Shown here: piece by piece, positions 1 to 64,000 of the stretch
How positions within the stretch are numbered: position 1 is the first letter of the stretch
How the letters are laid out: every line of letters starts with the position of its first letter
Assembly (NCBI RefSeq): GCF_036971445.1
Contig: NC_091480.1
Location: forward strand, 12,958,001-13,022,000
DNA: 64,000 nucleotides
Direction of reading: 5' to 3'
DNA from: Narcine bancroftii
Taxonomy: Eukaryota
Notes under the pieces: model-generated
Database searches by the model: none
Told to the model about the DNA's origin: nothing
What the model saw: the letters and a program-made list of their open reading frames with translations, nothing else
Position numbers and translations under genes: made by a program

Positions 1-659
1 GCAGGAACGAGATCTGCACATTAAATATTAAAAGCCAATTCTCAATTACACTTAATTTTAGAAATAATGCACACTTATATAACTTTCTTCGTGGCTTTAG
101 GACATCCCAAATTGATTTTCCAGCCTTGAAGCGTTGTTGCCTAGAAACCCAAGCCCAGGGTTCTGTACCTGACTTCAGTGCAATGAATGAGGCAACTGCA
201 TAGCGTGTTCAGTGAGAGGAACTTGTAGATTAGTCTTGTCATAGCATATGAACTGCAAACTTGAAGGTCTTGTTCAGTAATTCTGAATTACTACAAGCAC
301 AGCACCTGCAGGCTTTCTTGCTTCACTCCCATGACTGTGTGGGTTTCCTCCGGGTGCTCCAGTTTCCTTCCATGTTCCAAAGACGTGCAGGGTTAATAGG
401 TAAATTGGTCACATGGCGGCATTCGCTCGTTGGACAGGAAGGGCTGTGATGGTGTTGCATCTTTCTAAAAATTAACAACCACACCCTGGGTAGGCTAAGG
501 GAAAAGAATAATCTGTCACTCTTGGCAATGCAATAAACAAGGTTTCTTGCAATGCTGATGGAGTGCTAAATATTATTCCAGACTTGCAGGCATCTCTGCT
601 GCTTTTTAATGCCCTGAGATCCGTTGTATCTGGGGTGTGGGTTTAACCACTCACCTCCA

Positions 660-772
660 GCGTTACAGCACTCACTCAGCCACTCAGTGAAGTGTACGCC
701 TAGATTTCAGTGAACAGATCTCTGAGAGGAAGCCACAGTTTCTGAATCAAGAGGCACTGAGCCCTGGCTGAA
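660..772 (-). mobile_element. Ancient Deu-type SINE relic (SacSINE1/AmnSINE-like)
   Basis: cagcactcactcag...gtgtacgcctagattt...cactgagcc..gctga resembles the reverse of the Deu-SINE head. Probable tail relics at ~65-170, 25005-25105 and 56170-56305. Recognised by eye and highly diverged. Confidence 0.4.
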
Positions 773-1599
773 ACACGAAGCGAGCTTTTTAAACAAACTA
801 CACAAATCAACTGGCTTGGCTTTTTTTTTTGACGTGAAAACCTCTCTCAGGAAATGAACAGCCTCCGCATTTTTACCTTTTACATTTAGCCACCCACTGA
901 AAATTTGTTTGACAGCACTACAGCTGAGGTTGCTTTACTCTCAACTAACTTACTGTCCATTAGAGAATGCCACCTTGACTATTATTAATTTGCATTTTGA
1001 AAGAAATGACTTCCCATTTTCCAGGAATCAGCAAACCCTTCTCTGTCTGCAGGAATTATCGATTATTTAATTCAATGACTGAATTCTGCTCATTTTGTTT
1101 CTCTGAAACCCAAGGCCTGGTTGTTATTTGTGGTAAATTTGCTTGAGCATTACTGAACGGGCCCTCCAAGTCTACTCTCATAAAACCTGACCATCCATCA
1201 AGGAACAACCAAATATCAGTGGCAAAGAAAATGTTGGAATCTTGGGTGAAAAATGTCAAGTCAAAACATCCTCGAGAAGAATCGCAGAATTGAAGAAGCA
1301 GCGAGATGATGTGAAAAATCAATGGAATTTCTTGAAGTAGAGCAGATAAGAGTGAACCGGTTTGTTTAAATTTCCAGAAGGTGCTTCCGAAGGGCCCAGA
1401 CAAATTGATCGACAAGGTTGGAGCACGTGGAATTGAGGATGATTTGGGCTGAGGCAGAAAGGAAAAAAGTAATGATTTTTCCCAGGTTGTGACCAGCGGG
1501 ATGAAACTCAGGACCCAGCTGTTCCCAATCACCAATAACAACCCGGCTGCAGACACCCAAGAAAGATCAGCCTTCATTGCCACATGTTCCAAAAATCGT

Positions 1600-2085
1600 C
1601 ATTTGCGGCAGCATGACGGTGCAAATATTGCTTAAAAAATTACATTCCAAAATAAATGAATAGTGCAAAAAAAAAGGAGAAAATAAGGAAGTGCCTTTGC
1701 TTCATTGCACACTCAGGAATCTGACGGCAGCGGGGAAGAAGCTATCCTTGTGCCACTGGGTGTTCATCTCCAGGATCCTGCACCTCCATCCTGATGGTAG
1801 CAGAGTAGCCATGGCCTGGGTAGCGGGGGTCCTTGAGGATAGAGACTGCTTTCCTAAGACACCGATGGTCTTGATGTAGTGGAGACTCATGCCCATGATG
1901 GTGCTGGCAGAGGTCATGACTCTGTTATATTTTCCTGCCCTGTCCGTGAGCACCTCCCTACCAGACAGTGACGGAACCAGTCAGAATGTTCTGCACGGTC
2001 CACCTGTAGAAGTTTTCTAGCATCTTCGGTGACTGTGCCGAATCTCCTCAAAGCTTCTCACAAAGCTGGTGAGCTTGTGCTTTCT
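1600..2085 (-). mobile_element. Rex1/Babar-like LINE 3' fragment
   Basis: LLPSGWRCR...KDSFFPAAVRFL is the characteristic C-terminus of this clade. Confidence 0.7.
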
Positions 2086-3054
2086 GCATTTACCGACATA
2101 CTGATGATGAAGGTGGGATTGTGTGCTGTGAGGAGGAAATAGAGAGGATTGAAGGTTGCAGGGACAAGTGAAGTGAGTGGGAAAATGGAAATATTTGAGG
2201 TCATCCATTTGGATGCACAAAAGAAAACAAGAAAAGTTTTCAACAGAGACAGACATGAGAAACTTGCTGTCCAGAGGACCTGGGTGTCTTTGTATACTGG
2301 TCACTGAAAATTGACAGGCAGATAGAACAAACAGTTGACACAAGTCAAGCCACTGCCTCACAGTGGCAGAGACCCGAGTTCAGCCCTGACCCATCGTCCA
2401 TTTTGCCCCTCAAAGTTAATGGCTACCTCCAGTTTCAGCAGAAGGAACATGAACTGCACTGCTAGCCATTCTGCCTTGTGGTCAGAAGCCTCTTGTTGCA
2501 CACGGCACAGAAATAACAATGTTCTCACCGTGTTGTGTAACAGGAGGTCAGCAGCTGTACCCTCGCCCCTGAGCCAGAAGTCCACAACATCTCCACTTCA
2601 TAATCTCGGCCAAAAATTCAGCAGGGCGCTATGTATTGGCACCATAGAGGTATGGTGAGATAGAACGTGGAAAATGGCCAGTCAGCCATCTGAATCGGAA
2701 CCTCCCATCAAATCACCCACTTACACCAATCTGCCGTCATTAATCCAATGTGTTATTCTTCCCACTCATCCAGAAGAAACCCAGAGAGTCATGGAGAGAG
2801 TGTGCAAATTTACATGAAGCACATATTTATTGTCTATTCAAATAATAAGACCTGATTGGAAGGAAATCCCCCCACGCCCCCAAACCATCCTAATGTGTAC
2901 ATTCTAGGCATTGATGGTCATTTTGGAACAAAAGAACATTTCGCCCTTTAAGCCTGTTCTATCATACTCTAACCAAGTTGACTCTTCTCTGGTAAGCTCT
3001 GTTTCTTGAGCTCTGCAGTTAGTACCACTAAACTTACTTGCTAATTCCTCCAGT

Positions 3055-3815
3055 ACACAGGGAGAGCAGCGGCGGCCCCGGTCCGGGCTGAGGGTAGGCG
3101 GCGGCGGCCCCAATCCGGGCAGGAGCAAGGGGGAGGCGGCGGCCCCGGCCTCGGTCGAGTGAGGCAGGTGGAGGCCCCGATCCAGGCAGAGAGTGGGAGG
3201 CGGCGGCCCCAGTCCGGGCACAGGGAGAGAGGCGGCGGCCCCAGTCCGGGCACAGGGAGAGCGGCGGCGGCCCCAGTCCGGGCACAGGGAGAGCGGCGGC
3301 GGCCCCAGTCCGGGCACAGGGAGAGCAGCGGCGGCCCCAGTCCGGGCACAGGGAGAGCAGCGGCGGCCCCGGCCCCGGTCCCGGTCCGGGCACAGGGAGA
3401 GCAGCGGCGGCCCCGGCCCCGGTCCGGGCACAGGGAGAGCAGCGGCGGCTCCGGCCCCGGTCTGGGCGAAGGGTAGGCGGCTGCGGCCCCGATCCGGGCA
3501 GGAGCAAGGGGGAGACGGCGGCCCCGATCCGGGCAGGAGCAAGGGGGAGACGGCGGCCCCGATCCGGGCAGGAGCAAGGGGGAGACGGCGGCCCCGATCC
3601 GGGCAGGAGCAAGGGGGAGACGGCGGCCCCGATCCGGGCAGGAGCAAGGGGGAGACGGCGGCCCCGATCCGGGCAGGAGCAAGGGGGAGACGGCGGCCCC
3701 GGCCTCGGTCGAGTGAGGCAGGCGGAGGCCCCGGTCCGGGCAGAGAGTGGGAGGAGGCAGCGGCCCAAGTCCGGGCACAGGGAGAGCTGCGGCGGCCTCG
3801 GCCCCGGTCCGGGCA
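3055..3815. repeat. GC-rich compound minisatellite (~29-33 nt units)
   Basis: Two interspersed unit types, ccgggcacagggagagcggcggcggccccagt and ccgggcaggagcaagggggagacggcggccccgat, plus a higher-order block repeated at ~3115-3200 and ~3670-3755. Confidence 0.92.
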
Positions 3816-3960
3816 GTATGGACCGACCTAGGAGGAGAGGCAGACCCCTCCAGCCCGGGTAAGAAACCTGCATAGGAGAAGGCCACTCCGATATAAAACC
3901 TATGACCCAAGGACCTCGCTGCCACGTCCCAGCTTGCTTGGCCACGGCACACGAACCATG

Positions 3961-4095
3961 GGTGTAAAGGGTGTAAAGGGTGTAAAGGGTGTAAAGGGTG
4001 TAAAGGGTGTAAAGGGTGTAAAGGGTGTAAAGGGTGTAAAGGGTGTAAAGGGTGTAAAGGGTGTAAAGGGTGTAAAGGGTGTAAAGGGTGTAAAG
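3961..4095. repeat. Perfect 9-nt tandem repeat (GGTGTAAAG)15
   Basis: 135 nt, 15 identical units directly after the ATG at 3958; encodes (GVK)15. Confidence 0.97.
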
Positions 4096-4161
4096 GGTGG
4101 GGCCAGTACTGCGCACACTGCACTCCACCTAAAAGTTCCTTTGCGCAGGCCCGAGGACAGG

Positions 4162-5735
4162 TCCACGTCCTCCCCCTCCACGTCCTCCCCCTCCACGTCC
4201 TCCCCCTCCACGTCCTCCCCCTCCACGTCCTCCCCCTCCACGTCCTCCCCCTCCACGTCCTCCCCCTCCACGTCCTCCCCCTCCACGTCCTCCCCCTCCA
4301 CGTCCTCCCCCTCCACGTCCTCCCCCTCCACGTCCTCCCCCTCCACGTCCTCCCCCTCCACGTCCTCCCCCTCCACGTCCTCCCCCTCCACGTCCTCCCC
4401 CTCCACGTCCTCCCCCTCCACGTCCTCCCCCTCCACGTCCTCCCCCTCCACGTCCTCCCCCTCCACGTCCTCCCCCTCCACGTCCTCCCCCTCCACGTCC
4501 TCCCCCTCCACGTCCTCCCCCTCCACGTCCTCCCCCTCCACGTCCTCCCCCTCCACGTCCTCCCCCTCCACGTCCTCCCCCTCCACGTCCTCCCCCTCCA
4601 CGTCCTCCCCCTCCACGTCCTCCCCCTCCACGTCCTCCCCCTCCACGTCCTCCCCCTCCACGTCCTCCCCCTCCACGTCCTCCCCCTCCACGTCCTCCCC
4701 CTCCACGTCCTCCCCCTCCACGTCCTCCCCCTCCACGTCCTCCCCCTCCACGTCCTCCCCCTCCACGTCCTCCCCCTCCACGTCCTCCCCCTCCACGTCC
4801 TCCCCCTCCACGTCCTCCCCCTCCACGTCCTCCCCCTCCACGTCCTCCCCCTCCACGTCCTCCCCCTCCACGTCCTCCCCCTCCACGTCCTCCCCCTCCA
4901 CGTCCTCCCCCTCCACGTCCTCCCCCTCCACGTCCTCCCCCTCCACGTCCTCCCCCTCCACGTCCTCCCCCTCCACGTCCTCCCCCTCCACGTCCTCCCC
5001 CTCCACGTCCTCCCCCTCCACGTCCTCCCCTCCACGTCCTCCCCCTCCACGTCCTCCCCCTCCACGTCCTCCCCCTCCACGTCCTCCCCCTCCACGTCCT
5101 CCCCCTCCACGTCCTCCCCCTCCACGTCCTCCCCCTCCACGTCCTCCCCCTCCACGTCCTCCCCCTCCACGTCCTCCCCCTCCACGTCCTCCCCCTCCAC
5201 GTCCTCCCCCTCCACGTCCTCCCCCTCCACGTCCTCCCCCTCCACGTCCTCCCCCTCCACGTCCTCCCCCTCCACGTCCTCCCCCTCCACGTCCTCCCCC
5301 TCCACGTCCTCCCCCTCCACGTCCTCCCCCTCCACGTCCTCCCCCTCCACGTCCTCCCCCTCCACGTCCTCCCCCTCCACGTCCTCCCCCTCCACGTCCT
5401 CCCCCTCCACGTCCTCCCCCTCCACGTCCTCCCCCTCCACGTCCTCCCCCTCCACGTCCTCCCCCTCCACGTCCTCCCCCTCCACGTCCTCCCCCTCCAC
5501 GTCCTCCCCCTCCACGTCCTCCCCCTCCACGTCCTCCCCCTCCACGTCCTCCCCCTCCACGTCCTCCCCCTCCACGTCCTCCCCCTCCACGTCCTCCCCC
5601 TCCACGTCCTCCCCCTCCACGTCCTCCCCCTCCACGTCCTCCCCCTCCACGTCCTCCCCCTCCACGTCCTCCCCCTCCACGTCCTCCCCCTCCACGTCCT
5701 CCCCCTCCACGTCCTCCCCCTCCACGTCCTCCCCC
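4162..5735. repeat. Near-perfect 15-nt tandem repeat (TCCACGTCCTCCCCC)105
   Basis: 1574 nt = 105 units minus one C (unit at ~5027-5030 has C4 instead of C5). No substitutions seen. Encodes (STSSP)n in the RTE frame. Confidence 0.97.
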
Positions 5736-8700
5736 TCAAAAGATGCTCACAAACTCAAGCTAGCATGCTGGAACATCAGAACCATGCTAGACAAGGCTGA
5801 CAGCCACCGACCTGAACGTCGGTCTGCCCTCATTGCACATGAACTCCTCAGACTTGACATCGACATAGCCGCTCTCAGTGAAGTCCGCCTGGCAGATGTA
5901 GGCAGAATCCAAGAACGCGGCGCGGGCTACACACTCTACTGGTCTGGCAAGCCTTCGGATGAACGACGCCTATCTGGTGTAGGCTTCATGGTCAAGAACT
6001 CCATTGCCTCCAAACTCGAAAACCTCCCGACAGGCCACTTGGACCGGATCACGTCCATGCAACTCCTCCTTCAAAACAAGCGTCACATCACCCTCATCAG
6101 TGTCTATGCTCCAACCCTCCAGGCGGAACCAGCAGAAAAGGAGAAGTTCTACACTGTCCTGCGCAACCTCATCCAACGCACCCCTACAGCCGACAAGGTT
6201 GTCATCCTTGGCGACTTCAACGCTCGCGTCGGCAAAGACTCAGAAACCTGCCAGGAATCCTGGGCAAGCATGGCGTCGGCAAGTGCAACGACAATGGGCG
6301 CCTCCTGTTGGAGCTCTGCGCAGAACAGCGGCTTGTCATTACAAACACCCTTTTTCAGCAGAGGGACAGCCTTAAGACCACCTGGATGCATCCCCGATCC
6401 AAACACTGGCACCTCCTGAACTACATCCTGGTGCGAGAAAGAGACAAACGAGATGTGCTCCACACCAGGGTCATGCCAAGCGCGGAATGCCACACTGACC
6501 ACCGGCTGGTTCGCTGCAAGCTCAACCTTCACTTCAAGCCAAAGCCCAGGAACAGTAAAGCCCCCAGAAAGAGGTTCAATGTTGGAAACCTGCAGTCAGA
6601 CGAAGCGAGAGGAAACTTCCAGGCAAACCTCAAAGCAAAGCTCGACGATGCAATCCGCCTCACAGACCCGTCCCCTGAAACCCTCTGGGATCAGTTGAAG
6701 ACTACCATACTGCAATCCACTGAAGAGGTACTGGGCTTCTCCTCCAGGAAAAACAAGGACTGGTTCGATGAAAACAGCCAGGAAATCCAGGAGCTGCTGG
6801 CAAAGAAGAGAGCTGCCCACCAGGCTCACCTTACAAAGCCGTCCTGTCCAGAGAAGAAACAAGCCTTCCGTCGCGCATGCAGCCATCTTCAGCGCAAACT
6901 CCGGGAGATCCAAAATGAGTGGTGGACTAGCCTCGCCAAACGAACCCAGCTCAGCGCGGACATTGGCGACTTCAGGGGTTTCTACGAGGCTCTAAAGGCT
7001 GTGTACGGCCCCTCACCCCAAGTCCAAAGCCCGCTGCGCAGCTCAGACGGCAAAGTCCTCCTCAGCGACAAGATCTCCATCCTCAACCGATGGTCAGAAC
7101 ACTTCCAATCTCTTTTCAGTGCCAACCGTTCAGTCCAAGATTCCGCCCTGCTCCAGCTCCCTCAACAGCCCCTAAGGCTAGAGCTGGATGAGGTCCTCAC
7201 CCAGGATGAGACATATAAGGCAATCGAACAACTGAAAAGTGGCAAAGCAGCAGGTATGGATGGAATCCCCCCAGAGGTCTGGAAGGCTGGCGGAAAAACT
7301 CTGCATGCCAAACTGCATGAGTTTTTCAAGCTTTGTTGGGACCAAGGAAAACTGCCTCAGGACCTTCATGATGCCACCATCATCACCCTGTACAAAAAAA
7401 AAGGCGAGAAATCAGACTGCTCAAACTACAGGGGAATCACGCTGCTCTCCATTGCAGGCAAAATCTTCGCTAGGATTCTCCTAAATAGAATAATACCTAG
7501 TGTCGCCAAGAATATTCTCCCAGAATCACAGTGCGGCTTTCGCGCAAACAGAGGAACTACTGACATGGTCTTTGCCCTCAGACAGCTCCAAGAAAAGTGC
7601 AGAGAGCAAAACAAAGGACTCTACATCACCTTTGTTGACCTCACCAAAGCCTTCGACACCGTGAGCAGGAAAGGGCTTTGGCAAATACTAGAGCGCATCG
7701 GAAGCCCCCCAAAGTTCCTCAACATGATTATCCAACTGCACGAAAACCAACAAGGTCGGGTCAGATACAGCAATGAGCTCTCTGAACCCTTCTCCATTAA
7801 CAATGGCGTGAAGCAAGGCTGCGTTCTCGCACCAACCCTCTTTTCAATCTTCTTCAGCATGATGCTGAAACAAGCCATGAAAGACCTCAACAATGAAGAC
7901 GCTGTTTACATCCGGTATCGCACTGCAAGCTCACACCAAGACACAAGAGAAACTTGTGCGTGAACTACTCTTTGCAGACGATGCCGCTTTAGTTGCCAAT
8001 TCAGAGCCAGCTCTTCAGCGCTTGTCGTCCTGTTTTGCGGAAACTGCCAAAATGTTTGGCCTGGAAGTCAGCCTGAAGAAAACTGAGGTCCTCCATCAGC
8101 CAGCTCCCCACCATGACTACCAGCCCCCCCCCACATCTCCATCGGGCACACAAAACTCAAAACGGTCAACCAGTTTACCTATCTCGGCTGCACCATTTCA
8201 TCAGATGCAAGGATCGACAATGAGATAGACAACAGACTCGCCAAGGCAAATAGCGCCTTTGGAAGACTACACAAAAGAGTCTGGAAAAACAACCAACTGA
8301 AAAACCTCACAAAGATAAGCGTATACAGAGCCGTTGTCATACCCACACTCCTGTTCGGCTCCGAATCATGGGTCCTCTACCGGCATCACCTACGGCTCCT
8401 AGAACGCTTCCACCAGTGTTGTCTCCGCTCCATCCTCAACATTCATTGGAGCGCTTTCATCCCTAACGTCGAAGTACTCGAGATGGCAGAGGTCGACAGC
8501 ATCGAGTCCACGCTGCTGAAGATCTAGCAGCGCTGGGTGGGTCACGTCTCCAGAATGGAGGACCATCGCCTTCCCAAGATCGTGTTATATGGCGAGCTCT
8601 CCATTGGCCACCGTGACAGAGGTGCACCAAAGAAGAGGTACAAGGACTGCCTAAAGAAATCTCTTGGTGCCTGCCCCATTGACCACCGCCAGTGGGCTGA

Positions 8701-9354
8701 TATCGCCTCAAACCGTGCATCTTGGCGCCTCAGTTTGGCGGGCAGCAACCTCTTTTGAAGAAGACCGCAGAGCCCACCTCACTGACAAAAGGCAAAGGAG
8801 GAAAAACCCAACACCCAACCAACCAATTTTCCCCTGCAACCGCTGCAACCGTGTCTGCCTGTCCCGCATCGGACTTGTCAGGCACAAACGAGCCTGCAGC
8901 TGACGTGGACATTTACCCCCTCCATAAATCTTCGTCCGCGAAGCCAAGCCAAGGAAAAAATCATACTCTAGCTTCATATTTTTGCCAAGACGATAATACC
9001 TTCAATTATCAAAATTAATCTCAGATTTAAAAAGGTAGGCGTTTTGCACATGGAACTTGGAGAGAATTCCAAATTTCTACCAGACTTGTAGTGTCTGTTC
9101 ATTTCCCATCTTCCCTAATCAATGAAGGTAATAAGAGAAAATAGATATTTTTAAAATTTAGACATACAGCAGTAACAGGCCTTTCTTCCACGAATTTGAA
9201 CAGCGGGAGAAAACTGAAGCACACGGAGGAAACCCACACAGCCAACAAGAGATTGTACCAACTCCTTGCAGAGAATAGTGGATTTGAGCCCAGGTGGGTG
9301 GCACTGTGACAGCGTTGCGCTAACCGTGCCGCCCAACACTTTCTCAGTTCACGC

Positions 9355-10051
9355 TGTGAGAGATGAGTAAAACTGATATAAATATATGAACATGAGGAAA
9401 CTAATATAGATATTTGGGTAAATGAATAAAGCCAGTATGAACAGGATAAGAAATGGATATTAGAATGTCGGAAGCAGAGTCAGTCTGAGTAAGATAAGAA
9501 TCTTCTAGACAGAATCTGCAAGTTCACCATATGAATGAGATAAGGAGAGACAATAGATAATAGAATGTAGGAAGTGTAGTCTGAATAAGATAAGGGTCTT
9601 CTAGCCCTAGATAGAATTAGCAGATTTTGGTTTGTATATGTAATTAGTAAGCCCTAGACAGTATTAGCAAGTTCTACATATGAAGAGGTTGTAGCCCTGA
9701 GAGTTGGGAAGGTGTGAATTAGAACAAAGACAGGGTTGTGAATAGGGACAATGAGAATAATGACATGATGAGACACCGGCAGGATACCCCCTGGTCCTCC
9801 AAGTTCACAAGAAACAGCAAGTAGGCAGGCAGGATTACCTAATGCCAAACCTATCCAGGAGGCAGAAGAATGTAAGGGGGAGGGTATTCCTAGACTGAAA
9901 GAAACTGTATAAAAGTTGGGTGAGCCCCAGTGTATGTGTGTATTCCCAGGGTAAGGGGAAGCACCCAACTTTGCATTGTTGAATAATAAATGTTCTTTGT
10001 TCTCAATTTTTGTCTGGAGCAAATTCTGTGAAGGTACTTCTGTTTCTAACA
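9355..10051 (+). mobile_element. Solo LTR (697 bp)
   Basis: TG...CA ends; 4-bp TSD acgc at 9351-9354 and 10052-10055; TATAAAA ~9908 and AATAAA ~9985; internal direct repeats in the U3-like part. Confidence 0.85.
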
Positions 10052-10699
10052 ACGCCATGTTTCGCAAATGCAACCTCTGCTTCCTAATGGTCTCCTTCAA
10101 GTTGCTGTTGTTACACTGACTCCACCACTCGGAGGCTCCATCTCCAATCCACCTGGAACATGCAAGAGGCTCTCATTTGCCCACAAGCTTCATAATCTTT
10201 AGATGCTGCCAGGACATGTCACCTGGGTTTACTGCCACTCTCTCAGGAACAAGCTGGTCCTTCACACCTGACTGAAGAGGAGAGCCTGTGTTGGACAATG
10301 AGGAAACTCAGCCAGCGGATCGTAAGGACACAAACAAAATCATTCTGGCAGCTTGCTGTCATTTAAGGCTGGAAAAAGGCATTGGAACAATTTGTCTCTG
10401 TCAAAAACACTTGAAAAACTCTGAAAATAGATATAAATGAATTAGATTCAACCCAGAACTTCACTATAGTAGGAGTGTCTAAAACCAGACAGAATAGATT
10501 GAAGGTTAGAGGAAGAAGGTGCAAATTTTTCCCCACACAAAGAGAGTTGGTATCTGAAAATGTGTTGCCAGATAGAGTGGAGGCAGAAACAGTAACAATA
10601 TTTAAGAGGCATCCGGTCAGGTACATTAATGAGAAAGGCAGAGAGGAACATGGAATTAATGCAGGCAAGTGGGGTTAGTAGGAGCGACAACAACCTCAC

Positions 10700-12225
10700 G
10701 CACGATGTCACCAAGACTTCAGGAAAGGAAAACCAGAGGCGTACGATCCAGTGATCACTGGGGGATCAGAGGTGGAGAGGATGAGCAAATTATGTTCTTG
10801 GGAGTCACTATCTCGAAGGATCTTTCCTGGACCCAACACATGGATGTCATCGTGAAGAGAGCCCGTCGGGGCCTCTACTCCCTCGTAGGTTCAGTACGAT
10901 ATCAAAAACCTTGGCAGACTTTGACAGATGTGCAGAGGAAAGCATACTAACTAGCGGTATCACCGCCTTGCATGTACACACTAATACCTCTGAACGGAAA
11001 GCCCTGCAAAAGGTAGTGGACATAGCCCAGTACATCACAGGCAAAACTCTCGAGAAAATCTACATGGAATGCTGCTGTCAGAGAGCACTGGCAATCATCA
11101 AATATCTACACCACCCGGGCTTACACAAGTCGAGGGACTTAGGCACAACAATCCATGAGCGGTGCTGGGCATACTGGTGTCTGGGCAGCAGGACAGCAGT
11201 TAATAATGCCAGGTACAGATTGGTGCAATACAATTTCCCGCATCAACTTATCTCATACCACAAAAATCACATAAATCTAAATCAGAAATGTGCTTTAGGT
11301 GTGTCGTGGAGTTTGGAACCTTTATCCATTCAACCTGTCAGTTTACAAAGGTGAGATCTTTCTGGGAGGACCTGGGGAACAGTCTGGGGAAAAAAAAATG
11401 ACAAAGGCAGATTTTCCCACAGGATCTGGAATTCTACCTTCTGGGAAACATTATGGCCGCGATACCAAATTCAGTTTGCGAAGGTCGCCTTGTCGGTAGC
11501 CAGGAAGTGTGTAGCGGTCATGTGGAAGTCCGACTCCCAACTAAACATTACATGATGGAATACGGAAATGCAGAGTTGTATTCCCCTGGAGAAAACCACG
11601 TACAATTAAAGGAAGAAATTTGTTAGGGTGTGGCAGCTCTCTCTGCAACATATTGGTCCGCAGATATAATTCCACCCCTTCCGATTAAAGGAAATGCAAC
11701 AATCTATGCCCATAGTGGAATGATCGAGATCAGTGAAGTGGGTTTGGAGCAGATGTTGTGCTCTTGTATTTTGTTCCTTATCTTTTATAGTTTAGGTTTC
11801 ATTGGGTTTTTCTCAAGTTCCCTTAAGGGTTTGTGACTTTACTGATACTTGGTTCTTTGTATTTAATTTATATAATCATTTCTTTATTGTATTCGGGCAT
11901 GGGAGGGAGGGGAGAGGGGTGGAGAAAAATAGACTACTGTTTGGATTTGTATGAGTCTTTTGAAATCAAAAATCAAATATTTTTAAAATAGCATCCACAC
12001 CACCCAGCACACGCTCTGTTCTCGCTGCTGCCATCAGCAAAGAGGTGCAGGTGCCACAAGACCCACCCCACCAGGTTCAGGAACAGCTGCTCCCCCTCCA
12101 CCATCACATCCCTTGACAACAAACTCAATCAGGGGCTCATTTAAGGACTCTCACTTTGCACATCATTTATTTATTGAATTTTTTTCTATTTCAGTTTGTT
12201 TACATTTATTTTTCTCTCTTTTGTG
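10700..12225 (+). mobile_element. Rex1/Babar-like LINE fragment interrupted by L1 (11117-11992)
   Basis: FLGVTISKDLSWTQH, ESILTSGIT, RKALQKVV; resumes after the L1 with HPAHALFSLLPS. Confidence 0.75.
11117..11992 (+). mobile_element. 5'-truncated L1-clade fragment nested in a Rex1-like LINE
   Basis: Decayed ORF2 end (CFRC...GTFIH...FW; VARKCVAVMWKS...PLEK) and A-rich tail; TSD atctacaccaccc (11104-11116) / atccacaccaccc (11993-12005). Confidence 0.72.
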
Positions 12226-12227
12226 TA

Positions 12228-12411
12228 CAGGAATACCCCGTTTTATGAATATTTGCTTTACAAAAATTCGCTTTTACGAAAGGATTTGAATGGGTTTGCA
12301 CTTTTACGAAAATAGCCTTCAATAGTAGTGAATGGGTCTTTGCTTTACGCCATTTTGGTTTACGAAAGGTTTCACAGGAACGCTCTAGTGTCGTAAAGCA
12401 GGGTATACCTG
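12228..12411. mobile_element. Tc1/mariner (Tigger/pogo-like) MITE
   Basis: TIRs caggaataccccg ... cagggtatacctg flanked by TA; inserted in a Rex1-like 3' UTR. Confidence 0.78.
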
Positions 12412-12429
12412 TACATATCTTTTCCTTGA

Positions 12430-13070
12430 CCTATCATCCATAGGAGGTAAAGATATATTACCAATGTTTTGGGCCTGAGCCCATCTTCAAGGTATAAGCA
12501 AAGGACAGGAAGGCATCAGAACAAAGACTGAAGAATAGCCGGGGTTGGTGTCCAGACCAACAAAAGGATATGATAAGAGAAAAAGTGAGAATTGATTNNN
12601 NNNNNNNNNNNNNNNNNNNNNNNNNNNNNNNNNNNNNNNNNNNNNNNNNNNNNNNNNNNNNNNNNNNNNNNNNNNNNNNNNNNNNNNNNNNNNNNNNNNN
12701 NNNNNNNNNNNNNNNNNNNNNNNNNNNNNNNNNNNNNNNNNNNNNNNNNNNNNNNNNNNNNNNNNNNNNNNNNNNNNNNNNNNNNNNNNNNNNNNNNNNN
12801 NNNNNNNNNNNNNNNNNNNNNNNNNNNNNNNNNNNNNNNNNNNNNNNNNNNATGGGGAGGGAGTCACAGAAACCAGAAAAGTTGATGTTAATGCCATCCG
12901 GTTGGAGGGTACCCAGTCAGAAGATGAGGTGTTGTTCCTCCAATTTGCAGGTGTCTCAGTCTGCCAGTGCATGAGACCATGGACAGACACGTCAGCAAAG
13001 AAATGCGATGGGTAATTGAAATGGGTGGCCACTAGGAGATTCATGCTGTTGCAGCAAACAAAGGCTAATT
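12430..13070 (-). mobile_element. Penelope-like element 3' fragment (GIY-YIG C-terminus plus tail), spanning an assembly gap
   Basis: VATHFN...VHGL, then with a frameshift KLEEQHLIF.LGTLQPDGINI; tail motif ttgaagatgggctcaggcccaaaac. Confidence 0.72.
12598..12851. other. Assembly gap (N run)
   Basis: 254 Ns inside a Penelope-like fragment. Confidence 0.99.
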
Positions 13071-14044
13071 TTGTCAAGTAAAAGTTAATAAAGGCTAATT
13101 ACTACATTATATATCCTATTCACCTTGCCAGACATTCACCAGAACATACTTGGAGTTAAAACTGGGGTTGGAGGTACGATAGTTCGCAGCGTGTAAGGAA
13201 AAGACTTTAAGAAACCCAGCTTCGCAAGCAACAGGAGTTATGCAATGATGGTAAAAATAATCGCCATGTGCCTACTTGTTCATTTGGAAAGAAATCACTG
13301 AAACATGATTAAACAGGACAAAACTTCAAGGTCACTTCCCAGAGACCTGGAGGCAGAAGTGAACTTTGATTTCAACTTTGTAAAACTTGACATTACTCAG
13401 CAATGCAACCAGCCCTAGCTGTGTAATGTGTGCAGTCACTGACAAACACACTTCTGAGCTGGTCTCTGCCCGAAATGTAATACAGCATTAAATGAATAGA
13501 GCTCACAAAATATGTCCATGATTAACCATTCCCACCACCCCCCCCATTTATTGGTTCTTTCAGTCCTGTGCTTTCCCAATGAAAGATCCAAATTTAGCTC
13601 ATATCAGTTCCTTTCTCGGTAGTGGTTGGAGCATTACAAATAGTTTCCTGGGATCTGAGGGTTTCATTGTTCATTCGTTGAATGGTGGCATGTCTGGTAA
13701 AGCCACCATTTGCCTATAATTACACACAGGGCAGTTAAGAGTCAAACTAACCTGGGTGTAGATCTGCAGATGTTAGCCAAACCATGCAAAGATTAACAAA
13801 CGTCCTTGCACAAGAAGTTAGAGTGACTCGGCATCAAAGGATAGATATGGTCAGTCAATAATTGGGGTCAGTATCCTTTATCAAAGCAACATCTTGAATG
13901 GTCATTTATCTCCATGGATTCTGTCTGACCTACTGAGTCCCTTCATCTCCTCAAGGTTTGTTCATAGAATTCAGCATCTGTAGTTTTTGTGCAAGACACA
14001 ATTGCACCATAATCACAGCATCTGAAGACTTTCCTGTTTACCTC

Positions 14045-14410
14045 CAGATTACAACACCTTATTTTCTGTCTGGGCACCCTCCAGCCAGATGGCATGAACA
14101 TTAACTTCACTGCTTTCCATTAAATCTGGTGGCCTTTTCTTCCCCCTCCCCCATTTTCTGTCTTCCAGTGCTTCTACCTACACAGCCCTGCCTTTCCACC
14201 CCTTCCCCCTCAGAGCTGCTATCCCCTCCCTCCCTTCTCCGCCCATTATCTCCTGCTCTGATACCCCCTCTTCCCCCTCCCACTTTTTTTATTCTCACGC
14301 TCACCGGCGTTTTCTCATGCTTTGAGGAAGAGCTCAAGCTCGAAATGTCCGCCTTTGCTATGTAAAGGACACTGACCTGCTGAGAATCTCCAGCATTTTG
14401 TGTTTTTACC
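14045..14410 (+). mobile_element. Penelope-like element 3' fragment
   Basis: QHLIFCLGTLQPDGMNINF followed by a pyrimidine-rich tract and a hammerhead-like motif at 14322-14349. Confidence 0.72.
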
Positions 14411-16194
14411 GCCGCCGTGTTTGTGTTTCTTCTTTTTTTTTGTTATATTGCCCTGTTGCTACATCATCCCTGGATCTTTTAATCAAGATTACTACTGAAC
14501 AGAATTTAAATTTTTCAGCTGCTGTGATGGGATTTCATCTCCTGGTTCCAGATCTGGAGATGCTATACCCTAATGAATGCAAATTGAAAAATATCTTAAA
14601 TCCTTTTGATGCTCCATAAAAAATAGTCCCCATAAATAATTCCTGGTGAAGCGATTCCTACTACATTGCTTTAGTCGATGAGAATGCCAATGGATTTATT
14701 ATAGCATGGCATCCAGCCACCTTCAGACACTTAACAGGCCAGTGCCTCATCTGAGACTCTAAAGGTACAGTTGGAGAGAGCTCAATGAATCCACAGTGGG
14801 GATTCGCTTCCTTTTTGTCAGCTCCATTTGATGGGGATCATTATGACGTTGGCAGCACCTCAGGTCTTCAATGAACAGGAGTCCGTCTGCTTGTCCTGCG
14901 TGACCACATGGATTTCCTCTGGGCACTCCTGCTTGCACCAACATCCTAAAGACGTGCAGGTTAGGGTGCCAACTAGCCACCTTAAATTTCCCTGTGAATG
15001 CTGGTCCCTGTGCAAAGTTAATGAGAATGTGGAGCAACGCAAACAAAAATTAATGGACACAAGTGGCATGAATTCAAAGGTCCAAAGGGCCTATTTTCAT
15101 TCTACACGTCACCATGAATCTCTAATTATTGCTTATTGCTAACTGAACTTAATAGTATGCATGTAAGACCATCTTAGAGGGTCAACGATGGATCTGGAAT
15201 CACACATATCTGCACTGGGTAAGATTTCAGATTTATCGTCAGTGTACACACATATAACCCTGAGATTCTTCTTCCTGCAGGTGAGGCAGAATCACCACTT
15301 GCTGGTAGTACAAGAAAAACAAAACTGTGCACAATGTATAAAAAACTAAAGGCACATAAACAAACTGACTGAGCAATACATCGAGAGAATGTTTTTAAAA
15401 AAAAAAATCAAGAAAGTGCACAAGTAAGAGTCCTTGAATGAGTCCCTGATTGAGTTTGTTACTGAGTCTGAGGGTGGAGGGGGAGCAGCTGTTCCTGAAC
15501 CTGGTGTGAGCCATGTGACACCAACACCTCATTCCTGATGGCAGCAGCGAGTGGTGTGGATCAGTGAATCTGGTAGGCTTAAACAACAATCTGTGAGTTT
15601 CATGATCATGGTTCCAGGTTCATCTAATTATTATGTACATTTCAGATCCACAGTTGGACCATTTATAGCCCAGTTAGTGAAAGAGAGTGGAAGTGGAAAG
15701 AGAGACAGCAAGCTTGAGAGAGAGGATTCAAGAGCCAACGCCACAAGTCTGGTTCATATGGTGGAGGGATGAACTTGAGTTGCCTTGACGATACACGGGG
15801 GAGGGGGGTGGGGGGGCGGCAAGGACACATCAGGAAGTGGGTGAGGGAGGACAGCATCCGGGAGATAATCCCTGATCCACCACCCAGCTGGAGAAGGCAG
15901 GAGGGGGGGGAAAAAATAACGTTGCCGAAACTACTCAAATTCTGCATAATCGTCAAAGCAGATTTCAGGGAAATCATCTCTGCATCTGTTACAATTAGTG
16001 ACGAGTTCATCGAAAGATTGTTCCAAACTTCTTCAAAGAAAAGAAATAAGTGGAAATCTCAGCAGTCAGTACATATACTGTTGTCACCTCCCTATTTCCA
16101 GAGTTCTGGCTTTTTCCTTTACATCCTTGTTCTTGGAGGGGAAAAATTTATTGACCAAAATTGTTTCAGGCCCGGAGACTTCATTGATGTAGGC

Positions 16195-16326
16195 CCGTGG
16201 TTCTCAACCTTTTTCTTTCCACTCACATACCACTTTAAGTATTCCCTATGCCATCGGTGCTCTGTGATTAGTAAGGGATTGCTTAAGGTGGGATGTGAGT
16301 GGAAAGAAAAAGGTTGAGAACCACTG
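16195..16326. mobile_element. hAT/Charlie-like palindromic MITE (132 bp)
   Basis: Long TIRs c(c)gtggttctcaacctttttctttccactcacat / atgtgagtggaaagaaaaaggttgagaaccactg; imperfect 8-bp TSD atgtaggc / atgagggc. A partial copy lies at ~27998-28066. Confidence 0.8.
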
Positions 16327-16861
16327 ATGAGGGCTAAAGAAGCTGTGGAGGAGGGAGTGTGAGAGGAGACTTGATAGGCATTTAAATTCATGAAGTGCTT
16401 TGGCAGGTTTACTTTTTAATTGAGGGATACAGCTCAGTAACAGACCCTTCCAGCCCATAAGCCTGTGCCACCCAAATACATGTAATTAACCTTCTAACCC
16501 TGTACATCCTTTAAACAGCGGGAGGAAACACGAGCACCCAGATGAAACCCACAGACATGGACAGAATGTACAAATTCCTCACAGACAGCAGCGGATTCAA
16601 ACTCAAGGCGCCAGCACTAACCACCACGGTAACCTTGCCGCCTGGTTACGTACAAACTCATTTTACAGCATCTGGGAGTCACCGGCAGCATTTGTTATCC
16701 ATTCATAATTGCCCTTAAGCAAGTGGTGGTGAGCTTCCTTCAAGAGACAGCAAAAGTGACGAGGCACCAATCTGCTTGGACCTTCTTACTCACCGATTAA
16801 CAGGCAACTTCAACAGTACGTGCTCAATGTCAAAAACAGAGTCGGCAGATGCTGGAATATC

Positions 16862-17580
16862 AAGTCAAGTCAAGTCACCTTTATTTATCGTTCATACCAT
16901 GCTCACACGGTAAAGATGAGAAAGTGTTGCTCCAGGGCCACGGACCATAAATATTAGTTACAACAGAAGTTAAACACATTGAAATATTAAAATATTAAGA
17001 TATAAACAGGAACAGTCCATGGTTCACTATCCACAAATATTCTGGGAATTCAGGAGTTTAATGGCTTTGGGGGGGGGGGGAAACTGTTGCCCAACCTGGA
17101 CACAAGGGCCCAAGTGCTGCAAGTACCTCCTACCAGATGGCAGAAGAGTTTATCTGAGGGGTGTGTGGAGTCCTTCACAATGTGTATTGCCTTTCGCCTG
17201 CATCGAGTGTTGTACATGTCCTTCATGGTAGGAAGAGAGCCCCCAATGATCTTTTCCTCTGACTTCACTGTCCTCTGGAGGGTCTTGTAGTCCGAGGAGG
17301 TACAACTTCCAAACCAGTTGCGCAGGATGCTCTCGATATATCCTCTGTAGAACGTAGTGAGGATGGAAGGTGGGAGATGAGCTCTCGTCAGCTTTTGCAG
17401 GAAGTAGAGACGCTGCTGGGGTTTCTTGGCTATGGAGCTGGTGTAAAGGGACCAGGCGAGATTCTTCAAGTACACTCCAAGGAACTTGATACTCTTGACA
17501 ACCTCAAAGGTGGAGCCATCAACGCCCAGTGGATCCTGGTCTCCCTGGGGCCTCCTGAAGTCGACGACCATCTCTTTCAT
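16862..17580 (-). mobile_element. Rex1/Babar-like LINE fragment
   Basis: KEMVVDFRR...KFLGV...QQRLYFL...TFYRGYIESIL; tail aataaa...(acttg)n. Confidence 0.8.
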
Positions 17581-19066
17581 TTTTTTTAAACGTATGAAGA
17601 TGAGGCATTAAACAATCTGCTGAAGGCGCTCAGCAGGTCATGGAAAATCAGTGGGAGAAAAAGGATCAAGTTACTCTTGATGAAGGGATCCAACCCAAAA
17701 TGTTGATGGTCATGCATCATCCATAGGAAGGGTAACTAACGTTTTGGATGGACCCATGTCCAAAACATTGGTTTCCCTTTCCTTCCTATGGATGCTGCAT
17801 GACCGGCTGATTTCTCCAGCACTTTCGTGTATCTCCAGCATCTGGAGACTTTGTTTAACTCAATGGCTTTTCTGCTCAACGTCACTGGACCAGGAAACTA
17901 TTCTCCAATTTGACCAATGAATACATTTTGTCCAAACACAAAATCCTGCCTGGGATGTTTTGCATGCAATTATTCCTGTTCTCTACAGTGAACAAAGCAA
18001 GTAATACAAAGCAAATTAAGTGAGCACTCGGAGGAACTAGGCCATGCATACCTCTCAGATTACAATTGCCCACAGAATAACTGAGAGGAAATTAAATGTC
18101 AATATTAATTATTAATATATTGTCCTATACAGGTGGCACGCTTAGCACTGACTGTAAGGAGTTTGTACGTCCTGTCCTCCCTGTGTCTGCGTGGGTCTCC
18201 TCCCACTGTTCAAAATGTACAAGGATTGTAAGCTAATTGGGGCATTTGGGGGGCATGGGCTGGTGGTCCGGAAGGGCCTGCGATGGTGCTGTTTATAAAT
18301 AAATTTTAAAATTAAGTTTTGCCTTTATAATCCCATCAATCGATCATCAGGCAGAAATAGGTCAAAAATAATTAGGATACAAATCTCTAATTAGCTCAGC
18401 ATGGACCTGATTGGCACCTTTCCATTCTGCACCATTCCACAATCTCATTAAGGGTTTTCCATTTTCTCTCACTCCTGCTAACACTTCTTAATACCCCCCC
18501 AAAGCTGGTGAAAGTGACATGCTGGTTCCAAGCCAAATTCAGCTCTGGTTACCAAGACATCATCCCATTCATTATTCAGGAAGATTGAAATTACTTTCTC
18601 TGCGGCAGAATTTCCCCCAACTTCTCATCATGGTTTACTCCTCCCAGAGGTCCTGGTGTTAAAGGAGCACGATGCCTATTTAAAGAGGGAACAGTGTGTG
18701 AAGGTACACCTTGCACCGAAAGAAGAAGCCTCGAACTGGAAAATATTTTGTCTCCCACTTAGCCCCTTCCAGCTGAGGTACATTCCAAGATGCTCCAACT
18801 GTAATTGTGTCCACACATTGATCCATTTTCTACCAAATGATCATCTTTCCATTGAAAGCATTGTGAAGACAATACTTCAATATTTACAAGCTCGTGCCAC
18901 CCAAATACCCAATTAACCTACAACCTCTATACATTTTGAAAGGTGGGAGGTAACCGGAGCACACAGAGGAAACCCACAGATATGGGGAGAATGTACAATC
19001 TCCTAACAGACACCACCTGATTTGAACCCAGGTCACTGGGGCTGCAATAATGTTGTGCTAACCATA

Positions 19067-19937
19067 TCTAATATATATTTGTGCATGTATGTCTGTTCTC
19101 CACGCAAATCAATACGGAGCACTCTCGAAATGTGCAAGGAGGTTCAGTCGGGGTAACAGTTGATACTGAATGTCATGACCACATTGAAGATCAGCTTTAA
19201 GGTCATATGAAGTTCAAAAGTGTTTTTGTGACCAGCTAGGACTGACTTGCATTACTGTTTACTATAATTGTGGTAACACTTGATGCTAAAGGTCATGACC
19301 ACATTGAATTTAACCTTTTAATTCATATAAAGTTCGAAAGAAATTGAACTTGCCCCAGGGACACCTCGATTAGTTACAGAGCTGTGCATCAATGTAGATT
19401 TAGAATAAAAACAAGTGGCCAAAGCCCATCAGGCCCGCCTCAGTGCTCAGGCCTCCAGACAAACAAGGAGCGGGCAGCAGGAAACTGAGGAACAACGCCA
19501 AGCCCGCCTCAGTGCTGATGCCGCCGGGCACTCCACGAGCAGACAACAAGAGTCTGCTGAGGAAGAACAACCAAGACTCCAAGCATTGCAGACAAAAGCC
19601 ACCAGCTGAAGGGCAGCGCCATTTACTATAGCCAACCTGCTAAAAGCTGCATTCACAATGACTCAGTTGACATTGAGTGTTCTTCCATTAATGGAGTTGT
19701 AATTGGCAATATTGTGGAGCAAGGAAGTGGAAAGGTGAAACGCCATGTTCCAATGGAAAACTGAGTACTGGGCGAGCCTCCACAGTCGTTGAAAATGCTG
19801 CTGCTCGTCACCACAGCAGAGACCAAACATTTCCTAAAGGTGACCAGAGCCTACAACCCAGCATTTCAGATGATATCTTGTGGAGCCAACAACAACGGTG
19901 TGTTTTATTTCCCTGGCAATGCCGAGTATGCTGCTAG
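19067..19937 (+). mobile_element. Internally deleted Helitron
   Basis: 5' A|TCtaatatatat and 3' ccctggcaatgccgagt...CTAG|T (subterminal hairpin relic, AT insertion site, no TSD). Decayed RepHel N-terminus: ETEEQRQARLSADAA repeats, YCGARKWKGETP-CSNGK zinc motif, PPQSLKMLL...TKHFLKVTRAYNPAFQMISCGA. Confidence 0.82.
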
Positions 19938-20784
19938 TCTAATAATAAAGGGTTTACATAAAATGCCAATTTAAAATTCTGCCAATTTTTTCGCTGCATT
20001 GAAGTCACCATACAGCAAATTGCAAATTCTACATCTCACCCAAACTTGCAGAGCAGGTTAGATATATTTAAAAAAACACCTTTAATGCTGATAACAATTG
20101 TTGATTCAGAAAGACAGCTTCCTTCCTTCCCCTTTGCAAGGAAACCGTGTCACGAAGAGTTAATCTTATAGTGCAAACAGAGGGAAGCTGCAGTTGAAAA
20201 CTAATAAAAATGCCGACGTTGGAAATGCTGAGCAGGTCTGGCAGCACCTGGGACAGGGGAACAGATTACGTTTCAGGTGAAAGACTGTTCATCAGAACTG
20301 GGGAAGAGAGAAGACTGAGAAATTGAGCAAGTTCGCTCCAAGTCAGAGGATGGATGGGACAAAGAATCTCCCTGGCAGGGTGAGGTCAAGGTTGCCATGG
20401 TGATAAGCTGTTTATGAAGTCCTCCAGATAATAGGTTATAGGTTAGTGAGGCCAATTAGAGAAACAGAAAATACATATGTATGAAATGCAGTAAGGGTGC
20501 AGGGAAAAATCCAGCAGGCTCAGGCGAGGTTAGTGGAGGGAGTTAAAACAAGTTAATATTATTTTTTTTAAACCAAAATAGTACATATTCACAATAAATT
20601 ATTTACCAAAGTAAAACCGTTCAAAGTCTGCTCCCATCCATACATTCACGTCACTGGATTGTAGCATTCGATTCTGTTTACACTACTGCCACCACAGTAG
20701 CACCTTCTCCCCCACCCCACCCCCATTTGAGAGGCAGATAACCTGCAGCAAAACCGGCCAATTCTGATGCATGACATTTTTGAA

Positions 20785-21485
20785 TACCCCGATGTAAAGC
20801 CGCATATTCTACCCCTATGCGGCTCTCGGGGTACCCACCTGAAAGAGCAGGAGGCGCTTCCGAGGCACACTTTCTAACCCTCCTCCAGGAGGGATAATCA
20901 CCGGAGCACTGAAGTCCCCTTAGGCACCTGAATTCAGCTGCCCGAAAGCTTCAGTGTATTGGAGTCTGAGTGCACTCCGAGGCACCTCCCTTCAGCTGTT
21001 CCTTTCAGGTGGACAGCGCAGCGCTTTCAGGGCTGCCACATGAATGCCGATTCCAAAGCTCTGCATCCGCTTCTGCAGGCGCATTCTTGGCGGGGTGAGA
21101 GGGGGGAGAATGAACCTGAAAGCGGATTTTGATTCTGAGCACTGGCCATCTGAAATGGACAGCTTCACGGGAGGCGCCTCAGAGTGCACTCCGGCTTCTA
21201 TCCCTTCGGGCTGTCAGGATTGGGGCAGCTGGCTGTCAGAGTTGGGGCAGCTGGTGCAGGTTGTCAGTGGTGGGGCAGCCAGCATGGAACAACCCCACAC
21301 TGATCCCACTGCCCTGTGCTCTCCCCACAGCCCTGTATCAATTTCTACACTGATCCCACAGCCAGCATGGCGATTATCCCTCCCGGAGAAGGGTTACAAA
21401 GTTCGCCTCACATGCGTCTCCTGCGCTTCCAAGTGGCCTCCCACAGCCGCATATGAGTATATTGTACGGCTTTACATCAGGGGAT
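20785..21485. mobile_element. Foldback-type non-autonomous element of uncertain superfamily
   Basis: Diverged inverted arms: ccccgatgtaaagccg...ggagggataatc (20787-20900) versus gattatccctcc...cggctttacatcagggg (21372-21483), and an inner pair at ~20967-21020 versus ~21138-21195. Recurrent cacctgaaa/tttcaggtg motif. Confidence 0.6.
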
Positions 21486-21827
21486 TTTGGCATAGCCAGC
21501 ACTTTTTTCCCCAGGGTAGGAATAGCAAACACCAGGGGACATATCAGCAAAGTGAAGGGAGGAAAATTTAGGGGAGACATCAAGGGTAGGTTTTCTTCCA
21601 CAGAGAGTTGTGGATGCCTGGAATACCTTCCCAGGGTTGGTGGTGGAGGCTGAAACAGTAGCGGATTCTTAGACAGGCACATGAATGAAAGAAAAACAGA
21701 GGGTTACGAGGTTGGAAGGGTTTAGTATTTATTTTGGTAGCAATATATAGGCCGGCACAACATCGAGGACAGAAGGATTTGTATTGTGCTGTAGCGTTCT
21801 CTGTTATTTTAGGAGGAGATATCAGCG

Positions 21828-22447
21828 AGTACAGGGCTGTTGTCATACCCACGCTCCTGTTCGGCTCCGAATCATGGGTCCTCTACCGGCATCACCTACG
21901 GCTCCTAGAACGCTACCACCAGCGTTGTCTCTGCTCCATCCTCAACATTCGTTGGAGCGACTTCATCTCCAACATCGAAGTACTCGAGATGGCAGAGGCC
22001 GACAGCATCGAATCCACGCTGCTGAAGACCCAACTGCGCTGGGTGGGTCACGTCTCCAGAATGGAGGACCATCGCCTTCTCAAGATCGTGTTCTATGGCG
22101 AGCTCTCCACTGGCCACCAAGACAAGAAGAGGTACAAGGACTGTTTAAAGAAATCTCTTGGTGCCTGCCACATTGACCACCGCCAGTGGGCTGATCTTGC
22201 CTCCAACCGTGCATCTTGGCGCCTCAGTTCGGCGGGCAGCAACCTCCTTTGAAGAAGACCGCAGAGCCCACCTCACTGACAAAAGACAAAGGAGGAAAAG
22301 CCCAACACCCAACCCCAACCCACCAATTTTCCCCTGCAACCGTGCCTGCCTGTCCCGCATCGGACTTGTCAGTCACCAACGAGCCTGCAGCAGACGTGGA
22401 CGTACCCCTCCATTAATCTTCGTCCACGAAGCCAAGCCAAAGAAGAA
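21828..22447 (+). mobile_element. 5'-truncated RTE copy (same family as 2972-8959)
   Basis: YRAVVIPTLLFGSESW...QLRWVGHVSRMEDHRL; ends cttcgtccacgaagccaagccaaagaaga. Confidence 0.92.
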
Positions 22448-23864
22448 AGAAAGACAGATGTATTGGATCAAAAAGGGAGAGGGTGAAGAGACAAGAATAG
22501 CTGTCAATGAGGGCACCCAAACACCTGTGTTGCCTATTAATTGGCAGCAGCACAAGGGGCTGCAGACTCTGGGGAAGCGAAGGACTGGAGCAGGGCACCA
22601 GAGGACAGGAAACCCCCCTCCCCCATCTGAGAGGGAGAGGAGAAGGCCCACGGTGGACCACCATTGAGGGGGCTCTGCTCCTGAGGGACCAGTGCACGCG
22701 GCGGGCTGTCAGCGACTCGAGGCAAGGAACCTGTGTGCCGCCGGAGAACACTGTCAGGAGACCCATGCCGGGGCTGCCGACTGCTGGAGACCGGCTCGAA
22801 ATGGCTGGAGGGGTAGCAGGTATCAGAAGTGGGATGCGAGGAGGTGCCAAGGGCGCTGCAGGGCTCCTGACCATGCTGGAGGTTCGGATCTGGAGCTTGG
22901 GTTTCCAATGGAGACAAATCTACACACACTCAGTGACTCGGGAGGTGGGGGGGGCGGGGGGTCGCTCTCTTACTGTAAGAGACAGTTAGGCAGTTCCTGC
23001 TGGTAGTGAATTTGTCTCCTTGCAGTAGGCAAAAAGAAATTTCATGTAATATAACACGGTTTTATCACAACAATAAATTGAGTCTTGAATACATCAGAGC
23101 ATGCACTCAAGTAATATGGATGGACCACAAAACCAGGAGCGAGAATGTGAACCAGAAAACATTGCAAAGAATTCATTAAAAAAGTTAACGTCATTCCAAA
23201 CACTGAGCACTCCAGAGATCTGCCAGAGGTTGAGCAGCTTTAAATCTGGTTTTTTTTAAATTCATGTCTATAGCCAGGAGTATTTTAAAGAGTATTCTTC
23301 ACATCCGTTTTATTTGAAATTCAATCTCCACCATACTGGACTATTCCCTCAACTCTCCTATTGCAAAGGTTCATGATTCAATGTAACTTTGTGGTTTCAA
23401 TGTAGTCTACAATATTTTATTGGCTTTACTGCAACACAGAGAAGGCACAAAAGCAAGGATATATGCATCATTTCCTTGATTTCAGTGGGACTGAATTTCA
23501 GAAGCAGCTTTCAATATGCGCTTCAATAGCGCGAACAGCAAATAATTAACCTCTATTCCCACAGCACCCTCCCAGTCAAAATGTTCTGTGAGATTATCAC
23601 ATAATTTCACTAGAACGAATCCTGGCCCCAAAAGGTTCGTGCCAGACTAGATCTGTATTCCAATCAGTAAAGAAGATTAGTCATGGCAGAACTGAAGCAG
23701 TTAAATTGCATAGATTGTATTGAATTAGCTCAATGGCACAGATTGGAGACCTGCTGATTCAAAGCACCAGCCACCTGTACGGTCCTCAGCTCGACTGCTG
23801 CCCACGTGGATTTTTCACTGCATGGGTTTCCCTGAGTTCTTTGGCTTCCTCCCACACCAGAAAA

Positions 23865-24390
23865 TATATAAACATACAAATACTAGAGAAACTCAGCAGG
23901 TCAGACAGTGCCTTGAGGTAGCAAAGGTGAAGATATATCACCAACGCTTCGGGCTTGAGCCCTTCATCAAGGTGTGTCCGAACAAAGAGAGGGGGGGGAA
24001 CGGTGAGGGTGGGAGATGATAGGAAAGGGGGGGGGGGGGGTGGAGAGAAAGGAAATAGGAACTGGAATAACTAGTTAAAAGGGGGGGGGGGGGAGGGAAA
24101 AGGCAAGCTGATTAGTGGAATGCAGTGAACTCAATGTTCATGCCCTGGGGTTGGAGGGTGCCCAGACAAAAAATGAAGTGTTGTCCCTCCAATCTGCAGG
24201 TGATCAGGGTGGGGTAGTGTGAAAGGCCATGGACGGACATGTGAGCTTGAGAGTGTGATTCAGAATTGAAATGGTTGGCCACTGGGAGGTCGCTTACGCT
24301 TCAGACAGAGAGGAGGTGCTGGGCGAAGCGATCTCGTAATCCGTCACCGACCGGTTTCTCCGATGTAGAGAAGGCCACAGAGGGTGCACC
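23865..24390 (-). mobile_element. Penelope-like element 3' fragment
   Basis: LRDRFAQHL...PVANHFNS...HFIFCLGTLQPQGMNIEF; hammerhead-like motif at 23941-23975. Other tails at ~30660-30830, 36160-36500 and 59020-59400. Confidence 0.75.
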
Positions 24391-26279
24391 GAGTACCACG
24401 GTGTCGACAGAATTCGGTTTTACCTCATTTTTCCAAGTAACCACTAAACACATACAACCCTGAGGTTTTTTTCTTACACTTCTCGTGCCTTTCCAGTGTC
24501 TAACTGTTTTAGGTATCACCTTGACGGCCTGGTATTCACCAGAATATGAAACCACGTTAGCTACGTAAATGGAATGGGATTTCCCCCCCCCCCCCCCCCC
24601 CACTTCTGCACAAACATCAATATTAATCTCTTGCTGTCTCTGGTATGAAATAACATCCATGATTGGCTAAAGCAGTAACACTGCCTATCAGTCGTGTTAC
24701 AACTCCAAAAGCAGAACTGAAAAGTGTTAAGTTAGTTCTGTTTTGTTCATTCCATCTCAGTTAAAGGTGTTGAGTTGAACCACGTAGGTTTAATATCAGA
24801 GATTCTGTTGAGAAAGCCTGGCTTTTTGCCTCCAGACTCGTGTGTTGTCAAAACAGCAGTAATGTCGAGAATAACAGGTAATTAGCATTGAAAACAAGTT
24901 GCGCAGTAGCAATCGAATTTAGGAATATTAAACTGTGGAGGCTTTAAACATTACCTGCCACACACAACAAAAAAGATGGCAACAAGTTGAAAAATAACGA
25001 CTCTGCACCTTGCACGACCTCAGGGACTCTCAAAGGGCTCAACAGCCAGTGAAGTCCTAGGGGAAACCACAGCCGCCAATGTGTACACAGTAACCTTTCA
25101 CAAACACGGTGCACGTAGTAGTTTGCACAAAGCTGTTACAGCGCCAGTGGCTGGGGTTTGAATCCCGTGCTGTCTGTAAGAAGTTTGCCCATTCTCCGTG
25201 TCTGCGTGGGTTTCCTCCTGGTGTTCCAGTTTCCTCTCATCTTTCAAAACGTACTGGGGGCTGTAGGTCATTTGGGTGTAATTGGGTGGCACAGGCTTGT
25301 GGGCCAAAAGAGACTACTGTATTTCTAAATAAATAAAACTGTAATCGATTAACAACCAGCTATTCCACTGCCACGATAAATTGCACGATATTGTCAGAAC
25401 ACTCTTCTTCAAAGTAATATCTTGGGATTTTTTTTTTTACATCCACCCAAGGGGGCAAATGACGAGATCATCGGAGTCGCGGCGGCAATGCAGCTGGTCA
25501 AGCCGGCTGCCTCAAAACTCCGGAGATCCAGCTTCAATCCGGACCTTTTGGTGCTGCCTATGTGGAGTCTGCATGATCTCTCTGGCCGTTTTCTGCTTTC
25601 ATCCCAGATCCTGAAGAAGTGTTGTTAGGTGAGGGGTAGAACCTGGAGGGCGTGAACGCGAACGAGGGGGTGGCATGATTAGTGTAGCAGTTAGTGCAAC
25701 GCTGTTGCGGCGCCAGCAACCCTGGAACAAATCTGTCAGTGTTTGAAAGGAATTTGTGCATTCTCCCTGTGTCTGCGGCCACCTGTTTCCTCTCACCATT
25801 CAAAACGGTCTGGGGCTGTCGGTCAATTGGTTGTAATTGGGCAGCATGGGCTCCTAGGCTGTTCATAAATTTTAATAAAATAGGGTTAGTCTAAATGGGC
25901 TCAGTAGCTGCAATGCATGACTCTTTGATCCTGGTGTGCTCCCTCAGCCTATTCTTCATGCTCATTTCTCTGGTGCGCCCTTTGAGCCAGAGGCAATAAT
26001 CAATTAAAACACATTTGAATGAAACAAAATGATTTTGGGTGGACTTGGATTTCCTTCCAGAAGACATTTGTTAGGGGCCACATAAAAGACTTATGCCAAG
26101 ATGCATGGAGTTGGGGGCAACGTATTAGCATGGATGGAGAAATGGTTAACCAAAAGAATGCAGGGAGCTAGGATTAATGGGCATTTCTCTGGTTAGCAAT
26201 CAGTGGGGAATGGAGTGCTGCAGGGGTCGGAACTGTTCACGATAAACAGTAACGATTTGGAAGAAAGGACCGAGTCTAG

Positions 26280-26646
26280 CAGTGGTTCTCAACCTTTTTC
26301 TTTCCACTCACATCCCACTTCAAGTAATCCCTATGCCATCTGTGCTCTGCGATTAGTAAGGGATTGCTTAAGGTGGGATGTGAGTGGGAAGGGAAAGTTG
26401 AGAATCACTGCTCTAGACCCAATAGTTACTGAAATCTTTTGCTTGAGAAAAATTGTCATTGGCCCATTTCCTTTGGGGTTCTGAAACCTGTGCACATAAA
26501 GAGTCAATTAGGGATGATTAAAACAGTGGTTTTCAAATTTTTCTTTCCATCCACATACTACCTTGAGTAATTCCACAAATGCACTTATAGCATAGGGAAT
26601 ACTTTAAGTGCTATGTGAGTGGAAAGAAAAAGATTGAGAACCACTG
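26280..26646. mobile_element. Composite hAT-like MITE: two palindromic units joined by a ~113-bp spacer
   Basis: Unit 26280-26410, spacer, unit ~26523-26646; the same arrangement occurs inverted and truncated at 39140-39415. Confidence 0.78.
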
Positions 26647-28519
26647 CTGCAGTTTAAATGTTATCGATACAGAAATGTAGAAGGCCCTTCCAGTCCATAA
26701 AACCTGTGCCATCCAATTAATCTACCAACCCATAGGTTTTGGAAGGTGGGAGGAAACAGGACATCTGGAGAAAGCCCAAGCAGGTCTTGGGTCGAATGAA
26801 CAAACTCCTTACAGACAGTGTAGGATTCAAACACTGGTTATTGGTGCTGAAATAGCGTTACACTAGCTGCTATAAATTGTTGTCCAGCGACGCTGGCCCC
26901 CACTGTTGTGGGGAACAGTTTTTCCATGTTTCATCAGATCTCTGGTATAAACTACCTCTGTTAGGTCAATCAAGAATCGTCATTTATTATCTGATTTGCT
27001 AAAGTACAATCCGATGAAACAGTGGTCCTTAGATGGTGGAAAACACGCAGTCACACAACCAGACATAACACACATATAGACAAGCAATACATATGCAGGA
27101 CAAATATTTTATCTATACATATAAATAATATTTTGTACATTTGAGATTCTCGAAGGGTTAGTGTGAGCAGATCCTTTGGTCGTTCAGCATTCTCAGTGCC
27201 CGTGGGAAGAAGCTGCTCCTCAGCCTGGTGGTGCTGGCTCTGATCCTCCTGGATCTATTTCCCGATGGGAGCAGTTGAAAGGTGTGCAGGGCAAAAGGGG
27301 TCTTCAATGATTTTGAGAGCCTTCTTCAGACAACGATCCTGGTAGACCACGTCGATGGCGGGGGAGGGAGATTCCAGTGATCCTCTCGGCAACTTTTAAG
27401 GTACTGTAGATTGATTTCCTCTCATTCCTAAGGTTAGGTGGCAAAGTTGCTTCCTGTGGTCCTTCAGGATTGAAGGGCGACTATTTAAAACAGAGATGTG
27501 GAGGAATTTCTTGAGCCAGAGAGTGGTGAACCTCGGGAATTTCCCACCACGGGCAGCTGAGGAGGCCAGGTCGTTGGAGGCAGAGATCGATAGGTATTTG
27601 AATAGTCAGAGTTTCAAAGGTTGTGGGGAGTGGGACAGAGTGGGAGAATTGATCACTGAGGATACAACGGGCCGAGTGGCCTACTTCTGCTCCTATAGCT
27701 TATGGTATAATGGAACGACCTCATCTGAGGAAAAGGAAAATTGGGAGCAGGAATGGGCCATTCAACCCCTTGATCTGGGACAGAATCCACAAGGGTAAGA
27801 TTGGGATGGGGTACATTTTGGAAGATGATGGGGAACATGTAAGGAAGACTTAATTCTGCCTCTGACCTGCTCTATTTTGGCCGATGCTGAGAGTGGCAGA
27901 CCAAGTGACCTTCCATTTCCTTGCACTGACTTTCCATACGTCACTGACTTCTAAAAGCAATCTAAATAAAGACGGGATATCCTACCCTACTCTACGAATC
28001 ACAGAGCACCGATGGCAGAGGGATTAAAGTGGTATGTGAGTGGAAAGGAAAAGGTTGAGAACTGCTGACCTAAAAGGTGATGAAAAGCAGATTCAATAGT
28101 AACTTTAATGGAGAGTGGTGATATACAGATCTTGAAAACGCCATCCAGCACAGGTATATACGCAAAGGTGACTAGCATGTAGTCAGTGGATTGAATTTCA
28201 TAGTTGTTAGTGAATGCAGGGCTGCAGGGAGAAAGCAGAAGGGCCGGACACACAAGGACCAGAATGGCCTCTTTCAGTACTACAAGTCTGTGACGGTCAA
28301 AAACCTCCACTTCAGGTCCTTTCCAATTTATGATTGATAGATAATCAAAGCATCAATCAGCAGAACTCAGATTGTGAATCGTTAAAATCTTACCTTGCCT
28401 GAATTTGGATCGGTGTCTGAACTGACTGCATATTAAGGTTTCTATAACAACTTAACATGAAGAAAACCAAAATGAATACTGTACGCAATTTCCCTCAAAA
28501 GTCTAATATTCAACAATTA

Positions 28520-29278
28520 CACTAGACAACAAATATTTTGCTTCCTGAACACTTTGGGGTGTATTTTATGGATTTTGGACTGCTGATCACGAAAATCACC
28601 TTAAAATTTCTTAAAAGAGGAATCTTTTTTTAAACCTATTTTTGAGATTCCCTGTCATATTTTACATCTACTAGTTAGTATATTGCCCACAAAGCAAGCT
28701 ATTTTGGTCAGTCCAAGTATACCTGGGCATACACTTAGTGCAGGTGCTATGCAAATGTTGCCTTAGGCCTGGGCATTGCTTGGAAGGCATTTAAAGATGT
28801 TGTTGAGAATTTTCTTGGCAACTACAGAGATCAAATTACATCCAGCTGATTGACAACATGCTTCAAGCGGACAAAACTATGACGTTCAACATGTCATTGA
28901 AAATTCATTTTCTGCCTTCGCACTTGGTTGGACCTCTTCCCTACTGATCTTGGTGCAGTCAGTGACGAATCCAGTGAAAGGTTTCACCAGGACACTGTCA
29001 CCATGGAAAAATGATATCAGGGCAACTGGCTGACTATTGCAGGACAAGAGGCATCCGATGCTGAGTACAAATGAGAATCAGCGGCAAAACATTTTTAGGC
29101 TAGTTTGAGATTATGAGATTAAACATGCTAAATTAAAAAGTTTATTTAATGTTTCTCTAATTTGCTCTGCGATACAGCAAATCTGGAATTACCTTTGTGG
29201 TCAGCTTGAAGTTGCATATCATAATCCCCAATTTTTTTCAGGAAGCAAACCTTTTGAAAAAAAATTGTTTGTCCAGTG
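28520..29278 (+). mobile_element. Chapaev3 (CMC superfamily) DNA transposon, internally deleted
   Basis: Termini cactagacaa ... ttgtccagtg with 3-bp TSD tta (28517-28519, 29279-29281). Decayed transposase C-terminus AWKAFKDVVENFLGNYR...NMSLKIHFL...DLGAVSDESSERFHQD. Confidence 0.82.
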
Positions 29279-31757
29279 TTATACGATCATAACAGCTCTA
29301 ATTCCAAATCCAATCTTGAGAGGAAATTCACTATGGAAGAAAGATTTCTTTTACTATGTAAACGCTTTGAGGATTATTTCAAGAGCACAGTCTGGGACCT
29401 CATGAGGACACAAGGGACTGAAGATGGAGTGTAGAGCAAAAAAAAACCACAAACCACTGGTGGAACTCAGCGAATCGGGCAGCATCGACAACGCAAGCGA
29501 TGGTTTGGATCAAAGTCCTGCTTCTGGTCTTTGTACAGGGTTTTGAGCCAAGACACTGGCCTCCACAGATGCTGCCTGACCCACTGAGCTCCCCAGCAGT
29601 CTGTGTTTTTTTTTCCCCCACCCACCCCTGCTTGACACTTCACGACACTGGGAGTCAAGAGCAAATCCCTTTCTCAGACTGACGTTGGGTTAACGGAAAC
29701 AAACCTGCCCAACAGTTACCATCCTGATCATCTTAAATGGTCCTCCAACTAAATGGTTAACAATCAAACCCGAGCAAAGCAGCTAAACCATGTGCACATT
29801 TAGTCACTGGTAAAACCTCAGACTATTTACCCTTCCTGCAACCCCCCTCTCCAAATCATGGCATTGTTTGCAAACAGATTGGCCTTGTTGCCTTCATCGT
29901 GCTTTTTTAAAAACTGTGTAAACTGTGCTTTACTACTGAACCCTCAGGACCATCTTTCCATAGAACAAATATAAAAGCTAATCAGTGCAATGGAAAATGA
30001 CTAATGAAAATGAAGCAAAAGGGCAGATAGATAATGCTGCTTACCACCCTTGGGGAGAAGGCAGAACCTCACTTCTATAAACTTAAAGAGGAAACAATAG
30101 CAGCATATCTATTGAGGCAAGTCGAAGCTGTTAAATCTGCCTTGAATAGTGACAGTAATTGGTGCTAGCAGAGGCAGAAATCAATGCTCAATTGCTCATT
30201 AGCATTCCACCAATTAAGGAAATCATGATTATTCTCTTGCAAGATTTTTACCACCCTGAAGCCTTCCAGTCCATGAGTGTAAACGACTTTCAATGTACAT
30301 GTGCGCCTGTGTGTGTATAAAACACAGAACGATCTACACTACCATTATGACTTGCCTCTCTTCTTAAGTGAGGAAAAAAAACAGCTACCCTTGATATTCA
30401 AAGGAGTTGGCACTGCCAAGCCCCCCCACCATTGACATGCTGGGAATTGGTGAAGGACGTTTCCCTCCCAGAGTGAAGCAAGTACCATGAATGCACTGCG
30501 GTGGAATAGGACTTGCTGACAGCATTTAGGAAGTGTCCGAATAAACAACTCAAATCACCTCAGCATGGAAGGCCACAGGCTAAGTGCTGGAAGATGGGTT
30601 TTAATCTGGATGGTGCCCACTGATCAGTGCAGAGATGCTGAGCCAAATGTGGCGTTTCCATGTTGTTCAGGGGCCTGCCCACATTTTGTTCATACCTTGA
30701 TGAAGGGCCCAAGCCCAAAATGTTGGTGATGTATCTGTATCTTTGTTACATAAAGGACACTGTTTGACCTGCTGGGTTTCTCCAGCCTTGTGCTTTTACT
30801 TCAACCACCATGCCTACAGACTTTGGTGTTTTATTCCATTTTTTGATGAGAATCTTCATTCGGCCAACCACACGCAAACTCTGTGCAGCTTTCCAAACTC
30901 ATCATCAACTGGTTTTCCTTACTCTGCTGTTAGCTGCACGTCATTGATCTGTGATCTTGGCTCACAACGTTTTTTTTAAATCCATCAGAGTCCCCAGTTA
31001 GTTGCACAACAGTCTTTTCTCACCTTCTGACTGTTCTGCTCACAACTTTGGCCTCAACCATTCTCCTTGTCCTTTTCACTCCCCCCCCCCCCCCCCCCGC
31101 CCCCACCACTAGTACAAAATGTTTCTCTCTCTCTCTCTCCCCAGAGCCACCCCTCCCCCTATCATTCAGCCCATCGAGCCTGCTCCACCATTCAATGCGG
31201 TCATGGCTGATCTGAAGATAGGATCGACTCCACCAACCTGCCTTTCCCCCCCATACCCCTTAATCCTTCTAAAATGTAAAAATCTATCCAACCTTATCTT
31301 AAATATATTTACTCCACTGTTTCAATGGACAGCAAATTCCACATGTTCCCTTTGGGAAAAGCAGTTACTCCGCATTTCAGTCTGAAATATGCTACCCTGA
31401 ATTCTGAGGCTATGCCCCCTAGTTCTACAGTCCCCCATCAATGGGAACAACTTACCTACTTCCATCTTACCTATCCCTTTCACAATTTTATATTTTTTGC
31501 ACACAATCCCCTCTCATTCTTCCAAATTCCAGCAAGTCCAGTCCCAGATGACTCAATCTCTCCTCACAAGCCAACCCCTTCATCTCTGGAATCAATTCTC
31601 TCCTTTCCTCTACTGTCCAAGCATGTCCTTTTGTCTGTTGGTCTGTGCTCCTCTGCCTGCCCTTTCTTTCCTTCTCCCCAGCCTTTTCATTCAGGCAGCT
31701 GTCTGCTTTTCACACATCCTTGCAGATGGGTTCAGGCCCAAAATCCAGCTTATATAT

Positions 31758-32410
31758 CTCAAGTCAAGGTAAATTTAGTCATCTAATTGCACAAGTACAA
31801 CCTGATGAAACAGCCTTGTCTGGTCCTCGGTGCAAAACACACAGACACACAACCAGACATAACACACTTACAGACATAGTCCTGACTAGTATTCATAAAA
31901 GACAAATAAATATTGTTCCATAAATATGAAGATCTCAGATGGTTTGTGTGAGCAGTTCCTTTGGTCGTTCACCATTCTCACTGACCATGAAGAAGCTGTT
32001 CCTCGGCCTGGTGGTGCAGGCTCCAATACTCCTGTATCACTTTCCCGACAGGAGCAGCTAAAAGATGCTGTGGGTGGGGTGGAAGGGGTCCTCAATCATT
32101 TTGCAAGCCCTCCTCAGACAATAATATGGTAGACCACGTTGATGTGGTGGGGGGCGCAGTGTTGTGGAGGGAGATTCCAGTGATCCTCTTATGGTCCTGT
32201 TGATCGACATCCGAACCATTTCTCTGCAGCAACCGTACGGCACTGTGATGCAGCCGGCCAGGACGCTCTCGATAGAGCTCCTGTAAAAGGTTGACATGAT
32301 GGTGGCCAGTAGCCTTGCCCACTTCAGTCTTCTCAGGAATTGCTGTCGCTGTTGTGCCTTTCTGACAAATGAGGAGATGTTGTGTGTCCATGAGAGGTCA
32401 CTAGTTAAGT
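31758..32410 (-). mobile_element. Rex1/Babar-like LINE fragment
   Basis: DLSWTHNISSFVRKAQQR...TFYRSSIESVLAGCITV. Related fragments at ~15230-15560, 26965-27425 and 35050-35290 (minus), and 43140-43375, 45830-45988 and 46740-46840 (plus). Confidence 0.78.
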
Positions 32411-32734
32411 TCCTGCCTCCTTCTGGACACTGCGAGACCTGCTGAGTTCCTCCAGCATTTCTGTATTTTTTCTTCTTTTTTTCCTCCTTCTTCCAGTCCT
32501 CAGAAATAATCGCCAACCTGAAATGTTCACGTTGTTTCTATTTCAACAAATGCTGCCTAAACTGGCGAGTGTTTCCAGCATTTTCTATTTTTATTGCATT
32601 TATTAAGTGGATACAAGAGATTGAATACAAGAGACTCTGGTAAATGACTCACCTCCTGGCACACCAAGCTACCTACTATCCTCCTGTCTCGAGGAGCCCA
32701 TCACCACTCAAATGCAAGTCTCGGTAACATTCAG

Positions 32735-32960
32735 GGCTGCATGGTTAGCGTAATGCTGTTACAGCGCCAGCGACTGGGATCAGGGTTCAAATCCTGCGCT
32801 GTCTGAAAGGAGTTTGTACATTCTCCCCATCTCTGCATGGTGTTCCGGTTTCTTCCCACCCTTCAAAATGTACCAGGGGTTGTAGGTCAATTGGGTGCAA
32901 TTGGGCAGCAGGGGCTTGTGGGTCCAAAGGCCCTGATCCTGTGCTGTCTCTCTGAATTTA
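32735..32960 (+). mobile_element. tRNA-derived V-SINE/HE1-like SINE (representative copy)
   Basis: A-box-like tggttagcg and B-box-like gggttcaaatcc, V-domain core gtttgtacattctcccc..tctgc..ggt.ttccggtttc. Other copies at ~300-470, 9150-9335, 14860-15100, 16410-16640, 18130-18300, 18890-19063, 25105-25330, 25668-25870, 26670-26870, 48385-48570, 49705-49900, 49915-50155, 50630-50870 and 55940-56150. Confidence 0.8.
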
Positions 32961-33223
32961 AAAAAGGTTCATACATCCCAACGACAGCTTGGAAAGGGTA
33001 CTCCCATTGTCATGCAGCAACCCCAAGGGAAGAACATGTATTTGGACAAGTCCAGGATAATCTCCCCGAGGAAGTGCATTGCTGTCATACACTTATCATA
33101 CTGAAATCTAATGAAAGGACACAAAGATGGCTCTTCCTCCATCAGTGTCTAAACCTTAGGAGGTGAAAATGCCTTTGAACAGGCCAACAGAATCAATTGT
33201 AGAAGTGATACTGTATGGAGTAA

Positions 33224-33608
33224 TGTTGAGGATCATGTATGTCACACGTGCCTACTGGCGGGCACCAAGTCAGAAGTAATCTCACCTGCCAATCAAGATG
33301 AGGTTCCACCTACAGATTAACGCACACTAGTCATTGACCCCTTTAACTACCTATTCGATACCTAGGCCGGACTCTCCTACCGATTGCACCATAAAGCCCA
33401 GCAGGCGTGGACCATCTCCCTCTTTTCTTTCCCTGGGTCGAATCCCAGCTCCACTCCAGGTTGTGAACTGTGGGCAGCGCTGGAGAATCATTGGTAAGAT
33501 GTGCGCTGACAAAGAGTGGGGAGCTGCAGTGTGTACACTTAGAGATCACCGTTATTGTGTAGTAAAGTGCTCTTTGGACCTGTCAAACTTGTTTTCCCTC
33601 ATACAACA
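33224..33608 (+). mobile_element. Possible older solo LTR
   Basis: tgttg ... caaca ends and LTR-like layout (cataaa, agtaaa), but no matching TSD. Confidence 0.4.
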
Positions 33609-33659
33609 CAAGGAGGGAGGAAATTTGCCCCAAAGATTCTTGGGACAAGTAAAATAATT

Positions 33660-34690
33660 TTTTCTATAGATTAGGCATTAAATGTTTTAAAGTTTTATTT
33701 GTCGAGGGGAGTCTCAGTTCCTTTGAGCAACTTCCAGTTAAACACGGTCTTTTGGTTATAGATTTTTTACAATCCCAATTTCATACATTTCCTAAGAGGA
33801 CTGATAAGAATTAAATTGATGTCATTTTTAATTTACAACCTTTCTATAATGGTTGAATATCTAACATTTATGATATGTTGTTGGGCTAAGAGAGGCTCCC
33901 TTAGATAAAATTTTAAAAGTTTGTGGACAGAATCTATAGCTTTTAATTCCTGAAGAAAGTGGGAATGTAATTTTCAAATTGGTTAACACCTCTTCTTTAT
34001 GTGCCCTCCACTCTCTCCGACAATTTAAAGTATTCCATAGGGCTCAAATGTCCAAAGTCAACTATCTCATTTTTATGCTGATTTATCTCCTCGTTGTGAT
34101 AAATGCAATAATGGAGATGCTTCATTAATTCATATGTTCTGAACATGCCAGAGTCTTGAGAAATACTGGTTTGAAGTACTTCAACATTTTTCTGCACTTT
34201 TTAAAGTTAATTTTAAACTTAATCCTGCAACCGCTTTATTTGCTATTGTTGGAGAGAGTGACATAACTTTAACAATGTATTAGGTTTTATTTCTCTAATG
34301 GGTAGGCGGGCGGTGTGGCTCAGATCGAGGGACGTTACCCCGCCTACTCATGCTCAATGGCTACGAGATGCCACATCAAGTTTAAACTTAGAGAAGATTA
34401 GATGCTCAACTTCCAATTTGAATGTAAATTTTCAAACCACCATGGGGACCCTTTTTGAATTACTTTCATAATCTTTGATTTGTTATGAAGGTGGAACTGT
34501 TGACTAATGAGGTAAATTTATCACTGATAAGAATTCGGTCTTTCTTAATAAAATGTCAATACAATATAACCTGTTTGATTAAAATGTGGGATATCTTGGA
34601 TTAACTGATATAATTTAAGTGTAATCCATGTTTACTCTGTATTTTTGGATATGAAATTTCAATGTTAATAAAAATATTGAAAAAGGAAAT
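33660..34690 (+). mobile_element. Decayed L1-clade 3' fragment
   Basis: QFKVFHR...CDKC...SLIHMF.TC...YW and PPTHAQWLRD...LNLEKIR; AATAAA followed by an A-rich tail. Confidence 0.7.
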
Positions 34691-36390
34691 CATTTTTTTT
34701 CAGGATAAGGGCATAGCCAAGTGCCTGGATGCAATTCAACTTAATTCTTGGGATGGGAAAAGGAAAAAAAAACCACAATGGATGGAGCCCACTAAAACTC
34801 CTGGGATTAGAGGGGGGAAAGCACAACTACACAGGCAATAGGCCACACACTTTTAGTTCAGTGAGAAACTGCATCAACGTTACACAGGATGTGACAGAAA
34901 AGGTAATAACAGGGCAAACTCCTTGCAGGCAGTGGCCAGTGCTGCAATAGTGTCCCCCGATGGCTGCTCTGCTAACCACGCTTATGCTTTTCCAAGCATT
35001 TGATCCAAAGGTCCCTTCATGACTTGATCGTCCACCTGATACTCATTTGAAGTTCAGATTTATTTGTCAGAGCACGGACATGACAACACATACAACCCTG
35101 AAATTCTGTTTCCTGGAGGCAAAAGAAAAACTGTATTCTATCCATGTAAACTAATAATGAAATGTAAACATACAGGGGAGAAAAAAAATCAACAAAGTGC
35201 AAAAGAAAGAGTCCTTAATTAAGTCTCTGATTAAGAATCTGATAATGGAGGGGTAGCAGCTGGCTCCCGAACCTGGTGCTGCGAGTCACCAACATTAACA
35301 CTTGCAAGTGGCGTAGGTGTTACCCTGTCTGCAGCCTAGGTCCCTTGCTCGCCAGTCAGTACACCCCTCTCTAGCCTTGAAAATTCTGCACATCCATTGT
35401 CCTTTCTGAATTTTGCCCATTTCTTTTTCAGTCTGGATCTCCTTGTGTCACAGTCTTGTGAGCCTTAATGCCTATCTTATGTTGTATGTACCCTGCTCCT
35501 GGACCAATATATCAGACTGAAGATCTGTATGTACTTCATTCTTATGAAAACATAAATACTGCTGTTAATGTATAATTAAGTAAAATATATCAGAAGGTGG
35601 ATAAAAGCACGACTGAAGATATTACAAATCAGAATCATTTTGATAAAACACTAAAGTCAAAATGAAATTTTAATTGTATACAGTATATTGCAAGCTGTCT
35701 TCTAATTTTAAATGTGCAAAATGCAAAGAGTGTCATTTTATCTAAGAAGTTTCATAACACTAGTGGAGCAGTATAATTTGTATTTCAAGTTCTATGATTT
35801 ATTAAATATTGTAAACAATATGCGGCCAATTGATTTTACATAGAAGAATATATATATAAAACTCTAAAAGTAATATTTTGTGATGTAAATGTAATTACAC
35901 TAAATTTTATTAGATGAATCGAACTTGGACACACAAGAACAGGCACTCAAGATTGATATCTTTTGTATTCAGTTGTAAATCTCTCATCAAATCTTAATAG
36001 GTTTGGTGTTTGCTCGGCAAACTCCTGCCCTTCCCTTCAGTCACAACTGGAGGCTGCCCCAAACTATGGTGACCTGCATCTTATCTCTCTGAGTGAGAAT
36101 CCATTCTGCTCATAGCAGGAAAAATAAGGCTATTCATCCCTTAAGCCTGTACTACCATTTCACAAGATCACGGGAACATCGACCTCTCCGGTGTCACCCG
36201 GCCTACTCTCCGTTCTCCCTCTCTTCTCCATTCCTGTCTTCTTTCCTCCAGCTCTTTCTCTATTTACAGAGCCATTCCCCCCCCCCTTCTTTATCCACCT
36301 ATTATCTCTTGCCTGTGGGCCCATACTCCTTCCCTGCACCTCCCCTCCCTGCCACCATTTTGTTCTGGCACCTGGCCACATTTTGCTCAT

Positions 36391-36421
36391 ACCTTGATGA
36401 AGGGCTCAAGCCCGAAATGTT
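36391..36421 (+). ncRNA. Minimal hammerhead-ribozyme-like motif in a Penelope-like tail (variant core)
   Basis: acc-TTGATGA-a-GGGC-tcaa-GCCC-GAAA-tgtt. Penelope-like elements are known to carry minimal hammerheads. Activity is untested. Confidence 0.5.
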
Positions 36422-36888
36422 TGCTATGCATTTTTTTAATGTTTCTTTTATAAAGTATGTTGTTTGATCTGCTGAGTTTTTCTAGCATTGTGTTTTCACT
36501 TTTGCTTACAGAGAATGACTTGACTGCAACTCACCATTGTTTTAAAAGCATCAAGGATCACAGCACAGCAAGAAGTTGTTGTTCCTGCTAGTATAGTACC
36601 ATCTATTCCCAATGTCCTATGCCACTACCTCATTCTACATTGGGTGCTTTATGTGTTTTGTAGGCTTTAGCTGCTTCTCAGCTACTAATGAGTGAATAAA
36701 GACTTACCACTGCACTGACAGGTCAAGAAATCTAGTTCTAATGCTCAAAGGCCAGACAAATTGCAGAGTAGAGTTTGCTACAAACTCACACTCAATGACT
36801 TAAAAAAAAAACCTCATTTTAAAATGGAAGGTTGAAGCACAACATAAAACTGTAAAAGGAGATGGCTTAGATGTCTTTTCGTTGCCGG

Positions 36889-37186
36889 TGTGGCAGCTCA
36901 CCACAAGGCAAGTGAACCGGCCCCACTTGTAAGCCACGCGGTGGGGCAGCCAGCCAAAATGGCGCCGTCGGGGGGTTTCCCTTCCTTCCAGCTCGGGGAT
37001 CAGAAACCCGCGCTTGGGGACCACGTGACACCTGGGTGATGTCAGGGTCCTCTAGCGCGATTCTCAGCCAGATCCAGACTGTGAGTATAAGTGCAGCCCA
37101 GCAGCCTGCAATAAACTAGTCTGCTCACTGAGCTCAACCCGTCTGGTTGCGTGTGTTATTGCAGGAGCAGAGTAGCTGCCACTACA
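36889..37186 (+). mobile_element. Solo LTR (298 bp), Gypsy-like
   Basis: Ends tgtggcagct ... agctgccactaca; TSD ccgg at 36885-36888 and 37187-37190; TATAA ~37086 and AATAAA ~37110; CpG-rich, so probably young. Confidence 0.85.
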
Positions 37187-37996
37187 CCGGCTTGTTTTGC
37201 AGAATGAACCAAGGAACTCTTATCTAAAACATTACTTAGAGGAGGTTTGGAATTCCATAGGTTGTGACATTGAAGAAGTATGCCTCAACTTACAGCACAA
37301 AGCCCAGCCAGTCTTTTCCAGCATTTCTACTCCAAGTCTCACCCAGCTCTCTTCACATCATCGCCTGGTCACAATCCTGTATGCTAATCCAGGCATACGC
37401 CTTAATCAATCCCAATGAGAGCAAGTTCTTGCCAACCTCCAAATGAAGACATTTCACCTGAATCTCTCATTGAATGTATTAGTGACCACCTTATAAGTAT
37501 GGCCATAAAAGCAAGAACCGGTATACAGACAGAAAGTTTTCCCCCATTAAAACACAGAACAACACAGGAAAAGGCCCGTTGGCCCATAACATCTGTGTTC
37601 AACATGAAGGGAATTTAAATTAATTCCATCTGCCTGCTTTTGATCTATAATCGCTACATTCCTGTCTGTTCATAGGCCTACATAAATATCTCTTAAATGT
37701 TGCTATCTACCACCTCCCCTGGCAGCATGTACCAGGCATCTGCCACTCTCGACACAAAAAAAACTTCCTCCCTCACCCACATTAAATCTATTCACTCAGG
37801 TATTAAACCATTTTCACCCATTCACAACACTGCAAAACCAAACCATCCAAGCCAAAAAGTTATCGATCCCACGCCCACCAAGAGTAAATAAATTCCTCTA
37901 TAGCCAGATTGGGTCCAATCCAGGATCAGAAAACAAAGACTTTTAATGTAACCGAAATGGGTTGAACTTTCAGAAGTCAGCTCTGAAGATGCAGAT

Positions 37997-38334
37997 NNNN
38001 NNNNNNNNNNNNNNNNNNNNNNNNNNNNNNNNNNNNNNNNNNNNNNNNNNNNNNNNNNNNNNNNNNNNNNNNNNNNNNNNNNNNNNNNNNNNNNNNNNNN
38101 NNNNNNNNNNNNNNNNNNNNNNNNNNNNNNNNNNNNNNNNNNNNNNNNNNNNNNNNNNNNNNNNNNNNNNNNNNNNNNNNNNNNNNNNNNNNNNNNNNNN
38201 NNNNNNNNNNNNNNNNNNNNNNNNNNNNNNNNNNNNNNNNNNNNNNNNNNNNNNNNNNNNNNNNNNNNNNNNNNNNNNNNNNNNNNNNNNNNNNNNNNNN
38301 NNNNNNNNNNNNNNNNNNNNNNNNNNNNNNNNNN
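37997..38334. other. Assembly gap (N run)
   Basis: 338 Ns; the right flank is GT/GA-repeat-like. Confidence 0.99.
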
Positions 38335-38594
38335 AGTGTGTGAATGTGATAAACAATGTGTGAGGCAGAGTACGTGAGACGGAGCGTGAGAGAGTGCGTA
38401 CACAGAATTTCCAAGTAACAGACTTTAATGGAAAATCACCTACATTCAGTCCATCATTAAATTCAAATTGAAAGACATATTTCAATGTTTTTAAATATTC
38501 AAAATTCCTATTTTCCAAAATGAACTCGAAGGTCTCATCCTGTGACCAACAAGGAAGTTTATAACCAGATAATTAATATTGAAAAATCACTCAC

Positions 38595-38642
38595 CTCTTC
38601 TACAGTGAGAGGCATGCAGATCCTGTATTCTTTCAGTAACAT
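38595..38642 (-). CDS. PITPNC1: First coding segment (16 codons) of cytoplasmic phosphatidylinositol transfer protein 1 (RdgB-beta family)
   Basis: Minus strand reads ATG TTA CTG AAA GAA TAC AGG ATC TGC ATG CCT CTC ACT GTA GAA GAG|gtgagt = MLLKEYRICMPLTVEE. This matches the vertebrate PITPNC1 N-terminus (MLLKEYRICMPLTVDE), with a canonical phase-0 donor after codon 16. Orthologue versus paralogue cannot be resolved from 16 aa. Too short for the ORF track. Confidence 0.9.
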
Positions 38643-38883
38643 ATTGCTAAATCAGTCTGAGAGGAATAGAAACTGTGGAAGGCACTCTTAAAATGATCTC
38701 TTCTGAAACCACTGTTGATTAGCTGATGTCATGCATTAGTCTCGTCACCACGATGAATATTATATAAAAAGCAATTGTGCTCGGTCTGCAATCTGGTGGC
38801 GAAATGGTGTGCAAACGGCAAACACTCAGCTCCCTGAGGGACGATCTTCAAAGGTAGGATGTAAACGTTCAGCTTATGTTACT
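38595..38883 (-). other. PITPNC1: Probable full exon containing the PITPNC1 start codon (5' UTR plus 48 nt CDS)
   Basis: Strong acceptor on the minus strand, gtatttgtcttttccttctcccgtcag (AG at plus 38884-38885). A second possible acceptor, tttctattcctctcag, has its AG at plus 38657-38658. Confidence 0.55.
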
Positions 38884-39139
38884 CTGACGGGAGAAGGAAA
38901 AGACAAATACAAGCCCATTTAAAAAGGTGTAACTGAGAACGCACACATACATTCACGTTGATTAAAACTTTTGCTTGATGAACTTGGCAACGCTGAGTTT
39001 CAGTGCTGCTGTAGACAAACATGCCATGTCGGCATGTCAGGGTTAGATTAATCTAGCATCTTGTGGCAAAGGTCAGGAGAATTGGCTCTTGGGAGACCGT
39101 CCAATGACTCAACAACAGCAAAACTTTGAAGCCTTAAAT

Positions 39140-39415
39140 TAGTGGTTCTCAACCTTTTTCTTTCCACTCACATAGCACTAAGTATTCCCTACGCCAGAGG
39201 TGCTCTGTGGATTGCTTAAGGTGGTATGTGAATGGAAAGAAAAAGTTTGAAAACCACTGTTTTAATCATCCCTAATAGACTCGTTATGTGCACGGTTTCA
39301 TAACTCCAAAGGAAATGCGCCAATGACATTTTTTCTTAAGCAATATATTTCAGGAACAATTGGGTCTGCAGCAGTGATTCTCAATCTTCCCTTCCCACTC
39401 ACATCCCACCTTAAC
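39140..39415. mobile_element. Truncated inverted copy of the composite hAT-like MITE
   Basis: One full palindromic unit, the reverse-complement spacer and part of the second unit. Confidence 0.75.
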
Positions 39416-40747
39416 CACTTCTTCCAAACCTCTAGGAAAGTTACCAGCCCCAAACTTTATTCAGGTCAGAAAGGTAGTGAAAATTATTATTTTTTTTTTA
39501 AACAAAAAGGAAATCCATAGAATAGATTACATGTGTAAAATATTAGGGCTTTCCACAAGTTCAAAACAAATGAGAGGTGGCCGCAGTGGAGATGAAAATG
39601 GGAGGTTTGACTTCTCTGATACTCAACCTATTCAGTCCTACTGAATCCCACAACCCCCACACACGTGCACAGTAATGTCATGAATTAAAATAAACCTGAG
39701 CAATTCAGGAAAAGTGTAAAATAAATGATCGTTTGTAAAAGGCTATTTTTAATTACCAGGATATGTTTTCATTTTGTTTCCAAAAGGTAACATTTTCATC
39801 TGTGGCTCATCTCATCATAATCCCCAATGAAAACGACTAGGAAGGAGCACTTTCATTCCTTGCAGTTCTTCCTGAATACTGAGGTTATGAGGTAGCTGGC
39901 CCAAACAGAGCGTGTAATTTCCCGTGTGTCAGCATTGCCAAGTGTTGGAATTTGAGACATGTGTCAGAAGCCCATGTTTTGGACATTTAATGCAAATCAG
40001 TTTAATGCTGGAGTTGTCAACTTTCAATGCCTTGGTGCAGACAATCAATGTATTCTTATTTTGGGGTGGCCTGGGGGGGCACAGGCACTCACCACTATGC
40101 TCAACGCCTCCCCCTCTACCTACCCCAACCTCTCAGTGAAAGCCACTTGTGCACATCTGTGCCCGAGGAAACAACCCTTCCCACGCAGTCGTTACTTCCC
40201 ATAATTCTGAACCAAAAACTGCAGCCTTCTTGTCATTTCCTCGCCAAATATTGCCTCTCAGAAACCACAGATGCCATCGCTCAGCAGTGCAATTATTTTT
40301 TACTCGGGCACCGAGCCTCGTGCATGCAAGAGTTTTAACCCGACCTTTCCACGCTAGTGTTTGGGTTCCACACAAAACCTCTTTTTATTGCAATTTCATT
40401 TCTTTCTCTCACATCTGCTTATTGTTGAACGTGTCCGTGTTTCTCCTGCCTTACTTCTAAAAGATCGAGATTAAATCTAAAGCATTAAGGCTGGAAGGTA
40501 ACACATTCAATGCAATTATTCAGTAGTTTGTTCAACAATTAAATCTAAAGTTTTATCTTCAAATTTAGAACAATTTGCAACAGCCTACTCTTTGCTCTCC
40601 ATTATTTATGTACTGAAATTTTACTAGAATATTTCCGTTGTTCTAAAGTTTAAAACAAGAAAAGGTCATGATTTATTAAATTTCCATTCAATGCCAAATA
40701 GAACAATGTTCATCTTCCCCACCACCAAAATACATTGTTTGAAAGGT

Positions 40748-41428
40748 CTTCTTTGGCTTGGCTTCGCGGACGAAGATTTATGGAGGGGGTAAAAAGTCCA
40801 CGTCAGCTGCAGGCTCGTTTGTGGCTGACCAGTCCGATGCGGGACAGGCAGACACGATTGCAGCGGTTGCAAGGGAAAATTGGTGGGTTGGGGTTGGGTG
40901 TTGGGTTTTTCCTCCTTTGCCTTTTGTCAGTGAGGTGGGCTCTGCGGTCTTCTTCAAAGGAGGCTGCTGCCCGCCAAACTGTGAGGCGCCAAGATGCACG
41001 GTTTGAGGCGTTATCAGCCCACTGGCGGTGGTCAATGTGGCAGGCACCAAGAGATTTCTTTAGGCAGTCCTTGTACCTTTTCTTTGGTGCACCTCTGTCA
41101 CGGTGGCCAGTGGAGAGCTCGCCATATAATACGATCTTGGGAAGGCGATGGTCCTCCATTCTGGAGACGTGACCCATCCAGCGCAGCTGGATCTTCAGCA
41201 GCGTGGACTCGATACTGTCGACCTCTGCCATCTCGAGTACCTCGACGTTAGGGGTGTGAGCGCTCCAATGGATGTTGAGGATGGAGCGGAGACAACGCTG
41301 GTGGAAGCGTTCTAGGAGCCGTAGGTGGTGCCGGTAGAGGACCCATGATTCGGAGCCGAACAGGAGTGTGGGTATGACAACGGCTCTGTATACGCTTATC
41401 TTTGTGAGGTTTTTCAGTTGGTTGTTTT
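40748..41428 (-). mobile_element. 5'-truncated RTE copy with an intact C-terminal frame
   Basis: ORF 40803-41477 reads NNQLKNLTKISVYRAVV...CNRCNRVCLSRIGLVSHKRACS; reverse tail cttctttggcttggcttc. Confidence 0.93.
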
Positions 41429-42345
41429 GTACAGGCAGCTGAAATGGACATTGTCTGACCAGACACCTCAGGTGCACTCATTTTCATTCAGCGTTCACAT
41501 TTTACAGAGTAAAGAACTTCACCACTGCCCCTGCACCCCCCCCCCCAACATATGTCTGGACGTTGGGTTCAATCAACAGCCAATGCCTGCACTTGCCTTC
41601 CTGAGCTGTCCATGTGTCACAAAATACTGACCACCAAAAGAAGAACTGCAGTGGAGATTTTCAGTTCACAGTCCTAATTATTCTGATGAAAACCAAGAAA
41701 CCAGAATTTATTTCCTCTCTCCATGGATGCTTCCTGACTTGTTGCTTTTTTTCCAGTTAATAAATACTTTACAATGTGTGCATTTGAACCTTGGAGAAGC
41801 AACCAGACCTGTAACTGATATTCAAAACATCCTGCACCTATGAATATATAAACAGAAAAGTAAATTGGAGACGGAAAGACTGACGTTGCTGGGATCAGGA
41901 GCAAAAGTACAAATTGCCGGAGGAACTCAGTGGGTCCAGCAGCATCTATGGAGGTGGTGGTGGTGGTGTTCAGAGGCTGAGCCAGGTTCTAAAGTTAGGG
42001 GGAGCGAGCCCATAAGAAAATGGGGCTGCAACACAGACTAGATGGCAGGCCGCACTGATTTTTCAGCAGCGTTGGATCAGAGCTGGGTATGGGGGTGCGG
42101 AAAGCAGTGAAGGACCGGAGCAGGAGGGGGAGCAGACCAGAGCTGGGGGGGGGGGGGTGGTGTGCTTTTGAAAAATGTGCTGTCTTCCTCACTTCCCTAG
42201 CTATGCCCACTGGTGACGTTTCAGGCCGAGACCTATGTGCATCATAGCCATGAGGCTACTTTAATACTGTACAGGGTTAACTGAGACACAGAAGTATCTT
42301 CTTCTTGGGCTGTCCTGGAGGATCCATTCCATTCCTGTGGGTTTT

Positions 42346-42815
42346 GTGCTGTCCTGGGAAGAGATTACCATTTGACCAAAGGAAAGTCTCCCAAGGAGTA
42401 TGTGGAGGTCACAAGGAAAGAGAATCTATTTTTTGGGGGGTCCGGGCAGGAGGTGGGAAAGGTTTTCTTTGTCCCGGATGTGGTACTTCACGGACGCTGA
42501 AAATGGAGAAGGGGCATTCGGGATGGCACTGAGAACCAAGCCGCTGACTCTGCCATGTGTGGGGCAGGAGTTGCTTGATAGGACAGGTGGTTGGATGTGG
42601 AGCACTGCAGCTTGGTTCTCAGTGCCATCCCGAATGCCCCTTCTCCATTTTCAGCGTCCGTGAGGTACCACATCCGGGACAAAGAAAACCTCAGCCCCGT
42701 CCTTTCCCACCTCCTGCCCGGACCCCAAAAAATAGATTCTCTTTCCTTGTGACCTCCACATACTCCTTGGGATACTTTCCTTTGGTCAAATGGTAATCTC
42801 TTCCCAGGACAGCAC
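42346..42815. repeat. Long near-perfect inverted repeat (arms 42346-42541 and 42610-42815, 68-nt spacer)
   Basis: Direct comparison shows two substitutions, a G6 versus G4 run and one ~10-nt insertion in the right arm. Confidence 0.95.
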
Positions 42816-43855
42816 TCGCAACAGATTTGCCATTTTAGGAGACTGATGTCGGGGCATGTGAGAGATGTGAGCTGCCCATTGCAATTGACTGAATGGGATC
42901 ATGGTTTCAAGAACTGGATTGTTGATCCAGGCGAAGTTGCCTGATCCTGGATTTGGAGGATCTGAGCAAACAGTATCATCATCTAAAGGTGAAACGAGAT
43001 CTGGACAGTCATACATGCACCTCTGCCCATGCACACACATGGTATTTAGATGACAGGAAGCAGGTCAAATCGTTGACTTTATGTAGCAAAGATAAAGATA
43101 CATCACCAACGTTTGGGGCTTGAGCCCTTCAGTAAGCACACCATCAGAATCCTCAACGAGGAACTCAGAGACTTATTTAAGGACTCTTACTTGTCCACTT
43201 GATGGATTGATTTTCTTTTGTCCTCTCTGTATTGCACAGTCGTTGACATTCATGATCGGTTGACATGTTTCCACCGTCGACAGTTTTCATGTTTTTTGCA
43301 CTCCCCATTAGTGGTCGTTCTGCAGGGAGGAAAGGAATCTCGGGGTGGTATGGGCTCCGACAGTAAATCGGAATCTACCCTGGTGAAGGGCTCAAGCCCC
43401 CAAACATTGGTTGCGTATCTTTAGCTTTGCGACCTGGAGTCCACGGGTTGACCTGCTGAGTTTCTCCTGCGTTGCGTTTTTACTCCAATCACGGGGTCTG
43501 CAGACTTTCCTATTTTACTCCTTAATAAGTAGATGGGTACTTGACACGTCAATATTAGCGTCCCGTCTCCAAATAATACATTACAGGTACGTTATATATA
43601 AAGCAAGACACAGCTCCTTATAAATACAAACACGGACAACTCAAGTCTTTCACACAAATCCTCAGAGGGGGGAAAAAAAGCAGGGGACAGAAATGATCGG
43701 TATCGAGGGAACCCCCATCGTAACAGAACAGTGGGCGCATTTTAACCAGAGAGGTAGAACTGCCTTACGATTATTCCCGACTCGCTGAAGCTCCGGGCTT
43801 TGCCTCATCTGCTGAACGATCTCAGACGACAATGCTTTGCATCCCCCACTTCCCA

Positions 43856-44560
43856 CCAGTGTAACACGCTGCAACTAAAGAACCCCCCCCCCCCCACCCT
43901 TCCCTTCCCCTCCCCTCCCTTCCCTTCCCCTCCCCTAAAGCCCCCCCCCAGTGTAACACGCTGCAACTAAAGACCTCCCCAGACTTTCCCCTAGACCCCC
44001 CCCAGCCTTTCCCCTAGACCCCCCCCCAGCCTTTCCCCTAGACCCCCCCCCAGCCTTTCCCCTAGACCCCCCCCAGCCTTTCCCCTAGACCCCCCCTAGC
44101 CTTTCCCCTAGACCCCCCCCCCAGCCTTTCCCCTAGACCCCCCCCAGCCTTTCCCCTAGACCCCCCCCCAGCCTTTCCCCTAAAGAACCCCCCAGCCTTT
44201 CCCCTAAAGAACCCCCCAGCCTTTCCCTTAAAGACCCCCCCGCCTTTCCCCTAAAGACCCCCCCAGCCTTTCCCCTAAAGAACCCCCCAGCCTTTCCCCT
44301 AAAGAACCCCCCAGCCTTTCCCCTAAAGACCCCCCCAGCCTTTCCCCTAAAGACCCCCCCAGCCTTTCCCCTAAAGACCCCCCCAGCCTTTCCCCTAAAG
44401 ACCCTCCCCACCCTCCGTCCCCAAAAGACACCCACCCTCCCCTTCCCCGAAAGACCCCCAGTGTAACACGCTGCAACTAAAGACCCCCCCACACCCTCCC
44501 TTCCCCTAGACCCTCCTTCCTCCCCTTCCCCTAAAGACCCCCCCCAAGACACCCACCCAC
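43856..44560. repeat. C-rich minisatellite (~21-nt unit ccccccagcctttcccctaaaga)
   Basis: About 20 units at ~43975-44400, bracketed by three copies of ccagtgtaacacgctgcaactaaaga (43856, 43948, 44458). Confidence 0.93.
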
Positions 44561-44639
44561 CACGAACTGCTGCATTTATTACCACCCCCTCGCCCCCCCC
44601 CCCAAAAAAATCCAACATTATCCAGCACCATGATCGCAT

Positions 44640-45400
44640 TTCAAACCCGAACAAAGTCACGGTCACGTTGGGCTTCGTTTTTTTTTAAAGAAAAGCTAAA
44701 CCTGCCGCAAATCATTCAATTTTAAACCCTCCCCCACCCAGCCGACACGTTCCGAACAAAGCGAGACTGACCCGTGGAGAATTCGGCAGAAAGTGCGTCC
44801 TCCGGATCAATGAGCTGCATTGGTGGGGGTGGGGGAGGGGGGGGGGGTCTTCGCTCTCGGTCTCTCCCCCCGGGGAACTAAAGTGCTGCTGCTCGCCTGC
44901 CCTTCAAAGGTGGCCGCTCGGGTTTGGAGAGCGGCGCGCAAACTTTGTCGCGGGATGGCCCGGGCCAGCAGCGCGCATTGCTCGACTGGAAGTGGCCGCT
45001 GCGTCCCGTCCCCCCCCACCCGGCTCCGCTCAACTCTCCATGTCGCTCTGGACTCTTTAACTCTTCCCTTGCCTCTCTATCCCTTTCGCGTCGTGGCTGG
45101 AACCCCCGAGCTCGTTGACGCTTCCCTCTCGGGTCCCGTGGCGAGATGCCGAGGAAGGAGGGCTGCCTCCTCCCGAGGTTCGACCCTGCGCCGCCCGGCA
45201 TCGGGGGGGACGGAGCGTGGAGCTCGCTCCTGCCTCCTGCAGGAGAGCCCGGGCAGTTGCGGCTGCTGCTGGGAGAGCCCGGTGGCTGGGCTGAAGGGTG
45301 CGATCCTGCCCGCTGGGGCTTCACCCTCGCTCCCTGAGCGACGTTCGCAAGCCCCGAAGATCTGGGAGCCCATTCCATCCCTCCCACTCAGCCCAGATGG
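44640..45400 (-). promoter_or_regulatory. CpG island: putative promoter and non-coding first exon of the PITPNC1-like gene
   Basis: The only non-repetitive GC- and CpG-rich block in the window, about 6 kb upstream of the coding exon. A minus-strand donor-like site CACGG|gtcagt puts the exon edge at 44772. Confidence 0.6.
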
Positions 45401-45424
45401 CTCCCCTGGACCACTGACTCATCA

Positions 45425-45810
45425 AAAAAACCTGCTTTAAATAGACCCAACAATCTGGCTCCCACCACCCCCTGGCTCAAGATTTTTTTTGAAATAGACC
45501 CCCTTTTATCCTGAAGTTGTGCCTTCTTGTCCTGGCCTCCCCCACCCTGGGAAAGAACCTTGGCCCATCTCCTCAGTCCAGGCCTTTCCTCATTGGACAT
45601 GTCTCGATGACATTTCCCCCCCCCCCCCCCATCCTTCTGAACTGCAGCCCAGGTGCCCACAAACATCTCTTGTTTGCGAACCCTTTCATTCCTGGTATCA
45701 TTCTTGTAAATCTTCTCTGAACCCTCTCTAACGCCAGTACGTGTTTTCTCAAATAAGGTGCCAAAAACTCACCTGGTGCTTTATTGTCTCAACATGACAT
45801 CCCTGCTCAT
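45425..45810 (-). mobile_element. CR1-clade fragment bordering the CpG island
   Basis: APYLRKHVLALERVQRRFTRMIPGMKG. Another minus-strand CR1 fragment lies at ~31145-31590. Confidence 0.78.
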
Positions 45811-45988
45811 GTATCCCTTGCAAAATGAATGCCCACAGTGGGTACCCCTCCAACATCAAACTTCTGGACAACAGGCTCAAGTCAGAGACTCATTTCTTTT
45901 TTCTGTATTATTTCACAGTCAGCTTGTTTACATGTCTCTGTTTATATTTCTCTCTTTTGTATACGTATCTTTTTCCTTGTGTACAATT

Positions 45989-46733
45989 GAAGATTCAAGG
46001 GTCCTTTATTGTCATGTAATAAAACAGGCAAAAATTTGCTTAAGGCAGACAGATTCACCGACAGCAGAAATTGCCGGGCTCCTCTTATCGTCCGCGTAAG
46101 AGAAGCAAAAAAGAGCTTCCCGCAAGTCCATGGATTCATCCCCTGCAACCTCTGCAGCCACACAGACTCCATCAGCAACCGGAGCTCGAGATCTGAATCT
46201 CCCGACATGATCTGCGCCCTCGGCACCCTCTTGCATCCCGCTTCCAATACCTGGTACCCCTTCAGCCAGTCTGCAGCCCTCTGACCGCAGTCGCCAGCAG
46301 CCCGCAGCCTGCGTGGATTCCTCAAGTTGACAGCAGCCCGCAGCCTGCGTGGTGTGTCCTTCAGTCGCAAAACATCTCCCTCATCCACTGCCGTGATTAC
46401 TGTCCCCTGGGTTGTCTCCTCTGATTCTCCTTCTCAGATGAGGGGTGGTCTCCTTGTATCTTGGTATCCTGAGCCAGTCTTCACTGGAGTCTGCAACCCC
46501 TCAAGGATGCTGCCAAACATAGGTGCCGCCATCTTGGGCCCAGACCCCTGCGGTTGCAGGATTTTAAAATAAACCACTGTCAGTCATTTAAAGTCTATAT
46601 GGAGCTGCCAGGAATCAGACTGGCAGTAGAACCCTGCAAAGGAGTCCTGTGTCTCTGCTCCCCACTTTCCCCATGACCACACTAGTGGCGCCGCTGCCGT
46701 TGTAGCAGTTCTGGCAGCACCGCCATTTTTCTT
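45989..46733 (-). mobile_element. Full-length ~745-bp non-coding retroposon with a LINE-like tail
   Basis: TSD tacaatt (45982-45988, 46734-46740); 5' aagaaaaatggcgg; 3' tgacaataaa...cttgaatctt. Homologous copies at ~22480-23090, 54345-55128 and 62590-63190, with partial ones at ~48880-49042 and 58415-58655. Confidence 0.72.
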
Positions 46734-49090
46734 TACAATTTATAGTTAAAGACAAGTAGAAATTCTGCCTGGCCCGCAGAAAAAAATTTCACAGGGTTGC
46801 ATGTGATGTCATGTATGCATTCTGACAATAAATTTGAACTTTGTCTATTTTAATAGGGCAGGTATGTAGCACACTCGCTGTGCGCAAAGTCTTTCGAAGG
46901 GGGAATAAAGTGTGTCACAGCCCTTTTAAGTCTGATGGCCAACTCTGCCATTTTCTGCTCTGCCGGAATTATGGGCATTTTTAAAAATGACTTAGTATAA
47001 TAGGTCCTTTTCTTTCCTGCTGAGAGTCGCTGATCTGACAAGTTAACTTTGCTTCTCTTTCCATAGATGCTGCCTGATCTATCGAGTATGTCCAGCACCT
47101 GCAGGGTTTTGGATTTGTTGCAGAATCTTGGCTGTTTTGTGGCCAATTTAGCGAATTCAGCCCAGTGTGTTGAATGACTGAAAATTTTCAATGGCGACAG
47201 CAAAAAAAAACATCAGAAGACTAAAGTACAAGAATGAAAGATATCAGCTAACAATAAAGTGGTACGATCAAGTGGTTTTTAAATGATAGCAAATGCTAGA
47301 AACAAAAAATAGAACAAGCAGGCTACAGGCAGGCCCAGAGGGCTGACTTCGATAGACCTGTTCCAGATCCGGAGCTGTAATGCTGGAGACCACGTTTATT
47401 TGATCTACTTGTTAGTGGTAATTAATCTACTGCTTATTAGCGTGCTGTGACTGCTCGAGATAGAGAGAGTTGATGGGTATTGCATGTTTAACCCTTGCTT
47501 TCCCAATTGGCAGTTGAGAATGTTCAGCAGCGATTTATTTCCACCTGATGCATAGTTATTTGTGTATTATTCTGGGTTACTCTGTGTGAGTGTATGGCCC
47601 TTTTGTGAATTCCCCTATGTGTAAATAAAGACCATTGTTTGTTTTAAAAAATAGAACATGCTGGAAACACACGGCAGGTCAGTGAAGAAAGAAACGGAGT
47701 TAATATCTCAGGAGTTTCTGACCTGCGGAGTGCTTCCAACATCTGTTTTTTTAGGGGCTTCATGGTTTTTGGAAGCGAACCACCAGGCGAGGACGAATTG
47801 CAGTCGGGCTTCGGGGCATGTTAAGTACAGAGTTTGACAGACATTGTAATCACAAAAGTTTCACTTTTCAATGTATTAGAATTGACATAAGAAAAGCTTG
47901 CAGCAAATATAGTTCAGGAAGTTGTGAATTACCTAATTTCCTGGGGCCTTCTCATCCACCGTTCGATTACCCTCATTCTTTTATCAATGAACCTATCCCC
48001 TTAATGTTGAAGATTCTGCCACTGGAAACAAACTCTGTTATTCTGTCAAAATGCTTCAAGAATTGAACCATTTCCTCCCTTAATCATGTTAGTTCTGAGA
48101 ACAATCCCAATTCTTCGGCTGGCTACATGATGGAGACATCCAGGTCAATCTCCTCCACATCTTCTCTCAGGCCGTAACATCAATTCCTAAAGTGGCCACA
48201 ATAACTTTCCTGGGAGTCTAACCAGCTTTTTTTTTAGAAAGGTTTAACATAACTTCCTTGCCGTCACAGTCATAATCAGTGAGTTATGCAGTTCAGAAAT
48301 GGGACCTTTAGCGCACCACATTCAGGAATATCCCATGTTCCTTATGCCCCATAACTACTTGAATTCCCCAAAAAATGCAATTTTTTAGACATACAGCAGG
48401 GTAACAGGCCATTAGGCCCACAAGTCCATGCCACCCAATTAACCCACAACCCCGCCCGGTGCATTTCGAATGGTGGGAGGAAACTGGAGCCCCCGGAGAA
48501 AACCCACGCAGACATGGGGAGATCATACAGACTCCTGACAGACAGCGTGGGATTTGAACCTTGCGCTAACTGCTACTCCTCACAATTGCCAAGATTAAAT
48601 TTTGCCGACCAAAGCTCGCACCTTCTTATCTGATGTGGGCTTGGACAACCTTCCTCATAGCCCTTAACACCAGCAATTTTTGTGTCCTTCATAAAATTAC
48701 TAATTCCACCTCCTACATCCACACCTTAGTCATAAAAATATATATCACGAAAAGCAAGGATGCCAGTCCTGATATCTTGTTATCCACTCAGAAAAACATT
48801 CACCTCCAGTATCTGCCTCCTAGAGCCAAGACAATTTTAGATCCAATTAGCCAGCTCACCTTGGATCTCATGTGGCCGTGGTGAATCCATGGATACTCAG
48901 TGGCTTTGAAGGAACTCTCTTTGTTTCTCTTTCCCTTGTACTGTAAGGGGTGCCAGGCAACACTGATGGCAACTCTTTGTCAGAAGGCAATTTTGTGCAA
49001 TATTAATGTTCTGTACTTTTACATGACAATAAAAGAATCTGAACCAGCTTACCATGAGAAACCTTCTCAAATACCTTTCTAAGGTCTATA

Positions 49091-49295
49091 CAAGTATACC
49101 CCACTTTACGAAACTAGAGCGTTCCTATGAAGCCTTTTGTAGGCTGAAATGGCGTAAAGTGAAAAACCATTCACTACCATTGAAGACTATTTTCGTATTA
49201 GCGAAAACCCATTCAAATTTCTTTCCGATAAACACAGGTTTCTTCGTAAAAGCAAATTTGCATAAAGCGAGTATTCGTAAAGTGGGTTATACCTG
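49091..49295. mobile_element. Tigger-like MITE, same family as 12228-12411, opposite orientation
   Basis: ta|caagtatacccc ... gggttatacctg|ta, with internal homology to the first copy. Confidence 0.78.
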
Positions 49296-51894
49296 TACAG
49301 ACCATATCTAGTGCTCTCCTTTCATCAGTTTTCTTATTTACCTTCTCTAAAACCTCAATCGAACTATGTGACAGTATTTCCCCCACACAAAGACACACTG
49401 ATGGTCTCTAAGTAGCCCCAACCTTTCCAAATGTAAAAAGATCCTATCCCTTTGGATTTTCTCCAGTAGTTTTCCTCCCACTGATGTATGCTTGCAGTTA
49501 CCAAACTCACTGTACTGCCCTTCTTAAAAGAGGAACAACGTTAATAAAAACATGATGTCAGGGCCTCAGCTATCTCCTCTCCCATCACATCCTGGGATAG
49601 ATCCCATCTGGCAGTTTATCAACCATTAGGTGTCCCATGACACCTAACACCTCCCATTGTCTTAAAACTGACCTGCTGAAGATTATTCCCCTCTATCTTC
49701 TACGGGCAGTATGGTTAATGTAGTGTTGCAGCACTGTCTATAAGGAGTTTGTACGTTCTCCCTAGGTGTGCATGGGTTTCCTCCAGGTGCTCCGGTCTCC
49801 TTCTGCCCTTCAAAATGTACGGCAGTTATAGGTTAATTGGGCGGCACGGGCTCATTGACCCCGAAGGGCCTGTGACCATGCTGTAGATCTAAATTTAAAT
49901 TTAATTTTTTTTAAATTAGACCTACAGCACGGTCACAGCCCCTTTCAGCCCAAGAGCCCGTGCCACCCAATTTATACCCAATTAACGTACATCCTTGGTA
50001 CATTTTGAACAGTGGGAGGGAACCGGAGCCCCTGGGTAAAACCCACGCAGACTCAGGGAGAACGTTCAAACTTCTTGCAGTCAGTGTGAGATTCGAACCC
50101 CAGTCCTGATTGCTGGTACTGCAAAGCCGTTGCAGTAACCGCTACGCCAACCGTGCAAACGTACCTCTTCTCCGATATTCTCTTGGCATCACAATCTTTG
50201 GTTCTAATACTTTGCTTAGTCATTTATCGTAGCTTTGAACTGAGGAGTTCAAGGAACACAATGAAGAAGTAATCATTCCTCCCTCTCCACTGCCAAACCT
50301 TCTGTCAAAGTGGATTTATGCTCTAAATTAGCCATGGCCCTCAATGCATCACTCCTCATCTTTCTGGGCTTGTGTTCTACTTCAAGGATGCAAACAAAAG
50401 CAAAGCCCAGCGACTTTACACAATGTTCCCAAGCTAACAAGCAAGGGAGAGGTAGTACTTTCCATCTGGTATACACATGGGATTTGACAAGTCTTCATAT
50501 GTTTACCTCATCCAAGGGCTGGCGCTTGAAGGGCCCTTAAAATATTTTTCTACATTAACAATAGTTTATATTTGCTTTTTTGGCACAATGTAGGAGATTC
50601 GCTTCATCATTCCAGTTTTTTAAAAACATTTAGACATACAGCACAACAACAGGCCCTTTCAGCCCATATACAATTACATCCACTTGACCGTCCACACTGA
50701 TACGTCTTGAACGGTGGGAGGAAACCAGAGCCCCCGGATGAAACCCACACAGGGGTGGGGGGGGGGGGGGGGGAGAATGTACGAGTTCCTTACAGACACC
50801 ACCAGATTCCAAACCCAGTCGCTGGTGCTGTAACAGCATTGCGCCAACCGCTACGCTAATCGTGCTGCCCTATTTTCTGATAAGGAAATGGTTAATGTTT
50901 CTGAAGAGTTCAGAAGGATGGGTGCAAGTGACAGGCTAAAAAAGAAACAGCCTCCGTCCTTTGTTATCAGTCTACGGTGTTGGGGACATCACGCAATGAG
51001 TAAGGAGACAGGAATGACACAATAAGATGATGGAAATGGACAGTGTAATCCGTGGGATCTCCTTATGCAGTTGATGAAATTTCTTTGAAACCTTTCCAGA
51101 TTATTGGTGAAGGGGGAAAGAGATAAAAGTTTGTGTTGTCACATGGTTGGATTGTTCACTCCTATGGGCTTTCTTTTATCCATCTATTTGAATGCAGTCA
51201 TGTCTGTGTGTGCTGATGCAGAATGATGTCTCTACATCAAGAGAGTGAAGTAATTGCCTGTTTACTCTATATCTTTCAGCTGTGCCTGCTTCATGACAAA
51301 TTCTGAAATGATTGATTGAGTTCTGCCTTTCAGCTTGGCTTTTCATCCAGATTCTCTTGAATAGTCTTGCACCTGGTCCTGATAATTGTGAAACTATCAC
51401 TTGATAAACAAACTAGAGGCTCTTCATCTTTTCATAGATTCTCCCACACATTTTTAATACCACTTTTTATTGCTAGTTATAATAAAATTGGTGGCAATAG
51501 TTAGCTTAGAGGTTAACACAAGGAAGGGAATTCTCAGACAAAGAGGGCATCATTTCAGGATTAAAAATGTGTCAATTTAAAACAGAGACGAGGGAAAAGC
51601 TCTTTAGTCAAATGGTCGTGAGTCTGCAGAATTTGTTACCACTGGTGGCTGTGGAAAACAAGGTCATAGGGTGTATTTAAGGCAGAGATTGACAGGTATT
51701 TGATTAGTCAGGGGCATCGAGGAAAGCCGGGGAGTTGGGCTGAGTGGGTGGATGGATTAGCTCCTGATTAGAATGGCAGGGCAGACTCGATGGCCTATTT
51801 TTGCTCCTACACCTTTTGAACGTGAACTGGTAGTAATTGGGTGGCACGGGATGCGATTGGAAATCCAAATCGCCTGTTAGTCTGCCAAAGGCCA

Positions 51895-52500
51895 TCAGGA
51901 TGACGACCTTTAGGGATGTGATGTTGATGCTTTATAAGGCCCTGATGAGACCTCACTTGGAGTTTGGGTACAATTTTGGGCTCCTTGTTTAAAAAAGGAT
52001 GCGCTGGCATTGAAGAGGATTCAGGGAAGATTCACAAGGATGATTCCTGGAATGAAGGGATTAGCATGTGAGGAATCTTTGACGGCTCTTAGGTTGCACT
52101 CCTTGGAATTCAGAATAATGAGGGGGGACACCATGGAAGCAATTCAAATGTTGAAAGGCCTGGACAGAGTAGATGTGGCAAAGTTGTTCCCCATGGTCGG
52201 GGAGTCATGGACAAGAGGGCACAACGTCAGGATTGAAGGGCACCCGTTTAAAACAGAGATGGGGAGGGATTTCTTTAGCCAGAGGGTGGTGAACCTTTGG
52301 AATTTTCTGCCACAGGTGGCTGCGGAGATCAAGTCGCTGGGCGCACTTAAGGCAGAAATTGCTAGGCATATGAATTGTCAGGGTATCAAAGATTATGGGG
52401 AGAAGGCAGGGGAGTGGAGCTGAGTGGGAGAATGAATCAACTTCTGATGGATGTGGAGGGAATTGATGGCTGAATGGCCTATTACTGCTCCTATATCTTA
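51895..52500 (+). mobile_element. CR1-clade LINE 3' fragment
   Basis: RIQGRFTRMIPGMKGL...SLEFRIMRGD...TRGH...FFSQRVVNLWNFLP plus CR1 3' UTR. Further fragments at ~10440-10680, 21490-21800, 26060-26279, 27430-27705, 51510-51810, 57213-57380 and 61560-61710. Confidence 0.85.
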
Positions 52501-53625
52501 CGACGTTGAGGGCTGTGTTGTAGGAATCTCGGAGGGTGACAAGACTGAAGGTAACTCATGGGGCAACGAGAGCATCGGCCTCGCTTGGTGTGCCCGCTCA
52601 TAGAGCTTCCTTTCATCTTGCTTCTGATTTAAAGGCAACACCATCCGAGGAACTGGTAAAAGGCCCCTACATACCTGGCGCATGTGCCTCCAGCAAGGGT
52701 CTAATGAGAAGGGGAAGTATGATGGAGTGAAGGAGCTGGTGATGCTGGCACTTTAAAGAAGACAATGAGGGAGAGGAGGACTTTGATCTTCACACTGCGC
52801 TAACTTCAGCCCCTCTATTTCACAGAGCGGCACAGTGAGGATCAAGTAGAGAGTAGTGTCTGTGGAGATAGAAAACGTCATGTCTGTGAGTGTTCATTAG
52901 AAGTGGAATACATTAGAGGTAAAATGTTGATGTAGTAGTTAGTCGGTGACCTACTGCTGACTGTACGTTCTCCCCATGTCCGCCTTGGTTCCTCCCACAT
53001 TCCAAAGTCTTACCAGGCTGGTAGGTTAATAGTTCATGTGACAGTGTGGGCCAGAGGAGCCTGATTCTCTGCTGTATCAGAGTATCAAAACACATTTTAA
53101 AAGCTTGCAGAAGACGTGGAGGCGATAAGGCTCAAGGGGTAAAGACTATGATGAGCATGGACGCTAGGAGAGATTAAGTGACGAAAGGTTTGATGGAACC
53201 CTTGTGAAAACGTAGAGACAGTGAAGAGTGATGAAGGGAGGAGTAAGGAAATAAAAGGTGGTGCAATGCAATAGTACCCTCTGAAATCATTGAGCCTGAA
53301 GAGCTGTGCATTCCATTCGAAAGATGTAGTGTTGTCATCAGGATGAGAACTCATGTTCAACAACCTCAGAAGTAATTTAAACCCCATTATCTACATCGTG
53401 AGACCTACCCAGACCCATTTACCTGTCTCTGTTTTGTTTGTACCTGGATAAGCAGCAATTCATTTTTAAAATCTTCAAGGTTGCCTTCAAATCTTTCCTG
53501 GACTTTGAGAGACAAAGAGTCATACTGCATGGAACAGGCCCTTTGGCCCAGCATCTATGTTGATCAAGTTGGCATTCTGGGCAAGTCCCAGTTGCCTGCT
53601 TTTAGTCCATATCCTTCCAAGCACT

Positions 53626-53866
53626 TGGTAGTCCCAGCCTACTGCTTTGGGCTGTACCTGCAGGTAAGCAACCTGGGAGGCTGGCCCCATCTGCCAGCTG
53701 TCAATCACCGGCCTGTGTAAAGAGTTGAGCCAGCCCCTTCGGGGACAATCAGACATGTGGAGCCAGCAAAGATACTAAAACTGGTGTGCACAAGTTTACG
53801 CTCATTAAAGCCTGTCGTACAGTCTGTGGACTTTGCGTCAGAATTATTCGCACAGCAGCGCTTACA
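53626..53866 (+). mobile_element. Possible degraded solo LTR
   Basis: LTR-like layout (tgtgtaaaga, attaaa, ends cttaca); 5' end and TSD not defined. Confidence 0.3.
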
Positions 53867-54344
53867 ACCTGAAAACCAGGACAGGGAGTATATTTGCATG
53901 TTGGTCGTCCCTGTGAAAAGGGACACAGAGTCCAAAGGGTTTATGAACATTTTTTGCACAATACCTGCATCAGCTGTTAAACAACAACAACAAATATTCT
54001 CTCTCTTCTTCCAAAGTCTTCCCTGCATCAAATTCCTCTTGAGAAAATATGATCAGTTATTAAATAAATCTTATCATCGTGACTACAACAGTGTGGCTGT
54101 GCTGTTATAAGACACAGAAAGCCTGTTAATCACAGGGTCCTGGTATTGAAGGATCCACCTTGCAGAATAAACAGCGATTCAAGTCAATATCCCTGGAAAA
54201 CCTGAGTGGCCCAAAATATAGAAAATTAAATGCCTAAAATTCTGAAATGAAAGTGGGCGGTTTGATACTGCATGACAAGGTAAGCTAACATTTGCAAAGG
54301 CATAGATTAAAGTAGTAAAAAAATACTGGGTTTTGCAAAAAAAA

Positions 54345-55128
54345 AACAGCAAGGCTGCCGGATGCCACTGGTGCGGGCCCGGGGAGGGCAGGGAGTGAAG
54401 TCCCTGTACTCCCCTGCGGTGACCAACTGCCCCGTCTGACTGCTGTCAGCTCTGTACAAGTTTTAAGTGAACTATTAAAGAAGCTGATGTTGGTTTATTT
54501 TAAAATCCAGCGACCGTGGGGTCTGGCCCCAAGATGGTGGCGCCTATGATAGGCAGCGGCCACAAGGGGTTGCAAACTCCGGGGTAGCAAAGGACCCCCT
54601 CCCCCACCCCACCCCCACCATTTGAGAAGGAGAAGCAGAGGAGACGTCTCACGGGACATTGACCTTGGCGGCAGACCAGAGAGGGTCCCTGAGGCTGAAG
54701 AACAGAACACACAGGCGATGGACTGTTGGTGACTTGAGGCGAGGTACCCATGTCAGCTGCAGCCTGCAGGCGACTGCAGTCAAGGGATTCCCACTAGGCT
54801 GCGGACTCCTGGGCACTGCCTTGAGACTGGCTAAAGGGGTAATAGGTATCAGATGTGGGATGCTAGAGGCTTCCTAATTGTCTCAGGTTGCTGATGGTTT
54901 GGACTGAAGGTCGTGTGGCTTCGAAGGCTGCAGGAGCGCTGGAGGCGAATCCACGGACATTCAGTGAGACTGGGGGGACTTTCTCTCACTTCTTTTTCTC
55001 TGGCTGTAGGGGGCACTGGACATTTTTTGCTGACGGTGAAACTTTGCTTGCCTTACGGAAGAAAATTTTGTGTAATGTCACATTTTCTGTTTTATTACAC
55101 GACAATAAAATGATCTTGAATCTTGAAA
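54345..55128 (+). mobile_element. Second near-complete copy of the ~745-bp retroposon
   Basis: Shares ggtttattttaaaatcc...ggtctgg..ccaagatgg.ggc.cctatg and the tail gacaataaa...cttgaatcttgaa. Confidence 0.7.
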
Positions 55129-55369
55129 TTAAAGGTGCATTGTAAATGGTAAGCATGGTGTAAAGAGAAAGAACAAAACAAAGGGAAAATAACAGCCATT
55201 GGAAACTTTAAATCAAAACTGGAATGCAGCTCAGACCTCACTGGGGAGAGTAACAGCCAATGAGTGGAGACTAGTCTGCAGCAAAATGATAAGCCAAACA
55301 TTTTTTTATTGAAAGCACTAACAGTAAACTAAACAGTGGTGTCCAATATTTAAAAATTGTAAAAAGGCT

Positions 55370-55915
55370 CGACCACATCGAACTCTCAATTCTTCCTGAA
55401 GTCCACTCTTGGCTCTTTGGTCTTGCTGACACTCACTGATAGCAAGATGGATGTTGTGGCACCACCCAGCGAGGTGCTCGATCTTCATCCTGCTTTCTCA
55501 CTCATCGTAACCATCAAAACGGTGGTGTCGCCAGCCAATTTGTCGATCGCGTTGGAACCAAACTTGGCTCCGCAATCCTGGGTGTACGGGAGAATAGAGC
55601 AGGGGACTAGGGCATACACTCCAGCACCAGCATAATGGATGTTCCTTTGAAGCAGGTGAGGACTCAGAGTGTAGCAGTAAGAGGTTGATGGTGTCTGCAA
55701 ATCTTCACCCAGTAGGTCCGTGCAGTTTTTAAGGACACACCCAGCCAGATGGATGGGATGCTTTCTTCGAGGCCACCCTCTTGAATATTCTTTTCACATC
55801 TTCACTGCTGGGATTTTCCTCTCCACGCGTCAGCAAATGTGGTGGAATCGCAGTTGCTGATGGTAGAAGTAGGTGGCTTGGTCTTGGTTTTCCAATCTTG
55901 CACTGATGAAACACT
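55370..55915 (-). mobile_element. Rex1/Babar-like RT core relic
   Basis: YTQDCGAKFGSNAIDKLAGDTTV resembles the YTHDC...KFADDTTV region of this clade. Confidence 0.6.
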
Positions 55916-56679
55916 AGATAAATGATCATGAGATAACCCCGCGGCATGGTTATCCTAACGCTATTACAGCTCCTGTGATCTGGCTTCAAATCCAGCGCTG
56001 TCTGGGAGTATTTTGAACATTTTCTCCATGGGTTTCCTTTGGGTGCTCTGGTTTTTCCCAGATTCCAAAAACACACAGGATAAGAAGGTCGGTCGGTCGC
56101 ATGGGTGTATTTGAGCAGTGTGGGCTTGTGGGCCAAAAGGGCCTGTCAGTAAATTAATATGTTTTTAGATTGCCCTAATCAGATTGCCATGCACAAGTTG
56201 GCTTCATTTTTATAACAGAACTGCATTTCAGAACCACTTGAGTGAGGTTGCAACATTTGCTGAAAAGCATCAGAAAAGAGCCATGTAAATGCAAATCTTT
56301 CTTCCTAAGGATGTTTAAAATTGAAAAATTATCCAACCTCACACATCAAGCAGTCTCCTTTTTCAAGATGGCTTGCGCTTTTTAAACAGCACCTGTTTCA
56401 ATGCACATAACCAGCATTTTCTTCGTGCACCTGGACTAATTAAAACTCTTGCAAACCTTCTGCCAATTTATGGAAGTCATCAACACTGTGAATGGGATCC
56501 TGAGCAAGCAACAAGATAGTATTTGCATGAGGCTCCTGGTCTACCAGCATCTCAATTCTAAAGTTCTTCGCCTCTTCTAAATCCCTCCAGAGCCTCATCC
56601 CTCTCTATAGTGATATTCTACAGTCTTATATTGACCAGGGCCTGTTGTATAACCCCATCTTATTTGATTTGCCCCATGA

Positions 56680-57212
56680 ATGGTGCACCAACAACAACCT
56701 CGGACTCAATGCCACCAAAACAAGGAGATGATTATTGACTTCAGGAAGGGGAAATCAGAGGTGTATGATCCAGTGATCAGTGGGGGAATCAGAGGTGGAG
56801 AGGGTGAGCAAATTTAAGTTTTTGGCAGTCACTCTCTCAGAGGATCTTTCTTGGACCCAACACCCTAATGGCATCATGAAGAAAGCACCTTTACTTCCTC
56901 AGGAGTTTGCGGAGGGTTTGGTAAGACCCTGGAAATTTTCTACAGATGTGAGGTAGAAAGTGTGCTGACTGACTGCATCATGGTCTGGCATGGAGACACC
57001 AATACCCTGAGTGAAAATCCCTACCAAATGCAGTGGACACAGCCAAGGACATCACAGACAAAACCCTCCCCATCTACTAGGGACACTGCCATCGGAGAGC
57101 AGCAGCAATGATCAAGGAACCACACCACCCAGCACATGCTCTGTTTTCACTGCTACCCTCAGTAAAGAGGTATAGGTGCCACAAGGCACACACCACCAGG
57201 TCAGGAACAGCT
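56680..57212 (+). mobile_element. Rex1/Babar-like LINE fragment
   Basis: Homologous to 10700-12225; IKEPHHPAHALFSLLPSVKRYRCHKAHTTR. Confidence 0.75.
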
Positions 57213-57799
57213 CATTGGGTGCATTTAAGGCAGGGATTAATAGGTTCCTCATTAGCCAGGGCATCAAAGGTTGTGAGGAGAAGGCTGGGCAGTGGGGTGG
57301 CATGGGAAATGGATCAGCTCATGATTAAATGGCAAGACAGACTTGATGGGCTGAATAGCTTATTTCTGCTTCTGTGCCTTAAGGTCTTCTGGACTTGTTG
57401 GGCAGGCACTATCCCACCAGCAGGGAAGGGAAATAAGAAATAGCTCAAGCCTTGCCTCCCTTTCATTGGGCTCCCATTATCTCGTTTCACACTGTGCTGG
57501 AGCACCTTATCAGACAAGCCAAAGGAAAAGGGGAGGAAGTTGTGTTCAGAGAGTCGAAGGAAGCAGATGGAAAGAAGGCCTATCTAAATATTTACTTTGC
57601 TATTTATTCAATCACATTTTGTAGACTTCATTGTTGAGATCAGTGTGTATGGCTCTTTTACTTCTGTTCAATGGAATTTATTGACCGGCAATTTCAGATT
57701 GCACTTAGGAGTCAACTACAAGGTATGGGCCAGAAATCGGGTACTAAAGCCATATTTGGTGGATTTTTGAGAGCATTAAGGTTTTGTTTTGCACAAATG

Positions 57800-58382
57800 T
57801 TTCAGTTTCATGGACATTACAAAAAAAAGGGGACTATGATAGACAACTTCAAGCTCAATATAGAGATAATTTCAGATTTGCTGCATACCATAGGAAGTTG
57901 GAGAAACATTCAATGAACTTACATTGAATTTAGCATGTTTAATCACATAATGATGCTGACATTAGTTCAACTGACCTAAAGTATTTTGCTGGCGATTTTC
58001 ATTTGTACTCAGCATCTGATGCCTCTCCTGTCAGTGTCCAACAGTAGTCAGCCAGCCTTGATGGATTCCAGTTGCCCCGATACCACTTTTCCATGGTCAC
58101 AATGTCCTGGTGAAACCTTTCACCGTGTTCGTCACTGACTGCACTGAGATCAGCAGGGAAGAAGTCCTAGTGCAAATGCAGAAAATGAATTTTCAATGAC
58201 ATAGTTCATGGTTTTGTACATTTGAACTAGACTTAAAATGGGATAGGCAATCACAAAAATAGATTATATCTAATAAACAGCACATAACAGGAAACATTTA
58301 AGGTAATTTTCATGATCAGCTGCCCAGTTTCCATAAGGTACACCCACAATGTTCAGAAAGCAATATCTTTGTTGTCCAATAT
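57800..58382 (-). mobile_element. Second Chapaev3 derivative
   Basis: Reverse-complement homology to 28520-29278, including SLKIHFLH and AVSDEHGERFHQDIVTME. Left boundary approximate. Confidence 0.75.
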
Positions 58383-59843
58383 TATTGGTGATTTTTAAAT
58401 TGAAGAATTTCAAGATTCAAGATACCTTGAATAATAAAACAGGTGTAATATTACACAATATTGCCTTTAGTCTACTATAAGGCAGACAAAGATTCAGCAT
58501 TTGCATTGCTCGGCGCCTCTTACAGTCAGAGAATGAGAAGCAAAAGAGAGTCTCCGCCAGAGTCACCAAGTGGCCGTGGATTCGCCTCCAGCACTCCAGG
58601 TTCAAACTTATTAATTCGGCTGATTTCAGATTGCCCAGCTGTAATGATGGGGTTTGAACTCCGGATCATATGATATACATAATATGAATTACATTTCTGA
58701 ACATGACTGCAGATTGCTTTTCAAGAGGAATCACTGCAGGAGACCAGTAGGCCTCATTAGAACACTCTATCAGACCAAACTATATCTCAGCTTTCACCCT
58801 GAAGTCTTACAATTAATTTATTTCCAAGTAAATGGAAAATATCTTCATTTTTGACTTCTAGTTAGTGAAGCCCAGATCATAGCTACATGCTACACTTAGT
58901 ACATAAGGTTTATCTCACATTGCACTCAGTCTTTTAGCCAATTGTCATTGACATGTCCTCTGCTTCTTGACTCTTCCCCTCCCTCCGTCTCCACCCCCCA
59001 CCCAGTAGAAATAATTTCCAGTAAAAACACAGAAATGCTGGGAGAACTTAGCTGGTCTCGCCATATCCATGGGAGATAAAGGCATATAACCAATGTTTCA
59101 GGCATGAGCCCTTCCTCAAGGTATGGGAGGAAGCAGGCTGCACCTGAATAAAAGAAATATCGGAGGGAGGAGTACAGACCAACAGACAAAAGGTGATAAT
59201 TGGATATGGAGGAAAGGCCAGGAGAAAGGACAGGGGGAGGGAAAGGAGGGCGGGTTTGGCTTTGTGAATGCAGAGCTGAAGTAGAGGAGACAGAGAGTAA
59301 CAGGAAGAGAGAGTCAGAGCTACAGGAAAGAAGTTGGGGCTGAGGATTAACAGAAACCAGAGAGGTCGATGTTAATGCCATCCAGTTAGAGGGTGCCCAG
59401 ATCGGGTTAGAGGAGAGCATTAGGGTAACCAGGTGGGGCACAGTCTGACAGTTGTAGACTCGCTCAGCAGTGGGGGGGGGGGGGGGAGTGGGAATTCTGA
59501 CAGCGGCCTACCTGCTGAGCGGACGTAAAAACCCTCTGTCCCTCTAATGCTCCTTTTAATTCATAGAGAGTCACTGATGTGCGTCAAGCTAGACATTAGT
59601 GTAATGGGCAGGGGCCTGGTCCACGAATGCCACTCTTGCCACTGACCATGTTTTGGACTCTTCTCTCAAATCACTCAATGTCTTGTGCTGTGAGGAAAAG
59701 AAGTTCCACTTCTCCCATTTGTCACTGTCTCCACTTAAGCCTGTCATCAGTTATGTCCAGGACCATTCACAAAATGATTTCTGCAGACTCTTCAGGGCTT
59801 TTGCATCCTTCCTGTCATATACTGACAAGTACTGGAGGTAATA

Positions 59844-60570
59844 CAGTAAAACCCCTATTACCTGGAATTTAAGCAACTGGGAGCCTCAAGCAAATAGAAA
59901 AAAAATCGAGGAAAATGAAGAAAAATTAAAATAAATAATAACAATATAGTTAATAAATACTTAAGTTTAAAATAGGAAAAGTAAATGTTCTCTAAAGTAA
60001 CACGTAAACCTTGATGAAGATTGGAGCAAATATCCAGCCAGCACAGTGCCTTACTCATGTTTTGCTCGTAGCAGCTGTTTGAATAAAGTTGCGTGAATCA
60101 GTAATGGCGTCACCCTGGATGAAGAGACGGTTGATGCTGCTCGCCGTTGGGGTGACCCTCTTAAAGTGTCTCCTTATCCCTGCTTAGTAAGAGTAACCCC
60201 AGTCAGAGGCTTTATCTGTAAACATTAGGGGGGAGGGAGGGGGTAAATAATTATCTGTAATGTTATTGTTCATCTTTTGGGAAGCTCCATGAAGGGGGAG
60301 AAACCTGCAGATGCAGCCATGGTTAAATGTTTTCAAAGAATGTGGCTGAAACTAAAGTAAAATCCTTTAAGTTTTATATATTCATGTATGTGAAGTTTGT
60401 TCAGTGTAAGTACAGTATCGTGTTTTGCCTTTTGTCTTCTAAACTAAATAATCTTAATGCAGGTATATTAGTTAGGCTTTGCAAGAAAGAGTAAGTGTCA
60501 AGCAACCATGAGATACATTTATCTGGCACCTACCAATCCCCATAGGTGCGGAATACCAGGGGTTTTACTT
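59844..60570. mobile_element. Non-autonomous Tigger-like element, second family, copy 1
   Basis: ta|cagtaaaacccct ... aggggttttact; colinear with 61941-62545. Confidence 0.72.
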
Positions 60571-61940
60571 TCCTCTGCTTGCAGATAAATTTTTACAGAG
60601 TTTGCAGTGGTTGTGTAGTTTACAGAAACTCTTGAGGTTCTGGTTATATTATTTCTGGAAACTTCATTCTACCTTCAATTCTAAAGATCGTCAAGCTTGT
60701 GATTGTGACCTGGCAGTTTCGGTGAAGAAGTATTTGCAGCAAAAGCATGAAACTCACTCTGAAATCAAAACATGGAATTCTCATCAAATGAGAGACTGCA
60801 AAAAATGTGGAACTCTGGGTTTTGATACAAATGCAGGGCGAATGCCTTCCTGATAACAATGACTAACTTGGATGAAAGCTAAACAAGGAGAAATAACCAT
60901 CTTCTGATCAAAACATCTACCCCTGAGATTTATAGCACTGTTAATATTAGATTGTGCTATTTTGTGCAACTGAGATGGAACACTACAGTGATAAACGCCA
61001 AGATCTTTACTAGGCTTGCTCAAATCTAGGTGTTAAAAATAAAACAAAGGATGTAAGGTTGAGCAATCAAACCACTTGATTTATCTGCCCCAAGAGATGT
61101 AAGATGTGGGGGGGGGGGGGGTGTACACTGCAATTTATCAATGACCCAGTACTGTCTCCACATGTCTTTGTTAGCTGTGTTACGAGTGATCGAACTCCAC
61201 TGTGTACCTATCAACCAAATAGAGCTTTGTGTACTTTGTGAAATATGACTCATTTGCACAGAGCCATAGCAAACGTTAGCAGCCCAAGAGTGGGTTAAAG
61301 GTAATATTTTAACTCCTGTGTCAGCGGGCTATGAATTTACACAAATTCTAAAGAACAGAGGAGGCAGGTGGTCCAGCAATCCATGAGGTCGGCAAGATGA
61401 GGCACACTAAGTCACCAGGCAATCAAATAGCACTGGACTATCTTGTCTGCGTCAATTATTTGAAAGGAATATCCATGATATCCTCTCAATAAAGTCACAA
61501 CCAGGGTCACTTTGGCCAAAATGTAAAAATTGCCACATGCATTTAATCAGTGATGTGACATGATGCAGAGATTGATGAGCCTGGGCATCAAAGTTTAAGG
61601 GGAGAAGGTCGGACAGTGGGGCTGAATGGGAAAATGGGTCAGCTCGTGATTAATGGTGGGGCAGACTCAATGAGCTGAATAGCCTCTTTCTGCTCCTCTG
61701 TCATAGTTGTGGTCAATGTTAGCAGGATGGGAAGTAAGTAGCTCCAGGAATATTTATTGGAATGCTGGAAATTTATTTCAATATTAAGTCTCTTTTACAT
61801 ACCTGAAGTTTACAGTGAAATAATCCATCATAGAAAGTGAAGCGGAGAGACAAAAGGATGAAACAAGCAAAAATACGTAGCTCACTGATCACACTGGAAC
61901 AAACTACTGTAAATGTTCTGAGAACTCCTCAAGCCATATA

Positions 61941-62545
61941 CAGTAAAATCTGTGTTATCCGGAATTCATGCAACCTCAAGCAACCAACAAAAAATTGAGG
62001 AAAATAAATAACTTAAAAATTTTATATAAAGTAAGAGTGAATAAAAAAATAAATAAAAGTAACACTTCCATCTTTAGTGAAAATGGAAGCAAATATTCAG
62101 CTAGCCAAGCTTTGCTCAGAGCAGCTGTTTGAATAAGGTGTGAATAAAGTTGTGTTTGAATAGAATGGCGTTGCCCAGGATGAAGAGCTGGTTGATGCCC
62201 TCCTTATCCCTGCTTAGTAAGAGTCTTTATATTATTAAGTATATTAGTAAGTATATTATTGTTCGTCTTTTGTGCAACTCCATGGAGGGGGAGGAACCTG
62301 CAGATGCAGCAATGGTTAAAAGTTTTCAAAAAATGCGACTGAAAATAAAGTAAAATGCTTTGAGGTTTATATATTCATGCAAGTGAAGTTTGTTCAGTGA
62401 AAGTCCAATATAGTATTTTTGTCATTTAAACTGTTTATTCTTAATGTAGGCGTATTAGTTAGGCAATAAGTCTCAAGCAACCAGAAAACTTGTTTATTTG
62501 GCACCCACCAACCCCTGTAGGTGCCAGATACCATGGGTTTTGCTG
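61941..62545. mobile_element. Non-autonomous Tigger-like element, second family, copy 2
   Basis: ta|cagtaaaatc ... gggttttgctg|ta; shares internal blocks with 59844-60570. Confidence 0.72.
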
Positions 62546-63227
62546 TATAATGTGGCGTTTTTATGGTGCACTTACAGTCTTTTAAAATATTCAAATAAAA
62601 TCTTGCAACCATGCAGGTCTGTGTCTAAGATGTCAGTGCCTGAACTGTGCAGCAGCTTTGAGGGGTTGCAGACCCTGGGAGCAGAGGACTGGCGCAGGAC
62701 ACTAGAATACACCCCGCTGAGAAAGAGAAGCAGAGGAGACGACCCTACAGTGTGGTGCCCATGGCAGCAGACCAGTGAGGAGCTCAGTGGCTGAAGGACC
62801 CGCAAAGGGTGCGGGCGGCTTGTGGTCGGGGGACCCACACGGGCTGCGGACTGCTCTTGGTTGGCTCATGAGAGCCAGGTGTCAGAGTTGAGATTCAAAA
62901 GGGTACTGAGGGCAAGGTGGCCTCCCAAAAGCCCTCAGGCACTGAAGGCTTCCTGGTCATGCTAGAGGTTTGGATCGGATTACCAAAGGGATCTAATCGG
63001 TCTGTGCAGATGCAGAAGCTGAAGGAGACACAGGCACTCAATAACTCTAAGGGATTCATTTTGGCTTCTCTTTCTCTCTTACTGTAAGGGACGCCGGGTG
63101 ACACTAATGGCAACTCTTTGTCTGCCTTTTGGCAGGCAGAAGACAATTTTGAGATCTGTACTATTTTATGACCAAAAAAAAGAATTAGAAGGCTCCAAAC
63201 AGAGGCCCTATCCCGACCACACCCTAC

Positions 63228-63590
63228 TGTAAGGTAAAACATCATGAGATGGGAATGTGTAAGGAGTTACCCTGTACAGGGCTGTAACAAGATGTGAATG
63301 CATCCTTGTACTTACAAGATAAGAGAGACATTGATGGATTGAGAGGCAGGAAGCTAGCAGGGAAAGGATAGCAACAGTTTTAGTCATTGGACAAGTAATG
63401 ATATGATGATGTTCTAAGCACGTATCCAAGGGTATAAAAAATCACCATTTTGCTGATAACGGCAGAATGCATTCTCCGACTAACATGGTTAGTTGCAAGT
63501 GTTACAATCCGGTAATAAAGAACAAAGAACCCTGATTTCGACTCAGCCTGGTGTTTGTCTCACTCATTCATGAACAAAGCAGACCTAACA
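63228..63590 (+). mobile_element. Solo LTR (363 bp)
   Basis: tgtaaggt ... acctaaca; TSD ctac at 63224-63227 and 63591-63594; TATAAAA ~63433 and AATAAA ~63514. Confidence 0.87.
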
Positions 63591-64000
63591 CTACTCAGAG
63601 CTAAAACAGAGGAAGCTTTATTAAAAACAATTTCATATCACAAGCAATAACTTGCTTCACAATACTGGTATGTTTATTATCCAAATTTTCCATTGTTTTG
63701 TGTGATGTGCAGTTGGATCTTCTGAAACTTTTTGTCTTTCAAACTGGTATAACAGAGTATATAGATATGAGTTTTGGAAGATAAATTGGGAAAGGTTGGT
63801 TAGAGTAGGTCACATTCAAACACTTTAAAACAGATCTTATTTGAAATACTGATGTTCTGCTAATGCTAGACATATCGGCTTCTCACACCTTTATGCAAGA
63901 ACTTTGAAGAGTGCTCAAGAGACTTCACTAATGGATTGTTGTTTACCAAAAGCAACAGATGAAAGAGAAAGCTAGAGCCTTGCTCTCTGGAAGGAGAGCT

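What the first reader, a model, noticed from the sequence alone, without database searches (positions are those of the whole stretch)
3958..5790. Two codon-multiple tandem expansions inside the N-terminus of an RTE ORF
Seen: collapsing each array to one unit gives a clean frame, MGVKGGASTAHTALHLKVPLRRPEDRSTSSPSKDAHKLKLACWNIRTMLDK, running into the endonuclease. Both unit lengths (9 and 15) are multiples of 3. Only one missing C at ~5030 breaks a (GVK)15...(STSSP)105-endonuclease frame. The arrays show no substitutions, even at the CpG in each 15-mer, although the downstream ORF has several lesions. Each array ends with a partial unit (GGGTG, TC) that could allow realignment. Inference: the repeats are born from the element's own sequence, either by iterative, telomerase-like re-copying of a short template stretch by the RT or by very recent post-insertion expansion. 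The homogeneity favours a recent or ongoing process. Assembly inflation remains possible.
Basis: partly seen in the sequence, partly recalled or inferred. Interest (0 to 1): 0.7.

Follow-up and report, generated by a model that had tools for sequence, protein, structure and literature searches.

The report
Retrotransposon seeds GC-selective expanding minisatellites
A jumping-gene family with thousands of copies in this genome carries a short 15-base repeat inside its protein-coding start, and about one copy in ten, this one included, holds tens to hundreds of nearly identical units that likely grew after insertion through host DNA repair, apparently only when the unit keeps its C and G bases, which gives a large natural series for studying how minisatellites expand.

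Summary
Both arrays are real: 15 x 9 bp (3960-4099) and 105 x 15 bp (4162-5737, one unit a C short), inside a dead copy of an active RTE-type LINE (about 3,500 copies with this junction). The 15-mer is a family feature: 1-2 units in old subfamilies, 3-13 in most newly inserted copies, in frame. About 10% of copies have grown to 19-320 pure units. Long arrays lack the substitutions their element bodies have gathered, are rare in the youngest copies and can be fixed for private, even frameshifting, units. So they grew after insertion, and telomerase-like re-copying by the RT is not supported for them. Two features are new here. Only units changed at A/T positions expand (11 of 14 loci, against 0 of 19 at C/G positions). 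The rare 9-mer array (8 copies genome-wide) co-occurs with long 15-mer arrays, and this copy has a third expansion in its 5' UTR. The (GVK)15(STSSP)105 protein cannot be made: the ORF is broken downstream. Array length could not be checked in reads. The scan noted this family's 15-mer before on other DNA (e1-9815744).

The parts
3056..3957 (+). 5' UTR of the RTE-type LINE: GC-rich 26-44-bp monomer head and tether, CpG-island-like (GC 76%, CpG o/e 0.74). The 5' boundary is approximate; no target-site duplication was found.
3483..3701 (+). Third, locus-private expansion: perfect 35-bp unit x 6.3 in the 5' UTR (a 32-bp unit x 3 at 3231-3326)
   Evidence: runs of 3 or more perfect copies in 2 of 19 long-array and 0 of 54 short-array copies
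3958..3960 (+). ATG of the family's single ORF (MGVKGGAST... in intact copies)
3960..4099 (+). 9-bp array GGGTGTAAA x15 + GGGTG; one unit between 5-bp GGGTG direct repeats in nearly all other copies
4162..5737 (+). 15-bp minisatellite TCCACGTCCTCCCCC x105 + TC (STSSP in frame); the G-rich strand reads (GGN)4-CGT, G4Hunter 1.87
5017..5030 (+). Unit 58, one C short (real slip or homopolymer consensus error; single C-run changes occur in several other long arrays)
5769..6224 (+). AP-type endonuclease domain (PF03372), cut by a 1-bp deletion after 6250
7397..8096 (+). Reverse transcriptase domain (PF00078), broken by a 29-bp deletion after 7922 whose junction is unique in the genome
8097..8958 (+). 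ORF C-terminal part (2-bp insertion at 8124, TAG 8525-8527, 2-bp deletion after 8730), short 3' UTR and A/G-rich tail
   Evidence: the 3' junction is bridged by one contig in each of 4 runs of one sample

Best explanation
This is a dead copy of an active RTE-type LINE whose family carries a short in-frame 15-bp repeat, and the 105-unit array, the 15-unit 9-mer array and a 35-bp 5' UTR array likely grew at this locus after insertion, likely by host repair synthesis that realigns repeatedly on the G-rich, structure-prone unit. Shown: unit number rose along the active lineage (1, then 2, then 3-13); about 10% of inserted copies hold 19-320 units; these arrays are purer than their bodies; units changed at C/G positions, CpG included, are not found in long runs, while units changed at A/T positions are; expansions of neighbouring motifs co-occur in cis. 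Inferred: the 15-mer array, once it has a few pure units, provokes fork stalling or breaks (G-quadruplex on the G-rich strand, or recombination aimed at the CpG-island-like head); repair by reiterative synthesis and intra-array conversion lengthens and homogenises it, favours or requires C/G, and now and then slips on the GGGTG microhomology 62 bp upstream, which starts the 9-mer array. I put post-insertion growth at about 0.85 and this repair route, as against plain replication slippage, at about 0.5.
For: Family counts: 3,502 junctions, 250 with 12 or more perfect units. Of the first 100 junction copies on C1, 92 had a closed array: median 3, 11 with 19 or more units, 4 with 100 or more, maximum 320. 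Youngest copies (30 of 40 listed, identical over 800 bp): 3-13 units, one 28; 0 of 30 with 30 or more against 7 of 44 at 0.25-2% divergence, p=0.037. Purity: 29 arrays of 19 or more units, 287 substitutions expected from their bodies, 6 variant runs seen; for the 9 chosen by junction alone, 114 against 2. This copy: 0 seen, 7 expected from 14 singleton changes (P=0.001), 23-30 by neighbour-based estimates; its RT deletion junction is unique. Long arrays are scattered over the ladder-like tree of 136 bodies. Arrays fixed for private units: L008, L012 (16 bp), L032, L076 (16 bp), L159 and others. Sequence filter: last two units sharing a change at A/T positions 4, 7, 10: 14 loci, 11 with runs of 20-97; at C/G positions 3, 5, 6, 9, 11, 12: 19 loci, longest run 4 (Fisher 1.9e-6), although short arrays mutate mainly C/G to A/T (59 of 69). 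Unanchored CpG-decayed arrays reach at most 12 units. Coupling: 8 copies with a duplicated 9-mer against 3,343 with the site; 5 of 8 have 29 or more 15-mers, 4 of 7 without this copy, p=0.005 against 11/92.
Against: No reads span the array: only short contigs of one sample are served, so the length of 105 rests on the assembly. One haplotype only, so no allele-length variation was seen. G4Hunter and hairpin energies do not separate expanding from non-expanding variants: CpG-decayed units score 1.80-1.93 against 1.87, so a G-quadruplex alone does not explain the CpG requirement. A GC-biased conversion signal in the flanks is weak and not monotonic (41/141 against 145/751 within 800 bp, p=0.013 after pooling bins post hoc). 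A/T positions are also every third base of the (CCN)n frame, so 'GC bias' and 'motif requirement' are confounded; one T-to-A array reached 20 units (L260). Positions 1, 2, 8 and 13-15 were not surveyed. 17 of the 29 purity arrays were picked for 12 perfect 3' units. One very young copy already has 86 units (L041), so growth can be fast or sometimes happen at insertion. The 5' UTR coupling rests on 2 copies (p=0.065).
Confidence: 0.8

Rival explanations
1. The element's RT re-copies a short template stretch many times during insertion (telomerase-like stutter), so the long arrays are born with the copy.
For: Both units end in a realignment microhomology (GGGTG, TC). Unit number varies 3-13 among copies identical over 800 bp. 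3 of 8 duplicated 9-mers lie at 5' truncation junctions. L041 has 86 units with near-zero divergence. Several motifs expand in one copy.
Against: Arrays made at insertion would age with the body: 287 substitutions expected, 6 runs seen. 0 of 30 youngest copies reach 30 units. Arrays fixed for private variants occur in copies 1-3% diverged. An RT would not be expected to need intact C/G positions.
Confidence: 0.07
2. Ordinary replication slippage with a purity and length threshold; the apparent C/G filter reflects duplex stability of misaligned units, with no structure or recombination involved.
For: Young subfamilies with more starting units give more long arrays. Variants occur as contiguous blocks (L053, L058, L170). 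Flank conversion signal is weak. This shares the post-insertion timing of the best explanation.
Against: A one-base change in 15 abolishing long runs, and the co-expansion of a 9-mer that has a single unit in over 99% of copies, are hard to get from independent slippage.
Confidence: 0.3
3. Assembly inflation: tandem units were multiplied or homogenised by the assembler.
For: No spanning reads were available; single C-run length changes look like homopolymer errors; L031 shows a scrambled C-rich stretch.
Against: Lengths differ from locus to locus (1-320) and follow copy age; the assembly keeps variant blocks inside long arrays (L053, L058, L170); variant identity is strongly non-random and locus-private.
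Confidence: 0.05
4. The long repeats are selected protein parts: a (GVK)n/(STSSP)n disordered leader that helps the retrotransposon protein.
For: 14 of the 100 sampled copies have a whole ORF, with 3-12 STSSP units and one with 118 (L135, 1,683 aa); unit number rose along the active lineage.
Against: This copy is dead downstream; 16-bp frameshifting units expand as well; the positions free to vary are first, not third, codon positions; no long-array clade in the tree; no such run seen by eye in the printed N-termini of homologues.
Confidence: 0.04

Closest known systems
Minisatellites born inside transposable elements: mouse Ms6-hm (MaLR), (GGCAGA)n (B1), Alu-derived and Gmr9/Ogre minisatellites; Haber-Louis origin between short direct repeats (review PMC6947457, section 3.1 and table passages read; Ahmed and Liang 2012, PMC3389668, abstract and first part of Results read)
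   Same: The unit is part of the element, one site expands independently at many loci, growth is local and after insertion, and the 9-mer sits between 5-bp direct repeats.
   Different: Here the unit lies in the reading frame of an autonomous, still active LINE; arrays reach 320 units; long arrays are purer than short ones, whereas Ahmed and Liang report more divergence in longer arrays; a base-position filter and cis coupling are not described in the passages read.
SVA hexamer and VNTR (PMC10681720, passages read; PMC5754783, search listing only)
   Same: An active non-LTR element that carries C-rich/G-rich repeats of variable length, lengthening along the lineage and between copies, with two repeat types side by side.
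   Different: SVA is non-autonomous and its repeats are non-coding; the RTE repeat is coding and starts from 1-2 units.
G-quadruplex-dependent minisatellite instability, human CEB1 in yeast (PMC2673046, abstract and section headings read)
   Same: G-rich tandem unit predicted to fold G4; instability that depends on unit sequence.
   Different: Structure and helicase dependence are untested here, and CpG-decayed units keep their G4 score yet do not expand.
AviRTE and aquatic RTE LINEs (PMC4844689, passages read)
   Same: One ORF of about 3.2 kb, 5' UTR near 800 bp, very short 3' UTR, relatives in aquatic animals (67-78% identity over the endonuclease region to fish, lancelet and unnamed proteins), short derivatives made of 5' and 3' parts.
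   Different: GC-rich monomer head and in-frame STSSP repeat; placement on an RTE tree was not tested.

Membership tests
RTE-clade LINE | Single ORF with AP endonuclease followed by RT, no separate ORF1 (feature recalled; ORF size as in PMC4844689) | tested here: met
   L120 has one ORF of 500 aa or more, 1,123 aa; PF03372 and PF00078 in the window copy
RTE-clade LINE | Very short 3' UTR ending in a short simple-repeat tail | tested here: met
   AAGCCAAGCC followed by A/G-rich tails in the window and 7 copies printed
RTE-clade LINE | Target-site duplication | tested here: inconclusive
   None of 6 bp or more found for this copy; the 5' boundary is uncertain
RTE-clade LINE | RT groups with named RTE elements on a tree | not tested
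TE-derived minisatellite | Unit present in the element and amplified locally at many independent loci | tested here: met
TE-derived minisatellite | Founder unit flanked by 5-10-bp direct repeats (Haber-Louis, via PMC6947457) | tested here: inconclusive
   Met for the 9-mer (GGGTG); the 15-mer has only TC
TE-derived minisatellite | Allele-length variation between individuals or gametes | not testable with these tools
   One haplotype; only contigs of one sample
Telomerase-like reiterative RT product | Long array present from the moment of insertion and ageing with the element | tested here: not met
Telomerase-like reiterative RT product | Realignment microhomology at the unit end | tested here: met
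   GGGTG and TC partial units; expected under slippage as well
G4-dependent unstable minisatellite (CEB1 type) | Loss of G-tracts abolishes instability; G4-neutral changes do not | tested here: inconclusive
   G-tract positions 3, 9, 11, 12: no long variant runs; but G4-neutral CpG changes do not expand either
PRDM9-destabilised minisatellite | Complete PRDM9 whose zinc fingers would read the repeat | tested here: inconclusive
   PRDM9-like gene on C11 with KRAB, PR/SET and 7 fingers, 6 near-identical; no SSXRD found there; finger contacts R/W-N-Q suggest A-rich triplets by the recalled code, not the GGN strand

The most novel reading that the evidence does not exclude
The CpG-island-like 5' end of this LINE is a portable instability hot spot: in a genome whose PRDM9 lacks a detectable SSXRD domain, recombination defaults to such islands, and break repair there amplifies any short direct repeat within about 1 kb, with a strict C/G (CpG-included) filter on which unit variants can grow. 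The retrotransposon would thus scatter thousands of hot spots and minisatellite nurseries, and now and then build intact ORFs with over 100 STSSP repeats.
Probability: 0.2. Interest if true: 0.75.

Novelty: new variant of a known kind. Interest (0 to 1): 0.5.

Why it matters
Why some short repeats become hypervariable minisatellites and others stay quiet is usually studied one locus at a time. Here the same founder unit sits at about 3,500 dated loci, with natural point mutants at most positions, so the dependence on starting length, age, base position and neighbours can be read from one genome and then tested with cloned variants. The absence of long C/G-mutant arrays, CpG included, and the co-expansion of neighbouring motifs are sharp, testable signatures. 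The single locus given is ordinary within its family except that it is one of two copies seen with three expansions.

Tried and rejected
Hairpin and G4 scores as the explanation of the variant filter: no separation. Unmethylated state of expanding copies: CpG decay just upstream of the array 12/618 against 24/1002 (young) and 4/130 against 92/1366 (older), no clear difference. GC-biased conversion in flanks: weak. PRDM9: the one SSXRD hit (C9, E=0.23) has no PR domain near it and was dropped. Target-site duplication: not found. Host gene context: Pfam scan of 118 of 123 open frames of 85 aa or more outside the element gave 2 ALKBH8_N-like hits and nothing else. Long arrays as an inherited subfamily trait: rejected by the tree. 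Literature: 9 searches listed no paper on an in-frame RTE minisatellite or on a C/G filter of this kind; only listings were seen for most hits, subscription papers and supplements were not seen. Sequence look-up among earlier notes found nothing.
Full report
Observation. The two arrays are as described: 15 units of 9 bp at 3960-4094 plus GGGTG, and 105 units of 15 bp at 4162-5735 plus TC, with unit 58 one C short and no substitution. They lie in the first codons of a LINE with endonuclease and RT domains. The copy is dead apart from the short unit: a 1-bp deletion after 6250, a 29-bp deletion after 7922, a 2-bp insertion at 8124, a stop at 8525-8527 and a 2-bp deletion after 8730. The 29-bp deletion junction occurs once in the 3.33-Gb genome. 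A third perfect run, 35 bp x 6.3, lies in the GC-rich 5' UTR at 3483-3701.

The family. The array-endonuclease junction has 3,502 exact matches and the 9-mer start site 3,343. I fetched the first 100 junction copies listed, all on C1. 92 had both array ends: mode 2 units, median 3, 11 with 19 or more, 4 with 100 or more, up to 320; 8 were open or truncated and left out of this count. Genome-wide, 250 copies end in 12 or more perfect units. A tree of 136 of 157 bodies (those with 1,200 or more aligned bases, CpG columns removed) is a ladder: the oldest copies have 1 unit, the next 2, the young ones mostly 3-12, and long arrays sit on scattered tips. 14 of the 100 have a whole ORF beginning MGVKGGAST...(STSSP)3-12, one with 118 repeats. 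So the 15-mer is a short variable family feature that grew along the active lineage, and this copy is in the long tail.

When did the long arrays grow? Three tests agree on 'after insertion'. First, among 30 copies identical to an intact copy over 800 bp (30 of 40 listed), units run 3-13 with one 28; none reaches 30, against 7 of 44 copies at 0.25-2% divergence (p=0.037). Second, 29 arrays of 19 or more units should hold about 287 substitutions if as old as their bodies and hold 6 variant runs; the 9 chosen without regard to purity give 114 against 2. For this copy the expectation is 7 from singleton changes alone (P=0.001) and 23-30 by neighbour-based estimates. Third, many arrays are fixed end to end for a private unit, including 16-bp units that break the frame. 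Against a clean story: one near-zero-age copy has 86 units, and unit number varies among new copies, so small changes may arise at insertion.

A filter on unit sequence. Short arrays mutate mostly from C/G to A/T (59 of 69 changes in 292 units, 21 of them CpG decay; 5 the other way; a few are inherited subfamily variants). I searched the genome for copies whose last two units share a change at one position. At the A/T positions 4, 7 and 10 there are 14 loci, 13 changed to C or G, and 11 carry runs of 20-97 variant units (L255 counted). At the C/G positions 3, 5, 6, 9, 11 and 12 there are 19 loci and the longest run is 4 (Fisher 1.9e-6). Many of the 19 are old 2-unit copies, so the telling fact is the absence of long runs: unanchored searches for CpG-decayed units found 5 TpG loci (longest 12 units) and 2 CpA loci of 3 units, one not in an RTE. 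By hand, about 330 long arrays times a 5-7% chance of such a change predicts roughly 16-24. G4Hunter and hairpin energies do not tell the classes apart. Six of 15 positions were not surveyed, and A/T positions coincide with the third place of a (CCN)n pattern, so GC bias and a motif requirement cannot yet be separated.

Coupling in cis. Only 8 copies have a duplicated 9-mer. Three are single duplications at a 5' truncation junction, which may be insertion-time events. Four have long runs (9, 15, 21, 31). Five of the 8 have 29 or more 15-mers; without this copy 4 of 7, p=0.005 against 11 of 92. The 31-unit copy has a scrambled C-rich stretch and a deletion where the 15-mer array should be. Perfect 5' UTR runs of 3 or more copies occur in 2 of 19 long-array and 0 of 54 short-array copies, and both are copies with long 9-mer runs: this one and L032. 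Some loci therefore amplify three unrelated motifs within about 1 kb.

Mechanism. Shown: origin in the element, growth after insertion, purity, sequence filter, coupling. Inferred: a few pure units of a G-rich, G4-prone 15-mer beside a CpG-island-like head provoke stalling or breaks, and repair synthesis realigns repeatedly, homogenises the array and sometimes slips on nearby microhomologies. Flanks of long-array copies show only a weak excess of A/T-to-G/C changes. A PRDM9-like gene is present with KRAB, PR/SET and a short finger array but no detected SSXRD; Baker et al. (PMC5519329, passages read) report SSXRD absent in some cartilaginous fish and recombination at promoter-like features where functional PRDM9 is lacking. 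That link is a lead, not a result. The host as a ray comes from earlier scan notes and was not tested here.

Comparison and verdict. Minisatellites born in transposable elements are well known (PMC6947457; PMC3389668; SVA, PMC10681720; G4-dependent CEB1, PMC2673046). This is a new variant: the seed is in the ORF of an active autonomous LINE, and thousands of dated replicates expose a base-position filter and cis coupling that my 9 searches did not find described. The scan had already noted the family's 15-mer at another locus (e1-9815744). The telomerase-like reading and the giant repeat protein are not supported. Array length is unverified in reads. Interest 0.5.

Noticed in passing
L135 (G000:C1:47745974-47752824): A copy with a whole 1,683-aa ORF that holds 118 in-frame STSSP repeats ahead of the endonuclease.
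   Followed up: partly
L226, L229, L231, L233, L239, L242: Short internally deleted derivatives: 5' head and a few 15-mers joined to the last 100-300 bases of the element.
   Followed up: no
L005, L010, L021, L170, L201, L248: Copies with an inverted piece of the element joined upstream, like twin-priming inversions; several junctions fall in or beside the arrays.
   Followed up: no
G000:C11:180.77-180.79 Mb (L329, L330) and C11:183.93 Mb (L340, L341): PRDM9-like gene with KRAB, zinc knuckle, PR/SET and 7 fingers (6 near-identical), no SSXRD detected; a second, shorter copy 3 Mb away.
   Followed up: partly
L196-L225: At least 40 copies identical over 800 bp: the family is very recently active; many share a marker change in unit 2 of the array.
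   Followed up: partly
window 43883-44459: A second C-rich minisatellite (about 24 bp x 20.5, two sub-blocks, variable C runs) in a CpG-rich stretch.
   Followed up: no
L195 and L247: Copies in which a shorter derivative of the 15-mer (TCCTCCCCC-type 9-mer) has expanded in its place.
   Followed up: no
window 17053-17607 and 32061-32537 (- strand): Two open frames with an ALKBH8_N Pfam match, probably ends of another LINE family.
   Followed up: no
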